Shown piece after piece: positions 1-64,000 of a stretch of 64,000 nt of DNA. The stretch comes from Chamaesiphon sp. (GTDB lineage Bacteria; Cyanobacteriota; Cyanobacteriia; Cyanobacteriales; Chamaesiphonaceae): the NCBI GenBank assembly GCA_965246715.1, contig CBDFFH010000022.1:111404-175403 (forward strand), written 5' to 3'. Positions within the stretch are counted from its first letter, which is position 1. Each line of letters opens with the position of its first letter. The translations under genes were made by a program, and so were the position numbers. The notes below the pieces were generated by a model. The model searched no databases. It had not been told where the DNA came from and saw only the letters and a list, made by a program, of their open reading frames with translations.

Positions 1-907
1 CAAACCCGATCGAAATAGTTTTAATTTTATCTTGGGCGATTTCAGTAGCTAGAGTGGCAATCGCGGTGGAGTCAATCCCCCCCGATAAAAATACCCCGAT
101 CGGTACGTCAGCCAAGAGGTGACGAGCGACGGATTCGCGCAACACTTGAGCCACTTCTGCCACGACTCGATCGCGAGTGGGCGCAGAGAGACTGGGCGCG
201 GTACCTTGGCGCTCCAACTGAAAATATTGACGTTGCGATCTTTCGCGACCAGTCCAGTCGAGTTTTAGCAGCGATCCAGGCGATAATTGCGTGATGCCAT
301 GAATGATATTGAGATCGCCACAAACTGCACCCTGTGCTAAAAATGTCTCTACCGCCCCGCGATCGAGATCGGGTAGGACGAGATCGGCTCCCGCTGCCAA
401 GATCGTCCGAATTTCTGAGGCGAAAATCAGTCCGCCACTCGCCGGACGGTATAAATATAACGGTTTGATGCCCAAGCGATCGCGACAGAGCCAAATTTCT
501 TGGTTAGCGGTATCTGCCAAACACCAGGCAAACATTCCCTGCAACCGCTCGACACAATCCGCTCCCCACACTCTAAAGCCATTGAGGATCGTTTCCGTAT
601 CGGATTGGGTGCGACAAGCCCACGGCGTATCGATGAGATCTGCTTGTAAATCTCGGTAGTTGTAGATTTCACCATTAAATACGACCCAATTGGGGTCGAG
701 ATCGTCGCGATCGCGCATTGGCTGGTTGCCTGCTGGTGACAGGTCGATAATCGCCAAGCGCGCGTGTAGCAGTGTCACAGAGCCATTTTCTAACACGATC
801 TTGCCACTAGCGTCTGGCCCCCGGTGGGACATTGCCGCCAGCATCTTGTCGGCTACTCTAACTTGGATGTCGCGATCGATTCCAATTAATCCAGCAATTC
901 CACACAT
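1..907 (-). CDS. asnB: asparagine synthase (glutamine-hydrolysing)-type amidotransferase; 5' part only, runs off the window start
   Basis: Not in the ORF track because there is no stop in the window. Manual translation from the ATG at 907 gives MCGIAGLIG...HRGPD...RLAIIDLS...FNGEIYN...RDRLGIKPLY...VFLSGGIDS (N-terminal Cys glutaminase and synthetase motifs), in frame to base 2. Confidence 0.93.
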   Translation of the reverse strand, partial: MCGIAGLIGIDRDIQVRVADKMLAAMSHRGPDASGKIVLENGSVTLLHARLAIIDLSPAGNQPMRDRDDLDPNWVVFNGEIYNYRDLQADLIDTPWACRTQSDTETILNGFRVWGADCVERLQGMFAWCLADTANQEIWLCRDRLGIKPLYLYRPASGGLIFASEIRTILAAGADLVLPDLDRGAVETFLAQGAVCGDLNIIHGITQLSPGSLLKLDWTGRERSQRQYFQLERQGTAPSLSAPTRDRVVAEVAQVLRESVARHLLADVPIGVFLSGGIDSTAIATLATEIAQDKIKTISIGF

Positions 908-2044
908 TTAAAATTTTCCTGCTGCGAGTTGGGCATAGGCGGCCATAATGGTTCTAGCGTAATTTTCCCAGGTGTAACGCGCCGCTACGGCCAGTCGGCG
1001 ATCGATGGCTGGGGCGCGATCGGGAGTAGTTATCGCGGCGAGCGTGCGCTCGATCCAAGTCTCGATATCGCCCACCGGACAATAAACAACGGCATCGTCG
1101 CCCACTTCGCGCATCACGGGAATATCACTGGCTAAGACGATCGCCCCACAAGCCAAGGCTTCGATGATGGGCATCCCAAAGCCCTCGGCATCGCTAGTCA
1201 TTAGCACGATTGCAGCCTGCTGGTGCAGTTGGGCGATCGTTGAGTTCTGGAGATCGGTCAGATGCACGATCGATTCTGCTAGTGCCAATTTATCGATCTG
1301 TTGCTGCTGTGCGTCCGTCCATTTCCCCCCAACTTTGACTAACTGCAATTGAGGCAATTCGGCGCGGAGTGCGGCAAATGTAGCTAGCAACACATCGATC
1401 CGCTTGCGGGGAATGCAGCTACCCACATGTAAGATAAATGGTTTGCCCTGCAACCGGTGCTGTAGTGCTAAGATCTTCGGCTCGGCAGGTAACGCCTGGG
1501 ACTGATATTCTGGCGATACTCCCGGCGGCGCAACGACCAGCAGCGCCGGATCGACAAGCTGATAATGTGCGAGCTGACGACCGATTTCTTGAGTTGGATG
1601 GAACACGATCGCTGCTTTTTGTAGCCCTGTCAAAATATGCTGCGACATGTGGCGAAATGCCCACGAGCGCGGTTCGCGCTCGGGTGCGAGGATCGATCGA
1701 AAGGCATCCGCATCATGACAATAAACTCCCGTTCTATCCGCTGGCAAACCATTGATGAGATGGGCGTATGAGTGATCGGCAACATGGAACAGATCGTAAT
1801 CTGGCGAGTGCGATCTTAAATACTGGGGATAATCGACAAAGCGATTGAGAAAACGATCGCCATTAAAATACTGGGGAATATATTTCTGTAAGTGTTTCAA
1901 TCGCCACTGAAACGGCGGACGGATCTGCATGGTTTGGATGTCGAGATCGGCGATCTTCAAGGCGCGATCGTGCAACATCTGGGCGCAGATATCCATGCTC
2001 ATCCAGCCCTCTTCTAAATAGTCGCAAACAATGCCGAGTTTCAT
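908..2044 (-). CDS. glycosyltransferase family 4 (GT-B)
   Basis: 378 aa; EGFGMPIIEALACG (E-X7-E) and RKRID motifs; abuts the asnB start. Confidence 0.92.
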   Translation of the reverse strand: MKLGIVCDYLEEGWMSMDICAQMLHDRALKIADLDIQTMQIRPPFQWRLKHLQKYIPQYFNGDRFLNRFVDYPQYLRSHSPDYDLFHVADHSYAHLINGLPADRTGVYCHDADAFRSILAPEREPRSWAFRHMSQHILTGLQKAAIVFHPTQEIGRQLAHYQLVDPALLVVAPPGVSPEYQSQALPAEPKILALQHRLQGKPFILHVGSCIPRKRIDVLLATFAALRAELPQLQLVKVGGKWTDAQQQQIDKLALAESIVHLTDLQNSTIAQLHQQAAIVLMTSDAEGFGMPIIEALACGAIVLASDIPVMREVGDDAVVYCPVGDIETWIERTLAAITTPDRAPAIDRRLAVAARYTWENYARTIMAAYAQLAAGKF

Positions 2045-2046
2045 GA

Positions 2047-2213
2047 CTGGAGTTAGGCCAAGCGCATCTACATGCTGAGAGTTCTATATGATTAGAGTTC
2101 CCAGAATGTATTACCAAATCTCGCTCTGACGTAAAATCGGTTGCTTGGGTCGGGTTGCTGGAGTTAGAGCAAGCGCATCTACCTGCTGAGAGTTCTATTC
2201 GATCGGAGTTCCC
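2047..2213. repeat. imperfect direct repeat, two ~56-bp copies with a 111-bp period
   Basis: ctggagttaggccaagcgcatctacatgctgagagttctatatgattagagttccc (2047-2102) versus ctggagttagagcaagcgcatctacctgctgagagttctattcgatcggagttccc (2158-2213). Confidence 0.8.
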
Positions 2214-2298
2214 CCTCAAACTCTTTCGGAGCGACTTCTCTATCCTTACTCGTTTGACCTTAAACGATCGCCTGTCATCATCTATACAAGATCTATAC

Positions 2299-2665
2299 AA
2301 CCCAAGTTGCTACCTAACGTGAGTTCGGGTTAAAGATGTCCACTTAATGACTCCTAGCTTCGTTTCTGAACCGCCCTCAAATGAATTTGCGGATGGAATC
2401 GCGCTGAGGTTCCCTCAGCGTGCGTTCCACCAAGCGGGGCTAATAGCAAAAGTTCGTTTCAACGAACTAATCAATTGGGCAGTTCTCTTGAGAGAACTTT
2501 TGCTATTAGCCCGAACTTATAGTTCAGGGCGGTGCTTGAACGGAGCAGATCGATTTTCCTTATCCCGAACTCACGTTACCTACACTCACAGCGGCAACAA
2601 CCGAACTTTGCAGAATTAGCCACGATTTCAATCGTTGGCATTCTGGTAGGTAGCAACTGGGGTTA
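2299..2665. mobile_element. MITE, end type A (ACCCAAGTTGCTACCT), with a type-B MITE nested inside
   Basis: Terminal inverted repeats acccaagttgctacct / aggtagcaactggggt; the same ends recur at 34869, 42973, 44361 and 56484. Confidence 0.8.
2317..2576. mobile_element. MITE, end type B (ACGTGAGTTCGG), 6-bp target duplication TACCTA
   Basis: TIRs acgtgagttcggg / cccgaactcacgt; taccta on both sides (2311-2316, 2577-2582); palindromic core; contains a 47-nt hairpin insertion at 2389-2435. Confidence 0.88.
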
Positions 2666-2704
2666 TGTAGCGAAGATTATTCTTCGACTTCTTTTGAGAC
2701 ATCT

Positions 2705-2977
2705 TCATCTATTCTTTCTGCTACTCGTAGATGGGTCGATCTCACTTTCAAGATAGATTTCATCATTAGCGCTGGATTTGCCTTCTACTAAGGATAATAA
2801 TTCTGCTGTTTTGAGTAAATTGCGTAGCAATCCTATTTTCAGGTCTTGGTTCCGATGAATAGAAACGGAAATCCTAGAGGGGTTTCCCGCTTTGCCGTAA
2901 ATGTGATGACTACCTTGAATCCGACATAAATCCCAGCCGTTAGCTTCTAATAGCTTAGCTAAGTCTTTACCTGACAT
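2705..2977 (-). CDS. hicA: HicA family toxin (type II toxin-antitoxin mRNA interferase)
   Basis: SGKDLAKLLEANGW...RIQGSHHIY...IH...DLKIGLL: the HicA GSH motif; lies directly downstream of a hicB-like gene. Confidence 0.88.
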   Translation of the reverse strand: MSGKDLAKLLEANGWDLCRIQGSHHIYGKAGNPSRISVSIHRNQDLKIGLLRNLLKTAELLSLVEGKSSANDEIYLESEIDPSTSSRKNR

Positions 2978-2982
2978 CGATT

Positions 2983-3211
2983 TTATATCGCCAGTTCTAA
3001 GACTTGAGATTTATCATCAACTGCTAGTTGGCTAGGATCGATCGATAAACAACCTTCGTTGGCAAAGCCTCTCCCAAAGGAGAATCGCTTCATGTAGATT
3101 GGATATCAATTCATCCCAGCTATCACCTTCAGTTGCACAGCCTGGGATCGCGGGTACTTCTGCCCAATACCCACCTTCGATCGCTTCATGGACGATTACG
3201 GTTAGTTTCAT
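2983..3211 (-). pseudogene. hicB: HicB family antitoxin, frameshifted by a 25-nt insertion
   Basis: ATG at 3211 gives MKLTVIVHEAIEGGYWAEVPAIPGCATEGDSWDELISNLHEAI. Removing 3059-3083 restores EGCLSIDPSQLAVDDKSQVLELAI* (stop 2983-2985). As it stands, the frame ends at 3032 with a foreign tail. Confidence 0.88.
3059..3083 (-). repeat. 25-nt small dispersed double-hairpin element inserted at GCGAT^CG
   Basis: Minus strand tctcc-tttg-ggaga-ggc-ttt-gcc-aa; related copies at 41175, 52519 and 55189. Confidence 0.8.
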
Positions 3212-3283
3212 CGATCTCTTAACACAAACTTTATCTTAACACTAGACATACTGTGGGTATATAACTGCGAATCATTCGCCTGA

Positions 3284-4423
3284 CTACTCGACGATCGCCT
3301 CAATAATATCGCGTGCCATATCGTCCCAAGTATGACGACGCAACGAAGTTGAGAGATCGATCGCCTGTTGGCAATAGTAGGGATACTGCTGTTGCCATCC
3401 ATACAACCGTTTGACGAGATCTTCAACATTATTGGCATCTGGGAGGAGCAGATCTTGCAGTTGGGTCGAGTAGCGTTCGGCGACTCCAGCCGTCGCTGTG
3501 GTCAGCGCCGGAAGACCGCAACATAAAGCTTCGTGTACTCCCAATCCATATGCCTCGTAACGCGTTGGTGCTACCAAGCAATCCGCCGCGCGGAGAATCG
3601 AGGGTACATCGCGGCGAAAGCCCATAAACTCAATCCGATCGCTCAAACCCTCAGCTTGGGCGCGTTGTTGCCACAGTGGGAGTTCGGCACCGACACCGAT
3701 GACGACCAGATTGGCATTCCAATTGGGATCTGTACAGAGTTGTTGCCACGCCCCAAATAACGTATCGAAACCTTTGCGTCGATCGCCTAAAGCACCGATA
3801 AAAGTGACGATCGGGCGATCTAGATCCCAGCCATATTCCAATCGCAATTGTTCGCGTTCGGCAGCGGCGGCAGGATAGAACACAGTGGAGTCGATGCCAT
3901 AATAAATTGTCTTGACTTTACTCGGTTCGAGATCGAGTAAATCGATGAGGTGATTTTGGGTCAGGAGCGAGTTGGCGATTGCGATTCTCGCACCTTGGAG
4001 GGCGACACGTTCGGTGCGGAGTGACAGTTGGCGATCTAATTGTTGTTTTAATTTGGCAGCGATGCCCATGCGACTGTCGGGTTGATAGGCAGCGTGAACG
4101 TAATGTACCCAGTTGATATCTGGATACGGACAATTACCGCCGTTGGCAATCGTGTATGCGTCGGGGTTGCTGCTGAATCGATCGCCGATTTTAACACCTG
4201 CGCTCGCCAAGCGAGGCGCACCTAAAAAATAGGAATTCAACGGTTTTGGCACCTGATGGACGGTGACAGTCGATCGATCTGCCAGTGCTGGATCGACGCG
4301 ATGGGCGACGAGATCGAGCGGATAACCTTGACGGGCGATATAGTCGGCCAACGCATAGTTGGCGCGATCCATGCCACCAGTGGGCACGAAATCGCCAGTA
4401 ACGATCGAGAATTGAGTAGTCAT
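3284..4423 (-). CDS. glycosyltransferase family 4
   Basis: 379 aa; RRKGFD and YEAYGLGVHEALCCGLP motifs. Confidence 0.92.
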   Translation of the reverse strand: MTTQFSIVTGDFVPTGGMDRANYALADYIARQGYPLDLVAHRVDPALADRSTVTVHQVPKPLNSYFLGAPRLASAGVKIGDRFSSNPDAYTIANGGNCPYPDINWVHYVHAAYQPDSRMGIAAKLKQQLDRQLSLRTERVALQGARIAIANSLLTQNHLIDLLDLEPSKVKTIYYGIDSTVFYPAAAAEREQLRLEYGWDLDRPIVTFIGALGDRRKGFDTLFGAWQQLCTDPNWNANLVVIGVGAELPLWQQRAQAEGLSDRIEFMGFRRDVPSILRAADCLVAPTRYEAYGLGVHEALCCGLPALTTATAGVAERYSTQLQDLLLPDANNVEDLVKRLYGWQQQYPYYCQQAIDLSTSLRRHTWDDMARDIIEAIVE

Positions 4424-4603
4424 CTTAAAATATCCTTAATCAATTTAGTAACTTTTTCGTGTCGATCTTCGAGATTAAATTCGGCGATTTCGCTAATAAT
4501 TTGTTGCTGTAACGATCGAAAATTGAGTAGTCATCTCAAAATATCCCCAATAAATCTAGTAACTTTTTCGCGCTGATCTTCGAGATTAAATTCAGCGATT
4601 TCG
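4398..4603. repeat. diverged tandem duplication of a gene junction (~95 bp, 111-bp period)
   Basis: acgatcgagaattgagtagtcatcttaaaatatcc...cgagattaaattcggcgatttcg versus acgatcgaaaattgagtagtcatctcaaaatatcc...cgagattaaattcagcgatttcg. Confidence 0.88.
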
Positions 4604-5622
4604 GTCGGAATGTATTGCTGTTTGGCGATAATTTCGGTGGGAGTCAGCGTTGCCATCAAGTCAGCTAGCTCGGTAATATAGCGCTCATCCCAAGGATTAT
4701 TACCCGCCAGACACCACGACCAACCAGACAATAAATCGTAAGTCATCGGTACTTGCCCGATCGCGATCGGTAATTTGGCGGCTAAATATTCGCTCACCTT
4801 GGTGGTGTACCGAAAACTGCCGACACCATCGACACTCTGAGGCAGGCTGGCGACATCCATCGCCGCCAGATATTCAAATACGCGATCGTTGAGAATATTA
4901 CCCGTGAGGATAATTTTGGTACCCAAGAGATCTGCCGCCAATGTTTGTAAATGCTGCATCCCCGTACCGTCGCCGACGATAATTACATAGATATCCGCAC
5001 TCCGATCGATTTTTTGTCTGGCGCTGACTAGCTCGACTCCATAGCAATACTGAAGTTTTTCGACCCAACTGAGCGAGCCGACGATCCCATAGACGATCGC
5101 CTGTGGGGGAATGCCCAATCGTGCGCGGGTCTGCTGCCTAAAGCGATCGAATTCCTCCACACTATAATTTTTGGGCGACCATCCCGCTGCAGTCACCCCC
5201 CTCGGCGCACCAAAGGTCAGCGCCCGACCGACTAAATAAGGTGTCCAGCCGATAAATCCCGCACAATAGCGACATAATAGTTGCTCGTACAATTGCGCGA
5301 AGTAGCCAACGAGATGGTTTGATTTCATCGCAATAAACGGCGCGACGGCATCGCCACTGCTGACTACATAGGGGATGTTTAGCGACCAGCGCAATATCAA
5401 ACAAGCCAGTCCGCCTGCGACTCCAGTTCCTTCCATCACGATTAGTGAGGGTCGATCGCTAAAACCAGATTTAATTAATTGCCAGCAACTACGGATTTTG
5501 AGGCGCGCATCAAACGCAAATCTGGTAATTTTAAAATTATCTAATAAAGCTAAGATCCTCGACTCATCATTAGTATTTTCGCCTTTAGTGGCAAATACCA
5601 AGATTTTATGTAGACTATTCAT
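4531..5622 (-). CDS. glycosyltransferase (GT-B, family 4-like)
   Basis: 363 aa; IVGDGTG, YLAAMDVASLP and TKVSEYLAAKLP motifs. Confidence 0.82.
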   Translation of the reverse strand: MNSLHKILVFATKGENTNDESRILALLDNFKITRFAFDARLKIRSCWQLIKSGFSDRPSLIVMEGTGVAGGLACLILRWSLNIPYVVSSGDAVAPFIAMKSNHLVGYFAQLYEQLLCRYCAGFIGWTPYLVGRALTFGAPRGVTAAGWSPKNYSVEEFDRFRQQTRARLGIPPQAIVYGIVGSLSWVEKLQYCYGVELVSARQKIDRSADIYVIIVGDGTGMQHLQTLAADLLGTKIILTGNILNDRVFEYLAAMDVASLPQSVDGVGSFRYTTKVSEYLAAKLPIAIGQVPMTYDLLSGWSWCLAGNNPWDERYITELADLMATLTPTEIIAKQQYIPTEIAEFNLEDQREKVTRFIGDILR

Positions 5623-5669
5623 ATTAAAGTTTCGATCGTTTACTCAATTACCCTAATCTCCAGAAACTG

Positions 5670-6767
5670 ATGTCAACAATTTTGTCGATCGTACCCAGGC
5701 TTCCACCTGTTGTAGATGGAGTTGGCGATTATGCCTGTTTGTTATCGGATGCTTTAGCCGCGCAGCATGGGATTTCAACTAAATTTATTGCTTGCGATCC
5801 GTTACAGCCGATCGAGTCTCAGCCAGGAGCTTTAGGCTCGGTTCAACTAATGACAAGATCGCGAGATTCACTATTAGATATCCTCGATCGCTGTGATGAC
5901 ATAGACACTTTATTTCTCCACTATGTTGGTTATGGTTATGCTAAACGTGGTTGTCCGTTGTGGTTGGTAGCTGCCTTAACTAAATGGCGGCAAGCTAAAC
6001 CATCTCGACGACTGATGGTGATGTTTCATGAGGTATATGCCAGCGATCGTCGACCTTGGAATAGTCAGTTTTGGACATCACCGCTGCAACGCCAGATTGC
6101 CAAATATTTAATCGAACTTGCCGATGTCGTCATGACTAGCAATCAAAGATTTATCAATTTAATCGTGGGTTTGAGTACCAAGCATCGTGATAGAATTGCA
6201 GCTTTACCAGTATTTTCAACGGTGGGAGAGAGTAACGAGCCTAGACCGCTGAGCGAACGCAAACCCTGGTTGGTTACTTTTGGTAATAGTGGCTTTCGCA
6301 AGTCTATTTATACTAATTCTCTCGAACAACTCACAACAGTATGTCAGCAATTAGAGATTAGCGAAATCTATGATATCGGTCATAGTTCGACAGAAATAGT
6401 GCGATCGATTCCAGGTGTTAAGGTAAATGCAATGGGTATTCTACCCGCCACCGAAATTTCTGAAATTTTTAGTCAGGCGCGGGTGGGTTTTATCAACTAC
6501 CCGATTCCATTTATTGCCAAGTCCACGATTTTTGCGGCTTACTCCAGCCATCAACTGCTATCGGTATTCGATCGAGCTAATCTCGGCGATAACTTAGATG
6601 GTGTCGAAATCGATCGAGATTATTGGGTGGTGCGATCTGATAAGTCGATCGATCTCCAGACAGCCCAGAAACTCTCGAGCAACGCTTATCGATGGTACGA
6701 GCGACATAGCCTCAGAGCGGTTGCTGAGCTAGTAGCCGAGCTACTCACTCAAGTTTCTGCAGGCTAG
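5670..6767 (+). CDS. putative glycosyltransferase, on the opposite strand to the rest of the cluster
   Basis: 365 aa; N-terminal PPVVDGVGDY, VMFHE and KSTIFAAY motifs of GT-B-like proteins. Confidence 0.75.
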   Translation: MSTILSIVPRLPPVVDGVGDYACLLSDALAAQHGISTKFIACDPLQPIESQPGALGSVQLMTRSRDSLLDILDRCDDIDTLFLHYVGYGYAKRGCPLWLVAALTKWRQAKPSRRLMVMFHEVYASDRRPWNSQFWTSPLQRQIAKYLIELADVVMTSNQRFINLIVGLSTKHRDRIAALPVFSTVGESNEPRPLSERKPWLVTFGNSGFRKSIYTNSLEQLTTVCQQLEISEIYDIGHSSTEIVRSIPGVKVNAMGILPATEISEIFSQARVGFINYPIPFIAKSTIFAAYSSHQLLSVFDRANLGDNLDGVEIDRDYWVVRSDKSIDLQTAQKLSSNAYRWYERHSLRAVAELVAELLTQVSAG

Positions 6768-6785
6768 CAAGTGTCATAGACTAAC

Positions 6786-8111
6786 TCAATCCACATATAT
6801 TTGCTGTTGTTGGGAATTTGCAGCTACAAAAATTGTGGCATTGAGCAACCAGAACTCCATACCTGTCTGCGAGATAAATACTGGATAATTAAATGTAATC
6901 ATCACGATTCCGATATTATATGCAAAGATGACCGCACCCCAAAAAGACAAACCATCCATCCGCTGTTGGCAAGCAATTTTGAAGGCATAATAGCAAGCTG
7001 AAAATAATGCACCACTGTAGGCAATTATCAATGGGATCCCACCATCTAATAGCCAGCCAGTCCACTGAATTTCTACCCAAATCGGGTCGGTAAACGGATT
7101 GCCATTCTTGCCAAAATAACCATACATCATTCCCCAGCGCCCTAACCCAGCACCCCAAGGATACTTGGGCACTAATATATTGATGGTATCTTCTAAAAAC
7201 CGTCCTCTATTCTCGTGATAAACTTGGTCGGCACTGCCAGAAAATAGCGAAGTTATCCGATCGAGTGTCCCCGCACCGCCTACAGCAACCGCCCAGCCAA
7301 ACGTACCCAAAATCAATGGCTGGAGCGTCGCAACTAACGTTATCGCGCGCTTAAAATTGCGGCTGACCGATAGCACGAATAACAAACATCCAATACACAA
7401 GCAAGTAACGATCAAAATATTCCGAACCTGCGACATATAGATGCAGAAAAAGCCGATAAAAGTACTCAGGATCCCTAATCCGGCCACGTACTTATTTTTG
7501 CCTTCTAAAAAGAATGCCAGTCCCAGTAAGACAGCATAAAATCCGGCTAATGCGGCTCCACCTGGCGAATCAGTCAATCCTGACGGACGAAATACCGACG
7601 TACCGTTTTGGAGGACTATTTTGAGATTTTCGCCACCGTAGGTGCTATTTTCAATTACCGATGATAGTTGAAATTGAAACTGTCCGGGAAAATAGATTTG
7701 CAGCAACCCAAATAAGACACTAACCGATTGAAACACCCAAACTAGTGCGAGTAAATTGCGAAATCCCGCGGCAGACATCGGTAATTTAGTCGCCCAAAAT
7801 AACGGTCCAAGAATTGCTAAATACATTGCAATTTGACCCAAGGCAGCAAAAATTGAATTGTTCTGAAAATTAAAGCAAAATGATAAGCATAAAATTGCCA
7901 TAACTCCATAAGCCATCCATTTAACTGGATAGTCGATCCCTCGCTCTTTGGTCGTGGCTAAAAGATAAAGACTCAGACCAAAACAACCGATCCGCAGTAC
8001 CGTGCGAAGCGCCCCGATCCCAGGAACTAGCAGCAAGAGCTGTAAAATAAACTGCAACAGCATAAAGTTATGCGCCCAGTTCCATTCATCTCGTTTGAGT
8101 CCAAAGAACAT
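6786..8111 (-). CDS. polytopic membrane protein, Wzy/O-antigen ligase-like
   Basis: 441 aa; about 11-12 hydrophobic segments; PWGAGLG loop motif; polysaccharide cluster context. Confidence 0.7.
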   Translation of the reverse strand: MFFGLKRDEWNWAHNFMLLQFILQLLLLVPGIGALRTVLRIGCFGLSLYLLATTKERGIDYPVKWMAYGVMAILCLSFCFNFQNNSIFAALGQIAMYLAILGPLFWATKLPMSAAGFRNLLALVWVFQSVSVLFGLLQIYFPGQFQFQLSSVIENSTYGGENLKIVLQNGTSVFRPSGLTDSPGGAALAGFYAVLLGLAFFLEGKNKYVAGLGILSTFIGFFCIYMSQVRNILIVTCLCIGCLLFVLSVSRNFKRAITLVATLQPLILGTFGWAVAVGGAGTLDRITSLFSGSADQVYHENRGRFLEDTINILVPKYPWGAGLGRWGMMYGYFGKNGNPFTDPIWVEIQWTGWLLDGGIPLIIAYSGALFSACYYAFKIACQQRMDGLSFWGAVIFAYNIGIVMITFNYPVFISQTGMEFWLLNATIFVAANSQQQQIYVD

Positions 8112-8164
8112 ATCAACCTAAATTAGTAATCGGGGTCATCTCCAAGATACATTTTTTGACTGCA

Positions 8165-8926
8165 TTATCGTCGATCGAATGGCTTGCAGATAAACCACAC
8201 TTGACTACTAAACCAGCCACCCGACCAGGGTAACGGGGAGAAGATTGTTTGCTCGACGGTCAAATGCTCCCGGACTCGCTCGCGCATCGCCCGCCAGTTG
8301 AAACCATAATGGGAGTGAGAAGGCTCATCTGGTTCGCCATATACCGGACGGTCTACTATGGTATTCTCTCCAGCACAAATCATCTTGATGGCATTTGATA
8401 GTGAATAGGATTCATAGTAGCGGTAATCGCTCAAACCCCGCAAAGCAGCAAGCTTGCGGAGAAATAACTTCAACAGGAACGTTGGCCCAATTTCGATCGG
8501 CACGCTAATAATTACCCGTCCATCAGCAGCGACGAGTCGAGCTAAGTCTTTGAGTACGATTTCCACTATTGGATCCGTACAATGTTCGAGTGCTTCCATA
8601 CAGGTGACGACATCGTAAGACGCTACATGAGCGGAATCGGCGATTTCGGAAATGGTGGAAAAGCGAATATTCTGGAGATCGGCAAAGCGAGTCTGACAGT
8701 CTTTGACTTGATCTGCTGCAATATCTGCTCCGTAGCCAGAAGATAACTGATTTGCAGCCATCGAGAGAAAGGTGCCGTCGCCACAACCATAGTCCAGTAA
8801 TTTCTGCTGCGAGCCAATCAAGCGCAGAGCTGCCTCAAACCGAGATCTGTGACTCCAAGCAATAATATTGCTATCGCAACCAAATTGCTTCTGGTAATAT
8901 TTTCCTTCAGTAATAGCGTTCAACAT
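8165..8926 (-). CDS. class I SAM-dependent methyltransferase
   Basis: LLDYGCGDG (motif I) and DVVTCMEALEH. Confidence 0.9.
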   Translation of the reverse strand: MLNAITEGKYYQKQFGCDSNIIAWSHRSRFEAALRLIGSQQKLLDYGCGDGTFLSMAANQLSSGYGADIAADQVKDCQTRFADLQNIRFSTISEIADSAHVASYDVVTCMEALEHCTDPIVEIVLKDLARLVAADGRVIISVPIEIGPTFLLKLFLRKLAALRGLSDYRYYESYSLSNAIKMICAGENTIVDRPVYGEPDEPSHSHYGFNWRAMRERVREHLTVEQTIFSPLPWSGGWFSSQVWFICKPFDRR

Positions 8927-9017
8927 AGATATCTCCGATGATAAATGAATGATTGATTAGATAGATACAGGTGTTGTAATATTTGCTTGGGTAAAATTTA
9001 GTTTCCAATAAAAAAAA

Positions 9018-9674
9018 TTATTTTTTTGTAGCTGATAAAATTACGTTATCGCTAAAAAGTCTACCTTTGCAGCCCAGAAAATGCGGCCAATTCCGATCGC
9101 TGCCAGGTATCCTCCCCGAATCGGTATAATGAATTTGAATGTCCGAGAGCTGACATTCAGCGGCAATTCGCTGCAAATCGATTTCGAGTAAGGCCGTAAT
9201 ATGTGCGGGATAGCAGCCTGGAGTTTCTTGGAAGGCATTAAACTGGTTTTTAAATACCAAATTCAACTTACTTAGCAAACTTAATTGATTGGGAGTGGTA
9301 ACGACAATCGTCCCACCAGGTGCAGTAATTCTCACTAATTCCCGCATAAAAGTGCGCGGGTTTTCTAAATGCTCGATCGTTTCGATCGAACAAACAACAT
9401 CGGCATAATTATCTGGTAACTTAATCGTACAAGTATCTAAATCGGACTCGATAAATCTACAATCTTGCGGAAATTCTGGATAGCGAACGATGTCAGCACC
9501 GATATACTGCTGTTTAGATAAATCCAGGAAGTTAAGAAAATTACCTTGGCCGCAACCAACATCTACTACATTGCCAGAGTAGTCGCTAATTAAATTAGCA
9601 ACCGATCGATAAATTGCAACGTTGCTTTGCCCAGCACTGATTAATGCTCTGTCTGTTTTTAATTGAGTTTTCAT
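9018..9674 (-). CDS. class I SAM-dependent methyltransferase
   Basis: VVDVGCGQG, DVVCSIETIEHLENP and TTPN motifs. Start placed at the ATG at 9674 to avoid overlap with the upstream GT (ORF track starts at 9716). Confidence 0.88.
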   Translation of the reverse strand: MKTQLKTDRALISAGQSNVAIYRSVANLISDYSGNVVDVGCGQGNFLNFLDLSKQQYIGADIVRYPEFPQDCRFIESDLDTCTIKLPDNYADVVCSIETIEHLENPRTFMRELVRITAPGGTIVVTTPNQLSLLSKLNLVFKNQFNAFQETPGCYPAHITALLEIDLQRIAAECQLSDIQIHYTDSGRIPGSDRNWPHFLGCKGRLFSDNVILSATKK

Positions 9675-9696
9675 AGTTGGATTATCGAGTAAGTTT

Positions 9697-10821
9697 CTAG
9701 ACATGACATACCCCACGAGCGAGATCGATCGCCTCTTTCAATACAAATATTTGTTGGCGTGGCTCACATAATTCTGTAGCTCTGGCAATTGCCGATGTCC
9801 TAAACTGTTGACATTTAGCTGGCTGCTGGACTAATTCCCGGAGTGATGAGGCAATTTCGCCGATATTCCCTGGCTCGACGGCATAGCCACACTCAGGTGT
9901 CACGATCTCACCACCACCGCCGATTGCCACCGTTACTACGGGCAATCCCGCAGATAAAGCTTCAATAAAAGCAATCCCAAACGGTTCGGCACTCAAGTTG
10001 GGCTGACAAAAAATATCGGCCGCTACGAGTAAATCTGGGACATCTTGACGTTCGCCTAAAAATCGCACCCGCCGTTCCAAACCCAGTTCTTGGACTTGGT
10101 GCTGCAATCGATCGGAATATTCGCGCTCGCTATCGCGCTGTATTCCTCCTACAATCCAGTATTCCCAATTTGGGAGGTCTTGTATCTGGGCTAATGCAGC
10201 AATCGCCAAATTATGTCCTTTCCAGCTTTCCAGCCGCGATACTTGAACGATAACCGTTGTATCTACTGCCGTTCCTAGTTGCTGTCGGACTTGTTGCCGC
10301 ACCTGCTGGGGATGAGCGCGCTCGATCGGTGTAACCGGGCAGTAGATAACGCGATCGGGGATATTCGGATACAGGCAATTCAAATGCTGTTGGGTATACC
10401 GACTATTCGCAATTACTAAGTCTGGTCGCGTGAATTTAGCCAATCGCTCGATCGTGCTTTGCCCAGTCGGGATATCATGACACCAAAAGATAAGTGGTAT
10501 GCCCATCTGTTTGACCGTGCTACCAAAAATCGCCTGCGGCCAACAGGCATGGCAAATGACTAAATCGATCGATTCTTGCCGAATGACACGCTTGAGCTGC
10601 GCTCTGGCTTGAAATGCTTGCCACGGATTACTGAGCTTCACCCCTCCAAGCTGATGGATTTTAACACCAGTAGTCGCTAACTCCTGAGATAATCTGCCCT
10701 CAAAACATAAAGCAAATTGCGGCTCCATCTCTGGGCAGAGATGCCGTTGGCGAGCTAGTGTCACCAGTAGCGTCTCGATCCCGCCAAATAAATTTCCGGC
10801 ATATACATGTAGAACTTTCAT
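9697..10821 (-). CDS. glycosyltransferase family 4
   Basis: GGIE at the N-terminus, WKGH and EPFGIAFIEALSAGLPVV motifs. Confidence 0.93.
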   Translation of the reverse strand: MKVLHVYAGNLFGGIETLLVTLARQRHLCPEMEPQFALCFEGRLSQELATTGVKIHQLGGVKLSNPWQAFQARAQLKRVIRQESIDLVICHACWPQAIFGSTVKQMGIPLIFWCHDIPTGQSTIERLAKFTRPDLVIANSRYTQQHLNCLYPNIPDRVIYCPVTPIERAHPQQVRQQVRQQLGTAVDTTVIVQVSRLESWKGHNLAIAALAQIQDLPNWEYWIVGGIQRDSEREYSDRLQHQVQELGLERRVRFLGERQDVPDLLVAADIFCQPNLSAEPFGIAFIEALSAGLPVVTVAIGGGGEIVTPECGYAVEPGNIGEIASSLRELVQQPAKCQQFRTSAIARATELCEPRQQIFVLKEAIDLARGVCHV

Positions 10822-10933
10822 GATTAGACCTTTTGTAAAAGTAAAAATATAGTCTTTTTTAGTATTTTTGTCGTCTAAAGTTCCGCCTGTATTAATTCAC
10901 TAAACCGTCGGAAAACAACAGAGTGTGCGAATC

Positions 10934-10970
10934 GCTATTCCCTATTCCCTATCCCTTATTCCCTCCCCAT
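10934..10970. repeat. short tandem heptamer repeat (CCCTATT-like, cyanobacterial STRR type)
   Basis: ctattccctattccctatcccttattccct; a similar run is at 56696-56720. Confidence 0.6.
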
Positions 10971-12185
10971 CTAGGCTTTCTGCTTGACTCGCAGCGTTGG
11001 AGCCTCAAACAAGAGATAAAAAACATAAGCGAAACCGATTGTCAACGGTAATACGATCCCAGCACGTACCAACCACTGAGCAGTGAGATCGATCGATAAA
11101 TTCGGCTCCACGAGCAGCGACCAGCACGAGACGATAATGGCATGAGTCAAATACAAGCTATATGAAAAACTAGCTAAGAACTTTGCTATTTTCCCGCTCA
11201 AACAAGCCAGCATCCAGTTCCCCCACTTCGTTCCTTTACTGCTCGCCTGCACCGAGGTCAGATACAGTAAAAATGCCAGTACCATCCCGCCAACACCATC
11301 ATCTTTACCACTTTGGAGCACGTAAGCAAATAGTAATGGTACGCGATCTAATAACTGTCCATCGCCACCGATGCGGAACGAAACGATCGTCACCACCAAT
11401 GCAATGGTAAATAAGCGAGAAATGAGGCGGTGATAACTTCTGCGCGGATGTTTGAGGATCTGGTGTGCCCAAATCGCCCCTTGCATCCCGATCGCAAACA
11501 GGCCGATGTACCACGGGCAAGCGACATAGACATCTTTGCCCCACCCAAAAAATGCTGGAACTATTCCTAGCCCAATTCCTATAGAGACCATGATGAAGGC
11601 ACCAAATTTACGATAGAGCGGCACAAAGACTAATGGCAGCAGGAAATAGATCTGCCATTCGGTGGCGACACTCCAGTGCGTGAAGTTGATGCTATTACTC
11701 CAGGCTGGATTGAGATTGTGAATCAACAGCAGGTGAGAGACGATCGTATCAGCACGCAAACCGCTGGCAACATCAGTAGCTGTAGCTGCGGAGAAAAATT
11801 GCTGTCCGATCCACAGAAAAATTAGCGAGCCAGCCAGTGCAGCATAATAAGGTGGCATAATTCGTTTTGCCCGCCGCAGGATATAGCCTTTAAACCCGCC
11901 CCGAATTTTGAGCTGAGGATTGGCAAGTACGCCTAACATCAAACTCAAACCGGAAACAACGATAAAAATACTGACCGATGCGTGCCCGAATCGCAGTAGA
12001 TTAGATGCGACCTTAATTGGCAATGGCAAAGTCTCTAACGATCGATGCCAAAATAAAAAATGATAGAAAGTGACATACAGTGCCGAAAAGCCCCGGACTC
12101 CATCTAGAAATTCCAACCGTATTGTCGGGTGATGAGTATGAACATCAGCTTGGTTTTTAGTTATGAGTTCGGATGAGGTCAACAT
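10971..12185 (-). CDS. acyltransferase family 3 (OafA-like O-acyltransferase)
   Basis: LDGVRG, FIVVSG, RRAKRIMPPY, WSVATEWQIY and SYSLYLTH motifs; multiple TM segments. Confidence 0.92.
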   Translation of the reverse strand: MLTSSELITKNQADVHTHHPTIRLEFLDGVRGFSALYVTFYHFLFWHRSLETLPLPIKVASNLLRFGHASVSIFIVVSGLSLMLGVLANPQLKIRGGFKGYILRRAKRIMPPYYAALAGSLIFLWIGQQFFSAATATDVASGLRADTIVSHLLLIHNLNPAWSNSINFTHWSVATEWQIYFLLPLVFVPLYRKFGAFIMVSIGIGLGIVPAFFGWGKDVYVACPWYIGLFAIGMQGAIWAHQILKHPRRSYHRLISRLFTIALVVTIVSFRIGGDGQLLDRVPLLFAYVLQSGKDDGVGGMVLAFLLYLTSVQASSKGTKWGNWMLACLSGKIAKFLASFSYSLYLTHAIIVSCWSLLVEPNLSIDLTAQWLVRAGIVLPLTIGFAYVFYLLFEAPTLRVKQKA

Positions 12186-12220
12186 AATATCTCGTGTCGG
12201 AGCGTGATTGCGGTTTCCAT

Positions 12221-13444
12221 TTAGGGGGTAAAGTCTCCGGAAATTTCTAACTCGCTGGATGCCATCAAACTTGCCGTTTGTCCGAGTTGGCGTTCCTTGG
12301 CAAACCGCTGGTAGATCGCTAAACTCCGCTGTGCCATCATCGAATCGCTAAACTTCTCTGCCCGGAGTCTCGCGCCTCGAGCGAGGCGTTCGCGGAGTCC
12401 TTCCTCTTCGAGTAACCGCCGCGCCGCTTCGCCAAAAGCCCGTGGGTTATCGATCTTTACCGTCAAACCCTCTCGCTCGTGTCGACATACCCACGGCACG
12501 CCACTCCCGGAAATATCACAATTGATCGCGGGACAACCGCTGGCCATCGCCTCTACTTGCACCATTCCAAAGGCTTCACTGCGAACGTTCGAGGGAAACC
12601 ATAACGCTGTCGCAGCATGATAGGCGGCAACCAATTCCACATCGCTAGTTTTGCCCAGCCACACTACCCGATCTGCGACATTTAATTCGTAGGCAGTTTT
12701 TTGTAAATCGTCCATTAATGGCCCAGTACCGACGATTAATAGTTTGCCTGGGACGTGTTGCAGTGCGGCGATCGCAATATGGAAAGATTTGTAATAGACC
12801 ATTCGCCCTACTGCCAGCCAAATAACATCCCCATGTTCGGCTTTTAATTGCTGCGCTCGATCGAGTGTACTTTGTGGGGGATTGGTAAAGGTCGATAGCT
12901 CTAACCCGAGCGGCAATACATTCAATTTCTGACGGTAAAGTCGTAAAAATTTCGAGCCTTTTTGGTATGCTTTACTGGTAGTCAAGATAATTTTTGCTTG
13001 GCTATAAATGAGATGTTCGATCGGCCGAAACAAGTACTTGAGCACTTTTTGCCGGATCGCATCGCTATGGTGGGTAATCACTAAGTTCCGGCGAATCTTC
13101 CCCGTCAGCATCAATGCAAGTAACATTGTGGGATTGGGAGTATGAACGTGAAAAATCGTATCAGAGAACTTAGCAAAGTATCGAATATAGAAAAATAATG
13201 ACGGGCAAAAATCTAACTTTAAGAATGAAGCAATTCTCCCAACTTTGATTACTTGTACTCGATCGTTAAAGGTAATTTCTGTTTTAGTGTGCTGCGAAAG
13301 TTGGGCCTCATCGTTAAAACTATTTACACAAATAATACAAACATCCGCACCTAATTTAGCTTGCTTTTGAGCTAATGTTTCGACATGACTTTCCATCCCA
13401 CCGTAGAGCGGCGAATGATATTTAGCTAGGTGAACTATTCTCAT
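12221..13444 (-). CDS. glycosyltransferase family 4
   Basis: GGME, HTPNP, VGRMVYYK and SEAFGMVQVEAMASG motifs. Confidence 0.93.
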   Translation of the reverse strand: MRIVHLAKYHSPLYGGMESHVETLAQKQAKLGADVCIICVNSFNDEAQLSQHTKTEITFNDRVQVIKVGRIASFLKLDFCPSLFFYIRYFAKFSDTIFHVHTPNPTMLLALMLTGKIRRNLVITHHSDAIRQKVLKYLFRPIEHLIYSQAKIILTTSKAYQKGSKFLRLYRQKLNVLPLGLELSTFTNPPQSTLDRAQQLKAEHGDVIWLAVGRMVYYKSFHIAIAALQHVPGKLLIVGTGPLMDDLQKTAYELNVADRVVWLGKTSDVELVAAYHAATALWFPSNVRSEAFGMVQVEAMASGCPAINCDISGSGVPWVCRHEREGLTVKIDNPRAFGEAARRLLEEEGLRERLARGARLRAEKFSDSMMAQRSLAIYQRFAKERQLGQTASLMASSELEISGDFTP

Positions 13445-13615
13445 GATTTACTAATGATAGTATCGATTGATTGATGAGTTTTACTCGATCGGCTAGCGAC
13501 GAGTACAGGAGCGAGCCGATTTTAAAATGATTAAAGCGATTGACAAAGTAAGGTGACGAGATTCAATTTTTAATCCGCCACCATTGCGGGCTATTTTCAA
13601 TTCAATGTTTAACTG

Positions 13616-15946
13616 CTAAATCAATTGATGTTTTTGACGATCGATTGCATATTTTTGATTAGATTCTTGATAGTATTGGTAGTGCTCTTGATATCCAGAA
13701 TGCTCGGTTTCTACGCGATTGATTACCAATCCTAAGACTGGAGTTTGAATCGATGAAATAATATCGATTGCTCGATCGATCGTCTGGCGTTGTGCGACAT
13801 TCAGACTAACGATATAAACCAACCCATCTACCAAAGTGGCAATCAAGCGAGTATCGCTAACTCCGACGATCGGTGGCGTGTCGAAGATCACATAGTCATA
13901 ATCGTTGCGCCAGCGATCGATCTGTCGTTTGAATTGTTGAGAATTAATTAACGAAATGGAGTTCACCAGCATCGGGCCAGAAAACAACACATCTAAATTA
14001 AATTTAGAACTCTTCTTGATAAGATCTTTATAGTCAAATCCATTGACGATAGCATTAGTCAATCCCATCTCATCCGCACAATCTACAGATTTAAATAACT
14101 CTGAGTTATGGCACAATTTTGGAATCGTGGATTTATGTAGATCTAGATCGACTAATAAGACGCGATAGCCGAGTTCGGCTAAGGTGATACTAGTATGAAA
14201 ACTAATCGTTGATTTACCTTCCTTCGGTACTGCCGAAGTCATTGCCAATACTTTGCCACATCGATCTTCAGTATCACTAACTAGTCCGATATCGAGTACT
14301 AGCATCCGCAACGATTCGAGGAAGCTCCAGTAAGAGTAGTTCTTAGTGTTGCTCGTTGTCGCTGGGAGGACATCATTGCCCCCACGTAATGCGAGCTGCT
14401 CTAGATCGGCCATTTTGGGTACCAGAGTTAAGATCGGCATCCCGGTCATTGCTTTGAGAGTATCTGGATTGTCGATCCGATTATTTTGACTATTTCTGAG
14501 TTTATTTAATCCAACTGCCGCACCGATCCCCAGTACCAAACTACCTAAAGCACCCAATAATAATTGTTGGCTGACATTTGGGAAAATTGGGATGTGAGGT
14601 AATTCTGGCGGGTCGAGTAAAGTCCACGGTACGACTTGCTCGGCATCCGCAATTTTTAACTCTTGCAACTTTTGAAGAAAGGCATTCAACTCTTGAGAGG
14701 ACATCGTATATTGCCGTTGCAATTCGGTATATTGTTGTTGCAGGCTGGGCAATTGGGCGATTTGGGTTTCGATTTCCTGATAAACCTTTTCCAAACCCTG
14801 ATATTGAGCGGTTTGAGCAGTTAAAAGCGTTTCGATATCTGCTTGCTTATTGGCGAGATTTTGGGCGAGACTGTTACCAAAATTAGCAATACCACCATTG
14901 GTTAAATCGGTATTCGATACATCGCGTTTGAGAACTTGCTGCGCTCTATTTTTAAGAAGTGCTAGCACTTCATCGCGTTTTTCCCTAACACTTATCAAAC
15001 TTGGACTATTGTCAGTCAGTCGGAGTTTTTCTTGACTGTATAGTAGTTCCAGTTCGTTAAGTTTTTTGAATAACTCTTGATAGGCGGTATCTTGAGTCAA
15101 CATCGTCGTACTCAAAGTATTATTTGCAGTCAAGCCAACTTTAGTTAATTGTTTTTTGAGCTGCTCGTCTTGTTTGAGCGTCTCTTTATACTTGACTCTA
15201 TTTTCGTTCAAAGATTTTAATACTTCTTGACGATATTCTGCTAGCCCTTTAGCGGAGCTTTCGGGATCGATAAACCGATAACTGCGCCGAAAACCTTCGA
15301 GCTGTTTAGAGGCAGTTTTGAGCCTTTGCCGCGATTTGGGGATCTGCGACTCGATAAAGCCGATCGAATTATCGGTTCTGGCTTTTTTAGTTTTAATCCC
15401 GTAATCGATATAAATATTACTTAAGGCATTAAGATTGGCGACGATTCGTTGAGGATTGGTATCTGTATAAGTAATCGTTAAAGTATTGGTAGTTTGTCCG
15501 GTTTGAATCGTAAGATTTTGTACGACCGTATCTACCGAGGAACGCAAATTGGGATCGGGGATCGTATCGATCGCTTTTTGAACGATCGTTTTACTCTTCA
15601 ATTTTTGGACGATCGTATCCAGTGTCGTACTGCGATCGTCGCCTATCCCAGCGCCAGTTCCACCTGCTACAACGCTGATTTTTTCAGCGATCGATGTCGA
15701 ATTTTTCAACTCGATCGCAATCTGGACTGAAGACTTATAGATCTTAGGTTCTTTAAATGTTTTATAAGCGATTCCTGCCATCAATAGCGAGCTGACGATC
15801 GCCGTTACATACCAATACTTGCGTAAGCTAGTCAGAACCATCCCCAGGCTCATTTCCCGCTCTGGTGATAAGCGGATATTACTGGAGGGAGTGATGATTT
15901 CAGAAGTTGAAGATCGACTGATTCGATCGTGGGATGATTCAAACAT
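13616..15946 (-). CDS. wzc: Wzc/GumC-type polysaccharide co-polymerase and tyrosine autokinase
   Basis: N-terminal TM, coiled coil, second TM, Walker A SAVPKEGKST, VLLVDLD, VIFDTPP and a C-terminal Tyr cluster (GYQEHYQYY). Confidence 0.92.
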   Translation of the reverse strand: MFESSHDRISRSSTSEIITPSSNIRLSPEREMSLGMVLTSLRKYWYVTAIVSSLLMAGIAYKTFKEPKIYKSSVQIAIELKNSTSIAEKISVVAGGTGAGIGDDRSTTLDTIVQKLKSKTIVQKAIDTIPDPNLRSSVDTVVQNLTIQTGQTTNTLTITYTDTNPQRIVANLNALSNIYIDYGIKTKKARTDNSIGFIESQIPKSRQRLKTASKQLEGFRRSYRFIDPESSAKGLAEYRQEVLKSLNENRVKYKETLKQDEQLKKQLTKVGLTANNTLSTTMLTQDTAYQELFKKLNELELLYSQEKLRLTDNSPSLISVREKRDEVLALLKNRAQQVLKRDVSNTDLTNGGIANFGNSLAQNLANKQADIETLLTAQTAQYQGLEKVYQEIETQIAQLPSLQQQYTELQRQYTMSSQELNAFLQKLQELKIADAEQVVPWTLLDPPELPHIPIFPNVSQQLLLGALGSLVLGIGAAVGLNKLRNSQNNRIDNPDTLKAMTGMPILTLVPKMADLEQLALRGGNDVLPATTSNTKNYSYWSFLESLRMLVLDIGLVSDTEDRCGKVLAMTSAVPKEGKSTISFHTSITLAELGYRVLLVDLDLHKSTIPKLCHNSELFKSVDCADEMGLTNAIVNGFDYKDLIKKSSKFNLDVLFSGPMLVNSISLINSQQFKRQIDRWRNDYDYVIFDTPPIVGVSDTRLIATLVDGLVYIVSLNVAQRQTIDRAIDIISSIQTPVLGLVINRVETEHSGYQEHYQYYQESNQKYAIDRQKHQLI

Positions 15947-16172
15947 ATTGTGCCGATCTACAGGTGAACTGTATATTCCTGACTAGATACAATGTCACTT
16001 AGGGGTGACTGTTAAAAATTTAACATGCGTTTTTTGGGAATACACAGAGGGCTGACGATATTTAGGCTAATTGACTCAGCGAGTCTCATGCATAAGTAGT
16101 AGTCGATGTGACAGTAATGGGATTTCTTCATCCACATTGGGCTAAAACTGGGCTGGCAAAGGTAATTTCCGA

Positions 16173-16316
16173 TCCTCTTGGTGCTGGCAGATTTTTATTT
16201 GCTTGTACACAATAACCCTGCCTACCGGTTAATTGTGTCGGGATGCCCCTGATGGCAGTGGTGTCAACTTGAGGCTCGAACACACTTGTCAAGCAGATTC
16301 TGAGAGCGACCGATCG
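16173..16316 (+). ncRNA. ssrS: probable 6S RNA (cyanobacterial 6Sa)
   Basis: Long imperfect hairpin: ttggtgct pairs with agcgaccga, gcttg with caagc and ctgcc with ggcag, around an asymmetric central bubble. The 5' cctcttggtgctgg and ggcagtggtgtcaacttgagg segments resemble cyanobacterial 6S as I recall it. G-U pairs favour the + strand. Confidence 0.68.
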
Positions 16317-16607
16317 ACTGTCGAATAACATCTCCAGCGTTTTAATGCAAGCGTACTTGTCGATAGTGATGCTAGCAATTTATGCTGTTCTACTGTCAAT
16401 TCTGTAGTGTAGGATTGAGTCATGACTTCCTAGATAGCTGTTTAGATCTAAGAATTTTATCCAGATTAACAAGTCTAGGGCGCTTTTTTACTAGTGCTTA
16501 TTTATATTTTCTAAATATTTTCCGAACACAAGGCAGCGATCGAGCGGGAGCGATGGTAGTAGTCAAAGACTACCGACTTTATTAGTAATAACAAATAAGA
16601 AATAATA

Positions 16608-17456
16608 GTGGAAATTGGCATTGTCGGAATTGGATTGATCGGCGCATCTCTAGGATGGGATTTTCGCCAACTGGGGCATCGAGTAATCGGAGTAAGTTTA
16701 CAGACGACTACTTGCGAAATTGCCGAACGGGAAGGAATTTGCGATCGAGCTAGCTGCGATCTCGCTAGTCTAAAAGATACCGAAATTATCTTTATTTGTA
16801 CGCCGATCGGGGCGATTTTGCCAACGATCGAACGACTGATGCCCCATCTGCATCCCGAGACAATTATCACCGATGCCGGTTCGGTCAAAGGCGCGATCGT
16901 CGATCCGGCTACAGCGCTGTGGGCAAATTTTGTCGGTGGACACCCGATGGCGGGTAACTCTGAAAGTGGGATTGCGGCCTTTGAGAAGCGGTTATTTGCA
17001 CAGCGACCTTATGTTTTAACCCCGATCGCCACAACGCAGGTGGCGGCGTTAGAACGTGTAGCTGAGTTGGTACGCTCGTTAGATTGCATTCTGTATCATG
17101 CGACTCCTGCGGAACACGATCTCGCGGTAGCCTGGATTTCGCATTTACCAGTGATGGTAAGTGCCAGTTTGCTCGGTGCTTGTCTGGACGAACCAGATCC
17201 GCAGATTCTCAACTTAGCCAAGAAATTTGCCAGCACGGGTTTTAAAGATACCAGTCGGGTGGGTGCGGGTAACCCCGAAATGGGAATGATGATGGCCCAA
17301 TACAATCGCGATGCTTTATTACGATCGCTACTTAGTTATCGAGATCGATTGGATAATTTAATCGACTCGATCGAGGTAGAAAAATGGACGGATGTTCGAG
17401 ATTTATTAGCTCAAAATCAATCCGTCCGTCCTGAATTTTTGAATCCTGAAGATTAG
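16608..17456 (+). CDS. tyrA: prephenate/arogenate dehydrogenase
   Basis: GIGLIGAS Rossmann motif, TDAGSVK, GGHPMAG, HDLAVAWISHLP and GFKDTSRV. Confidence 0.95.
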   Translation: MEIGIVGIGLIGASLGWDFRQLGHRVIGVSLQTTTCEIAEREGICDRASCDLASLKDTEIIFICTPIGAILPTIERLMPHLHPETIITDAGSVKGAIVDPATALWANFVGGHPMAGNSESGIAAFEKRLFAQRPYVLTPIATTQVAALERVAELVRSLDCILYHATPAEHDLAVAWISHLPVMVSASLLGACLDEPDPQILNLAKKFASTGFKDTSRVGAGNPEMGMMMAQYNRDALLRSLLSYRDRLDNLIDSIEVEKWTDVRDLLAQNQSVRPEFLNPED

Positions 17457-17538
17457 GCTAATGGCTAGTATACTTTATTCGATCGATAAATACTAAATAT
17501 TAGCAAGTAGTAATTAAATAATCCACAACTCCCAATAT

Positions 17539-18093
17539 CTAATGTCGCATCTTCTCCTGTAACTCAATTTGACGTTGACGCACTTGGCGGTGTTCGGGAT
17601 CGATGCCGTCGAAAGTTGGCGGGAGCCAAACTCGCACTACGAGTAACACCGCCATCACCAGCAAGAACGCACAAGTAGCTAAGATTTGACTCCACTGAAC
17701 TTCGAGAATGTTATTAACAATAATCTCGCGTAATACTGAAACGATCGCGACTTCTACCGCCACTCCCACCGAAACTCGTTGTTCCTGGAGATAGATAATT
17801 AGCAGTCGAAATAATTCAACTAAAATCAGTAGGTAGAGGATATCCGCAGTTACATCACGAAAGTGTGAAGGCGGTAACAGCGAAAAAAACATCGCCCGAA
17901 TTTGAATCGTCATCACGCTAAATAAGCCGATGCAGAGAGAGACGACAATGATATCTTGGACTGTTTCTAGAATCCCCACGATCGCAGCTTTTGTCGGCAA
18001 CAACGATCGACCTTTGACTGTTGATTCGCCAACAATTGGTTGTAATAAATTTTCTGCCCGAGCATCGATTTGGTGCATAAAAAATTGCCTCAT
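17539..18093 (-). CDS. PsiE-family (phosphate-starvation-inducible E-like) membrane protein
   Basis: Four TM segments; LILVELFRLLIIY and VEVAIVSVLREII motifs. Confidence 0.75.
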   Translation of the reverse strand: MRQFFMHQIDARAENLLQPIVGESTVKGRSLLPTKAAIVGILETVQDIIVVSLCIGLFSVMTIQIRAMFFSLLPPSHFRDVTADILYLLILVELFRLLIIYLQEQRVSVGVAVEVAIVSVLREIIVNNILEVQWSQILATCAFLLVMAVLLVVRVWLPPTFDGIDPEHRQVRQRQIELQEKMRH

Positions 18094-18276
18094 GCTGTGG
18101 TCTTGTCACCTACTGTACAAGACATGCTAGCAATCGAGCAATACCGTAAAGATTTGAATCACTGATATGTGTAATTTGGAGAACTAGTAGATGGATTATG
18201 AGATCGACATTAACACCAGCTAATTATGGATGGTAAAAGTATAAATTTCAATTTAATATTCGCTCGATCGAGCGAC

Positions 18277-18316
18277 AAAAAAGCAGCAACTTATCATCGA
18301 TAAGTTGCTGCTTTTT
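18277..18316. terminator. intrinsic terminator (possibly bidirectional)
   Basis: aaaaaagcagcaacttatc-atc-gataagttgctgcttttt; perfect stem with A/T tails downstream of the 18339-21437 gene. Confidence 0.8.
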
Positions 18317-18338
18317 GCTAACAATAAATAACTAGTTA

Positions 18339-21300
18339 CTAGCTAGGATTGGTGCGGATCCATAATGGCGCAGAACGAGCCAGCATTAACCAGCTACCAG
18401 TGCCAGTTACATAACCGATTTCGGTTAGATAACGCCGTTCGCTCTGGGCGATCGGTAATTCTAAATCCCATGCCGAATCATTACATTCAAACTCTTGAAA
18501 AGTTGTCGGTAACTCGACATTTGGATCGACATCAGTAACATCATAAAGACGCACTACCAACTTTTGACCGCCCTGTTCCCGCAATTGCCGTTTGAGCCGT
18601 ACGGGGATTTCCCAATGCGTATAAGCTTGAGTTGGATTGGCAGAAACTAGGGTAATTTGACCTTCGCTATAAAGATTGCCAGAAAGTTCGCCACTGCGAT
18701 CGACTGCTGCCGGATCTATCCCTGCGAAGAAAGATTGGAATGCTTGTCCGGCTCCGGCTGCTGCAGCTGCGCCACCAGCTAATGCCGCACCACCACCTGC
18801 TAAAGCGGCACCGCCCATCCCTTTGGCATCATCGAGAAAACCAGTAGATTTTTCGGTTAGCGTGTCAAAAAAGCCGCTTGGATCGGGCTTTTGATTGTCT
18901 TTTTCGATATCCCCTGTTTCTTCACCGAGTAAATCCGATAAACCAGCAAATGGATCGTCGTCTAAACTGTCGAAATCGATCGCTTCTAAATCGCGATCGA
19001 AGGTATCCAGTTCGGGATTGCGTGATTCTAACTCTGAGATCTCTGATTTGTTGCCACCAAACAATGCGGCACCACCAGCGATCGTTGCGGCTCCAGCTGC
19101 GCCGACTGCGGCTCCACTACCTGTAAAGAAGTCCCCAGCTTTGTCGGTTAAATCGCCGAAGGGGTCACTATCAAGGTCGAAGTTGATGCCTTCAGGCATT
19201 AAATCCGCAGCTTTGTCCTGGAGTTCGCCAGCTTTGTCTTTAACTGAGTCGAGCGGATTTGACAGATTGAATGGGTCTGGGTTGGCACTATCGCCTGGTT
19301 CTTCCAACCAGAGTCCTTCCGAGATATCTTCTGCTGTTTGACCGCCGAAGAAGTTGCTGACTGATTGACCCGCACCGCCTGCCAAGGCAGCACCCCCAGC
19401 GATCGCGGCACCGCCTGCAGCAGTAGCGGCTGCACCACCATCTTTAAAGAAGTCGCCAACTTTATCTAAAGGATTGTTTGAAGTACCCTCGGGGAGCAGA
19501 TCGCCAATACCTTCAAATGAAGAAAAATCGACATTGCCGTCGGGAATTAGCTCTTCAGGCTGGCTTTGGATGCCACCAGCCAACAGATCCGCATCGTCGG
19601 GTGTTTCGAGGCTCAGATCGGCTGACTCTGGCTGGTCGTAACCGCCAAAGAGATTACCAACTGCGTTCCCAGCACCCCCAGCTAAGGCTGCGCCACCTGC
19701 TAGCGCTGCACCACCGAGTGCAGCGGCATTTGCACCACCATCGGCGATCGCATCGCCGACTTTATCCCGAACGCCATCTAATGGATTCTTGAGATCGAGA
19801 TTTGGGAGGAGGTTAGAAGATTTATCCGTCAACCCTTCGAGTGGGTTGGAGAGGTCTGGAGTTGCGATTTCTGGCGGGTGCAGTTCGCCTACTGGCTCGT
19901 TCGCACGGTCGAACATGCCTTTACCGATTGCAGCTGCGGCTGCGGCTCCACCGGCGATCGCCGCTCCACCTGCGAGGTTGATATCGTTGGCTTTGTCTTT
20001 AACCGAATCGACTACGCCATTAAAATTAACGTTGGGGGTATTTAAATTGGGTCGTGGCGGTAAAGTACCGGACAGATCGCCCGATCGTAAGTCACCCGAT
20101 CGCAGATCGTCTGCCGGCCGGAAGCCACCCAATCCTGAAGATAAGTCGCCAGATAAGTCGCCGGACAAACCATCACCTCGAGATGTCCGCGATGGTGGTG
20201 GTGGATACAGTGGTTTGAGTCCTGGTGGTTGTTCGGGAGTGGTTGTTACTGCCGATCGAGGTGGCTCTTCGGTGGGTTTCTTCCGTCCCAATAGCCATAA
20301 CAATCCACCGCCGATCGCCAATAAAGGTAAGATCCACCACGGGAATCCACCTTTTCCGGCGGTGGTAGTGGTGTTGGTCGTGGTCGTGGTCGTAGCAGCC
20401 GGTTCGCTACTGGGAGTAGTCGTTGGAATGGTTCCCGTAGTCTCGGTACCAGTAGTTCCAGTGGTGCTAGTTCCAGCTCCAGTGGTAGGAGGTGTGGTGC
20501 TAGTCGCTTCAGTTCCAGTGGTGGTAGTTGTTGTAGTGTTAGGCGTTGTGGCTACAGCTCCAGCCGCGATCGCTTCTTTGACTGCTGTTTGACCGGAGGT
20601 ATCGCTGACATATCCGAGAAATGCCTTAGCGCCATCGCTAACTTTGCCGCCTTGATTTTTGTAGGCGTAAGCAAGCGGCTGAGAGAAGGGATATTTAGGA
20701 TTGTCCGGTTGGGTGCTATGAAGCGTAACGGCTCTAATTCCGGGAATATTTTTGATTTGGTCGGCGGGTGCATACCCGATCCCATCCTCGCCTAATTTAT
20801 CGACGACTGCTTGAGTAGAGTCTTCAGTCAGTTTTTGGGCATTACTCCCAGTTCTAAGCTTACCATTTTGAAATACTGGGTAATTAGCAAACGCACGCCG
20901 CGTATCACTAGTCTCAGGTCGATCGATCACTTTGATTTTGCCCTTAGCACCATTGGCACTAGGCAACTGCGACCAATCTGTTACTTCACCCCGATAAATC
21001 TTGGCAAAATCTTTGAGGGTGAGATTGCCTTTATACGGGTTAGTGTCTTTGACAATAATCGCGATCTTGGATCTACCGATTGTCTTCGCCGCTAGACCTT
21101 GAGCTTTTTCGGTTTTGGTAAGCGGACGGCCGATCCCTGCCAGATCGGCTTTGTTTGTTTCAACTGCTTTAATGCCGCTGTCGCTGCCCTGATACTGTGT
21201 CGGTATGGTGACATCAGCACCTGGAAATTGCTTTTGAAACCGCTCTTTGAGGCCTTGATTGACAGCTTGCATACTGCTAGAACCATCAATTTGCACTTTG

Positions 21301-21437
21301 GTGCCAGCAGCCACAGATGTAGGCAATGGGAAATTATCGGCAGCCGTTTGGGCGCTAGCATTGAGGCTAGTGCCGCCAGATGCTAATATCAGTGCTAGAG
21401 TTACGATCGAACTACTTTGCTGTTTCATTAATAACAA
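18339..21437 (-). CDS. fusion: PstS-like periplasmic binding domain, Thr-rich linker, TM helix, Gly/Ala/Asp repeats, C-terminal DUF4912-like domain
   Basis: Signal peptide; IDGSSSM, GSDSG, IDRPETSDT, IGY and YPFSQPL (PBP fold); TM FPWWILPLLAIGGGLLWLL; C-terminal AYTHWE..LVVRLYDVTD..YLTEIGY..LARS. Confidence 0.8.
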   Translation of the reverse strand: MLLMKQQSSSIVTLALILASGGTSLNASAQTAADNFPLPTSVAAGTKVQIDGSSSMQAVNQGLKERFQKQFPGADVTIPTQYQGSDSGIKAVETNKADLAGIGRPLTKTEKAQGLAAKTIGRSKIAIIVKDTNPYKGNLTLKDFAKIYRGEVTDWSQLPSANGAKGKIKVIDRPETSDTRRAFANYPVFQNGKLRTGSNAQKLTEDSTQAVVDKLGEDGIGYAPADQIKNIPGIRAVTLHSTQPDNPKYPFSQPLAYAYKNQGGKVSDGAKAFLGYVSDTSGQTAVKEAIAAGAVATTPNTTTTTTTGTEATSTTPPTTGAGTSTTGTTGTETTGTIPTTTPSSEPAATTTTTTNTTTTAGKGGFPWWILPLLAIGGGLLWLLGRKKPTEEPPRSAVTTTPEQPPGLKPLYPPPPSRTSRGDGLSGDLSGDLSSGLGGFRPADDLRSGDLRSGDLSGTLPPRPNLNTPNVNFNGVVDSVKDKANDINLAGGAAIAGGAAAAAAIGKGMFDRANEPVGELHPPEIATPDLSNPLEGLTDKSSNLLPNLDLKNPLDGVRDKVGDAIADGGANAAALGGAALAGGAALAGGAGNAVGNLFGGYDQPESADLSLETPDDADLLAGGIQSQPEELIPDGNVDFSSFEGIGDLLPEGTSNNPLDKVGDFFKDGGAAATAAGGAAIAGGAALAGGAGQSVSNFFGGQTAEDISEGLWLEEPGDSANPDPFNLSNPLDSVKDKAGELQDKAADLMPEGINFDLDSDPFGDLTDKAGDFFTGSGAAVGAAGAATIAGGAALFGGNKSEISELESRNPELDTFDRDLEAIDFDSLDDDPFAGLSDLLGEETGDIEKDNQKPDPSGFFDTLTEKSTGFLDDAKGMGGAALAGGGAALAGGAAAAAGAGQAFQSFFAGIDPAAVDRSGELSGNLYSEGQITLVSANPTQAYTHWEIPVRLKRQLREQGGQKLVVRLYDVTDVDPNVELPTTFQEFECNDSAWDLELPIAQSERRYLTEIGYVTGTGSWLMLARSAPLWIRTNPS

Positions 21438-21775
21438 CTAGTTTTGATGAGTATTGTAATTAACAATAGCTTAGATATCCGTTATCTGAATAGATACCCA
21501 ACAATCGACTAAGTAAAGCCGATGTATAGTAAATAACAGAAAATGAGCTAATGATGGACTTAGTTAGATCTAGACTAAACTGGCGGGCAAATCTAAATTA
21601 ATAATAATATTGATTTATCTAGATTTTAAACATATGTTTTTAGAAGTGCCGGACAGCAGTGTAGTTAAATCCTAACCGATCTTTGCAGCGCGATCGATTT
21701 AAATGTTACATTTCCGTTAAGATACGATCGAATAATAAACATTTCTGTGCCTTTGATTACTAAGCTATTAGTTAA

Positions 21776-23722
21776 ATGAGCGATACCCGCCGGAAATCAC
21801 AGCAATTTGGAGTGCGATCGACACGATCGGCAAGCGATTTCCGAAAACAGCGGCAATCAGCGCTTCGAGATCGATCGACCGATCGCGCTCTGGTGAAGCA
21901 TCGGTTAATTACCATCTGGATCGTTTTGGGGTTAGGGGCGCTGGGTTTGGTCGCGAGACTGATCTGGTTGCAAGTCATTGATGCACCAAACTTACAGCAA
22001 CGAGCGCGCATGCAACAGAGTACGATCGAGCGACCCTTTGTCCCTCGCCGGACGATCGTCGATCGATCTGGCAATCAACTGGCGATCGATCGGCCCAGTT
22101 ATACGCTCTATGCTCATCCCATCCAATTTAGCGAATTAGAGCGCATCAAACGTCCGGGCAAAAAAACTGAAACTAAAATCAAGAAAGTATTGCCAACAGA
22201 TCTGGCTGGGCGACTAGCACCCATCTTGGGTGTCGAGCCAGCTACCTTAATCGCCAAATTTCAACATCAGCAAACGGGAGTTGCGCTAGGTAAGGGGCTG
22301 CGGGAAGATATCGCCAGTCGGATTCGTGCCTTAAAAGTCGATGGTCTGGAGCTGAGCCAAGGTGAGAGCGACTACACCCGCCTTTATCCCCAAGATAATA
22401 TGGCAGCGGAGGTATTGGGCTATCTCGATGGCGAGCGAATTGCCAGAGCTGGAGTAGAATATAGCCAATCGCTGCTATTAAAACGTAAAGTTAGGGAATT
22501 TAAGCTGACACAGACCGCCAAGGGTGCAATTTTACCCGATGGTGTCACGCCAGATTTTTTACATACCGACGACCTCAATCTCAAGCTGACGATCGATCTC
22601 CGCCTCCAACGCGCTGCCAGACAAGCTCTCCGTCTCAAAATGGACGAATGGCACGCCCAAAGAGGTACGGTCATCATTATGGAAGCAGAGACAGGTGCGA
22701 TCCGTTCGCTAGTGGTCGAACCCACCTACGATCCCAATAATGTCGCTAAATCTCTCGCACGATATGCCAAGCTCGTCGGATCGGAAAAGTCGCTGAGTTT
22801 GCTACAGAATTGGGCGGTCTGGGATATTTACGAACCTGGATCGACCTTCAAGCCGATCGCCGTTGCGATCGCCTTAGAAAATGGGATGATCGAGCCAACG
22901 AGCACATTTTATGATGGCGGTCTGATTGTGGTCAACCACAAGCCGATTCGCAATGCCGATCTCAATCAAAATGGTCTAATCGATGTCGCCCAAGTCTTAC
23001 AACGTTCCAGCAACGTAGGGATGGTCAAAATGATGCAACGGTTGAAGCCAGATATTTTTTATAATTGGTTGCAGCGCATCGGGCTAGGCCAAAAATCCGG
23101 CATCGATCTTCCCTCAGAATCCCGAGGCTCGCTTGTCAGTCGCAAAGAGTTCGTGCGCGACCCGATTTATCCGGCGAATACTGCTTTCGGACAGGGGATT
23201 TCGATTACCCCAATTCAACTGACAACCCTAATCGGTAGTCTTGCCAATGGGGGTAAATTAGTCACGCCTTATGTGGTTGACGGATTGTATGATAGTGCGG
23301 GAGTACGCACAGACAAACCGACCCATCCCGAACCCAGTCAAATTTTTACGCCAAAGATCGCCAAAACTGTCCTCGAAATGATGGAAACTGTTGTTACCAG
23401 AGGTTCTGGAGACAAAGCCCAAATTCCAGGTTATCGGATTGCTGGCAAAACCGGAACCTCTCAGAAAGCGATTAAAGGTGGCTATGGTAAGGAAAAAATC
23501 ACCAGTTTTGTTGGTATTTTACCTGTAGATGCAGAACATCATTATGTGGTGTTGGCTGCTGTAGACGAACCCAAAAAGCCTGGTGACAGAGCTTTTGGGA
23601 GTAATGTTGCCGCACCAATTGTCAAGTCCGTCATGGAAGCGTTAATCTCGATCGATGGCATCGCCCCTAGTACGCCGAGTAACCCATTTATTTCAGGCGA
23701 AGTCAACCTCGATCTTGAATAA
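21776..23722 (+). CDS. ftsI: class B penicillin-binding protein (FtsI/PBP3-like)
   Basis: N-terminal TM, RRTIVDR, EPGSTFK (SxxK), SSNVG (SxN) and AGKTGT (KTG). Confidence 0.88.
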   Translation: MSDTRRKSQQFGVRSTRSASDFRKQRQSALRDRSTDRALVKHRLITIWIVLGLGALGLVARLIWLQVIDAPNLQQRARMQQSTIERPFVPRRTIVDRSGNQLAIDRPSYTLYAHPIQFSELERIKRPGKKTETKIKKVLPTDLAGRLAPILGVEPATLIAKFQHQQTGVALGKGLREDIASRIRALKVDGLELSQGESDYTRLYPQDNMAAEVLGYLDGERIARAGVEYSQSLLLKRKVREFKLTQTAKGAILPDGVTPDFLHTDDLNLKLTIDLRLQRAARQALRLKMDEWHAQRGTVIIMEAETGAIRSLVVEPTYDPNNVAKSLARYAKLVGSEKSLSLLQNWAVWDIYEPGSTFKPIAVAIALENGMIEPTSTFYDGGLIVVNHKPIRNADLNQNGLIDVAQVLQRSSNVGMVKMMQRLKPDIFYNWLQRIGLGQKSGIDLPSESRGSLVSRKEFVRDPIYPANTAFGQGISITPIQLTTLIGSLANGGKLVTPYVVDGLYDSAGVRTDKPTHPEPSQIFTPKIAKTVLEMMETVVTRGSGDKAQIPGYRIAGKTGTSQKAIKGGYGKEKITSFVGILPVDAEHHYVVLAAVDEPKKPGDRAFGSNVAAPIVKSVMEALISIDGIAPSTPSNPFISGEVNLDLE

Positions 23723-23804
23723 ATTCTGGTGGTGCTGAAATTAGGGTGAAAGGGGAAAGCTCGGAGGGCGATCGATGCCTACCCTCCAGATCTGCACCGC
23801 TGCA

Positions 23805-24689
23805 CTAATACCCAATATCCAGTGTCACAGCAGCTTCTACTTGCTGTTCCCCACCAACGATCGGTGTAGTGGATTGGGCATCGGCCATCTTAGTAAATGT
23901 ACCTTGACTTACCATTGGGAGTGGCATAGGAGTGGAGTTGCTATTAATTTGAATGCCGATGACTTCTTTACGTTTCAGATTGAGAGTTTCTAGCACTGCA
24001 TCGGCTTGACGTTGAGCATCTTGAGTAGCTTGTTTGAGTGCTTGAATTTGGGCATTAGCGATCGCGCGATCTGCTGCGACGAAGCTGACACTATCGATCC
24101 GCGTCGCGCCACTTTTGACAGCAGCATCCAGGATCGCACCCGCTCGATCGGTTGTCACCCGAAAACTAATGCTATTGGTGGCGGTATAGCCAGTAATTTG
24201 TGGCGTACCCTTGGGGGGATAAATATAGGTGGGATTGAGATTGATACCTGTTGTTTGCAGTTTTTCAACCTGTTGGGTTTTTAAATACTCCACCACCCGC
24301 GACGAGCGCTTAGCCGCTTCTTGCTGAGCGTTCGTCGGCGTTTTTGCTTGAACTTCGATCGCCAGGCGGACTAGACTGAGTGTTGTCGGAATGGAAACGA
24401 TCCCTCGGCCGCTAGCTGTCAGCGTCCGTGCTGGCTTGCGCTCTTGGGCGATCGCGGGAGCTATGCCAGCCAGGACGATCCAACCAGTTACCAATAAGAT
24501 TGCCAAAGCTGGTTGGCGATCGGTGCGAGCCACAGCCGCCTGTCGGAGGTGTGCTCCAGAGGCTGTCAGTGCCAATGAGTCGAACCAATTGGAAATAGCT
24601 AAATACTGTTGAGAAGCGCTCCGCTTGCGTTGCTGCATGTCGAGCCAGATCTTATGAATTCTAGTCATTTGCGAAACTTTAGTTACCAC
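23805..24689 (-). CDS. SIMPL (DUF541) domain protein
   Basis: RTLTASGRG, LNPTY, GYTATN, GATRIDSVSF and GEQQVEAAV motifs. The true start is probably downstream of 24689, near the signal peptide. Confidence 0.85.
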   Translation of the reverse strand: MVTKVSQMTRIHKIWLDMQQRKRSASQQYLAISNWFDSLALTASGAHLRQAAVARTDRQPALAILLVTGWIVLAGIAPAIAQERKPARTLTASGRGIVSIPTTLSLVRLAIEVQAKTPTNAQQEAAKRSSRVVEYLKTQQVEKLQTTGINLNPTYIYPPKGTPQITGYTATNSISFRVTTDRAGAILDAAVKSGATRIDSVSFVAADRAIANAQIQALKQATQDAQRQADAVLETLNLKRKEVIGIQINSNSTPMPLPMVSQGTFTKMADAQSTTPIVGGEQQVEAAVTLDIGY

Positions 24690-25091
24690 TTATCATTACT
24701 AGTCTTGACTGCGGGCGATCTCAACATGTTTCCAATCTTCACCAATAATGTGTAGCTAACAACTCGATTGCGATCGAGTGAGAATTTTTCCGTACGGCGC
24801 TTCTACCTTGTCTGACACCGATCGAATTAGTGTTTAGATCGCCATTCTCTTGGGCATATTAAATACAGGAGACAGATAATCTGTCTCCGTAAAAATTTAC
24901 GTGTATTTCTGCCTTCCTAAAGACAGCGTTCAGACGCAACTGTCGAGCGTCTCACCACCCATTCAGCCAGATAAAAGCGTTCTCCTCTCTATGCTTCCAC
25001 CCACAGTAAGTGAATGTTGGCAAGCGCCATCGAGCATCATCATGCCCAAATGTGCGCTCTCGATCGGATTAGTTAAAATATATCTATACCA

Positions 25092-26183
25092 ATGATGACT
25101 AGAGTTGTTGAAGCATTAAAAGATATCATCCAACAAGAACTATCGGGACAGTTGATTGTAAGAGACTCCCTTGATGCTTCACTGGCTTGGGAAGCTTACT
25201 TTGGCAATGGTAAGATCCATTTTGCAACTAGTACATTAGGCCAAAGAGAGCGGTTAATTTACTTAACAAAACATCATCATCCTGACTTTAAATTAAGCGA
25301 ATTTACTATCGGTCAATCTGATTATCAATTTATCTGTCATCAGTGGCAATCGGGTAAATTATCGCTTCAAGAAGTTCGTCAATTAGCTTTTACGAGTACG
25401 CAAGAAGCTTTCGTCCATATTATGGCGATTGGCAATGCTGAGATGGAATTCAATCTCGATGCTAACTTAGATGTGCTGATTTTATCAGCTTCAGCTCAAC
25501 AAATAATTAACCCAGTTAAAAAGCTGATCTGGAAATGGCAAAAAATTCGCCCGCATGTCACATCACCATTGGTGAGAGTATATCTATCTAATATTGATAG
25601 TTTGTATCAGCTCTTATGGCAACAGTTACAAAGCACTAAGGCGATCGAGTCTTACCAAGCCGCACTCACCCAAAATCTCTGCTTATATAGTACGGCAAGT
25701 CAATTAAATATCGATGTTCAACGGCTGAGCGAGATGTTACTACCATTGATCCAAAACCGCAGTGCTCAGATTTCTAGTTATGGTAGCAAACAAGATGAAG
25801 TCCGCCCGTTAATTGCCTGTATCGATGACAGTCAGACGATCCAAAATAGCGTTAGGCTAACTTTGGAATCGCAAGGATATGAAGTAATCAGTTTCCTAAA
25901 ACCCGCTCAGGCGATGACTAAACTGATCCGCAGACATCCGATGCTGATTTTGATGGACATTAACATGCCAGAAATTAATGGCTATGAACTTTGCCAACTG
26001 CTGCGCCGCTCGCCAAATTTCAAACATACACCAATTATTATGGTCAGCAGTCGCGACGGTTTTTTCGATCGACTCAAATCAAAAATGATTGGTGCTAATG
26101 ACTATATTAATAAGCCGTTTACGCCAACAGAGTTAATTAACTTGGTAAATAAATATGTTTCTCAAGCCTTAGTAAATATCTAA
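25092..26183 (+). CDS. PatA-family response regulator (PATAN-like N-terminus plus receiver domain)
   Basis: N-terminal SGQL..W..YFGNGKIHFA; C-terminal receiver with IACIDDS, LMDINMP and YINKPF. Confidence 0.88.
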   Translation: MMTRVVEALKDIIQQELSGQLIVRDSLDASLAWEAYFGNGKIHFATSTLGQRERLIYLTKHHHPDFKLSEFTIGQSDYQFICHQWQSGKLSLQEVRQLAFTSTQEAFVHIMAIGNAEMEFNLDANLDVLILSASAQQIINPVKKLIWKWQKIRPHVTSPLVRVYLSNIDSLYQLLWQQLQSTKAIESYQAALTQNLCLYSTASQLNIDVQRLSEMLLPLIQNRSAQISSYGSKQDEVRPLIACIDDSQTIQNSVRLTLESQGYEVISFLKPAQAMTKLIRRHPMLILMDINMPEINGYELCQLLRRSPNFKHTPIIMVSSRDGFFDRLKSKMIGANDYINKPFTPTELINLVNKYVSQALVNI

Positions 26184-26290
26184 TCATAATTCAGAGATCG
26201 GTTGAATCGATCGCTCTGGTTTAAAATAGACATTGACCTCTCTAACTTCGGAACTAATTTTAAAAGAAGTTTGGACTTCACCAAACGGTG

Positions 26291-27217
26291 CTAAGTACTC
26301 AAGCATTGCTCGATCGTCGCAACGACAGATCTCCCCAAGGAATCAAAATCGTATCCACCTTCTAATCCAAATACAATCTTCCGTGTTAATTGCAAACAAT
26401 AATCGGTAAAGATGCCAAAGTCTTCCGGTTGCAAACAGATATTCGCTAACGGATCGTCATAATTTGCATCGTACCCTGCGCTGACGATTAATAAATCGGG
26501 ATCGAACGCTTGCAAGAACGGCATGACTTTCGATTCAAATAACGGGCGATATTCTGCGATCGTACTTCCAGCAGTCATCGGTAAATTCAGAATATTCTCA
26601 TATTCGCCAGTATCTTCGGCGCGTCCCGTCCCTGGATAATGGGGAAACTCATGTAGCGAACAGTAGGCAATCTGGGGATTTTTCGCGATTATTTCCTGGG
26701 TGCCATTACCATGATGGACATCCCAATCGAGGATCGCTACCCGTGTCGCACCATGTGCGAGGGCATATCTAGCCGCAATCGCCGCATTACTAAAGATACA
26801 AAACCCCATCCCCCCATACGTATCCGCATGGTGCCCTGGCGGACGTGCCAAGACAAATGCGGGTTCGCCTGTCGCCATCACTGTTTCTACCCCATCGAGC
26901 CAAGCATTGACGGCGAGTAAGGCAACATCGTAAGTTTGCGGTGAGACAAGAGTATCGGGATCGATCGAGCCACCACCATTTGTCGCGATCGTGCGGACTT
27001 CTTCGATATACTTAAGATCGTGAATCTTGGCGATCCAAGCTAGTGGATCTCTGGCTGTGACTGGAGTTGGCGATCGCCAATCGAGCCGATTCGCCCATCC
27101 AGACTTGGTTAATGCCGATTTTATCGCAGTCAAGCGTTCGGGCTTTTCGGGATGAAATACACCCGTTTGATGCCGGAGAAAATCATCCGAATAAATAACT
27201 GGAAACGAACTTATCAT
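26291..27217 (-). CDS. histone deacetylase-family protein
   Basis: HPEKPERL, RPPGHHA, GFCIFSN, DWDVHHGNGTQ, SAGYDA and LEGGY motifs. Confidence 0.95.
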   Translation of the reverse strand: MISSFPVIYSDDFLRHQTGVFHPEKPERLTAIKSALTKSGWANRLDWRSPTPVTARDPLAWIAKIHDLKYIEEVRTIATNGGGSIDPDTLVSPQTYDVALLAVNAWLDGVETVMATGEPAFVLARPPGHHADTYGGMGFCIFSNAAIAARYALAHGATRVAILDWDVHHGNGTQEIIAKNPQIAYCSLHEFPHYPGTGRAEDTGEYENILNLPMTAGSTIAEYRPLFESKVMPFLQAFDPDLLIVSAGYDANYDDPLANICLQPEDFGIFTDYCLQLTRKIVFGLEGGYDFDSLGRSVVATIEQCLST

Positions 27218-27328
27218 TTAAATTTTTTTTCAATTAGTCACAGCGCGATATTCGATCGATTTTCTTTGCTTCGAGCTACCCTTAGTTTAAAAGATTAGGG
27301 CGCGCTAAATCCAGCAACATCAATATTA

Positions 27329-28720
27329 GTGAGTTTGCCAGTGAAAATAGCTAACTTATTTACCAGCCTAAATAATCCGATTTTCCGACAGTTGTATGCA
27401 GCGCAAACAATTAGTCTCTTGGGTGATGCCCTAACTTGGCTGGGTTTGGCATTATTAGCATTTGAATTAGCGGGGAAATCTTCGCCGATAGTCCTTGCCA
27501 CTGCATTGACGTTACGGGTGCTCACATTTGTCGTCCTTTCCCCCTTCGCGGGGGTAATTGCGGACAGATTCGATCGCAAGCCGATCCTGATGTTGACGCA
27601 TTTAGGGCGGATGTTGCTAGTTTGTTTGCTGCCTTGGGTAAGCCAAGTGTGGCAGCTGTACGTGCTAGTGTTGGGATTAAATATTTTTAATGCCTTTTTC
27701 ACTCCCACTTATCAAGCAACGATTCCATTGGTAATGGGTAAAACAGATTATCCAGCAGCGATCGGGTTATCTAGTACCACATATCAGATTTTGGGCGTAT
27801 TTGGGCCGGGGATGGCTGGAGTACTAGCCTTATTTATCGGTGCTAGAGAGCTATTTTTCTGGGATGGTGCGAGCTTTCTGATTGCAGCGCTCCTGATTGC
27901 GCTGCTCCCTGGCACTTTACGTGTAGATCGGACAGCTGAAGATGATTCGGTAGGAAGGAGCTGGACGGATGTTCGAGCTGGAACGGTAAGATCGTGGACG
28001 GATGCGCCGATTCGGTATGGTTTGGTAATGCAATTGGTAGCAGCGATCGCTGGTGCTCAGATTTTAGTCAATACTGTCGGCTACGTGCAAGGTACGCTAC
28101 ATCAGACAGCGGCAGAATACGGTTGGGTGATGATGGGTTTCGGTTTGGGGGCTACCTGTGGCACACTTGCCCTCGGTACTTATCCCCAATTTCGATCGAA
28201 AATCGCGACTCTCCTCGGTGGTGGCTTGCTGATTACGTTGGCATTGCTCCCCGCCAACTACATCGGTTTGGTACCTTTGATTTTACTCTGGTCGATCGCC
28301 GGATTCGGGCAAAGTTTAATTAACCTATCGCTGCAGACGTTAATTGCCGATCGAACCCCGACAGACCTCCAGGGGCGTGTTTACGGAGCGCATTTTGCGT
28401 GGAGTCATTTGTGGTGGGCGGGAGCTTATCCGTTGGCTGGCTGGCTGGGTAGCACCTTTACAGGACAAACTTTTCTATATGGTGGGTTAGTCGGATTGGC
28501 GTTACTCGCGATCGGGCATTTTTTATTGACACCCGATCGATTCGCTCACACTCATGCAGACTTCTGGCATGTTCATCCGCATCACCATCACACCGACCAT
28601 CATCACGAACATCTAACGGATATCGATCCTCAGGAAGGCTCGCATCAACATTCACATTTGCATTCACAGTTCAGTCACGTCCATCCTTACACGGATATGA
28701 GTCACGAACATCAACCCTAA
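27329..28720 (+). CDS. MFS transporter with His-rich C-terminus (NreB/NrsD-like metal efflux)
   Basis: GVIADRFDRK MFS motif; GRVYGAHFAWSHLWW; tail HTHADFWHVHPHHHHTDHHHEH. Confidence 0.85.
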   Translation: MSLPVKIANLFTSLNNPIFRQLYAAQTISLLGDALTWLGLALLAFELAGKSSPIVLATALTLRVLTFVVLSPFAGVIADRFDRKPILMLTHLGRMLLVCLLPWVSQVWQLYVLVLGLNIFNAFFTPTYQATIPLVMGKTDYPAAIGLSSTTYQILGVFGPGMAGVLALFIGARELFFWDGASFLIAALLIALLPGTLRVDRTAEDDSVGRSWTDVRAGTVRSWTDAPIRYGLVMQLVAAIAGAQILVNTVGYVQGTLHQTAAEYGWVMMGFGLGATCGTLALGTYPQFRSKIATLLGGGLLITLALLPANYIGLVPLILLWSIAGFGQSLINLSLQTLIADRTPTDLQGRVYGAHFAWSHLWWAGAYPLAGWLGSTFTGQTFLYGGLVGLALLAIGHFLLTPDRFAHTHADFWHVHPHHHHTDHHHEHLTDIDPQEGSHQHSHLHSQFSHVHPYTDMSHEHQP

Positions 28721-28974
28721 TAAAAAAACTATCTGTCGAAGCTGTTGTCAATTCTGTAGTAATTGAATCGATCGCGATATATTCAGCTTTAATTAAAGAT
28801 AATAAATCGCTCGTTACCAAGCCACTGAATCGAGATCGGCAAAACAATGATATTAGTAAAAAATACAATCGTTTGGTACTATATATGTGAAACATCCCAA
28901 CTCGATCGCGAGTTCGGCAAATATCAAAAGATAAATATTCCAGTACCACAACTGGAAGATCGGCTAACGTCTGG

Positions 28975-29244
28975 CTATTCGATCGCAACCCCAAATCGCG
29001 CTGCTAAATCGGTATAACCGCCCACCCGTTCGGCACCAAAGAAAACTTGTGGCGTAGTTGCAACTTGGTATTTTGCCTTAAATTCATCTACTTCAGCTCG
29101 CGATCGTAATTTAAGATCTTCAAATGGGATATGGTTGTCTTGCAGCAATTTTACCGCTCGCAATCCCCAGGGACACTCATGCTCGGGCGTGGATATGCGG
29201 TAGACTTTAATCTGTTGTTGACGAGCTAAATCGATTGCGTTCAT
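28975..29244 (-). CDS. small glutaredoxin-like protein
   Basis: HECPWG, TTPQVF and VGGYTDL motifs. Confidence 0.8.
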   Translation of the reverse strand: MNAIDLARQQQIKVYRISTPEHECPWGLRAVKLLQDNHIPFEDLKLRSRAEVDEFKAKYQVATTPQVFFGAERVGGYTDLAARFGVAIE

Positions 29245-29337
29245 CGGATACCTCTGCGGAAAATATAAATAATATTCCTAATAATATCTATTATCATATA
29301 ATCAGATAAAAGCAGGTGAAATAGCTAAAAAATAAAA

Positions 29338-29370
29338 TTTCATCTGGTTTTCACATTACGGCGCTATGCT
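29338..29370 (+). promoter_or_regulatory. putative OmpR/CopR-type direct-repeat box plus -10 element
   Basis: TTTCAT-ctggt-TTTCAC (11-bp period) followed by TATGCT, upstream of a CopM-like gene. Confidence 0.5.
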
Positions 29371-29430
29371 AAAGAATATTCCTCAGTTAGAGATTACCCC
29401 GATCGGAAATACCTCGATCTTCCCAACCTT

Positions 29431-30150
29431 ATGATAAATCCTAAAACTCAGTTATTTGCCATCACCACCGTTGCTACTGCCGTATTTAGCCTGGGTATCT
29501 ACAGTGTTGCTAATTCTCGATCGCCGATGGATATGAGTACCTCAATTGCCAAAGAGCAAGGGGGCATGAATCATGGCGGGATGAATCATGGCGAGATGAA
29601 TCATAACGGGATGATGAAACAGAGCGGCGGTATGACTCATAATATGGATGTTGGGCCTGCCGATGCTAACTACGATTTGCGCTTTGTGGATAGTATGATT
29701 CCGCACCATCAAGGTGCTCTAGTCATGGCTCAAGAAGTACTTGCAAAATCTAAACGTCCCGAACTAATTAAACTAGCAAAAAGTATCATCTCCGACCAAC
29801 AGCAAGAAATTACGCAGATGCAACAGTGGCGGAAACAATGGTATCCCCAATCATCAGATCTCCCAGTCATGTGGCATACCGCAATGAAGCACGAAATGCC
29901 GATGACAGCGGAACATAAAGAAATGATGCAAATGAATATGTCACTAGGTAAAGCAGATGCCCAATTCGACAAAAGATTTCTCGATGCCATGATTCCTCAT
30001 CATCAAGGAGCGGTAACTATGGCAAAAGATGCTCTCCAAAAATCTCAACGTCCCGAAATGCAGAAGTTTGCAAAAAGTGTCATCACCTCTCAACAGAAAG
30101 AGATCGACATGATGACTCAATGGCGTAATAAATGGTATGCAAAGAAATAA
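29431..30150 (+). CDS. DUF305 domain Met/His-rich metal-binding protein (CopM-like)
   Basis: Signal peptide, MNHG repeats, two MIPHHQGA motifs. Confidence 0.88.
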   Translation: MINPKTQLFAITTVATAVFSLGIYSVANSRSPMDMSTSIAKEQGGMNHGGMNHGEMNHNGMMKQSGGMTHNMDVGPADANYDLRFVDSMIPHHQGALVMAQEVLAKSKRPELIKLAKSIISDQQQEITQMQQWRKQWYPQSSDLPVMWHTAMKHEMPMTAEHKEMMQMNMSLGKADAQFDKRFLDAMIPHHQGAVTMAKDALQKSQRPEMQKFAKSVITSQQKEIDMMTQWRNKWYAKK

Positions 30151-30197
30151 ATGTTTGGGTTGGCTCTAGCCGAGTTAGACTTACACTAATCTATCTA

Positions 30198-30468
30198 ACC
30201 TGAGTTCGGGATAAGAGGAGCCTGGAGACTGAAGTCTCGGCTCATGATGCGAAGTCCGCCTGTCTTGAAAAAGTGCGGTCTTGGGGAAAACCCAAGACCG
30301 CACTTTTCGCTTCGCGGACTAAGATATTCAGTCCGCCTTCGCGGACTTCGCACTACTAGCACCGATTTGCGGTGCGCGCTCGTCGGGTTTCCCGACGTAA
30401 AAAGCGCAACAAGACACAATCGAGTGCGGTGCTAATGCGGAGCCAATATCCTTAAGCCGAACTGACGT
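30198..30468. mobile_element. MITE, type-B ends around a GTCCGC/GCGGAC palindromic core, with two ~50-nt hairpin insertions
   Basis: acctgagttcggg ... ccgaactgacgt; flanks tatcta/tagcta; insertions at 30261-30310 and 30369-30416. Confidence 0.8.
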
Positions 30469-30474
30469 TAGCTA

Positions 30475-30687
30475 ACGTCAGTTCGGCTTAAAGATGTCCA
30501 CTTAATGACTCCTAGCTTCGTTTCTGAACCGCCCTCAAATGAATTAGTTGCTCATAGCAAAAGTTCTCTGAAGAGAACTGCCCAATTGATTAGTTCGTTG
30601 AAACGAACTTTTGCTATTAGCCCGAACTTATAGTTCAGGGCGGTGCTTGAACGGAGCAGATCGATTTTCCTTATCCCGAACTCACGT
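30475..30687. mobile_element. MITE type B, target duplication TAGCTA
   Basis: acgtcagttcgg ... ccgaactcacgt with tagcta on both sides; sits directly against the preceding element. Confidence 0.88.
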
Positions 30688-30738
30688 TAGCTAACAAGTT
30701 ACTTTTGTTGAGTTTTTTTAAAACAAGATTATTGTAAA

Positions 30739-30766
30739 ATCCCGACTTCTTTAGAGAAGTCGGGAT
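30739..30766. repeat. palindromic REP-like repeat or terminator hairpin
   Basis: atcccgacttct-ttag-agaagtcgggat, downstream of galE. Confidence 0.6.
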
Positions 30767-30800
30767 CTGTCGTTATACTAACTTAGTAGCGGCGATCGAT

Positions 30801-31817
30801 CTAGCTTTTCCCGATCGATTGTAAAACTGAATTCGAGTTGGAACTTAATTTTTTCTCCCAGTCTAAAGCCGTCCGCACGATGAGATCGAGGTTATTATAT
30901 CGAGGTTGCCAATTGAGTACTTTGGTAATGCGATCGGCCGCAGAAATTACACAAGCAGGGTCGCCAGCGCGGCGTTCGGCTTCGATAACGGTAAAATCTA
31001 CTCCAGAGATTTCTTTGACTTTTTCGATGACTTCGCGAACGCTGTAGCCCTGTCCGTAGCCACAATTTAAAATCTGACTCGGACTGTCGCTATTGAGATA
31101 AGCTAATGCGTCAACGTGCGCCCTAGCGAGGTCGTCAACATGGATGTAATCCCTAATCCCCGTCCCATCTGGAGTATCGAAATCAGTCCCAAAGATACTT
31201 ACATCCAGACGGCGACCTAAAGCTGCATCGCAAGCAACTTTGATCAGGTGACTGGCTTTTTTGCCCGATTGTCCCAGCTTACCGCTAACTTCAGCACCAG
31301 CCACATTAAAGTAGCGCAGAATTACATATCTCAGATTCGAGGCTACGGCATAATCGCGAATCAAGCGCTCGCTCATCAGCTTGGAACTGCCATAAGGATT
31401 GAGCGGCTGGGGTACGGTTTCTTCGGTAATTGGATTAGTTTCTGGTTGCCCATAGACAGCCGCAGTACTGGAGAAGATTAGTTTATTGACTTCAAATTCC
31501 TGACAGCAATGCAGTAGGTTGAGCGTATTAGCAGTGTTGTTGCTATAGTAAGCTAGCGGTTGCACGATCGAGTCTGGGACAGAAATACTTGCCGCAAAGT
31601 GCAATACTGCATCAAAATTATGTTCGGCAAAGACGCGCGCTAACTGCGATCGATCGGCTAGATCGCCTAAAACTAGCTTCCCATAAGTTAGATTGCTAGT
31701 AATTCCCGTCGATAAATTGTCATATACAACAATCTCATAACCAGCTTCACCCAATTGTTTAAGCGTGTGCGAACCGATGTAACCAGCACCGCCAGTAACT
31801 AAGATTTGTTTGTTCAT
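30801..31817 (-). CDS. galE: UDP-glucose 4-epimerase
   Basis: GGAGYIGSH, FSSTAAVYG, YGSSK, LRYFNVAGA and DGTGIRDYIHV motifs. Confidence 0.96.
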   Translation of the reverse strand: MNKQILVTGGAGYIGSHTLKQLGEAGYEIVVYDNLSTGITSNLTYGKLVLGDLADRSQLARVFAEHNFDAVLHFAASISVPDSIVQPLAYYSNNTANTLNLLHCCQEFEVNKLIFSSTAAVYGQPETNPITEETVPQPLNPYGSSKLMSERLIRDYAVASNLRYVILRYFNVAGAEVSGKLGQSGKKASHLIKVACDAALGRRLDVSIFGTDFDTPDGTGIRDYIHVDDLARAHVDALAYLNSDSPSQILNCGYGQGYSVREVIEKVKEISGVDFTVIEAERRAGDPACVISAADRITKVLNWQPRYNNLDLIVRTALDWEKKLSSNSNSVLQSIGKS

Positions 31818-32154
31818 TTGGTTCCCAATCTTGTATGATATTTATAGATTTTGACTAACCAACTTTCTCAAATTCCCGATCGGATGTTACTGCGGTCGAG
31901 GCCAAACTATCAAAGTGTCCTGTATGATTACAGCTGACTTCCTTTAGCAATAATTGTAAGAAAGAATGTGTCAGTTTATTATGCCCATTAATATCAGTAC
32001 GATCTAAGTAAATAATTATACTATCGATTTAACCATTCACAAGGGGATGTTGCAGCGATCGAGATCGTTGTCAATTTGCAGTATTTAGTTACTAATTTTA
32101 CTAGCGATGGACACGCTCAAACCCAATTTCGCAGCGAGTGCGTGTCATAGTCGC

Positions 32155-32607
32155 TTATTTCCAGCGTTTAGCTAACAGTTGTTCTTCTAGCGCAGCGATC
32201 CGATTATAAGCAGCAGTCAATTGTGCGGTCAATCTTTGGATTTGGATCTGTGGCGATAAATCTTGCCGCTCGATCTGATGGTGCCCGATCTCCATCCCGC
32301 TGCTATCGATGAGAACATCTTGTTGGGAGACAATCCACTCAGATGTATCCTGACGATAGCTCGAACCACCAGGAAGATCGGCATATCCACTATTGCGATA
32401 CTTGCTGCCAGCTTGCCGCAGGCGTTGAATATCATCACGATCGAGCAATCGAGAGGGAGCCAAGCCTCCATTTTGATGCATGGCTCCCTCTCGATTGCTC
32501 GGTTGAGGTTCTAGCTGCGAGAGATGGTCGTGTAAGCGATCGATTACTTGATAAATCCGATCGACTTTTTGGGTCAGGGTTGTAATCTGTTGTTGGATTG
32601 ATTCCAT
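32155..32607 (-). CDS. hypothetical protein with coiled-coil termini
   Basis: 150 aa; C-terminal QIQRLTAQLTAAYNRIAALEEQLL resembles a conserved cyanobacterial small protein. Confidence 0.7.
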   Translation of the reverse strand: MESIQQQITTLTQKVDRIYQVIDRLHDHLSQLEPQPSNREGAMHQNGGLAPSRLLDRDDIQRLRQAGSKYRNSGYADLPGGSSYRQDTSEWIVSQQDVLIDSSGMEIGHHQIERQDLSPQIQIQRLTAQLTAAYNRIAALEEQLLAKRWK

Positions 32608-32878
32608 CTTTTTCCCTAAAATAACTTATCCCGATCGTAAGGAATAGATCGATATTTGTTGATATATTGCTGAATTATTTAACTTTTGCAAATAATTGTG
32701 ATGTTAATTATTAATTAATTATGGAGAAATTAGCCACTCCCAGCTCGTAGTCATTACAGAATTTAATTGCGATCTTCGTTGATGAGATGTTGCTCGATCG
32801 AGAAATGACTCAGAGGGAGATAGCGCTTACTTCTGCCGACATTTTTTTTATACCTGGACTCAGCAACGCCAATTATGA

Positions 32879-33514
32879 CTAAGGTGCCAATCGATCGATC
32901 TGCCATTCCCCAGCAACTAATTGATAGCGTAATCTGTCGTGGAGCCGACTGGGACGACCTTGCCAAAACTCGATTTTCTGCGGAATGACGCGCACGCCGC
33001 CCCAATGTGAGGGTTTGGGAATTTCTCGATCGTGATATTCGGTTGCTAATGCTTGGAGCTTGGTTTCTAGCACGGAGCGATCGGGAATAATCGAACTTTG
33101 CTCGGAAGCCCACGCTCCCAGTTGACTGCTGGCTGGGCGGCTGTGAAAGTATTCTGTGGCCTCTGATTCGGCGACTAGCTCGATTTTGCCCTCGATCCGC
33201 ACTTGACGTTCTAAATCGCCCCACAGAAACACCAGCGCGGCATGGGGACAAGCTTGGAGTTCGAGACCTTTTTGGCTGTTGTAGTTGGTATAAAAGACAA
33301 ATCCACGCGCGTCAAATTGCTTCAGCAAAACAATCCGCGCTGAGGGTTTGCCCTCAGCTGTCACGGTTGCGACTGTCATCGCATTGGGTTCTAATAAATT
33401 GGCCGCCACAGCTTGCTCGAACCATAAACTAAATTGCTCGATCGGATTGGCGACAACATCTGTCTCTAGTAGTCCAGCTTGAGTATAATTTTTGCGGAGG
33501 TCAGAGACTTTCAT
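32879..33514 (-). CDS. pdxH: pyridoxamine 5'-phosphate oxidase
   Basis: LRKNY, PSARIVLLK, FYTNYNSQKG, RQVRIEG and EFWQGRPSRLHDR. Start placed at MKVSDLRK (33514). Confidence 0.95.
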   Translation of the reverse strand: MKVSDLRKNYTQAGLLETDVVANPIEQFSLWFEQAVAANLLEPNAMTVATVTAEGKPSARIVLLKQFDARGFVFYTNYNSQKGLELQACPHAALVFLWGDLERQVRIEGKIELVAESEATEYFHSRPASSQLGAWASEQSSIIPDRSVLETKLQALATEYHDREIPKPSHWGGVRVIPQKIEFWQGRPSRLHDRLRYQLVAGEWQIDRLAP

Positions 33515-33582
33515 TGAGGGAATAGGAGTTAGGGGTTGGCAATGAAGAAGGAGAGATCCTCCATTTACCATAACTAATTAAC

Positions 33583-33605
33583 GGCGTTGCTGAATTATGG
33601 TATGA
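33583..33605 (+). mobile_element. solitary left end of a type-D MITE (GGCGTTGCTGAAT..GGTATGA)
   Basis: Same end as the complete element at 40145-40326; immediately followed by the IS110 left junction. Confidence 0.65.
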
Positions 33606-33659
33606 ACTGCCCCTTGTATCCCAAAGGAAGGTCAAAGAGTAAAATCTGCGATCGCTTGT

Positions 33660-33835
33660 CAACAGCAAAAGGCAAAGGGAAATTCGGATTGCCCCTAGGG
33701 ACACTAAGCCCGTTAGTGTAGATCGAATCACCTGAGTCTAGACAGTGGTACCAGTCAAAACTGGACAGTATCAGCGGTCGCCAGCTCGTCGATCGGGTAA
33801 ACCTGCATTTAATAAGGATAGTTTATCGCCACTAA
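33660..33835 (+). ncRNA. putative IS110 bridge RNA
   Basis: Two internal loops. Target loop: attcg-g-ATTGCCCCT-(stem-loop)-GTGTAGA-t-cgaat. Donor loop: aaact-gg-ACAGTATC-(stem-loop)-AATAAGG-at-agttt. Layout and donor guide match the IS621 bridge RNA as I recall it. Ends are approximate. Confidence 0.75.
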
Positions 33836-33874
33836 TTGCGGTTGAAGTGGTTCTTTAGCACACAGAAACTAGAG

Positions 33875-33998
33875 ATGAGTAGTTCAAACCAAGAGTTAGA
33901 TATACTCGGCATCGACATTCGCAAAGCCAAATTTGCGACCAAAATCGCGCTAAGGTCTTCTCAGCGTGCGTTTTGCTCAAGACGACGTAGCTTTGCTC
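33875..33998 (+). pseudogene. N-terminal fragment of an IS110 DEDD recombinase, split by a 49-nt hairpin insertion
   Basis: MSSSNQELDILGIDIRKAKF, then the 33935-33983 insertion, then DVALL. Removing the insertion restores the GIDxxKxKFDVAL motif. Confidence 0.8.
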
Positions 33999-34042
33999 TC
34001 CAGATACTCCCAGCACGTCCAAATCTCGAAACTCCTAAACCA

Positions 34043-34864
34043 ATGCCTACAAACCCAATTGTCACCGCTGCATGGCTTCACGATCGATTATGCGATCCTA
34101 CCGTTGCACTAGCAATCATAGATTGTCGATTTGCACTGGCAGATCCGGATCTCGGGCGACAGCAGTATGCAGCCGCCCACATTCCCGGCGCACACTACAT
34201 GGACTTAAATCGCGATCTGTCTAGTCCCGTCCGCGAACATGGCGGTAGACACCCATTGCCTGACGCTCGGGTCTTCGGGGACAAATTAGCCGCGATCGGG
34301 ATTAACGATCGAACATTAGTTATCGCTTACGATGATTCGCGCTTTGCCTTTGCCGCACGCTTGTGGTGGTTGTTGCGTTATTACGGACACGATCGCGTGG
34401 CGGTATTAGATGGTGGTTATGACAATTGGGCAAAAGCGGGTTATTCGGTGACTGCGGAGCTGCCAGCACCAGCCGAACGCGGCAATTTTCAGCCCCAACC
34501 TCAGCCAGCGCGAATCGTTGATATCGCCGCAGTCAAATCGCTCCTGCATTCATCAGCGCATGTGCTGGTAGACTCCCGGGAACCCGATCGCTATTTAGGT
34601 AACACCGAACCGATCGATCCCCGTGCCGGACATATCCCCAGCGCGGTCAATTATCCCTGGCAAGCTGTTTCTACACCAGATGGATTCGTGTTACCTGTCG
34701 ATCGACACCGCGAGCGGTGGGCGACAATTTCGCCAGATGTGGAACCGATCGTCTATTGCGGTTCGGGCGTGACAGCTTGTGTCAATCTCTTATCGCTAGA
34801 ACTTGCTGGCATCACGCGATCGAAGCTCTATCCTGGGAGTTGGAGTGACTGGTGTTCTTATTAG
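34043..34864 (+). CDS. tandem-rhodanese sulfurtransferase (SseA/MPST-like)
   Basis: HIPGA, GGRHPLP, AARLWWLL, LDGG, GHIPSA, YCGSGVTAC and YPGSWSDW motifs. The ORF-track extension to 33836 is IS-derived. Confidence 0.93.
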   Translation: MPTNPIVTAAWLHDRLCDPTVALAIIDCRFALADPDLGRQQYAAAHIPGAHYMDLNRDLSSPVREHGGRHPLPDARVFGDKLAAIGINDRTLVIAYDDSRFAFAARLWWLLRYYGHDRVAVLDGGYDNWAKAGYSVTAELPAPAERGNFQPQPQPARIVDIAAVKSLLHSSAHVLVDSREPDRYLGNTEPIDPRAGHIPSAVNYPWQAVSTPDGFVLPVDRHRERWATISPDVEPIVYCGSGVTACVNLLSLELAGITRSKLYPGSWSDWCSY

Positions 34865-34868
34865 AGCG

Positions 34869-35050
34869 CCCAAGTTGCTACCTATAAGCAAAGCGGTTAG
34901 AAACCGCTCCTCGGAATGCAAAGTCCGGTTGTTGCCGCTCGCGGCAAAAGCCTGCCTACGCGGACTAACTATCTAGTCCGCGTAGGCGGACTTTGCAGCA
35001 TTAGCCGCGACTTCAGTCGCAGGCATTATATAAGGTAGCAACTTAGGTTA
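34869..35050. mobile_element. MITE type A
   Basis: cccaagttgctacct ... aggtagcaacttaggt around a gtccgcgtaggcggac core. Confidence 0.8.
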
Positions 35051-35089
35051 CATATACACTAATCGATCGGATTTAGCGTGCAGCTAAAA

Positions 35090-35938
35090 TCACACCATTT
35101 TCTTGAGGAACGTTTTCAGATTACTGAGAAATGTAGTAGAAACAGGGCGCTGTTTAGAGTCGAGATCGATGGATGGCAAGATTAGTGCCGAGTCGCTCGG
35201 TTGGAGTGGCTGAGGCGGAATTTCACGGATCGTCCCAAAAACACTCAATCGAAAGCTGATTTGACGAACGATCTCGATCGATAGCGCCATTTTTAATGCC
35301 AATTTAACTAATGGTGTTTTGCCATCAGCTAACTTCCATAACTCTAACTCATGGCGATTGAGTTCAAAATTAGGTTGCTGCGAATTGCATCGTTGAATTG
35401 CATAATGTGGGTCGGGCAACTTGGCACTCAATCCGCTCCAATCCTTCAGTAATCTAAGGGACAATAATCCTAAATCCTGGGCGGAGGCGCTGATGCCAGT
35501 CAGCTCGGAATTAATTGGCGAGCGACCGGGATCGAACTGAAATCGGCTATTCTTGAGTTCAAATAGTCGATGGATTGGTGAGATTGTTTGAGAATTAAAC
35601 AAAAACTTAAGCTCTGCGGCATCTAGCAATCCTTGCGACTTCAAATAAATACCTAGTGGTTGCGGTAAACGATCGAGGATGGTTGTCACTGGATAAATTT
35701 CAGCTTGGGACATTAATTTCCGCCGCTCGATCTTCGTCAATAGTTCGCTACCGTCTATTCCAGAAGTAACAGCCACAATCCGACCGCTTTCAAACCATAA
35801 ATAATCGTGGTTATTACTGGGAACTGTAGCTAAATTTCGATCGGGAGAAAGTGTGAGTAATCCAGTCCGATTGCCTTCATAAATAAAGCTAAAAATTTCT
35901 GCCAAGGAATATTCTGATAAATACCCAGAAAATTTCAT
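35090..35938 (-). CDS. DUF4388 (PATAN-like) domain protein
   Basis: GYLSEYSLAEIF...RTGLL...WFESGRIVA; paralog of 36648-37520. Confidence 0.85.
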   Translation of the reverse strand: MKFSGYLSEYSLAEIFSFIYEGNRTGLLTLSPDRNLATVPSNNHDYLWFESGRIVAVTSGIDGSELLTKIERRKLMSQAEIYPVTTILDRLPQPLGIYLKSQGLLDAAELKFLFNSQTISPIHRLFELKNSRFQFDPGRSPINSELTGISASAQDLGLLSLRLLKDWSGLSAKLPDPHYAIQRCNSQQPNFELNRHELELWKLADGKTPLVKLALKMALSIEIVRQISFRLSVFGTIREIPPQPLQPSDSALILPSIDLDSKQRPVSTTFLSNLKTFLKKMV

Positions 35939-35971
35939 ACTGCTAACTGTAAGATTCTTAGATATTAATAA

Positions 35972-36532
35972 CTAACAAATAATTGCTACTTCTTCAACAT
36001 TAGTATTTGCCATATAATGCTCTACGAGCGCGACCAATGCATCGATGACAGATTCTTCTTCATCGGCATTTACCGACACGATCGGTGGACGCTGAGCGCT
36101 TTCTTGATAGCCTAATGCTAAGGCGATATCTTCATTTCCCCAAGCTCCTTCACAATCACCGTGAGTAATACCGATAATCATCGGAACGTGCGAGCGCTGA
36201 TTCATGAAATTCATAATTCGACGTGCGTGATGAAATTCGCCCGGTCGATGTGCTGCAATTAGTAACACATAAGCATGAGCGCGCTCGATCAAAATTTCCC
36301 ACATAAAATCGAACCGAATCTGACCGGGAGTGCCATAGATATGTAATGCCATATCTTCGCCAAATTGGAGCGTCCCAAAATCCATCGATACAGTAGTATT
36401 TTGCTTCATACCTGCCACCTCATCAGTGGCTTTGCGATCGGTATCGACAACTTCAATCTCACTGGCAGAGCGAATAAATGTACTTTTTCCCGCCCCTACC
36501 GTTCCCGTAACCACTAAACGCATAATTTCCAT
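35972..36532 (-). CDS. small Ras-like GTPase (MglA/CvnD-like ATP/GTP-binding protein)
   Basis: GTVGAGKST (G1), TTVSMDFG (G2), YGTPGQIRF (G3) and THGD (G4). Confidence 0.9.
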   Translation of the reverse strand: MEIMRLVVTGTVGAGKSTFIRSASEIEVVDTDRKATDEVAGMKQNTTVSMDFGTLQFGEDMALHIYGTPGQIRFDFMWEILIERAHAYVLLIAAHRPGEFHHARRIMNFMNQRSHVPMIIGITHGDCEGAWGNEDIALALGYQESAQRPPIVSVNADEEESVIDALVALVEHYMANTNVEEVAIIC

Positions 36533-36647
36533 ATTTTATCGATCCTATTGTGCGGAAAATCAATGAAATTGTTGAGACAGAGATAGAGCTGGTGGTTACA
36601 AACTTATCTTGCAAATTGGCAGAATAATTAATACTATGTATAGCAAT

Positions 36648-37520
36648 TTAGTTAGTTGCTGAAGTTGAAGACTTCTTGGTTCCTTTTTTAAGAAAATTCT
36701 TTAGATTGCCCAAGAAAGAAGTAGATATGGGTGAATTTTTAAATCCAGGTTCTAAGACTGGTACTGCTATTTCCGCACTCACTGACTGCATTGGCTCGGT
36801 CGGTATTTCTCGAATCAATCTAAACGAACTCAAACAAAAGCTAATCTGTTGGACGGATTCGATCGGTAGATCCATTTGGAGTGCTAATTGTGATAAAGGT
36901 GTCTCGCCATCAGCTAATTTCCATAACTGTAATTCTTGGCGAACGAGTCTAAACTCTGGTTGTTGTGCAGAGTGCTTTTGGATGGCATAATCGGGATTGG
37001 GTAACTTGGTAGTCAATCCGCTCCAATCTTTCAATACGCGCAATCCCAACATGCCCATTTCTTGAGCGGTGAGACTGATGCCAGTCAATTCAGAATTTAT
37101 TGGTAATCTAGTTGAATCGAAATGAAACTGTCTATTCTTAATTGCAAACAGTTTTTGTACGGTCGCGATCGTTTGAGCATTAAATAATAATTTAAGCTGC
37201 TCGGCATCCAAAAAACCCCGAGATTTGAGATGAATCCCCAGTGGTTGTTTGATTTGCTGAATCTGCGTTTCCAATAGTTCGACAAATTTTGGCGTGATAA
37301 ACTTGCGTTGACCGATGGTCGTTAGCAGTCCTTTTCCGTCTAGTCTAGAGGTGACAGCTACAACCCGACCACCAACAAACCATACATAGCGTGGCTCATT
37401 CGGCGCGGTAATTTCGTTTGGATCTGGGGATAGTTCCAATAAGCCACTGCGACTTCCTTCATGAACGAAATTAAAAATTTCTGCCAATGAATATTCTGAC
37501 AAATATCCGGCAAGTGCCAT
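36648..37520 (-). CDS. DUF4388 (PATAN-like) domain protein
   Basis: GYLSEYSLAEIF...RSGLL...WFVGGRVVA; paralog of 35090-35938. Confidence 0.85.
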   Translation of the reverse strand: MALAGYLSEYSLAEIFNFVHEGSRSGLLELSPDPNEITAPNEPRYVWFVGGRVVAVTSRLDGKGLLTTIGQRKFITPKFVELLETQIQQIKQPLGIHLKSRGFLDAEQLKLLFNAQTIATVQKLFAIKNRQFHFDSTRLPINSELTGISLTAQEMGMLGLRVLKDWSGLTTKLPNPDYAIQKHSAQQPEFRLVRQELQLWKLADGETPLSQLALQMDLPIESVQQISFCLSSFRLIREIPTEPMQSVSAEIAVPVLEPGFKNSPISTSFLGNLKNFLKKGTKKSSTSATN

Positions 37521-37854
37521 CTAGCCCTCCAAAATAATAAATAAGCTTAAATCTACTCTTTAGCTCGAACGATACTCGATCTGTAGCAATCGCCAAGAAG
37601 CTTAGGATGAGTAGAGACGCTCCAATAAAACGTCTCTACCGAATCGATTTGCGATTCATTGCTAGCAATATAAAATCTAGATCGGACGCGAACAAATATT
37701 AAAACTAAAGCGGCAAAGCTTGCCAGAAAAGTTCGATAAAAGTCAACATGGATAGTCGATCGACCCATTAAAAATCACAGATCTATCGACTATCGATCGC
37801 TATCTAGCACATCATGCATCCATTTTAGAAAGTCCCAAGGATGGGTCAACTAAT

Positions 37855-38220
37855 TTAATTTAATGCAGCTTTGATTTCGTTAACGGTACGTTTGATGTCT
37901 AACATCAACAAACCTTGCTTCGCTGAATGACTAGCCAAGACTAGTAAGACGGCATCGTCGCCACAACCCATGAGGATACCGTAGCCATCATCACCTTCAA
38001 CCATGACTTTCTCGACGTTACCGCGTGCTAATTCTTTACCGATTCTCTCGCCAAGGGAGAGCATCGCCGCAGACATCGCCGAAGTCCGTTCTTCATCCAT
38101 AGTACCTGGGAGACTAGAGGCTAAAGGTAAGCCATCGGGTGATACCAATGCTGCACCTTGGACATCAGAAGTACCCGAAACAAAGCTCTGTAAAATTCCA
38201 CCAATTGCACTGACACCCAT
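37855..38220 (-). CDS. roadblock/LC7 (MglB-like) protein
   Basis: GAALVSPDGLPLAS, SAMSAAMLSLGERIG and VMVEGDDG motifs. Confidence 0.92.
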   Translation of the reverse strand: MGVSAIGGILQSFVSGTSDVQGAALVSPDGLPLASSLPGTMDEERTSAMSAAMLSLGERIGKELARGNVEKVMVEGDDGYGILMGCGDDAVLLVLASHSAKQGLLMLDIKRTVNEIKAALN

Positions 38221-38279
38221 AATTTCCTCGCTGTGATTAATTTAGATAAGTTAGTAATGAAGTTGAAATCGATCGAGAT

Positions 38280-38750
38280 CTAGACAACGGGAGTAAATTC
38301 AAATACGTCGTGAGTACCACCGCGTAGAACGGATTCAGTATGCATACCACGCAGTTTTTTGCCAGTGATTTCAGTTAATGCACCCCACACAGCACCCATC
38401 GTAAAAGTACATTTGCGGTTGGAACCTGGAAGTTCGCCAGCAGAACAAACAGTCTCAGAACAGTAAACTTTGATGGTGTCGCCTTCTTGGACGATTTTAT
38501 CCACTGCAGTGAGGCGAGTACCTGCACTACCGACGGCTTCGTTTAACTTAGTGGCGATGGTACTCAAGTCGGCAGTAGAACCAGATAAACCTAGCTCGAT
38601 AGCGAGGTTTTTACCACGAGTGCGACCAGCCGCAATCAACGAGATCGCTGTTGCTTTTTCGCCGAGTGCTTCTTCCATACCAGTAATTACTGATTTGAAA
38701 CAAACAATACTGCTGAATTCTCCGAGGCTAGGACGAGTAGAAAGTGACAT
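38280..38750 (-). CDS. V4R-like small-ligand ('hydrocarbon-binding') protein
   Basis: 156 aa; ETVCSAGE..CTFTMGAVWG..HTESVLRGG..DVFEF; first gene of the roadblock/GTPase module. Confidence 0.7.
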   Translation of the reverse strand: MSLSTRPSLGEFSSIVCFKSVITGMEEALGEKATAISLIAAGRTRGKNLAIELGLSGSTADLSTIATKLNEAVGSAGTRLTAVDKIVQEGDTIKVYCSETVCSAGELPGSNRKCTFTMGAVWGALTEITGKKLRGMHTESVLRGGTHDVFEFTPVV

Positions 38751-39297
38751 ATTTAGTAACTTATGGTGTTGTGGATACTGGATGCGATCTACTTGAGTGT
38801 CAGTCGATCGACGCTAATTTGGATTTCAGTCAGTCACTAACTGAAAATGAAAACTGGTGATTTTACTTCGGGAGCATCGCACCAACCAAAATAACTATCG
38901 ATCGGCGATCGATTCGAGCGCCTAGCGCAGATAATTTGATTAAAGTTGAGAATATTGTGTCGATGACAGCCAAAAATAGGTTCTAAGCCCTAAAAGTATA
39001 ATGCCCAGAATTAACCCAGAAATCGCGATCGACAATTAAAGAATATTTATTACTGATACTGGTAATACTTCAGGTATATCCTGCATTTTTAAATTTGATA
39101 TCCGAGATAATGACTATCTTGTCAAACGGCATTTCTCCGTAAATTCCACAGTGAGTGTGGGCAGTGTAGGGACGGATAATAATCTTTCTCTCCCTCTATG
39201 CTCACCCGTTTCTGCGAGAATGCGTATTCCGACACTCCCTAGATCCCCCGCTCATCAGTTAAACTAGAATTGTAAAGTTAGATTACGTCAGGTATAG

Positions 39298-39915
39298 ATG
39301 GAATTCCTATCGCTAGAGACAGTCCAAGAACTGGCAACTCAATACGGATATCTCGCGGTCTTTGTCGGTATTTTATTAGAAAATCTGGGGATTCCATTGC
39401 CTGGAGAGACGATTACGATTGTGGGTGGCTTCTTGGCTGGGAGTGGCGAACTAAATTATTGGTTCGTGCTCGGAGCTGCTGCTGTCGGCGCATTTTTGGG
39501 CGGGATCTGTGGTTACTTTGTTGGTAAATATGGTGGGTGGAAATTCATGCTCGCTTTTGCCAAGGTATTTCGCATCCAAGAACTGCAATTAGAAGAGATC
39601 AAGACTAAATTTAGCGATAATTCGATCAAAGCTGTCTTTTTCGGGCGATTTATCGCCATTATCCGTATTTTTACTAGTCCGATGGCAGGTGTTGTCGAGA
39701 TGCCGTTTGGTAAATTTATGGCAGTCAACTTCGTCGGTGCGATTACCTGGGCATCGGTGATGACGACGTTAGCATTTTTTGTCGGACGCATCCTTTCGCT
39801 CGAACAGCTGCTGGCATGGGTAAGTAAGTTTGCTATCTTAGCACTGGTCATCGCGATCGCCGCAATTGTCGTCCCGATTTGGCTCGAAACCCGCAGTGTC
39901 AAAGCGAAAGATTGA
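39298..39915 (+). CDS. DedA family membrane protein
   Basis: LENLGIPLPGE, GYFVGKYGG and VFFGRFI motifs. Confidence 0.92.
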   Translation: MEFLSLETVQELATQYGYLAVFVGILLENLGIPLPGETITIVGGFLAGSGELNYWFVLGAAAVGAFLGGICGYFVGKYGGWKFMLAFAKVFRIQELQLEEIKTKFSDNSIKAVFFGRFIAIIRIFTSPMAGVVEMPFGKFMAVNFVGAITWASVMTTLAFFVGRILSLEQLLAWVSKFAILALVIAIAAIVVPIWLETRSVKAKD

Positions 39916-40144
39916 TTAAAAGCTATGAAATGTTGGTTGGGAAAAACTATCGATCGGTGCGATCCCAAATCCCTCGAAAGTAGGCACTGCCATTACTTTC
40001 AAATTTATTAATCCCTTCATCGATTTGCGATCGCAAATCGTTTACTGTTGCGATATTCGTTGAGTTAGTTTGTGTAATTATGTTTCGATCGCTCCTTATC
40101 TTACCCAGTCATAACACTCACACCAACAATATCTAACTCTCTAA

Positions 40145-40326
40145 GGCGTTGCTGAATATGGGTATGATTTTTTGTAGGGGTGCTCCTGTCTTGTCGTTTT
40201 TTTATTCGGGGGGAACCCCCGAATAAAAACGCCGCTTGTGGGTACCCTGAATCGATGCGGGGTAAGCACGAGGCATTACCCCTACAAAAATTGTTTGTGC
40301 GTTTCATACATTAATTCAGCAACGCC
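40145..40326. mobile_element. MITE type D with 8-bp target duplication CTCTCTAA; contains a REP-like pair and a 49-nt hairpin insertion
   Basis: ggcgttgctgaat..tatga / tcata..attcagcaacgcc; ctctctaa at 40137-40144 and 40327-40334; internal gtaggggt...acccctac. Confidence 0.85.
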
Positions 40327-40497
40327 CTCTCTAACTTGGTGTCGCTCGATAGTAGTTATCTAGATCCTTATAGATCGCTGAATATTGCACCACCTTCTGG
40401 GATGATTCGCTCGATATGCCGTAGGGATGCCCTTTGTGGGTAACCATTATAGATGTGAATTCATTATCGATGTACCTGCGGGTAGTGGGGCAGTTTG

Positions 40498-40600
40498 TAA
40501 TACTTCTCGGTTAATCTAAAAACTAGTTAGTCCGCGTAGGCGGACTAGGCTTAACTAGCGGCGACTTCAGTCGCTAGCAGTTCTTAACCGAGAAGTATTG
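40498..40600. mobile_element. MITE type C with 10-bp target duplication GGGCAGTTTG
   Basis: aatacttctcggttaa / ttaaccgagaagtatt; gggcagtttg at 40488-40497 and 40601-40610; core gtccgcgtaggcggac. Confidence 0.85.
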
Positions 40601-40824
40601 GGGCAGTTTGGATGCCCATAAGGGCTACTCCGACGAGATCCGCTCGAATCGATATCGATCGATTTAATGTGTGGATAACAGCAGCGGGATTCGATTGGGT
40701 AAATATTGACATCGAGATTACGTCAACTAGCAGACGTAAGTCACAGCGAAATCTTCATGACGTTTGGAAAATAGAGCTAACACAACAGATATTTGCTAAA
40801 GCTGCACCAACCGAGAATCACGCC

Positions 40825-41400
40825 ATGAAAACTAACTCGCTTGTCTCTCTCATTTGCTGTCTGACTGTTAACGGCATCAATTCTTGTTATCAGCCAGCTG
40901 TAGCTCGATCGTTACCGCAACCAAGCCACATTGCAGAAGTTCTGACTTCCACACGGCAGAGTGCTAGTGAGACACATAAAGTTGTGATAGTTCAAGAAGG
41001 CGAGAAGTATAGTTATGGTGATGCTGAGGGTTATGAAATAACCGAGGCGAAATTTGACAACACCTACAAATTTCTGGATGGGTTAGCAGCGGTCAAAATT
41101 GATGGTAAATAACGTCAGTTCGGGATAAGGAAAATTGATTTGCTCCGCTTAAGCACCGCCCTGAACTGGAAGTGTCTCGTTCCGAGAGGCTACGCCAACG
41201 GGCTAATAACTCAAGTTCTCTGAAGAGAAATGCCGAATTGATTAGTTCGTTTTAACGAACTTTTGCTATGAGCAACTAATTCATTTGAGGGCGGTCTGGA
41301 AACGAAGCGAGGAGTCATCGAGCGGCAATCCTTATCCCGAACTGACGTTAAATAGGTCTTTATTAATAGCGGCAAGAATACCGTAATTGCGATGCAATGA
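40825..41400 (+). pseudogene. secreted WG-repeat protein fragment interrupted by a MITE
   Basis: Signal-like start; KYSYGD..G..I..AKFD...FLDGLAAVKIDGK (WG repeat) stops at the MITE. The sequence after the MITE reads *VFINSG, a decayed WGFI. Confidence 0.65.
41112..41348. mobile_element. MITE type B, target duplication TAAATA
   Basis: acgtcagttcggg / cccgaactgacgt; taaata on both sides; contains a 24-nt element at 41175-41198. Confidence 0.88.
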
Positions 41401-41532
41401 ATTATCAGCATGGTATGTAGTCACCTGCGTTCTGAATTATTGTTAAAAACGATGCTGACGATACATTTGCAAGCAACGGTATTAATATCAGTCCCAAAAT
41501 AGTAATCGATCGCTAGTAAATTTCCAAGCTAT

Positions 41533-42171
41533 CTAAAACTGAGCGGCGATCGAAATACTTTTAATTAGCTCATTTTTAGTCAATAACTCTTCCAGCTGTA
41601 AATAGGCAGAGATCGACTCAGTTGTTATTTCGTGTTGCTGCTTGTGCTGAAATACCGATAGCGTCGTGAGAATAGTCAGCACATCTCGCGGCTTGAGCGG
41701 GACAAAATTACCACCGATGTCCTTAGATAATAGCTTCGGTAAACAAGTTGGTAACTGCTGCACATTGGTCATCAAGTCGCGTTGCCGGAGCAAGCACAGT
41801 CGATCGAGTCCAAAATCCTTGTAAACTAATAGGCGAGTACAATCCTCAGTCACCACTTCAAAATCTGACGAGGTTAAAATGCAAATTCCCAGATGCACTT
41901 GAATTTTAGTGGGTAGCCGACAGACTAATTTAAAATCAATTAAACCCTGATTGCGTCCGGGGGGATAAATCCGATCGAGTCCTTCGATTTTGACATCAGC
42001 GATCGTCCGACCAACTAGGAATGATAAACATAGTAGTAATCCAGCCGCGATTTTCTCTTTATCATCGATCGCGATTGATAGCTCTGGGATTAATACTTGG
42101 CGCTCGACAGCAAAAGCGGCGCTGGTTTTTTGGAGATCTGAGATCGATCTAGAGGATTCTGGACTAGTCAT
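41533..42171 (-). CDS. hypothetical protein
   Basis: 212-aa ORF with plausible composition; no motif confidently recognised. Confidence 0.6.
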   Translation of the reverse strand: MTSPESSRSISDLQKTSAAFAVERQVLIPELSIAIDDKEKIAAGLLLCLSFLVGRTIADVKIEGLDRIYPPGRNQGLIDFKLVCRLPTKIQVHLGICILTSSDFEVVTEDCTRLLVYKDFGLDRLCLLRQRDLMTNVQQLPTCLPKLLSKDIGGNFVPLKPRDVLTILTTLSVFQHKQQHEITTESISAYLQLEELLTKNELIKSISIAAQF

Positions 42172-42270
42172 TTTAATTTACGATTCAGCATTATCCGAGA
42201 CATTGAAGGCGAAAATTGACTAAAAAGTCTTTAAACTAGGATTAAAGATCGAATACCACGCTTAGGCAAC

Positions 42271-42942
42271 ATGACAGAATCAAAATCGGCACAGGAATTA
42301 TTTCAGGCTGCTTACGAAAATCGTTATACATGGGAGCCTAATTTCCCTGGTTATACGGCAACAGTCGAATTAAAACAGGGAAATGAAATATTCACTGGTA
42401 AAGTCTCCGTCAAATCCAATCTGAGTGCGGAAGTAACTGGCATCGATAATGAAGAAGCCTGTAACTCCATTATCGGCCAACTGCGCGAAGTCGCGATCCA
42501 CCGCGTCCGTCGTAGTTTTGCGGAAACCCACGGTAAAAATACCTTTAGCTATGGCGAAACCGATGCCACAGGTGCCGTAGAAATCCTCATGGGCGGCAAA
42601 TCCGCAGGCGATCGTTATAAACTGCGGAATAATGAAGTCTGCCACGTTCATCGCCATATTCATGGGATTATGGTGACGATCGATACCTTTAGCAGTCACG
42701 ATACAGGTGCCGGTTATCTATCGCATCGTTACGATTCAGTATATGCCGATCCAGTAACTGGCGAAATCAAAAGCGGCAAGATCGTTTTTGAAGATAACTA
42801 CCAAGCTGTCGGCGGTTTCCAAATCCTCAGCCAACGTATTATCGAGGCTGTCGAAAACGGACAACCCACTACTACTGAGTTTAACTTCTCTGATATCGAG
42901 TTATTAGCCGAGCGAGTAGAAGCTGTCGCCGCTACTGCCTAA
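42271..42942 (+). CDS. DUF3386 family protein
   Basis: AQELFQAAYENRYTW..FPGY and HRVRRSF..HG motifs of a conserved cyanobacterial family. Confidence 0.8.
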   Translation: MTESKSAQELFQAAYENRYTWEPNFPGYTATVELKQGNEIFTGKVSVKSNLSAEVTGIDNEEACNSIIGQLREVAIHRVRRSFAETHGKNTFSYGETDATGAVEILMGGKSAGDRYKLRNNEVCHVHRHIHGIMVTIDTFSSHDTGAGYLSHRYDSVYADPVTGEIKSGKIVFEDNYQAVGGFQILSQRIIEAVENGQPTTTEFNFSDIELLAERVEAVAATA

Positions 42943-42972
42943 ATATCTGGTGTCGTCCAGTTAAATTATGTA

Positions 42973-43151
42973 ACCCAAGTTGCTACCTAGCAATGCCTAC
43001 GATTAAAATCGGGGCTAATAATCCAAAGTCCGCGTAGGCGGACTGGTTTATTAGTCCGAGTAGGCGGGCTTTTGCCGCGAGCGGCAACAACCGGACTTTG
43101 CATTCTGAGGAGCGGTTTCTAACCGCTTTGGTTATAGGTAGCAACTTGGGT
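42973..43151. mobile_element. MITE type A
   Basis: acccaagttgctaccta / taggtagcaacttgggt, perfect TIRs. Confidence 0.85.
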
Positions 43152-43209
43152 TAACGCATAATTCATAATTTATAATTTATTCCGTTGGGTTGTAGGAGCG
43201 TTCTATAAA

Positions 43210-44298
43210 ATGCTGGGATATCTCTTAGCTGTATTGGTAGGTGGGGGTAGCGCGGGTTTGTATATCGCCGCTTTCTTTTTCCCCGAAATTCATCGCAAGC
43301 CAGATTTCATCTGGGGTGGAGTGGGGTTGTTCTATGCGCTGGTGCTGTGGATTTACGCGCCAGAGCTGACGGGTGGCATTTTAGTCGGGCAAGCAGCTAG
43401 TGTCGCATTGCTAGGTTGGTTTGGATGGCAAACTGTCAAACTCCGCCAATTAGTCCCGATCGATTGGCAAACTTCCCTACCCATCACTAAGACTCCGGAA
43501 CGTATCGATGCCAAGCAGGCAAATCCAACTCGTAACAAAGCCGCCGCCAAAAAAACGAGCGGATCGCCGGATATATCGCGCCCTACAACAGCAGCAACCT
43601 CCGCTTCACAAGTCATTGAGCCAGTAGTCGAGCCAAAATCGCCACCTGCTACCCCAGCCGCTAAATCTACGCCCAAACCACTACCTAGCAATGAATCCGT
43701 GCGGGTAGAGATCGCTACGAGTGTACCAGCAAAGCCACCTTCAACCAGAATTATCCCAGACACCTCGATCGAGCAAGATGATGCAGCTTGGATTAGATTG
43801 GAAGTTAAACCCTCGCCCGATGCTTCTACTTTGATTAAAGAGGTAACTCGATCTGCGCGAAGCGATGCTCCGCAAACTACTCCACCAGCAAAATCAGCAC
43901 CAACTCAAGCACCACCAGCCTCAGCCAAGCCTCAGCCCGATCGATCGATTCCCACTCCACCACCACCGCCACCAGCCAAGCCGCAACCGCTTCCAGAACA
44001 GACAAGCAAACAAGCTAATTCGGTACAAACCTCAGAGGTGGATAAACCGCCAGTTCGATCGGATATAGTCAAACCTGTCGCCGAGATAACGCCACCACCT
44101 GCACTCTTAGCAGCGGCGAAGCCTTTAGGTGAAGCAACTCAGCCCCCGACAACTCCACCCAAGAAGATCGAAGCTGTACCTGTACCGATCGAACATCCTC
44201 ACCTGCAGCAGATTTCACCAACTGCAAATCACAATGCCCCAACCGAGCAAACGGGGGATCTCGATCGACTAATTGCCGAATTAGAGTCTGAGATTTAG
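43210..44298 (+). CDS. Ycf66-family membrane protein with a long Pro/Thr-rich tail
   Basis: FFPEIHRKPDF..GVGLFYALVLW..GQ..WQTV N-terminal domain followed by a low-complexity C-terminus. Confidence 0.78.
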   Translation: MLGYLLAVLVGGGSAGLYIAAFFFPEIHRKPDFIWGGVGLFYALVLWIYAPELTGGILVGQAASVALLGWFGWQTVKLRQLVPIDWQTSLPITKTPERIDAKQANPTRNKAAAKKTSGSPDISRPTTAATSASQVIEPVVEPKSPPATPAAKSTPKPLPSNESVRVEIATSVPAKPPSTRIIPDTSIEQDDAAWIRLEVKPSPDASTLIKEVTRSARSDAPQTTPPAKSAPTQAPPASAKPQPDRSIPTPPPPPPAKPQPLPEQTSKQANSVQTSEVDKPPVRSDIVKPVAEITPPPALLAAAKPLGEATQPPTTPPKKIEAVPVPIEHPHLQQISPTANHNAPTEQTGDLDRLIAELESEI

Positions 44299-44360
44299 AC
44301 GATTCGCTTACTTGGCATGATTAGAGCGGTAGAGCATCCGGTAGGAACTGATGTTAATTA

Positions 44361-44590
44361 ACCCAAGTTGCTACTTACTAGAATGCCAACGATTGTGTCT
44401 TGAAAAGATGCTCTACTTGGGCAAAGCCCAAGACCGCACTTTTCGCAAATCGTGGCTAATGTTGCAAAGTCCGGTTGTTGCCGCTCGCGGCAAAAGCCTG
44501 CCTACGCGGACTAAAACACCAGTCCGCGTAGGCGGACTTTGCATTACGAGGAGCGGTTTTAACCGCTTTGAGTGTAGGTAGGCACTAATG
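44361..44590. mobile_element. MITE type A (right end decayed) with a 51-nt hairpin insertion
   Basis: acccaagttgctact start; insertion at 44396-44446 inside cgattg^aaatcg. Confidence 0.75.
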
Positions 44591-45277
44591 TTAATTGGTT
44601 AACCCATGCTCTAATGCATAGCGAACTAATTCAGTCCGACTATTAGTACCTGTTTTCCCAAACAGACGACTGACATATTTTTCGACATTGCGCACGCTGG
44701 TTTCGAGTTGCTTGGCGATTTCCTTATTCATCAATCCTGCAGCGACTAGATCTAGGACGCTTTGTTCGCGCGGAGTCAGATCGATCCGAATTGGTGGCGG
44801 AGTTTTAACAATACCACTGGTAGGATTGAGCATTCCGCGCAATTCTGCTGCGATCTGCTTGGCAATCCCTTCCATTTCGGGATTTTGGGAAGCAGCGACA
44901 GCGACAGTACGACGTTCTAGCAGGTTTTGGACAATCGCGATCAGTTCGTCAGGATCGAATGGTTTGGATAAATAAGCATCGCAACCCGCTTGATAACCAG
45001 AAATTCGATCGGCTTTCATGCCGCGTGCCGTCAGGAAAATTACTGGAGTTGCCTTAAATCGATCGTCATCCCGCATTTGCTTGAGAAACTGATATCCATC
45101 CACCTGGGGCATCATCACATCAGTAATCACTAGATCGGGCAACTGCTGCTGCAATAGCTCCCAGGCATCCTTGGCACTACTTGCCACTTGGACGTTGTAC
45201 CCGCTATCTTCAAGATAAGCTTGGACTGCTTCGCGCAATCCTGGTTCGTCATCTACCAGTAAAAGTTTACCTGCCAT
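44591..45277 (-). CDS. ycf29: NarL/LuxR-type response regulator, Ycf29/Rre1 orthologue
   Basis: LLLVDDEPGLREAV receiver plus LTPREQSVL..GLMNKEIA..L.TSVRNVEKYVSRLF.KTGT.SRTELVR. Confidence 0.85.
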   Translation of the reverse strand: MAGKLLLVDDEPGLREAVQAYLEDSGYNVQVASSAKDAWELLQQQLPDLVITDVMMPQVDGYQFLKQMRDDDRFKATPVIFLTARGMKADRISGYQAGCDAYLSKPFDPDELIAIVQNLLERRTVAVAASQNPEMEGIAKQIAAELRGMLNPTSGIVKTPPPIRIDLTPREQSVLDLVAAGLMNKEIAKQLETSVRNVEKYVSRLFGKTGTNSRTELVRYALEHGLTN

Positions 45278-45705
45278 CGTGTTACGTTCCTATGCCCTTG
45301 CAGTCTTCATCTATCTCACTGTAGCAAAACTTGTACGGTTTAAGCCGAACATTGGCAGGAGATGATGGCATTAAGCTCGTTTAGAGTGTCAAGCGCGATC
45401 TCCAGGCAACAAGACACTACCTAAATCCTATTGCACTATGTCGGTCTGCAGGTCAGTCGTTTGGCGGATTCCGTTTCAATGGTGTTTGGTATGATAGCAA
45501 ATAGGTAAGTAAATTTCTTTATTTATCGCGCTATTGTAATTACGATCGCTGTCAATTATTGGCACTGTTGTTATTACTAAGTGTGGCAATCGATCGGTTG
45601 AATCTTCACAACTCGATCTTCCACAGCGGATATTTCGCGAACGCACCAGCAATCGCGCTCATCAATAGCGCGCTCGACGATTCAGATTAAACTCATTAAT
45701 TTAGC

Positions 45706-46275
45706 TTGATGCTGCTTGCAACTAAGGCAACTCCGATTTCACTATTGGTCGCAATCTGGAGCTTACGATCCGTACCTATTTGTTTGTTAATGTTAATGTT
45801 TGTATTCAATAGTGGCAGTATTCCTTCGCCACATCCGAGTTTACACTTTTGGTTCGATACGATCGCGGTTGCGGGGATTGTCAGTATTATCGTCTACTGG
45901 GGTCGGCAACAACGCCTACATTGGAATGTCAGTTTAGTTATTTATTTATATATTTTCCTGGTTTTATTGCTGCGCGATCCATATGGAATTTTGACTGCGG
46001 CTAGCAGTGGCAATCTCGCCACGATCGATTGGCAATCCCTATTTAGTAGTTTAGGGGTGGCACTAGGAATTTTTGGTAGTGGGATGCTCGTTGAAGTCTT
46101 AATTTCCCATCTGCGCCAATCCAAAGTTTGGGCGTGGTGGCTGGCACTAATTATCTCAATTGCTTATGTCGCGAGTATCGTGTTCTTTTTTTCAGGCACA
46201 CTAGGCATCTGGAGTTTATTCGACACCGATACCAAACGAATGTTTAAGCGAGCGGTTCGTTATGCCCGAGACTAG
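45706..46275 (+). CDS. hypothetical membrane protein
   Basis: 189 aa with about 5-6 hydrophobic segments; start uncertain. Confidence 0.6.
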   Translation: MMLLATKATPISLLVAIWSLRSVPICLLMLMFVFNSGSIPSPHPSLHFWFDTIAVAGIVSIIVYWGRQQRLHWNVSLVIYLYIFLVLLLRDPYGILTAASSGNLATIDWQSLFSSLGVALGIFGSGMLVEVLISHLRQSKVWAWWLALIISIAYVASIVFFFSGTLGIWSLFDTDTKRMFKRAVRYARD

Positions 46276-46332
46276 GTAAGTTGTTCGACAGCTAGATCGA
46301 TTTTAGCTGATGGTTTTAGTGACTAGTCACTA

Positions 46333-46379
46333 GCGATGCGCGCTCCTCGGGTTCCCCGAGGGTTTAGCGCATCAAGACA
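46333..46379 (-). repeat. 47-nt TGTCTTG...CGC hairpin element inserted in the centre of a palindrome
   Basis: Flanks rejoin as gactagtcac-ta-gtggctagtc. Confidence 0.7.
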
Positions 46380-46508
46380 GTGGCTAGTCATAGTAAATAT
46401 TTGAGGATTATTTGCGAGCTTAATAATCGACTGTCGAACGATCGATTTGAATGCCTGTCAGCTTACACACGGCAGAATTAGCGGAGATCGATAAATCGAG
46501 TGGATTAA

Positions 46509-47651
46509 TTGCTAAAATCGAGACCGTCGCTGCACTCGGTCATCATTTTGAAAAATTCTTCATCGCCCCGACTCAAAATCCTCATCTTATCTACGCCAGT
46601 TGGTGCATTGGGTTCTGGCTTAGGGGGCGGAGTCGAACTAACGATCGCCAATTTAGCCCGAGAACTGCGATCGCGCGGACATGAGATCGATATTATCGCT
46701 CCAGCAGGTTCGATGTTGGGTGATTTGTCGATTATCCAAATCCCTGGCGAACTCCAAATCACGGCCCAAACGCAGGGGCAGACAGCACCGATTATGATGC
46801 CCAGCGATCCAGTCTTGGCGAATATGTGGGCGAGAGCCAGAGACATCCAAGCTGACTATCAAATTATTTTTAATACTGCCTTTGACTGGTTGCCATTTTA
46901 TCTGACACCCTTTTTCCAAACGCCGATCGCGCATTTCGTCAGTATGGGCGCTCAGATTGCCGCAGTCGATTTAGCGATCGAACGCGTCGCGATCGATTTT
47001 CCTGGCACGATCTCAGTATGTACGCGCGCCCAAGCCGAGACATTTAGCTTTGCCGAGCTTTGTCTGCCGATCGGCGGTAGCGGTATCGATCCGGCTGTAT
47101 ATGAGTACTGTGGCACCCCAGATAACTGTTTGGCATGGTTGGGTCGAATTTCCCCCGAAAAGGCCCTAGAAGACGCGATCGCGGCCGCTCAACGCACCGG
47201 AATCGAGCTGAAAATCATGGGGAAAATTCAGGATACCGCTTACTGGGAGCAAATCCAACGGGATTATCCTGATGCCCCGATCGAATATCTTGGCTTTCTG
47301 TCTACCGATCGATTGCAACAAGCGCTCCGTACCTGTCGAGGGATGTTAATGACCCCACGCTGGGTAGAAGCGTTTGGTAACGTCGCGATCGAGAGTCTTG
47401 CCTGTGGCGTACCAGTGATTGCCTATCGGCGCGGCGGTACGGCAGAAATTATCGAGGATGGTAAAACCGGATTTTTAGTCGAACCCGATAGTGTCGATGC
47501 CCTAGTTACCGCGATCGGTCGGTTGGATGAGATCGATCGGGCAACATGTCGCCATGCTGCTGAAACTAAATTTTCGCAAGCGGCTTGGGGCGATGTTGTT
47601 GAAGCTTGGTTTTATCGGTTGGTGGACGAGCGAACCAACCTTATCCGATAG
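46509..47651 (+). CDS. glycosyltransferase family 4
   Basis: STPVGALGSGLGGGVE, GRISPEK and EAFGNVAIESLACGVPV motifs; start uncertain. Confidence 0.9.
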   Translation: MLKSRPSLHSVIILKNSSSPRLKILILSTPVGALGSGLGGGVELTIANLARELRSRGHEIDIIAPAGSMLGDLSIIQIPGELQITAQTQGQTAPIMMPSDPVLANMWARARDIQADYQIIFNTAFDWLPFYLTPFFQTPIAHFVSMGAQIAAVDLAIERVAIDFPGTISVCTRAQAETFSFAELCLPIGGSGIDPAVYEYCGTPDNCLAWLGRISPEKALEDAIAAAQRTGIELKIMGKIQDTAYWEQIQRDYPDAPIEYLGFLSTDRLQQALRTCRGMLMTPRWVEAFGNVAIESLACGVPVIAYRRGGTAEIIEDGKTGFLVEPDSVDALVTAIGRLDEIDRATCRHAAETKFSQAAWGDVVEAWFYRLVDERTNLIR

Positions 47652-47685
47652 GGCATCTCTGAGCGGATGAGAATAAGAAATTTCT

Positions 47686-47954
47686 GCCGTTGCTGAATTT
47701 AGGATGATTTATTTCAGAGTTTGCCTCTGAAAATAAGTAACGTGAGTTCGGGTTAAGGATATTTGCTTCGTTCTAGTACCGCCGACGATTGAAATCGTGG
47801 CTATTAATACAAAGTCCGCCTTCGCGGACTAATATTCCAGTCCGCGAAGGCGGACTTTGCATCATGAGCAGAGACTTCAGTCTCTAGGCTCTTCTTAACC
47901 CGAACTCACGTTACTTATTTTTGAGGGTTTTTTATACTACAATTCTACAACGCC
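47686..47954. mobile_element. decayed type-D MITE with a type-B-ended element (47740-47911) nested inside
   Basis: gccgttgctgaatttaggatga ... aattctacaacgcc; inner acgtgagttcgggttaag / cttaacccgaactcacgt. Confidence 0.75.
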
Positions 47955-47982
47955 TAATTCCCGATCCCCTAATCTCTATCCT

Positions 47983-48207
47983 CTAAATTGCTTCCAACTC
48001 ATCCTCACGCAGATGCGCTTTGAGTTTATCGTTGTCGAACTTGACGATCAGGGGAAAATTGGCACTGATAGGGCGACCTTTCCATTCAGTGGCTATTTTG
48101 TCGATCGTGCCCTCTTGGTTTTGAATATCGACAGCAACACCGCGATGTTTAGGGTGATGATAAATAACTACAGATGTCTTGACACGAACGCGGTCGCCTA
48201 CTTGCAT
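47983..48207 (-). CDS. ftrV: ferredoxin-thioredoxin reductase variable chain
   Basis: VGDRVRVK.SV.IYHHP..R...D....G......WKGRPISANFP..V.F....KAHLREDEL. Confidence 0.92.
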   Translation of the reverse strand: MQVGDRVRVKTSVVIYHHPKHRGVAVDIQNQEGTIDKIATEWKGRPISANFPLIVKFDNDKLKAHLREDELEAI

Positions 48208-48903
48208 AATAACTTAAATACCTTGTGACTGATTACAGTTGAAGTGGATGACATTGAATCGAACGGACGAGCTGGTACTGGTCGATCGAGGCTAGCGCGG
48301 AGCGGCTAAGCTAATGAAATCGCTCGCCACAGCTCGATCGTCAGCCGATAGCTGTGCAGCTATACTCGCAATTAGCGCTTGCCACAGCACCAGGTGCAAG
48401 AAAAGAGCATCGCTTCTTATTCTCTCATGAGTAGCCTCAGTCTCGATCGCTCGCCCCCACAATAGAGCCGTCACGCGAGATCGGAACCGCACGATCTGAC
48501 TGGGGATCGAGGAACTCGTAACTGGATTATCTTGCGGTAGGCTTCGCCAACGACGATCGCCAGTCTCCCCAAATTACTATCCCCATGCATTCATAACCGA
48601 TAGCTAAGCTCAGCCATTTAACTATTGACAATATCGATCGAGACTAAATTTAGCTGCGATCGAGATCGCAGTCGATCGAGATTTCCCTAGTTAGAATGCG
48701 GATATTTAGGGTCATCAGCACGAGTAGCAAAAATCGCTCGCCAAAGATGGTGAGGTATTTTTACGTAATTTGGGCAAGCTAAAGATATGAAATTTACCAT
48801 CGATCGATCGAGACTGCGTAGCTATTCGACGACCGCTGGCGATCGATTCGACTAGGTAGCGATCGAATAGTTACCCACATATTTGTCAGCTTTATATAAA
48901 TTA

Positions 48904-49116
48904 ACGTGAGTTCGGGATAAGGAAAATTGATTTGCTCCGCTCAAGCCCCGCCCTGAACTATAAGTTCGGGCTAATAGCTAAAGTTCTCTGAAGAGAACTG
49001 CAAAATCGATTAGTTCGTTTCAACGAACTTTAGCTATTAGCCCCAAATTCATTTGAGGGCGGTGCGAAAACGAAGCTAGGAGTGATTAAGCACAAATCCT
49101 TAACCCGAACTCACGT
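48904..49116. mobile_element. MITE type B, target duplication TAAATTA
   Basis: acgtgagttcggg / cccgaactcacgt; taaatta on both sides. Confidence 0.88.
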
Positions 49117-49187
49117 TAAATTAGTTAATTTTCTAGCCGATCTTCATTACACAAAAGCGATCTCACTACATCCCAGAGCAACCGACG

Positions 49188-52100
49188 ATGAATAAGAACC
49201 CAAATCCCACCGATCGACAACTCCTGCAACTCATCCTGCGAGCACAACATCTGGCACGTAAAGATGCTCAGTCTGATGAAGGTTATGCAATGATGCTAGT
49301 GTCGATTTTGTCCATCTTGATCTTCAGTATGCTGGGTGCATTTCTGACGATGACCAATCTCAACAAGTCATCAACAAATGCGTATGTCGATAGCTCGAAT
49401 TCTTTCTACACAGCTGAGTCGGGACTCAATCGCCGCGCTAACGAGCTACGCCAAAAATTTATCGGTTATGCGACCCCAGCCGGTGCGACTCCAGGTGGGG
49501 CAGTAACCAATCCAGCAGTAAATGTAGTCAACTGTTTTGCCCAGCCGATTATTTCGACAGCGAATCCGGCGACAGCAAACGATTTTGAGTGTCGGAACTT
49601 TCAGTTTAACTATACAAAAAATGATAGTAAATTTCAAAACAAAAGTAATACCAATCAAGATTTTGGTGGTAGCGCACAGATAACTGGAACGAGTAGCAAT
49701 GTAAGTTATATTGGCTATACTTTTGTAGCCGATCGAACGGTATTCAATCCCCCAGGATCGACTAACGTTCAGACAACTGTGATTCCTGCCGGAAATTTTG
49801 TGGGATTGAATTCGATCGATTATCAATATACTGTCTTCGCGACTGCGGCTAAAGTCGATCCCCTAAATCCCACCACCACGGCTCAAGGTAGCGATGCCAG
49901 AACTGTCTTGCAGATGAATTTTACCAGTAGGATCGTACCGCTGTTTCAGTTTGCTGTATTCTATGCTGAAGATTTGGAGATGAACTCCACCTCCAGAATG
50001 ACTCTTAGTGGGCGAGTACATACTAATGGAAATCTCTATGTCCAGCCTACTGGGGCTGGTAATCCGATCACTATTGTATTCAATAGCCCAGTAACCAGTG
50101 GTGGCAGTATCTACAATAATGTTCAGTCTGCTGCGTATTTGGGTCTTACTAATTACACGCCTCCACTAATTCTTCAAACACCTCCTGCTACTTATTTTAC
50201 AAGTTCATTTGGTAATGCTGTAAGCACTACGCCTGTAAATGTCAGCCCTTTTGGAACGATGGTTAGAGATGGTAGTGTTGGTGTACAGCCTTTAACTACT
50301 CCTGATGCTGGATTCTTGCGGAAGCGTAATTATATTAGTAACAAAATTGGTGAGTACTTTGGTAAAGCCGATCTGCGTCTAGAGATGGTACCAGATCGAG
50401 ATGTTACTAGCAAAGCTGCTGCGACTTGGACTCGGGACACTAGCGTTATTCCGTTTAACTTCACTTCGATTCAGACTGGTGCTACTGGTGCTTGTAGTCA
50501 AACCGCACCCGCAGCAGGTAGCGACCCCGCTGCAAATTATATCGACCCAACTCGCCAGAATGTTGGTACTCTCAATTGTAATGTCTTTACCAAGGGTCAA
50601 CTCCAAAGTCTACGCCAACCAGTACTGGTGCGGACGGATCTCAACCAAACTGGAGGTGGAACCCTACCAGCTACTGAAGATACAACCTTGGGTAAGGTAG
50701 CAGCTCTAACGGCTTTTGGCAATCCTGTTGCGCCTGTTTTAAGTACGACAGCTAATAATAATGCAATTCTTCGTGCCCTCCAGGTTGCATTAGTTTCTAC
50801 ACCTACCCCCGTCAACTACAACACGCTGAATATCCCATTTAATGCGGCTGTTTACAATGTTGATGTGAACACGACTATCCCAGTTGTTAGCACAACTGCA
50901 ATGGTGGACGGTCATCTCAACACATTTAGGATAGCATTTCAGAACTTGCTTATTGCTGCTGGTGTACCTACTAACGATCAAATTGCACTCCTAGCGGCAT
51001 CTCCAAATCAAATCGCGGCACTCAGAGGTGCTTGGTTCCTGCCCGCACCAGTTCAGAGGATCGAACACAATAACCCTGCTGTTAACATCGCACTAAATCC
51101 ACGCAGTAGTGGTTTTTATGATGGTCGGGAACGGCGGTGGATCACCATGCTCCAGACTAATATCAAGAGTTTGTCTGTCTGGAATCGCGACGGCATATTT
51201 GTGGAAGCTACCAACCAAATAATGGCCAATTCTTATGCTCCCGATCCTGCGAGTGTGACTCAAGCTTTCAATAACGGGAACAATTCGACTGCTTTAGTTA
51301 ACGGTGCCACAGGTGGTTTGGCCTTTGTCCGAGCACCAATAAACACGACAACTCCATCGTCGATCTTCGGCAATCCTGCTGCGGCGATCGGTCTTCGCGC
51401 TCTAGGATTGGGTGCTAGTGACACTACAGAAGGTGGTCTAGTCTTTCATGCGACAGTAAACGATCGGCTGATGGGTACGGCACCTACGACAGCATTAACG
51501 GCAGCAAATGACATTACTACCGATACATTTGCGAATAATACTATCTTCAGGAAATTCCCAGATGGTGTTACAAATTATTTAGACGGGCCAAATGGTTTAA
51601 CTGGTAACACAATCCCAGTTGACTATCCTCGGATCTATCCACAGCAGCCAGCGCCAACTAATAGCAACCCAAATCCAGCACAGAGTCCTTTTGGCTTCGC
51701 TTTTAATAATGGGAACTACTTACCTGCATCAATGACACTGGTTACGGATCAAGCTATCTATGTTCAGGGCGATTTCAATCAGAATGGTACTCCACAGCTC
51801 CCTGCGGTTGGTGGTGGCCCCGACCAATATCGTCTACCTGCTGCAATCATGGGCGATACGATCTCAATTTTGTCTAATCAATGCTTGAGTGGTATTTCGG
51901 CTGCTAATTTGTTAAATACACCTAGGGGTCAGATCGATTGTGGTATTCCTGGCGGTAATTTAACTGGGGGTGCAGCAACGGGGTCAGTCAATATCGGTGG
52001 TAATTATACTAACTATCCTGTTACTGGCCCAACTGCGGTTAATGCCGCCTTTCTCTCCGCGACTAGACGGAGCTGCAATAACGTAGGTAGAGCTGCTTGT

Positions 52101-52391
52101 CCTGGCGGGGTGGGTAGCTACAGTGGCGGTCTTAACAATTACATGCGGATGCTAGAAGATTGGGGCGGAGCAGGTGCAGGTGGTAACAACTTTAATTATA
52201 GTGGCTCGTTTGTGAGTTTGGGCGCACCGCTCGAATACAGCGGTCAATATTTTGGTGGTGGTACTTACTACAACATTCCAGTGCGGAATTTTAACTTCGA
52301 CCTCAATTTCAATTCCTATGGTCTCTTGCCACCTTTATCTCCACGCGCGATCTTTCTCCAGCAGGATGTCTTCAAACGGACTTACAAGTAA
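49188..52391 (+). CDS. large PilX-like type IV pilus-associated protein
   Basis: Pilin-like leader EG|YAMML plus hydrophobic helix lacking Glu5; FYTAESGLN; PLFQFAVFY, GRVHTNG and GGLNNYMRMLEDW motifs. Confidence 0.8.
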   Translation: MNKNPNPTDRQLLQLILRAQHLARKDAQSDEGYAMMLVSILSILIFSMLGAFLTMTNLNKSSTNAYVDSSNSFYTAESGLNRRANELRQKFIGYATPAGATPGGAVTNPAVNVVNCFAQPIISTANPATANDFECRNFQFNYTKNDSKFQNKSNTNQDFGGSAQITGTSSNVSYIGYTFVADRTVFNPPGSTNVQTTVIPAGNFVGLNSIDYQYTVFATAAKVDPLNPTTTAQGSDARTVLQMNFTSRIVPLFQFAVFYAEDLEMNSTSRMTLSGRVHTNGNLYVQPTGAGNPITIVFNSPVTSGGSIYNNVQSAAYLGLTNYTPPLILQTPPATYFTSSFGNAVSTTPVNVSPFGTMVRDGSVGVQPLTTPDAGFLRKRNYISNKIGEYFGKADLRLEMVPDRDVTSKAAATWTRDTSVIPFNFTSIQTGATGACSQTAPAAGSDPAANYIDPTRQNVGTLNCNVFTKGQLQSLRQPVLVRTDLNQTGGGTLPATEDTTLGKVAALTAFGNPVAPVLSTTANNNAILRALQVALVSTPTPVNYNTLNIPFNAAVYNVDVNTTIPVVSTTAMVDGHLNTFRIAFQNLLIAAGVPTNDQIALLAASPNQIAALRGAWFLPAPVQRIEHNNPAVNIALNPRSSGFYDGRERRWITMLQTNIKSLSVWNRDGIFVEATNQIMANSYAPDPASVTQAFNNGNNSTALVNGATGGLAFVRAPINTTTPSSIFGNPAAAIGLRALGLGASDTTEGGLVFHATVNDRLMGTAPTTALTAANDITTDTFANNTIFRKFPDGVTNYLDGPNGLTGNTIPVDYPRIYPQQPAPTNSNPNPAQSPFGFAFNNGNYLPASMTLVTDQAIYVQGDFNQNGTPQLPAVGGGPDQYRLPAAIMGDTISILSNQCLSGISAANLLNTPRGQIDCGIPGGNLTGGAATGSVNIGGNYTNYPVTGPTAVNAAFLSATRRSCNNVGRAACPGGVGSYSGGLNNYMRMLEDWGGAGAGGNNFNYSGSFVSLGAPLEYSGQYFGGGTYYNIPVRNFNFDLNFNSYGLLPPLSPRAIFLQQDVFKRTYK

Positions 52392-52402
52392 CTATATAAC
52401 TC

Positions 52403-52756
52403 AAGCGGTTAAAACCGCTGCTCGTAGTGCAAAGTCCGCGTAGGCGGACTAAATAACGTGAGTTCGGGATAAGGAAAATCGCTCTGCTCCGTTCAAGCAC
52501 CGCCCTGAACTATAAGTGTTTCGTTCCGAAAGGCTACGCCAACGGGCTAATAGCAAAAGTTCGTTGAAACGAACTAATCAATTGGGCAGTTCTCTGAAGA
52601 GAACTTTTGCTATGAGCAACTAATTCATTTGAGGGCGGTTCAGAAACGAAGCTAGGAGTCATTAAGTGGACATCTTTAACCCGAACTCACGTTAAATATA
52701 TCAGTCCGCCTAGACGGACTTTGCAACATTAGCCACGATTTCAATCGTAGGCATTC
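52403..52756. mobile_element. REP-like palindromic repeat with a type-B MITE (52456-52692, duplication TAAATA) inserted at its centre
   Basis: gtccgcgtaggcggac-taaata-[MITE]-taaata-..gtccgcctagacggac; 24-nt element at 52519-52542. Confidence 0.85.
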
Positions 52757-52977
52757 AATCGGTGGCTAATTTTTGTGTATTTCTCGCGTATATACCTACC
52801 CGAGATCGGTTTTAGCTTCAGGTCGATCGAGATAAAAAGCACAGTTATGGTTACTGTTTACGCATGGGGATTTTTGTCATAGATGTTATAGTGATGGCAA
52901 AGTTGGCAAAAAATTAGGATCGCAAACATAGCTAGTGAGTTCGATCCGCTCCGCTCTACCCCATTACTCATTCGCTC

Positions 52978-54309
52978 ATGTCCCTAGATGTCTACATCGC
53001 TGCGATCGCTGGGTTATTCGCAGGTGCGAGCGGTGGTTATCTTTGGCGAGAAGTATCGCTGCGGCGGCAATTACGGCAAGTTTTAGCTGTAATGGAAGCA
53101 TCCCAGGATCGCGAAGATGTCTCGTTACCGATGGTATCGCAATTACGGCGCAAAGCAAATATCGTTTTACAGCAGCAACAACGCCTAGAACAGCAATTAT
53201 TTAGCTGGCAATCGGTACTCCAAGAAGCACCAATCGGTTATCTCCAACTCGATGCTGAAAATCAGGTACTGTGGTGCAATCACATCGCCTGCGAGCTACT
53301 GCACATCAATAAGTGGGTACCAGGCCAAGCCAGATTATTGCTAGAATTAGTCCGTTCCTACGAACTCGATCGCTCGATCGAAAAAGCGCGATCGACGCAG
53401 TTGTCCCAAAAATTAACCTGGCAGTTTTACTTTGGCTATCAGGAAACCGGAGATGCCCAATCGATTTGGCTGACCGCAAATAGTATTCCCTTGATGGACG
53501 ACGCTATCGGTGTATTCATCGAAAGCCAACAATTGTACGTTGAAGCCGCAGCCGCACGAGAGCGCTGGTTAGCCGATCTCGCTCACGAAATTCGCACGCC
53601 CCTGACTGCGATTCGGCTGGTTGCTGAAACCTTAGAAACCAAGGTTGCCCCCGATTTAAATCGTTGGGTTAAGCGAATGTTGCAAGAAACCAATCGCTTG
53701 ATCGAGCTGGTTCAACATTTTTTAGAACTGAGTCAATTAGAAACCGCACCAGCTCAATATCTGCGCCTGGGAAAAGTAGATATTTTCGAAGCGATCGAAG
53801 ATGCTTGGCATGTGCTAGAACCGATCGCCAGTCAACGTCAAATCGAGCTAATCTGCTATTGTCCCGAAAAATTAGTTTTAGAAATAGATCGCGCCAGATT
53901 TATTCAAGTATTTATTAATTTATTCGATAATAGTATTAAATATTGTCCCGATCGCGGACATATTTGGATCGATATTCGATTTGTCGATTGTGGTGATACC
54001 CCTCCAGATCGAGATGAACCAGCCGATCGGATCGAAATTAATCTTTACGATGATGGTGCTGGTTTTAGCCAGCACGATCTCCCCTATATCTTCGATCGGT
54101 TGTATCGCGGCGATCTCTCCCGCAAACGCGATGGTAGTCAAACTTCACCAGGTAACCAAGGTACCCCAGCAACTACCGGAAGTGGATTGGGATTGGCCAT
54201 CGTCCGGCAAATTACGCTCGCACATGAAGGAAAAATTACGGCGAACAATCATCCAAAGACAGGCGGAGCTTGGATTCAAATATTTTTGCCGTCAGGTAAA
54301 TTAAATTAG
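52978..54309 (+). CDS. sphS: phosphate-sensing histidine kinase (SphS/PhoR-like)
   Basis: PAS-like region, LAHEIRTPLT (H box), NLFDNSIKY, D.G.G, FDRLYRGD and GSGLGLAIV; followed by phoU. Confidence 0.85.
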   Translation: MSLDVYIAAIAGLFAGASGGYLWREVSLRRQLRQVLAVMEASQDREDVSLPMVSQLRRKANIVLQQQQRLEQQLFSWQSVLQEAPIGYLQLDAENQVLWCNHIACELLHINKWVPGQARLLLELVRSYELDRSIEKARSTQLSQKLTWQFYFGYQETGDAQSIWLTANSIPLMDDAIGVFIESQQLYVEAAAARERWLADLAHEIRTPLTAIRLVAETLETKVAPDLNRWVKRMLQETNRLIELVQHFLELSQLETAPAQYLRLGKVDIFEAIEDAWHVLEPIASQRQIELICYCPEKLVLEIDRARFIQVFINLFDNSIKYCPDRGHIWIDIRFVDCGDTPPDRDEPADRIEINLYDDGAGFSQHDLPYIFDRLYRGDLSRKRDGSQTSPGNQGTPATTGSGLGLAIVRQITLAHEGKITANNHPKTGGAWIQIFLPSGKLN

Positions 54310-54428
54310 ATTAAGATTTCAGATGTCTTTTATACATTTATTAACTCGCCTTAATCGTTAAGATAAGTGAAAGCCCAGTTATTTAAATTTGGTCGTTCCA
54401 AGTCTACATAATATAATTAATTTTAAGT

Positions 54429-55100
54429 GTGACTACATCTTATTCTTATCCCTTGAATGAGTCCAATAATCCTTTCAGGTTTCGTACTCGCCGGATCGAG
54501 CAGGATCTGCTGCGGATGGGTGCGCTAGTCGAAGAGTCCTTTCGGATGGCGCATCGATCGCTATTTCAGCGCGATATCGAAATCGTCGATCGCATCCCCT
54601 TACTCGATCGAAAAATCGATCGGTTTTATCACCAAATCGAACTTGAATGTGCCGAACTGATGGCACTCGCTTCCCCTGTCGCGCAGGATTTACGGTTGCT
54701 CAGTGCCTTTATGCAAATGGTGCGAGATCTAGAGCGGATTGGGGACTATGCCAAAGATATCGGAGATATTTCGCTCAAATTGTTTCCCTATGCCGAACAT
54801 CCATGCTTGCCCGCGATCGAGCAGATGTCTCACAATGCCCGAGCGATGCTAGAATCCAGTTTGATTGCCCTCGCCAATCTCGATGGCACTGCTGGCCCAG
54901 TCATTCACAAACTCGACGATAATGTCGATCGGGCATACGATGAAATTTATCAGATTTTAGCCAGTCAGACCGATATTCAAGGCACTGTCGAACCCACAAT
55001 TTTGATGGCGCTCACGATCCGGCACCTGGAACGGATGGCCGATCATGCAACTAATATTGCCTTTCGAGTGACTTTTATCGTCACAGGTAGCCGAACGTAA
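54429..55100 (+). CDS. phoU: phosphate signalling complex protein PhoU (SphU)
   Basis: PVAQDLR, DLERIGDYA and LERMADHATNIA motifs. Confidence 0.95.
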   Translation: MTTSYSYPLNESNNPFRFRTRRIEQDLLRMGALVEESFRMAHRSLFQRDIEIVDRIPLLDRKIDRFYHQIELECAELMALASPVAQDLRLLSAFMQMVRDLERIGDYAKDIGDISLKLFPYAEHPCLPAIEQMSHNARAMLESSLIALANLDGTAGPVIHKLDDNVDRAYDEIYQILASQTDIQGTVEPTILMALTIRHLERMADHATNIAFRVTFIVTGSRT

Positions 55101-55143
55101 GACCTCTGGGCATCGGAGCGGGCTAAGGAATGAGAACTAAATA

Positions 55144-55343
55144 ACGTGAGTCGCTATCTATCAACCCCAGCGGTTAGAAACCGCCGTATCTGCAAGGCAG
55201 ACGCTTCGCGAACGGAGTGCAAAGTCCGGTTGTTGCCGCTCGCGGCAAAAGCCTGCCTTCGCGGACTGAATTTCTTAGTCCGCGAAGGCGGACTTTGCAA
55301 TATTAGCAGCGACTTTAGTCGCAGGCGATCGGTAGGTAGCAAT
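55144..55343. mobile_element. decayed MITE/REP-like repeat with a type-A right end and a 24-nt insertion
   Basis: Same core as 34869 and 56484; aggtagcaa end; insertion at 55189-55212. Confidence 0.7.
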
Positions 55344-55348
55344 TCCTC

Positions 55349-55386
55349 CTTTGGTAGGGGCAATTCATGAATTGCCCCTACCAAAG
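55349..55386. repeat. perfect 38-bp REP-like palindrome
   Basis: ctttggtaggggcaattca-tgaattgcccctaccaaag, with GTAG...CTAC near the ends. Confidence 0.85.
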
Positions 55387-55429
55387 CTTGGGGCGACGGT
55401 AGATCTGCATATTATTAAATCCTTATTCC

Positions 55430-56416
55430 TTAGCCAAGAACTTCGCCCACAGCCAGTCTAGTTCCATTCACTAGATCGGCTCCAGATTGAGGGCGTTTGC
55501 TCGGAAGTTGAACTTCGCGGAGCAGGATACAGCCTGAGCCAGTTTTAACGATCGGCCCTAACCCTTTGGCAATTTTGACAACCGCACCAATTGAGGTATT
55601 ACTTACATCTAGACTATCGATCTCAGACTGAAGTTGCTGAATTTCTGGGGGTAAATCCATAGCGGCGGCTGTCAGCGGTAACGTTGCTAGAATTTTGAGT
55701 GGTTGGGTGCGAAATATCGTCACACAATTGGGGTAAAAGCCCCGAATCCGATCGTGAATAGTCATACTCGATCGCGACCAATCGATCGTATACTCTGATT
55801 TCTGAATCGGTGGTGCGTAGGTAGCCGCTGAATGCTCCTGGGGAATGGGTGTAATCCGATCGAAGTCATCTAGAGTCGCAACTAACAAATCCGCCCCGAT
55901 CGTGGCTAACCTGACTGCCAAAGAATCGGCATTGTCCCACAGGCTAACGGGAGTCTCTGACTTGAGTAACATCGCTCCGGTATCCATGCCTGCATCCATG
56001 AGCATGGTAGTAATACCCGTAGTGTTGACCCCATCGGTTAAACAACGTTGAATGGGCGCGGCTCCACGATACTGTGGTAGGAGCGAGCCATGAACATTGA
56101 TACAAGCCAATCTAGGTAAATCGAGAATTTCTTGAGATAATATCTGTCCGTAGGCAATTACGACAAATACATCGGCGGCGAGCTGACGTAATGCCGCGAT
56201 CGTTTCTGGCGCTTTTTTGATCCGATCGGGTTGGAAAATTGGCAATTGATGAGCTTGGGCAATTTTGGCGATTGGTGATGGGATAACTTGATTTCCCCTC
56301 CCACGCACTTTATCCGGCTGAGTTACCACCCCAACCACCTGAAATTGCGGATTGGCTAAAAGCTGCTCTAGTGTGGGAATAGCAAATTGAGGAGTACCGA
56401 AAAAGACGATTCGCAT
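55430..56416 (-). CDS. fmt: methionyl-tRNA formyltransferase
   Basis: FFGTPQFA, VVTQPD, AYGQIL, NVHGSLLPQYRGAAPI and MDTG motifs. Confidence 0.96.
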   Translation of the reverse strand: MRIVFFGTPQFAIPTLEQLLANPQFQVVGVVTQPDKVRGRGNQVIPSPIAKIAQAHQLPIFQPDRIKKAPETIAALRQLAADVFVVIAYGQILSQEILDLPRLACINVHGSLLPQYRGAAPIQRCLTDGVNTTGITTMLMDAGMDTGAMLLKSETPVSLWDNADSLAVRLATIGADLLVATLDDFDRITPIPQEHSAATYAPPIQKSEYTIDWSRSSMTIHDRIRGFYPNCVTIFRTQPLKILATLPLTAAAMDLPPEIQQLQSEIDSLDVSNTSIGAVVKIAKGLGPIVKTGSGCILLREVQLPSKRPQSGADLVNGTRLAVGEVLG

Positions 56417-56483
56417 TCGAGGGAGTAGGGATTAGAGGATGATGAGAGATTTTAGATCGAACGATCGAGATTAGTGCTAACTA

Positions 56484-56662
56484 ACCCAAGTTGCTACCTA
56501 GAAACGCCTACGATTGAAATCGTGGCTAATGTTGCAAAGTCCGCCTTCGCGGACTGAGAAATTCAGTACGCGAAGGCAGGCTTTTGCCGCGAGCGGCAAC
56601 AACCGGACTTTGCACTCCGAGCAGCGGTTTTAACCGCTGGAGTTGTAGGTAGCAACTTGGAT
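56484..56662. mobile_element. MITE type A, target duplication TAACTA
   Basis: acccaagttgctacct / aggtagcaacttggat; taacta at 56478-56483 and 56663-56668. Confidence 0.87.
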
Positions 56663-56720
56663 TAACTACTAATAAATATTATCTACCGTTCACGGTTCCC
56701 TATTCCCTATTCCCTATCCC

Positions 56721-58253
56721 CTACTTACTAGCTACCTGCCGAGTCAAACTAGCTTGTAGCATTGGAGTTTTACTAGCAGAGTCATTGGCAAGAGTAAATA
56801 AGGGATTGGAAAGAATACCCGCAACCGATGTAATGACAAGAGTTACTACCATTGCCACTTGGAGCGATCGCATTCCTGGAATATTCCAGTTCACGACAGG
56901 ATAGTTCTTAACTACATCAGACATCTCATTTGGTTCTTTGACAACCATCATCTTGACAACGCGGATGTAATAATAGATCGATACCACACTAGTAATCAGT
57001 CCCAGCAGTACTAAACCGTAAGCCCCTGCTTTCCAGCCAGCCCAGAAGATATAGATTTTGCCAAAGAAACCAGCTAGCGGGGGAATACCACCGAGCGATA
57101 GCAGGCAGATACTTAAAGCCAGAGTTAGGAAGGGATCTTTTTGATATAGACCAGCATAATCGCTAATGCGATCGGTACCCGTCCGCAATGCAAATAGAAT
57201 CACACAGGCAAATCCACCCAAGTTCATAAACAGGTAGACAAATAGATAAAACACCATACTGGCATAACCAGTTTCGGTACCGATAATCATCCCGATCATC
57301 ACAAAGCCAGCTTGCGCGATCGATGAGTATGCTAGCATTCGCTTCATGCTCGTCTGTGCCAGCGCCACGATATTTCCCAGCACCATGCTCAAAACGGCTA
57401 ACGCGGTAAAAATAAAGTGCCATTCCGCACTCACTAGGGGGAAAGCTGTAACTAGCAACCGAATTGCTAACGCAAATCCAGCAGCTTTGGAACCGACAGA
57501 CAAGAACGCAACTACTGGAGTCGGCGAACCTTCATATACATCTGGAGTCCATTGATGGAACGGTACTGCCGAAATCTTAAAGGCAATTCCTGCGATGACA
57601 AATACCAGCGATACGATTAAGCCCAATGATAGATTACCATTAGCTTTGGCAATCCCGGCAGCGATCGCGGCTAGAGTAGTTTCGCCGCCGGATAATCCGT
57701 ACAGTAAGGAGACACCATACAAAAACACTGCCGAACTCGAAGCGCCGATCAACAGGTATTTTAACGCTGCTTCATTAGAGCGCGGGTCGCGTTTCATGTA
57801 ACCAGTCATCAGATAGGATGAGATACTCAGCGTTTCCAACGACACAAAAATCGTCACTAGTTCTGTCGCGCCAGAGAGTAGCATCCCCCCTAATGTCGCT
57901 GTGAGTAAAATCGTGACAAACTCAGCCAATGCCGTTCCTGTTTGTTCGACATAACTAATCGACATCAAGATCGTCACCGCCGCAGCGAGGGCAACGATCC
58001 CTCGAAATACGACACTGAGCGGATCGCTACTAAATGCACCGATAAAGGCAACTGGATTAGCAGTATCCCACTGTAAGGTTAGAGCCGCGATCGCCAGAAG
58101 TAAACCACCGATCGCAATATAGGATAAGTTGCGAGCAGCCGTCCGTCCAAAAATCAAGTCTCCAACTAGAACTGTTAACAGTGTAATAATGACGATCCCT
58201 TCTGGGAGAATCGCCCCAGCATTGAGCTGGGCAACTAAATTATTAAAATCCAT
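56721..58253 (-). CDS. ndhB: NAD(P)H-quinone oxidoreductase subunit 2
   Basis: [41 protein letters not shown] and [11 protein letters not shown] motifs. Confidence 0.97.
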
Positions 58254-58383
58254 AACTATTTCAATTTAAGAACCGATCTCCAATAACCATCAAACAGTAA
58301 GTTGCTAGGCAGCAATCGCTGATGAACGATTGCTCAGTATGCTTCCGATCTTACCGCACTGTCTCGACACATAATACTCCCGC

Positions 58384-58659
58384 CTATTCCCGCTCGGGCA
58401 AAGCACAGCAGTTAATATCATCTATACACACTTTGCCCCATTGGAGTGCCCATCGGACTAGTGCCACGCGATTATCGACACCAGTACCAGCTTTTTCAAG
58501 GATATTGCTGACATGGTTGTCCACCGTGCGTTTGCTAATTTCCAATCGATCGGCAATGTCCTTATTCGTCAAGCCAGCAGTTACCAGTTCGATGATTTCT
58601 ACTTCCCGATCGGATAATGTCGCAGGTGTTTGAAGCTTATTATCGTTAGTCATCATCAC
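58384..58659 (-). CDS. pedR: small LuxR-type regulator, PedR-like
   Basis: LSDRE..GLTN..IA..LEISKRTVDNH.SNIL...NRVALVRWALQWGKVC.DD.NCC. Confidence 0.85.
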   Translation of the reverse strand: MMMTNDNKLQTPATLSDREVEIIELVTAGLTNKDIADRLEISKRTVDNHVSNILEKAGTGVDNRVALVRWALQWGKVCIDDINCCALPERE

Positions 58660-58764
58660 TGCCTTGCTGCTAGAGAGTCATATCCTTAATACCATCGATT
58701 CTAATCCGTTCCTTTACCAATGTGCGAGCGATTTAGTCAATGATTGTTACCAGTAATCAGTTTA

Positions 58765-59466
58765 CTACTCCGCTGCGGCGCGATCGCGACTGCCAAAGCT
58801 AGACATTACGCGCCCACAACAGCGGAATTTAGCATAATAAGCAAGACTGACGGGATCTGTCGCGCGCTCTGATAAAACATCGATCCCGATCCCATTCCTG
58901 CCGATTTGGATGCCAGAGCTGTGAATGTACTCCAAATTTCCTAAGTGCAACGCCACATGGTCGGTTTTTTCGGGGGTTCCAAAAAAGATCAGATCCCCTG
59001 GTAACATTTCCAAGATCGCAACCTGTTCGATAAAAGCTTCTTGCTGATATGAGTCGCGAGGTAACCAAATCCCTTGGGACTGAAATGCCGCCTGCATCAA
59101 TCCAGAACAATCATAATTCGGTGCTACCGTCCCTCCCCATAGATAGCAATTGGCTACTTGCCTCGCTGCCTGCGCGAACGCAATAATCTGCGGAATTCGA
59201 TCGGCAATCGTATCCCGATCGATCTGGATGGGTTGATAGATATCGGCTGTCGATTCCAAGACTGTCACATCGTCGAGTTTTAACCAAGCGGGATAATCAT
59301 CCTCACAGAGTCGAATGGGAATCGCTTGTTGGGTAGGAATAGCTGAAACGATGCGTAAATGTCGATCGGCGGCAGCTTGAGTAGCTAATCCTTCACAAAT
59401 TGGGGAACTATAAAGATCGAGATTGGCTCGACATCGATATTCATGTTCGGTAGTGAGATCCATCAC
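58765..59466 (-). CDS. NlpC/P60 (C40) peptidase
   Basis: YLWGG, DCSGL, LPRDSYQQ, PGDLIFF, HVAL and HSS motifs. Confidence 0.92.
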   Translation of the reverse strand: MMDLTTEHEYRCRANLDLYSSPICEGLATQAAADRHLRIVSAIPTQQAIPIRLCEDDYPAWLKLDDVTVLESTADIYQPIQIDRDTIADRIPQIIAFAQAARQVANCYLWGGTVAPNYDCSGLMQAAFQSQGIWLPRDSYQQEAFIEQVAILEMLPGDLIFFGTPEKTDHVALHLGNLEYIHSSGIQIGRNGIGIDVLSERATDPVSLAYYAKFRCCGRVMSSFGSRDRAAAE

Positions 59467-59810
59467 ATTCGTTCTTAATATTGATATATCAATTTTTATT
59501 GTAAGTTTAAACCGTACGTAAATTCACCAAAATTTAGTCATTCTAAAATTAGAGCGTCCGTGTAATTACTTAGCGATCCAAGTCACAGTGAAAGCCCGAT
59601 CGTCAAGTTAGGATTGATTCATATTTTAAATATTTATCTCGATCGAGTTAACCAGATGCGTAGTTATATTTATCAATCTAATTTAGATACTTGTAGTTTC
59701 GATCGCCGACTTGGGCATACTAGTCGTAGCAATCTCTCTGCATTGGACTAAGAGTCTAAAGCAGTGGCATAGACAATTCTTATTTTATCTTCACTGAGGA
59801 GTCCTCGATC

Positions 59811-60497
59811 GTGGCGATTCGACCAACCCAAAATAACTATCAAGGTTTTACCTTGTTAGAAATGCTAATTTCACTTAGCATTATGTCTATTTTGATTGGA
59901 TTAACACTACCGTCCTTTCTAACAATCAATAAACCCCTGCGGATTGCCACATCACAAATGTCCAGTCAGCTAAGTTTAGTGCGATCGAAAGCCATCTCTG
60001 GTAATAGAGCCTATCGCATCAAACCCATGTATACAAATTCGGCAGATTATGTCGGGCAAGATAATCCACAAGGAAGAGCCAATAAATTTGTAGTTGAATA
60101 TGCTAATAATTGTGCTGTCTCTAATGGTCCAAACTGGTCGAGAGCTTCAGAATTCGATCTGACGCTACCAAAAGGTGTCGGGATTACAGATGTTTCTAGT
60201 ACGACGCTGACAGTACCGGTTGCTGGCTTCCCTTCTGTCACTGTCAATAATAATTTAGATTGGTCTACTGGGCCAGGTATCTGCTTCGACAATCGTGGAA
60301 TTCTCCAAACTTCGCCACCCAACACCCCACCTAGATTTATTCTGAAAGATTATAACGATAACAATCGGGCAAAAATAGCACTGTTTAATGTAACTTTTGC
60401 AGGTGCAGTTGAATTTGCAACTTACGACAAAAATAATAATCCGGTAATTCAAAATAATAACACTGTTATAAACAATAACTCTTTACCGGATTATTAA
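59811..60497 (+). CDS. FimT/GspH-like minor (pseudo)pilin
   Basis: QG|FTLLE prepilin site; RSKAI; FDNRG. Confidence 0.85.
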   Translation: MAIRPTQNNYQGFTLLEMLISLSIMSILIGLTLPSFLTINKPLRIATSQMSSQLSLVRSKAISGNRAYRIKPMYTNSADYVGQDNPQGRANKFVVEYANNCAVSNGPNWSRASEFDLTLPKGVGITDVSSTTLTVPVAGFPSVTVNNNLDWSTGPGICFDNRGILQTSPPNTPPRFILKDYNDNNRAKIALFNVTFAGAVEFATYDKNNNPVIQNNNTVINNNSLPDY

Positions 60498-60573
60498 GTG
60501 CGATTGAGGCTTTGTCGATAGTTTTGAGTACCAAGCATCATTGTATTTTAAATTAAATCAAAGATATGTAGTT

Positions 60574-61125
60574 ATGCTATTAAAGTTTAATCGAACTCCA
60601 ATCGAAGAAAAACCACAAATATCAGAGCAAGGGTTTAGTGTTCTTGAGACATCGATTGCATTGGTAACATTAGCAATTTGTATCGCTTATGCAATGCCAT
60701 TATTTTTATACGCTACAATCAACAACTCCAACAGTCAGACGCGCACGGGTGCGTTGATTGTTGCCCAAAGAGTATTTGATAATATTCGATCGCAATCGAT
60801 CGCCAACTTACCCAAGAATGATGGTTTAAATGACCCAGCTGCTGGCAATGTGAACCCAGTACGAATGCCTGCAAACATCAATAGTCCTACTGCGGCAGAA
60901 AAATTACTTACCAAGGCAATGGGGCGGCAGTATCAAACAAAAATTACTTATTGCCAAGGTAAGTTGTTTACACCCGCATCTGCTGGCCCGCCAGCAACTC
61001 TAGCAAGTCCAGCAGATCCTACTGTGTGTGCTGAGAACTATCGAAAATTTAAAGTTGAGGTTTATAAAAACGATGGCACGACCAAAGTATACGATCTTGA
61101 AGGTACTTTTACAGATTTCCAATAA
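60574..61125 (+). CDS. PilV-like minor pilin
   Basis: QG|FSVLE prepilin site; start placed at the ATG at 60574. Confidence 0.8.
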   Translation: MLLKFNRTPIEEKPQISEQGFSVLETSIALVTLAICIAYAMPLFLYATINNSNSQTRTGALIVAQRVFDNIRSQSIANLPKNDGLNDPAAGNVNPVRMPANINSPTAAEKLLTKAMGRQYQTKITYCQGKLFTPASAGPPATLASPADPTVCAENYRKFKVEVYKNDGTTKVYDLEGTFTDFQ

Positions 61126-62407
61126 GGGTTTTACCATGCTCGAATTAATAATCGGGCTGTCGATTTTGCTACTCATTAGTGGTTTAACTCTGAATGCACT
61201 AAATCAAGCCAGTGATGCCTTGAGTAAAGACAAAAAAAATATCGATTCTAGCCAGAGCATCTCCGCAGTGTTGGAGCTAATTGGTAATGATGTCAAGCAA
61301 GCTGGAGAGTTTATCCGGCAAGATTCGTCATTCCCCGCGATCGTACTCAGCCAAAATGCTACTCCTACTCTACCGATCAAGCGATCTGGTACTGTTGTGG
61401 CTGCCAGTGCCTCTTCTACGCTGATCGTGCGGCGGGCATTAACTGCCAACCCACTTACTTTGTGTGCTAACGTTCCCACTGGTACTGCAACAACGGTTAC
61501 GCGGATCGTAGTTGGCGATACTACAGTAAGCCCAGGTGCCTGCAATCCTCTGGCTGCTGCAACTGCCGCTCCACCCGCAAACGCATTCCTCAATCCATTA
61601 GTCTCAACTAGTCCAATTTTACAGGCGAAGAATTATCGTTGCGAATTAGGCGATCCCAATCTCACCTACGATCCCGCTCAAGACTCCTGTGTGGCAGCGG
61701 CTGCCTCAATGAATAATAATACTTCCCTCCAACGAGTTTTAGTTGCCATTTCCGATAATGCCGGAAACATTTGTGTCTTTAACTACACTGGCGAGGATAC
61801 TAGCAATCCTGCACAGTATAAGTTGATCGTTACAGCAATCTCGTCTAACTGTAACAATACAGTTGCATACAATTATAATGCTACTACTCCCACACCTGTA
61901 TATCTAATTGAAGAAAGACGTTACAACCTGGATGCCAACAATAATTTAACTCTAGCTACCGATGGAGGTGTCAGTACCACTCCGCCGACGTTGATGAGTG
62001 GAATTGCCAAGTTCAAGGTTTCGGCAAGAGCGTATAAAGTAGATGCTACCGTTACTCCAGCAATTACTTTAAACGATCGAGTAATCCAGCCAACGGGACT
62101 TTTAGCTGGAGCGGGTTCTGCTTGTACGACCGCCGGAGTCGATGATGGAGTATCAATGCCTGTGGGGACTGCTACCGCAACCGACCCAACCTATGCTTGC
62201 CGTCTAAACGTTGGTGCAAATCCTGCTAAATGGAACGAGATCGCTGGAGTGAGAATTGAGATGGAGTCGCGGTATGGTTCGACGGGCATCAATATTTCAA
62301 ACAATCCACTGACAAACTATCTGTACGCATTAAACAACCGTCCTGAAGATATTGAGAAATTGCAGGCTGCTGCTGAATATTTCCCTCGGAATGTGCTCTC
62401 TAAGTAA
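61073..62407 (+). CDS. PilW-like minor pilin
   Basis: KG|FTMLE prepilin site; LELIGNDVKQAG; C-terminal PRNV; start overlaps the previous gene. Confidence 0.82.
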   Translation: MARPKYTILKVLLQISNKGFTMLELIIGLSILLLISGLTLNALNQASDALSKDKKNIDSSQSISAVLELIGNDVKQAGEFIRQDSSFPAIVLSQNATPTLPIKRSGTVVAASASSTLIVRRALTANPLTLCANVPTGTATTVTRIVVGDTTVSPGACNPLAAATAAPPANAFLNPLVSTSPILQAKNYRCELGDPNLTYDPAQDSCVAAAASMNNNTSLQRVLVAISDNAGNICVFNYTGEDTSNPAQYKLIVTAISSNCNNTVAYNYNATTPTPVYLIEERRYNLDANNNLTLATDGGVSTTPPTLMSGIAKFKVSARAYKVDATVTPAITLNDRVIQPTGLLAGAGSACTTAGVDDGVSMPVGTATATDPTYACRLNVGANPAKWNEIAGVRIEMESRYGSTGINISNNPLTNYLYALNNRPEDIEKLQAAAEYFPRNVLSK

Positions 62408-62460
62408 GTAAGGTATGCTGTTAATAGGATCCTTTTAGTCATATTATTGGAGCAGATCGG

Positions 62461-62943
62461 ATGAGTTGGCAGAGTTCGCAGACACCAGCAGACCGATTTT
62501 TCGGGAGTTTAGCTTATTTACTGCCGATCGTGGATGTCTACTCTTTTGGTAGATTTGTATTCGAGCAATTTCCGATCGTACAACAGTTGTATCAACCGTT
62601 ATTCCCATTACTGCTGATTTATAGTCTGCCGTTGGGTGGCTTTGCGCTATTCATCGGACTGTATCTAGGCGTAGTTAATAATCCTCGGATCGGTCGGTTT
62701 ATCCGGTTTAATGTTCTTCAAGCGATTTTGATTGGGATTTTAATCTCACTTTGTGGACTCGTACTGCAATACATTTTACTGCCCATCATCGGCGGTAGCT
62801 CTGTAACTCAAGTCTTGATGAATATTATCTTTTTTGGGACGATCGCCGTTTCTTTTTATGGGATTGTGATGTCAGCATTGGGCAAATACACTGAGTTTGG
62901 GCAGCTATCGGAAACAGCACACATGCAGATCGATCGTTTTTAA
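62461..62943 (+). CDS. Tic20/Ycf60 family membrane protein
   Basis: DRFFGSLAYLLP, VVNNPRI.RFIRFNVLQAIL and G.Y.E...LSE motifs. Confidence 0.88.
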   Translation: MSWQSSQTPADRFFGSLAYLLPIVDVYSFGRFVFEQFPIVQQLYQPLFPLLLIYSLPLGGFALFIGLYLGVVNNPRIGRFIRFNVLQAILIGILISLCGLVLQYILLPIIGGSSVTQVLMNIIFFGTIAVSFYGIVMSALGKYTEFGQLSETAHMQIDRF

Positions 62944-63079
62944 AGCGTTGACTAAAGCATTGCGATCGGTGATAATAAGAGGCTGTCTATAACTAAGCTC
63001 GGATCGGGTCATAACCATATAAATGTCTCACCATCAAGCATGAGGCTACCCGTACGGCATCTCAACTCATTAAAATTTT

Positions 63080-63439
63080 ATGACTTACGCAATTATCGAA
63101 ACTGGTGGCAAGCAAATGCGGGTCGAACCAGGTCGCTTTTACGATATCGAACTGTTACCAGGTGATGTAGAAAGCACCGTAACGATCGATAAAGTATTTT
63201 TATTAGAAAATGACGGCAGCATTCAAATCGGTCAGCCGCTAGTCGCTGGTGTAACCGTTGAAGGAACCATCCTCCGGCATTATCGAGCGAAAAAGGTGAT
63301 CGTTTACAAAATGCAACCGAAAAAGAAAACTCGCAAAAAACGCGGTCACCGTCAAGAAATGACGCGGTTGATGATAAATTCGATTAGCGTCAATGGCGCA
63401 GCGATCGCGGAAGCTGCTAAAGCTGAAGCAGCTGTATAG
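63080..63439 (+). CDS. rplU: 50S ribosomal protein L21
   Basis: YAIIETGGKQ..V and KKRGHRQ motifs. Confidence 0.97.
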   Translation: MTYAIIETGGKQMRVEPGRFYDIELLPGDVESTVTIDKVFLLENDGSIQIGQPLVAGVTVEGTILRHYRAKKVIVYKMQPKKKTRKKRGHRQEMTRLMINSISVNGAAIAEAAKAEAAV

Positions 63440-63579
63440 AAAATTAGGTTAACTCAGTAACTAGATATGGCCGTGCCTTTCTATCGCTTTTCTCGCAGGG
63501 GAATAATGGTATAAGCACACCGCTAGTCACTAAACATCTAAAATCGAGATCGATACAATTCTAATAATCCGAGGTAATC

Positions 63580-63846
63580 ATGGCTTCTAAGAAGGGTACA
63601 GGTAGTACTAGAAACGGACGGGATTCTAACGCCCAGAGATTGGGTGTTAAAAAATACGGTGGAGAAGTAGTTAAAGCTGGCAACATTATCGTTCGTCAGC
63701 GTGGTTCTTCTTTCCATGTTGGTAACAATGTCGGTCTGGGCAAAGACTACACAATTTATGCACTAGTCGATGGTGTGGTAACCTTTGAACGTAAAGGCAA
63801 GAACGGCAAAAAAATTAGTGTCTATCCTGCTGCTGTCGCAGCTTAG
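63580..63846 (+). CDS. rpmA: 50S ribosomal protein L27
   Basis: [20 protein letters not shown] and GNIIVRQRG motifs. Confidence 0.98.
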
Positions 63847-63870
63847 AATCACTTTTAAACATAGCAGTCG

Positions 63871-63904
63871 ATCGAGGGATATCCATAAGGTATCCCTCGA
63901 TTTT
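63871..63904 (+). terminator. intrinsic terminator after rpmA
   Basis: atcgagggatatcc-ataa-ggtatccctcgat followed by ttt. Confidence 0.7.
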
Positions 63905-64000
63905 AGATAATGGGGTTCTTTGTCTAAAAGAGTGAATCGAGACAGACGGCACATCGATCGGGGTAGAATAGGATCTATTAATCTGGCAAACAGCGACCAA

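Follow-up and report, generated by a model that had tools for sequence, protein, structure and literature searches.

The window analysed here is a stretch of 64,000 nucleotides from a Chamaesiphon genome (G000). Between pdxH (32879..33514, reverse strand) and a rhodanese-type sulfurtransferase gene (34043..34864, forward strand), it carries the left-end remnant of an IS621-type element of the IS110 family, which extends from a CT core (33613-33614) to a last element base at 33998. The remnant comprises the junction, a two-loop bridge RNA gene, and 25 recombinase codons interrupted by a 49-bp hairpin repeat, all on the forward strand. A response regulator gene precedes the rhodanese gene in most relatives, and PPK2-like and sqdB-like genes (presumptive labels, assigned from the protein sequences) precede pdxH in many of them; here, the remnant precedes both.

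The motifs listed in the initial annotation, including the junction ACTGCCC-CT-TGTAT (33606-33619) and the recombinase ATG (33875), were all found at the positions it gave. The flanking host DNA is the left arm of a REP-like repeat (33583..33605), in which the target palindrome is nested; the arm motif occurs in 86 copies in G000, and this arm was apparently shortened via a 5-base microhomology. The left target half and the CT core follow (33606..33614), recognised by motif location and by the orthologue in the complete genome G011, from the same genus. This orthologue reads ATTGCCC, so that the C at 33607 of the window is a later mutation and ACTGCCC, while present, is not the original half-site. 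Comparison of junctions places the right-donor half TGTAT, overlapped by a -10 box, at 33615..33622. The box (33617-33622) reads TATCCC in the window and TATCCT in the intact copies of contigs C22 and C43, the change at 33622 affecting its last T.

The non-coding left end measures 260 bases and contains the bridge RNA gene (33650..33848), with a predicted 5' end near 33629. The target-binding loop (33682..33728), delimited by motif location, alignment, and the IS621 numbering of PMC11208158, is closed by ATTCG (33682) and CGAAT (33724), and holds the left target guide ATTGCCCCT (33688-33696) and a C>T change at 33705 that is private among the copies compared. The motif GTGTAGA (33716-33722), first read as the right target guide, is present, but the guide itself is narrower by IS621 numbering: GTAG at 33718-33721, followed by the handshake bases 33722-33723 (PMC11208158). 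The donor-binding loop (33759..33823, from alignment and structure) is closed by AAACT (33758) and AGTTT (33820), and bears the left donor guide ACAGTATC (33765-33772), as well as an A>C change at 33775 that breaks an A-U pair kept in 8/8 aligned leaders. Its right donor guide (33807-33816), in which the motif AATAAGG (33811-33817) begins, shows an extra A at 33811 and a C>T change at 33813 when compared with the other leaders.

Recombinase codons 1-20 (33875..33934), including the first catalytic Asp motif GIDI, share 85% identity with residues 1-20 of the family A protein described below. They are followed by a 49-bp mobile hairpin repeat (33935..33983), which shifts the frame and has about 20 relatives in G000, with no duplication at the insert. 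Five further codons, DVALL, occupy 33984..33998, where the element DNA stops; the fragment reads MSSSNQELDILGIDIRKAKF before the hairpin and DVALL after it. The recombinase was rightly called dead, with a frameshift after 20 codons and a gene broken off at 33998. As for activity and mobility, the right end is missing from this copy in addition to the frameshift at codon 20, and the 25 codons by themselves match no protein family. Two candidates for a right boundary were rejected: the CAAGAC tail of the hairpin is part of the hairpin repeat family and not a degenerate right end, and the break at 33998 is no product of CT-core recombination, as no right-target AC comes after it. No right half of this subfamily was found elsewhere in G000.

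The assignment to IS621-type bridge RNAs was confirmed with a covariance model built on 8 leaders from other elements, the remnants being left out. It scores 154.3 bits against the window (E 2.9e-31), and the match is therefore not due to chance. Across these 8 close leaders, 92% of the cells in the two-loop structure are paired, versus 29-51% in slid controls; 11/33 pairs are altered on both sides, a count that implies no probability, the sequences being related. The two internal loops proposed initially are thus supported by the aligned leaders, but not by the window sequence folded alone, of which the donor loop misfolds and the stability resembles that of shuffled sequences (z -0.58). As Rfam contains no related family and the lone fold is no better than shuffles, the case rests on comparison.

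The guides can also be compared with the sites in which the elements lie. Left guides were read by a target-blind rule in 42 cyanobacterial elements, which fall into 19 groups with 15 distinct guides between them. Of 43 loci, one was unparsed; L239 (no IS621-type ends), L245, L247, L254, and L256 (no usable junction or leader), and L261 (a duplicate of L088) were excluded as well. The guide matches its own left target at 7/7 bases in 27 elements, 6/7 in 12, 5/7 in 2, and 1/7 in 1 (from genome G047). The mean match is 6.31/7, versus 3.15 after permutation, and 0/20000 permutations reach it, a significance that is overstated because the groups are related. The element matching at 1/7 bases, L243 (G047:C20), is a full one, with the left guide GAAACCC in the site ACCGCGA; L261, in the same genome, has a guide fitting the site of L243, which may reflect a guide swap or cross-targeting. 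Likewise, the left guides of the sister elements L249 and L259 (G071) are one base apart, and each element lies in a site fitting the guide of the other.

The window RNA is not the orphan it was first taken for, since G000 also has a sister family, family A, of four full-length elements that are 84% identical to it over the leader. Three of them have an uninterrupted leader, and the fourth has a leader interrupted by about 220 bp but an intact gene. An insert of about 220 bp with terminal repeats (G000:C43:136217-136427) separates the target-binding from the donor-binding loop in one family A bridge RNA gene. The junctions forecast for full-length copies were found in all four, as ATT(G/A)CCC-CT-TG(T/G)AT ... 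ACAGTAT-CT-AC: the left ones read ATTGCCC-CT-TGGAT (2 copies) or ATTACCC-CT-TGTAT (2 copies), and the right ones ACAGTAT-CT-AC (4/4). The proposed target, ATTGCCC-CT-AC, is borne out by the junctions of 4/4 full-length copies in G000 and by 7/7 left junctions in G011. The family A protein scores 242 bits against NF033542 (cut-off 140), exceeds the cut-offs of PF01548 and PF02371, as befits a recombinase with DEDD RuvC-like and Tnp domains, matches the PDB entries 8wt6 (IS621, E 6.8e-73) and 9t56 (ISCro4, E 5.5e-76), and keeps the D14, E65, D107, D110, and S246 motifs. Judging from sequence, joining the ends of family A would create a promoter TTGACT-17-TATCCT at the circle junction.

A second family in G000, family 2 (329 aa, 56% identical), counts five copies, one each on C5, C14, and C34 and two on C15. 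It uses the same donor as family A with a different left guide, CCCGCCCCT; its sites read CCC(G/A)CCC-CT-AC (5/5) and its right ends ACAGTAT-CT-AC (5/5). Its joined ends would likewise yield a promoter, TTGACA-17-TATCTT, whereas the window copy is unable to form such a junction promoter. No copy occupies the target of the other family (0/5 and 0/7 copies). Family A targets the right arm of REP-like palindromes, for which G000 holds 76 intact ATTGCCCCTAC and 39 ATTACCCCTAC sites (shuffled 11-mers average 2.6). A different element, of about 1.6 kb, splits one family 2 copy, and on C15 one copy of each family stands back to back with the other, with about 120 bases between them; the target repeat motif lies near 1/6 loci of Y1 transposases. 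Two complete recombinase and bridge RNA pairs of IS621 type, sharing one donor and differing in target within one genome, constitute a ready test of orthogonality, and the pairs of families A and 2 are a possible tool for cyanobacteria.

IS621 was compared here through published papers and its PDB protein only. These elements resemble IS621 and ISCro4 (IS622) in the donor ACAGTAT-CT-TGTAT, the left donor guide, the GTAG right target guide, the two-loop layout of the left end, the junction promoter, and the insertion into REP-like palindromes (PMC11208160; PMC11208158). They differ in the target, ATTGCCC-CT-AC here and ATCAGGC-CT-AC for IS621, and in their cyanobacterial host, and the window copy lacks the right end and the recombinase. 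The IS621 donor that the initial annotation cited, ACAGTATCTTGTAT, agrees with the supplement of PMC11208160; the donor itself is indeed identical, but the left-donor half exists in the window only as a guide, the right end being absent. The combination of a conserved donor with a different target holds as well, though PMC11208160 already describes the mechanism, the donor conservation, and the target diversity of IS621 relatives. The data of that paper contain TBL_TTCGCCCCTAC as well as ...TTTGCCCCTAC and ...GCCCCTAC palindrome targets, and the searched parts of its supplements hold no match to the exact target 11-mer. A hit on an E. coli plasmid (H14), considered as IS621, was rejected, having no IS621-type ends and 24.6 bits. 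IS1594 of Anabaena, an IS110-family element that inserts in REP-like sequences (cited in PMC3184786), is likewise cyanobacterial and REP-targeting, a likeness drawn from its description. Literature searches for IS110 bridge RNA with self-targeting, cyanobacterial palindrome targets, or recombination at inversion breakpoints returned nothing relevant.

Whether the remnant is still under selection was assessed from its divergence. Its bridge RNA core differs at 11/186 bases (5.9%) between G000 and the G011 orthologue, compared with 23/299 fourfold sites (7.7%) and 9/637 second codon positions (1.4%) in the three flanking genes. Divergence at about the neutral rate makes it likely that the remnant is dead, decays without selection, and lacks a function. 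Neighbouring spacers diverge somewhat less (3/91, 2/50, and 4/271). Over three remnants, 6/16 variable columns show no variation among the 8 reference leaders, where chance alone would give 5.8; left out one at a time, the reference leaders also leave invariant columns (0, 1, 2, 0, 0, 2, 12, and 3). This divergence looks neutral, but 16 variable columns in three copies are small numbers, compatible with weak selection.

The damage differs by copy. The G011 orthologue, which has the same end as the window copy and an intact donor guide, is hit in the left target guide and in the recombinase ATG, now ATA, while the window and a twin remnant on contig C41 are hit in the donor guide. All the target-side guides and the left donor guide of the window are intact; its right donor guide can pair with the donor with one G-U and one extra base. 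The donor-guide C at 33813 is kept in 18/18 cases compared, and the base that replaces it can still form the G-U pair. The inner stem of the donor loop has a predicted pairing of 0.98 in family A and 0.00 in the window (also 0.00 in G047); a donor-loop stem is required for tetramers (10.1101/2025.05.14.653916). The -35 box was lost with the right end, and no sigma-70-like or consensus promoter was found in 33450-34100.

The initial annotation regarded the RNA as apparently intact and perhaps able to act with a recombinase encoded elsewhere. Such a remnant would yield a working bridge RNA by read-through and serve the family A recombinase in trans, which is very unlikely. A partner is available, G000 having three uninterrupted full-length copies and a fourth with an intact gene, catalytic motifs present, and the window keeps its target guides and left donor guide. 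For IS621, bridge RNA supplied in trans works (PMC11208160), read-through is enough for excision, and the RNA suffices without the junction promoter (PMC13626964). The C41 copy sits directly behind a co-oriented gene, and with the rhodanese ATG only 44 bases beyond the window remnant, transcripts may plausibly run through the latter. Against this stand the neutral-looking divergence, the changes at invariant columns, the extra base in the donor guide, the lost promoter with no sigma-70-like replacement in the region searched, and the poor tolerance of IS621 for donor-guide mismatches (PMC11208160). Furthermore, the RNA would add nothing, its target and donor being identical to those of intact copies; the three uninterrupted ones share both its left guides and its GTAG. 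The earlier reading is, therefore, partly supported: the IS621-type identity, the CT core, the donor, and the target held, and the intact RNA acting in trans did not.

IS110 RNA genes standing apart from their recombinase are known from the ssr9/MITEPpu9 modules of ISPpu9 (PMC12288879) and from 10.64898/2026.08.14.744561. The window remnant resembles the former in this respect, but both ends are kept in ssr9 modules, which circularise (PMC12288879), whereas the remnant lacks a right end, and we expect it to be immobile; it exists in two copies that differ in their right borders, neither of them with a right end. The genus has many left-end remnants, of every length, with about 21 separate cases (14 of ATT type, 7 of CCC type). 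Other remnants retaining a whole RNA are L288 and L025, the latter (G020:C1:4395937-4396400) a mini element in decay, in which about 20 bases of the recombinase gene and a tail resembling a right end accompany the complete bridge RNA. Another mini element, L112 (G000:C54:20135-20252; G011 orthologue L096), measures 115 bp and consists of 39 bases of the left end and about 75 of the right, with no RNA and no recombinase, in a single copy; as it keeps both junctions, it could be mobilised in trans.

The position of the remnant immediately upstream of the rhodanese gene suggests another role, as a promoter, leader, or longer start retained for rhodanese expression after a swap had removed the upstream gene. 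An open frame (33836-34864) does connect the recombinase ATG, across the hairpin, with the rhodanese, and the remnant is whole in two species, while its twin is trimmed in G011. Nevertheless, retention for this purpose is highly improbable, considering that the divergence of the remnant is not reduced, that no consensus promoter was located, and that the recombinase ATG is ATA in G011. A conserved fusion to the rhodanese from this ATG was rejected on the last ground, the loss of the codon indicating that the open frame is probably fortuitous.

The remnant itself is ordinary, and its value lies in its surroundings. The twin remnant in G000 (G000:C41:88297-88692, L030) bears the same hairpin, which G011 also has, and ends 4 bases later. 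The window and C41 copies differ at 18/393 bases, and orthologues at 21/393. G011 has, in place of the C41 copy, a stub trimmed to about 60 bases (G011:C3:1242977; L107, L321). The neighbouring genes are exchanged. After dropping 6 of 25 rhodanese loci with less than 400 bases upstream, the rhodanese gene directly follows the response regulator at 16/19 informative loci of other genomes, the remaining 3 being negative. PPK2-like genes, sqdB-like genes, or both lie upstream beside pdxH at 15/25 loci, and pdxH and rhodanese are adjacent at 0/25 pdxH loci of other genomes. Both G000 and G011, on the other hand, have the regulator followed by the C41-type remnant at one site, and pdxH, the window remnant, and the rhodanese at another. 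G011 even shows the regulator, the stub, about 5 kb, PPK2, and sqdB at one place, the last two in the orientation that they have upstream of pdxH in G020.

These arrangements point to a reciprocal exchange of flanks, probably with a copy of the element at each junction. We consider it probable, from the sequence and junctions, the guide-target match, the divergence counts, and the swapped neighbours, that the window holds an IS621-type left end that lost its right end and most of its recombinase, likely decays unselected, and likely marks one of two old rearrangement junctions. Compared with other genomes of the genus, what is new here is the C41 twin remnant and the reciprocally swapped flanking genes, which together document a reciprocal flank swap with an IS110 copy at each junction.

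We infer the order of events and the mechanism of the swap as follows. By analogy with IS621 and the intact sister copies, excision of an active element would join its ends into a circle, forming the promoter TTGACT-17-TATCCT and the donor ACAGTAT-CT-TGTAT. The first loop of the bridge RNA would pair with ATTGCCC-CT-AC in a REP-like palindrome and the second with the donor, and the recombinase would insert the element at CT. An element of a subfamily that is sister to family A, and 84% identical to its four full copies, may have settled in the gap between the regulator and the rhodanese as well as upstream of pdxH, both copies bearing the same frameshifting hairpin. The flanks would then be swapped by a crossover within the two copies, for which homologous recombination of the host is the likeliest agent, and both copies would lose their right parts just past the hairpin. 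The two loci stand in G020 in a relative orientation that would yield an inversion; in G011, the copies are direct and 1.35 Mb apart, so that a simple inversion needs a later event. This history does not explain well the coincidence of truncations 15 and 19 bases past the hairpin, and no REP motif was found in the spacer between regulator and rhodanese in 16 relatives.

Near-identical ends and a common hairpin are, by contrast, explained if the truncation of one copy preceded the rearrangement, in the course of which replication switched templates at a short stretch of REP-arm homology and so created the other copy. This origin is unlikely, though it accounts for copies that end 4 bases apart, diverge as little as orthologues, and share only about 13 bases of left flank beside the core. 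The 4 additional bases of the C41 copy match the recombinase gene, which argues against it, as does the mosaic of derived bases: 33763 is common to the C41 copy and G011, and 33775 and 33813 to the window and C41. The mosaic suggests later exchange and blurs the order of events. Had the hairpin been inserted before the second copy was formed, a recombinase from elsewhere would have made that copy, which turns the earlier in-trans idea around; given the mosaic, gene conversion accounts for the shared hairpin as well.

The bridge recombinase itself might also have made the rearrangement, through a replicative or composite reaction of the element with a distant REP target. ISPpu10 provides a precedent, as its REP-targeting copies border large amplifications and its enzyme acts in trans on split donors, but those elements are intact and active, while both junction copies here are truncated (10.64898/2026.03.19.712850). 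Half-match and copy-out reactions are known for IS621 (10.64898/2026.08.31.748434). A conservative reaction between left and right junctions leaves one element-free side, whereas both junctions here keep a left end, and the right ends that would reveal the product are deleted; we hold this route to be distinctly unlikely. With the element-free junction expected from a conservative bridge reaction not seen, a crossover inside the two copies fits best.

A last possibility concerns the guides as substrates. The DNA of a left guide amounts to a left-target-plus-core site, at which self-deletion by the recombinase might leave stubs, the window remnant and its twin being then the fossil of a rearrangement driven by a bridge element; this is a tentative idea, which we regard as doubtful. 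By taking the guide DNA for the true left junction, the recombinase would remove the donor loop together with its own gene and the right end, and a stub fused to the right target half would be left behind. Of the approximately 21 left-end remnants in the genus, three end at their own left target guide: L094/L028 (G015:C94:4697-4781) continues precisely with AC and the matching arm of the palindrome, L092/L026 (G005:C4:7084-7175) does the same with one decayed base, and L113/L031 (G011:C3:2615872-2615957) ends there within 3 bases, this stub being also a loose end in both contig sets of a G011-like strain. Three of four guide arms would match a self-target substrate, for which the half-match reactions reported for IS621 are relevant (10.64898/2026.08.31.748434). 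Nevertheless, fold-back template switching in the palindrome gives the same product, and plain microhomology suffices for the stubs L098, L100, and L102. The exact guide-plus-AC pattern occurs in 1/401 genomes across the order, namely G015 (G005 lying outside the sample), and fits one subfamily; 0/7 stubs of CCCGCCC type end at their own guide. Among the 120 metagenome matches listed for the guide context, none was an element and all were due to chance. Natural guide-ended stubs and the element family of the window were not found in the literature searched by title and abstract; preprint supplements may hold natural half-match cases. If self-targeting is true, RNA-guided self-deletion is what left many orphan guide RNAs behind as scars, and it concerns anyone whose bridge RNA is transcribed from DNA that the cell itself contains, since the guide cassette is a half-match site.

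Beyond the remnant, the window holds a long, near-perfect hairpin (32433-32510) within a 150-codon ORF (32155-32607), with weak, sub-threshold matches to microRNA families in Rfam. A run of genes at 35090-38750 presumably encodes DUF4388-like, small GTPase-like, and roadblock-like proteins. Short hairpin repeats cluster in the spacers 30150-30800 and 34865-35089, and the latter differs strongly from G011 through insertions.

Follow-up and report, generated by a model that had tools for sequence, protein, structure and literature searches.

A perfect palindrome in the analyzed window (64,000 nts of a Chamaesiphon genome) is very likely an empty member of a GTAG-tagged repeat family, named REP-A here, that holds every copy found of an IS621-type IS110 element and is likely chosen by bridge-RNA pairing. 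With equally high confidence, the element itself can be regarded as a new cyanobacterial member of the IS621 kind. This assignment rests on several observations: copies are inserted at the CT core in the arm of the repeat, the guide equals the flank, donor ends are shared, the recombinase gene is intact, and guide and flank covary among relatives. Since REP targeting by IS110 elements is already known from IS621 and ISPpu10, the mechanism itself is not new; what is added is a natural series of re-aimed guides and breakpoint hot spots at guide-encoding DNA. The features are listed in Table 1.

Table 1. Features of the window discussed in the text (window coordinates; a dot marks features without strand)
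Feature	Position	Strand	Remarks
Left target flank of the remnant	33606..33614	+	one base off the repeat arm; intact in the orthologue L169
IS110 remnant	33615..33935	+	left end, bridge-RNA region and first 20 codons; ~84% identical to full-length copies
Left target guide	33688..33696	+	followed by AG
Right target guide (GTAG tetranucleotide) and two handshake bases	33718..33723	+	placed by analogy with IS621 (layout in the accessible text of PMC11208158)
Left donor guide	33765..33772	+	copies the element's right end minus the final T of the core
Right donor guide	33807..33816	+	altered in the remnant by one substitution and one extra base (alignment)
5' stub of the recombinase gene	33875..33935	+	holds the first catalytic aspartate codon
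Small hairpin repeat, ~49 nt	33935..33983	+	at the truncation point; related copies in the genome
Composite repeat with terminal inverted arms	40145..40326	.	empty form of the repeat type occupied on contig C43
Wobble-variant target	40275..40285	+	A at position 4; variant accepted at 3/7 genome junctions
phoU	54429..55100	+	TIGR02135 above cut-off
Composite repeat, 315 bp	55121..55435	.	contains the palindrome plus another nested hairpin repeat
REP-A palindrome, 38 bp	55349..55386	.	perfect, unoccupied, GTAG-tagged, REP-like; between convergent phoU and fmt
Second 11-nt target	55354..55364	-	opposite arm; same sub-family and flanks occupied in G474 (L071, L073)
11-nt target	55371..55381	+	9-nt left target with the CT core at its end, then AC
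fmt (methionyl-tRNA formyltransferase)	55430..56416	-	TIGR00460 above cut-off

The palindrome and its repeat family

The original prediction held that the palindrome carries the bridge-RNA target on both strands, which proved correct: its two 19-nt arms (55349-55367 and 55368-55386) are 100% complementary, and the 11-nt target is exact on each strand. The hairpin has a z score of -5.86, a value reached in none of 200 shuffles. Two GTAG-tagged arms face each other to form one perfect palindrome, and REP-A matches the GTAG-REPs in being a short, multi-copy, inverted repeat that bears the GTAG tag. The composite repeat around it ends in inverted arms of 24 nt (55121-55144 and 55412-55435), and related flanks recur in the genome. 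When up to one mismatch was allowed, six matches to the 11-nt target were found in the window (shuffle mean 1.31; none of 100 shuffles reached six), one of which is the remnant's own guide DNA (33688-33698). The variant said to be tolerated by G-T wobble is also present, one base to the left of its estimated position.

The genome (6.1 Mb in 55 contigs) is rich in the cyanobacterial octamer HIP1. A genome-wide count, proposed as a check of the original prediction, revealed that the repeat is abundant: the exact target occurs 76 + 39 = 115 times on both strands, compared with 4.6 + 4.7 (~9.3) expected under an order-5 Markov model. Most of the listed target sites, read by eye, are arms of this palindrome or of versions with small hairpin inserts in the centre. 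Perfect 28-bp palindromes number 20 in this genome and zero in a reversed-pattern control. Within the genus, 24 of 26 genomes contain this 28-bp core, as do 1 of 10 in the sister genus and 4 of 24 that are more distantly related.

Hairpin elements of about 47-49 nt, which have their first and last bases in common, were observed at many target sites of the genome (and at L072, L179 and L193). They are inserted at the palindrome centre, inside one another and at the truncation point of the remnant, and their 3' end resembles part of the right end of the IS.

The IS110 element and its insertion sites

The remnant begins at 33615, directly after CT, and aligns through 33935. Its flank was said to resemble the repeat arm, and 33601-33614 indeed differs from it by a single base, inside the 9-nt target. 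An orthologous remnant in G474 (L169) has this base intact and a changed guide; thus, the difference in the window is most likely later decay, and the insertion is older than the split and has decayed since. The window copy is dead, its gene being truncated and its right donor guide altered. An open frame (33836-34864) passes from the IS stub into a sulfurtransferase gene, so that 20 recombinase codons are in frame with the latter, whose true start is probably a later methionine.

Four full-length copies with an open, 330-codon gene were identified on contigs C22, C43, C47 and C15. All seven left junctions in this genome adjoin a repeat arm (three exactly, three with a wobble at position 4, and the window copy with its single change), and all four full-length copies, for which both junctions were read, end in CT followed by AC. 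The expectation that homologous copies lie inside the repeat was therefore borne out. Rejoining the flanks restores the palindrome at C47 and C15, and at C43 gives the composite repeat that is seen empty at 40145-40326. The two flanks of the C22 copy come from different repeat types, indicating either a rearrangement or a misassembly. In two of the four full-length copies, base 3 of the element is changed, a position that belongs to both the right donor and the predicted junction promoter.

The recombinase matches PF01548 (98.9 bits) and NF033542 (242 bits; cut-off 140), and its PDB matches are ISCro4 and IS621 only (E = 5.5e-76 and 6.8e-73). In an alignment of seven sequences, D14, E65, D107, D110 and S246-G247 are invariant, which are the catalytic positions named in the available text of PMC11208158. 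The protein combines a RuvC-like DEDD domain with a C-terminal serine domain, insertion occurs at a CT core, and the ends form left donor-CT-right donor, as is typical of the IS621 type. Assignment to the IS1111 group (seekRNA type), for which sub-terminal inverted repeats and an RNA in the right end were taken as the criterion, was rejected: the right end is about 20 bp long and the guides lie upstream of the gene.

By analogy with IS621, the element would leave as a circle, whose joined ends would make a promoter from which the bridge RNA would be transcribed; the left guide would then pair with the repeat arm and the right guide with the GTAG tag, and the recombinase would exchange strands at CT. 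When the ends are joined on paper, a -35 box (5/6), a 17-nt spacer and a -10 box (4/6) make up a predicted junction promoter, and a promoter scan of the linear element gave two sites, which is the chance level. No circle junction was found in the assembly or among the contig joints of four runs, in which contigs show presence only.

Several unusual copies were also observed. One full-length copy has, between its two bridge-RNA loops, an inserted repeat of about 210 bp with a short duplication (contig C43, 136210-136419). On contig C15 (204600-207370), copies of both IS110 families of this genome are arranged back to back at a distance of 140 bp, each occupying its own repeat type, and divergent IS110 pairs resembling this one were found in G761 (L020-L023). 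A 108-bp miniature that retains 33 bp from the left end and about 75 bp from the right is common to two species (L189 on contig C54, 20147-20247, and L193 in G474) and also occurs in runs X1 and X2; in its right flank, AC is preceded by four additional target-like bases. At L043 (G390:C1), a right end leads into a few left-end bases and then CT-AC, which is a complete chromosomal donor junction. In L054 (G555:C1), the stretch ahead of the recombinase gene, with the left end and the target loop in it, is inverted relative to the gene.

Predicted bridge RNA

Alignment and pair counts suggest a two-loop bridge RNA with four guides in the left end of the element. Among ten aligned left ends, the 9-nt guide column shifts with the flank, and the right guide and the donor guides are nearly fixed. 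The four predicted stems are 94% paired with eight two-sided changes, a result reached in none of 500 shuffles; as the structure was drawn from the alignment itself, the slide control is lenient. The free fold is weak (z of -1.94 for a full copy and -0.61 for the remnant), an Rfam scan of the left end gave no match, and short contigs of metatranscriptome run X20 (0.10 share) cover part of the left end, which is no evidence of expression. Because the left target guide is followed by AG, the guide DNA itself matches 10 of the 11 target bases. A reading of these two bases as the handshake guide was rejected on the layout given in the accessible part of PMC11208158.

According to the parts of these sources available, IS621 and ISCro4 (PMC11208160, PMC11208158; PDB 8wt6, 9t56) likewise combine DEDD and serine recombinase domains with a left-end bridge RNA and a CT core, and have a 9-nt left and a 4-nt right target guide with G-T wobble at guide position 4. 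In Escherichia coli, 144 of 173 IS621 sites lie in REPs, the right guide corresponding to the GTAG tag of the REP, where insertion occurs (available text of PMC11208160). Unlike IS621, the present element has a cyanobacterial host, other repeat families, and a scaffold that stays nearly unchanged with at least 13 left guides; moreover, its left guide is followed by AG, compared with TG in the IS621 construct (accessible part of the PMC11208160 supplement). This guide is absent from the target-loop bins in the searchable parts of that supplement, where bins with similar 3' ends are present. Recombination of one-sided donor matches, as described in the accessible text of two studies of half-match recombination and IS110 expansion (bioRxiv 2026.08.31.748434; 2026.08.14.744561), would be a further likeness, and the same text contains no description of recombination at guide-encoding DNA. 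One of the two, in its accessible text, considers target immunity dispensable because insertion destroys the target; in contrast, the present element carries a near-perfect target inside itself.

Insertion of IS elements into REPs has been established for ISPa11, ISRm19 and others (available passages of PMC1525189), and ISPpu10 (bioRxiv 2026.03.19.712850, accessible text) resembles our element in its specific insertion into a REP family of its host. These elements and ISPpu9 belong to other phyla, and a need for the target hairpin is shown for ISPpu10 in the same text. ISPpu9 is reportedly another IS element that targets REPs. Our search of openly available full texts returned no report of a cyanobacterial REP-targeting IS110 element or of guide-DNA recombination.

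Covariation of guide and flank

For the close relatives of our element (clade A), we collected 67 distinct left ends, which were anchored on the element start and an RNA stem independently of the flank; copies with an identical 30-nt flank were counted once. After four decayed variants had been merged, the left ends fell into 13 guide classes. With one vote per class, guide and flank agree at 5.88 of seven variable bases, compared with 3.9 in 20,000 permutations (p ~5e-5), the 67 close-clade relatives being non-independent samples. Across guide positions 1 to 9, the flank matches in 50, 49, 61, 57, 67, 64, 63, 66 and 66 of the 67 left ends; the requirement is strict at positions 5-9, intermediate at 3-4 and loose at 1-2. 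AC forms the right flank in 30 of 30 cases. An inverted partner arm lies near 29 of the 67 sites (control 2), a share that is low partly because many right flanks are missing.

In G623, guide position 4 is A, and the same A is found at three of its four junctions; the A-variant repeat makes up 38 of 101 copies there vs 8 of 71 in this genome. An association of the A-variant guide with a higher share of A-variant repeats is suggestive; this concerns one genome only, and G641 is a counter-case, with 26 of 62 repeats of the A variant and no A-variant-guide element found. Thus, the proposed covariation of guide and repeat was recovered, down to a single base in G623. Two parts of the original prediction have to be adjusted. 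Flanks do follow the guide, as the proposed 11-nt match implies, with the first two to three guide bases loosely enforced; and the lineage is aimed at GTAG-tagged REP-like repeats, of which it uses several families by re-aiming and not one alone. Altering one to seven left-guide bases would re-aim the element to another repeat family, and a change of the left guide alone would suffice because the right guide reads the GTAG tag common to all these repeats. Guide-target covariation across IS110 elements also underlies PMC11208160, as its accessible text describes.

The genome also contains a second IS110 family (329 aa, 56% identical), with the same donor ends, a left guide of its own and a GTAG repeat that differs from REP-A. 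All five of its left junctions lie at its own guide sequence (four exact and one wobble). In another genus, 35 of 79 genomes contain this sister family, and its guide is matched exactly by 39 of 41 readable flanks. Left ends of the sister family (L032, L261-L310) vary in length ahead of the target loop, between about 180 and 390 bp, owing to tandem short repeats. Named carriers of close relatives include Pseudanabaena and Phormidium records. The best 80 of 461 metagenome loci are mostly distant elements with other targets, with three close-clade members among those listed.

One copy, L030 (G089:C20), matches only one of the seven variable bases of its own guide. It sits at the target of a co-resident element, a repeat present in 12 empty copies, and its own target is not enriched; L340 (G767) and L370 and L371 (G771) likewise lie at the target of a co-resident guide. 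Three cases, L030, L340 and L370, suggest that shared donor ends would let the RNA of one element insert the circle of another. Bulged pairing could also account for L030.

These data add cyanobacteria to the hosts in which IS621-type recombinases target REPs. A single scaffold that bears 13 guides, with its sites of insertion mapped, forms a natural series that is useful for the design of bridge editors, and the recombinases are candidate bridge-editor enzymes from cyanobacterial hosts.

Breaks at guide-encoding DNA

Among the 67 left ends of clade A, 59 are normal past the guide, seven end exactly at the CT of the target guide, and one ends three bases later. A set of 68 truncated and nine very short rows was reduced to 28 clade A truncations by removing 44 and five rows, respectively, as sister-family or unrelated; the rows were sorted into clades by hand, and the 28 include two orthologous pairs. 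Seven of these 28 truncations end at the CT of the target guide, one base of about 1260, and they come from seven genomes and five guide classes; this hot spot was noticed after the fact. At three of them (L196, L172 and L353 in G676, G692 and G767), a host AC flank follows the break. The sequence after the break at L196 is the exact other half of the palindrome, and the G767 stub is located on a 4.9-Mb contig. At L370 (G771), a second left end follows the break with one extra T, at a contig end. At L176, L315 and L348, two to six bases after the break resemble the element start, and the L176 (G474) junction is also found in contigs of run X2, possibly from the same source.

The sister family, in which the guide is followed by TA, shows a different distribution. 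None of its 53 sites is cut at the target guide, and three of 16 truncations lie exactly at the CT of the donor guide, joined to AC. The sister donor-guide DNA holds the full left donor plus CT; the clade A donor guide forms a 9-bp repeat with the right end, has no core, and coincides with none of the 28 breaks. The split between the families (7/0 vs 0/3 for target-guide and donor-guide breaks) has p = 0.008. When clean host rejoinings alone are compared (3/67 vs 0/53), the families are not separated (p = 0.25).

We lean towards an extension, which replaces nothing in the bridge-RNA pairing described above, in which guide-encoding DNA is itself a substrate of the element's own recombinase whenever a CT core is present. 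The target-guide DNA, with its 10/11 match, would be joined to the right junction or to an incoming copy, and what is left would be a stub of about 70-85 bp with a fresh perfect target at its end; donor-guide DNA would take that role in the sister family. The stubs are most simply explained if guide DNA recombined with the right junction, or if the element inserted into itself and was then excised. The accessible text on IS621, for which donor half-matches suffice (bioRxiv 2026.08.31.748434), and the excision geometry in the available part of PMC13626964 fit this account, as do both hot spots and the split between the families. Against it, the clean host rejoinings amount to only three events, the hot spot was spotted post hoc with hand-sorted clades, and the reciprocal junction (right end to inner stem) had no exact match in the fetched loci, this genome or five searched genomes. 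A search for the stub pattern in 401 genomes of the order gave no new stub, with four unrelated matches and one doubtful match set aside.

Host slippage or template switching is a serious competitor for the origin of the stubs, at somewhat less than even chances. Such events could use the 10 bp that donor-guide DNA shares with the right end, and the 9-10 bp that target-guide DNA has in common with the left flank or with an empty allele on a sister chromosome. Many cyanobacteria are polyploid, in line with this reading. Deletions between short repeats are common in these elements, giving three 8-bp stubs and a 33-bp miniature (L220, L222, L224, L214), and the donor-guide breaks of the sister family sit in a 10-bp direct repeat. 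However, the target guide and the right junction share only 3 bp in cis, the guide and left flank of L370 share only 5 bp, and the 9-bp donor repeat of clade A has attracted no break.

The recombinase as the agent of these breaks would have several consequences. These RNA-guided systems would then handle their own guide gene imperfectly, copies would have one route to die or become miniatures, and engineered cassettes would hold a built-in off-target whose strength is set by two bases. As the guide is a DNA copy of the substrate, the recombinase would be expected to act on its own guide gene. Whether bridge-RNA elements are autoimmune, recombining at their own guide gene wherever it carries a CT core and thereby gutting the element, is in our opinion an even bet. 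If they are, a stub would be either a fresh perfect target (from the target guide) or a two-ended miniature (from the donor guide), and the bases at or after the 3' end of the guide would be selected as a mark of self and non-self, like a CRISPR PAM. Co-resident elements with one shared donor would in that case lend guides to each other, which would ease re-aiming among REP families.

Target choice and origin of the repeat

It is improbable that the protein reads the repeat hairpin or the GTAG tag and that the guide match is secondary. ISPpu10 does require a target stem-loop besides pairing (bioRxiv 2026.03.19.712850, accessible text), and the distal guide bases are loose. However, flanks track the guide class even at positions 1-4 (3.07 of 4 vs 1.59), and copies were found at arms whose partner has been displaced by nested inserts and at exact matches that are not palindromic (L177, L219, L344). 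A chance match, or a repeat that is merely the element's footprint, can practically be dismissed, given the excess of target sites over expectation, the junction census, the presence of the repeat in nearly all genomes of the genus when the element's left end is found in 6 of 26, and the repeats that flank Y1 transposase genes. Bridge-RNA pairing with an arm of the repeat therefore remains the preferred reading.

For a RAYT gene flanked by the repeat, which the original prediction proposed to look for, a RAYT-like candidate exists in a relative and none was found here. In G698 (L395), a Y1 transposase gene has two REP-A palindromes upstream and one downstream, and in G693 (L393), one palindrome lies beside such a gene; these are two of nine loci scanned, out of 16 returned. 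Both genes score below the NF047646 cut-off of 80 bits (63 and 61 bits), and their motifs agree with subclass 2.4 as tabulated in PMC6006769, as far as that source was available. None of six Y1 matches in this genome is flanked by REP-A. Because REP-A flanks Y1 genes, it behaves as a REP with its own transposase, the IS being a tenant. REP-associated tyrosine transposases and larger composite repeats, rather than the IS, probably account for the spread of the repeats.

GTAG-tagged REPs are known from cyanobacteria (families 12, 15 and 16 in the available text of PMC3733652). REP-A resembles the GTAG REPs and REPtrons described in the accessible passages of PMC3733652 and PMC6006769 in having GTAG at the foot of inverted arms and in flanking a Y1/HUH gene with subclass-2.4-like motifs. 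In these passages, IS110 is not mentioned in PMC3733652 and appears once, in an unrelated context, in PMC6006769.

On contig C34 (103856-104650, L014), a REP-transposase-like gene (76.9 bits; cut-off 80) is flanked by the repeat of the sister family. Its upstream repeat holds a decayed left end of the sister IS110; thus, the IS has struck the source locus of the repeat itself. Other Y1 genes (L012, L013, L015, L016 and L017) are flanked by other palindrome families, some of which are also present in the window (34890-35030 and 55145-55330).
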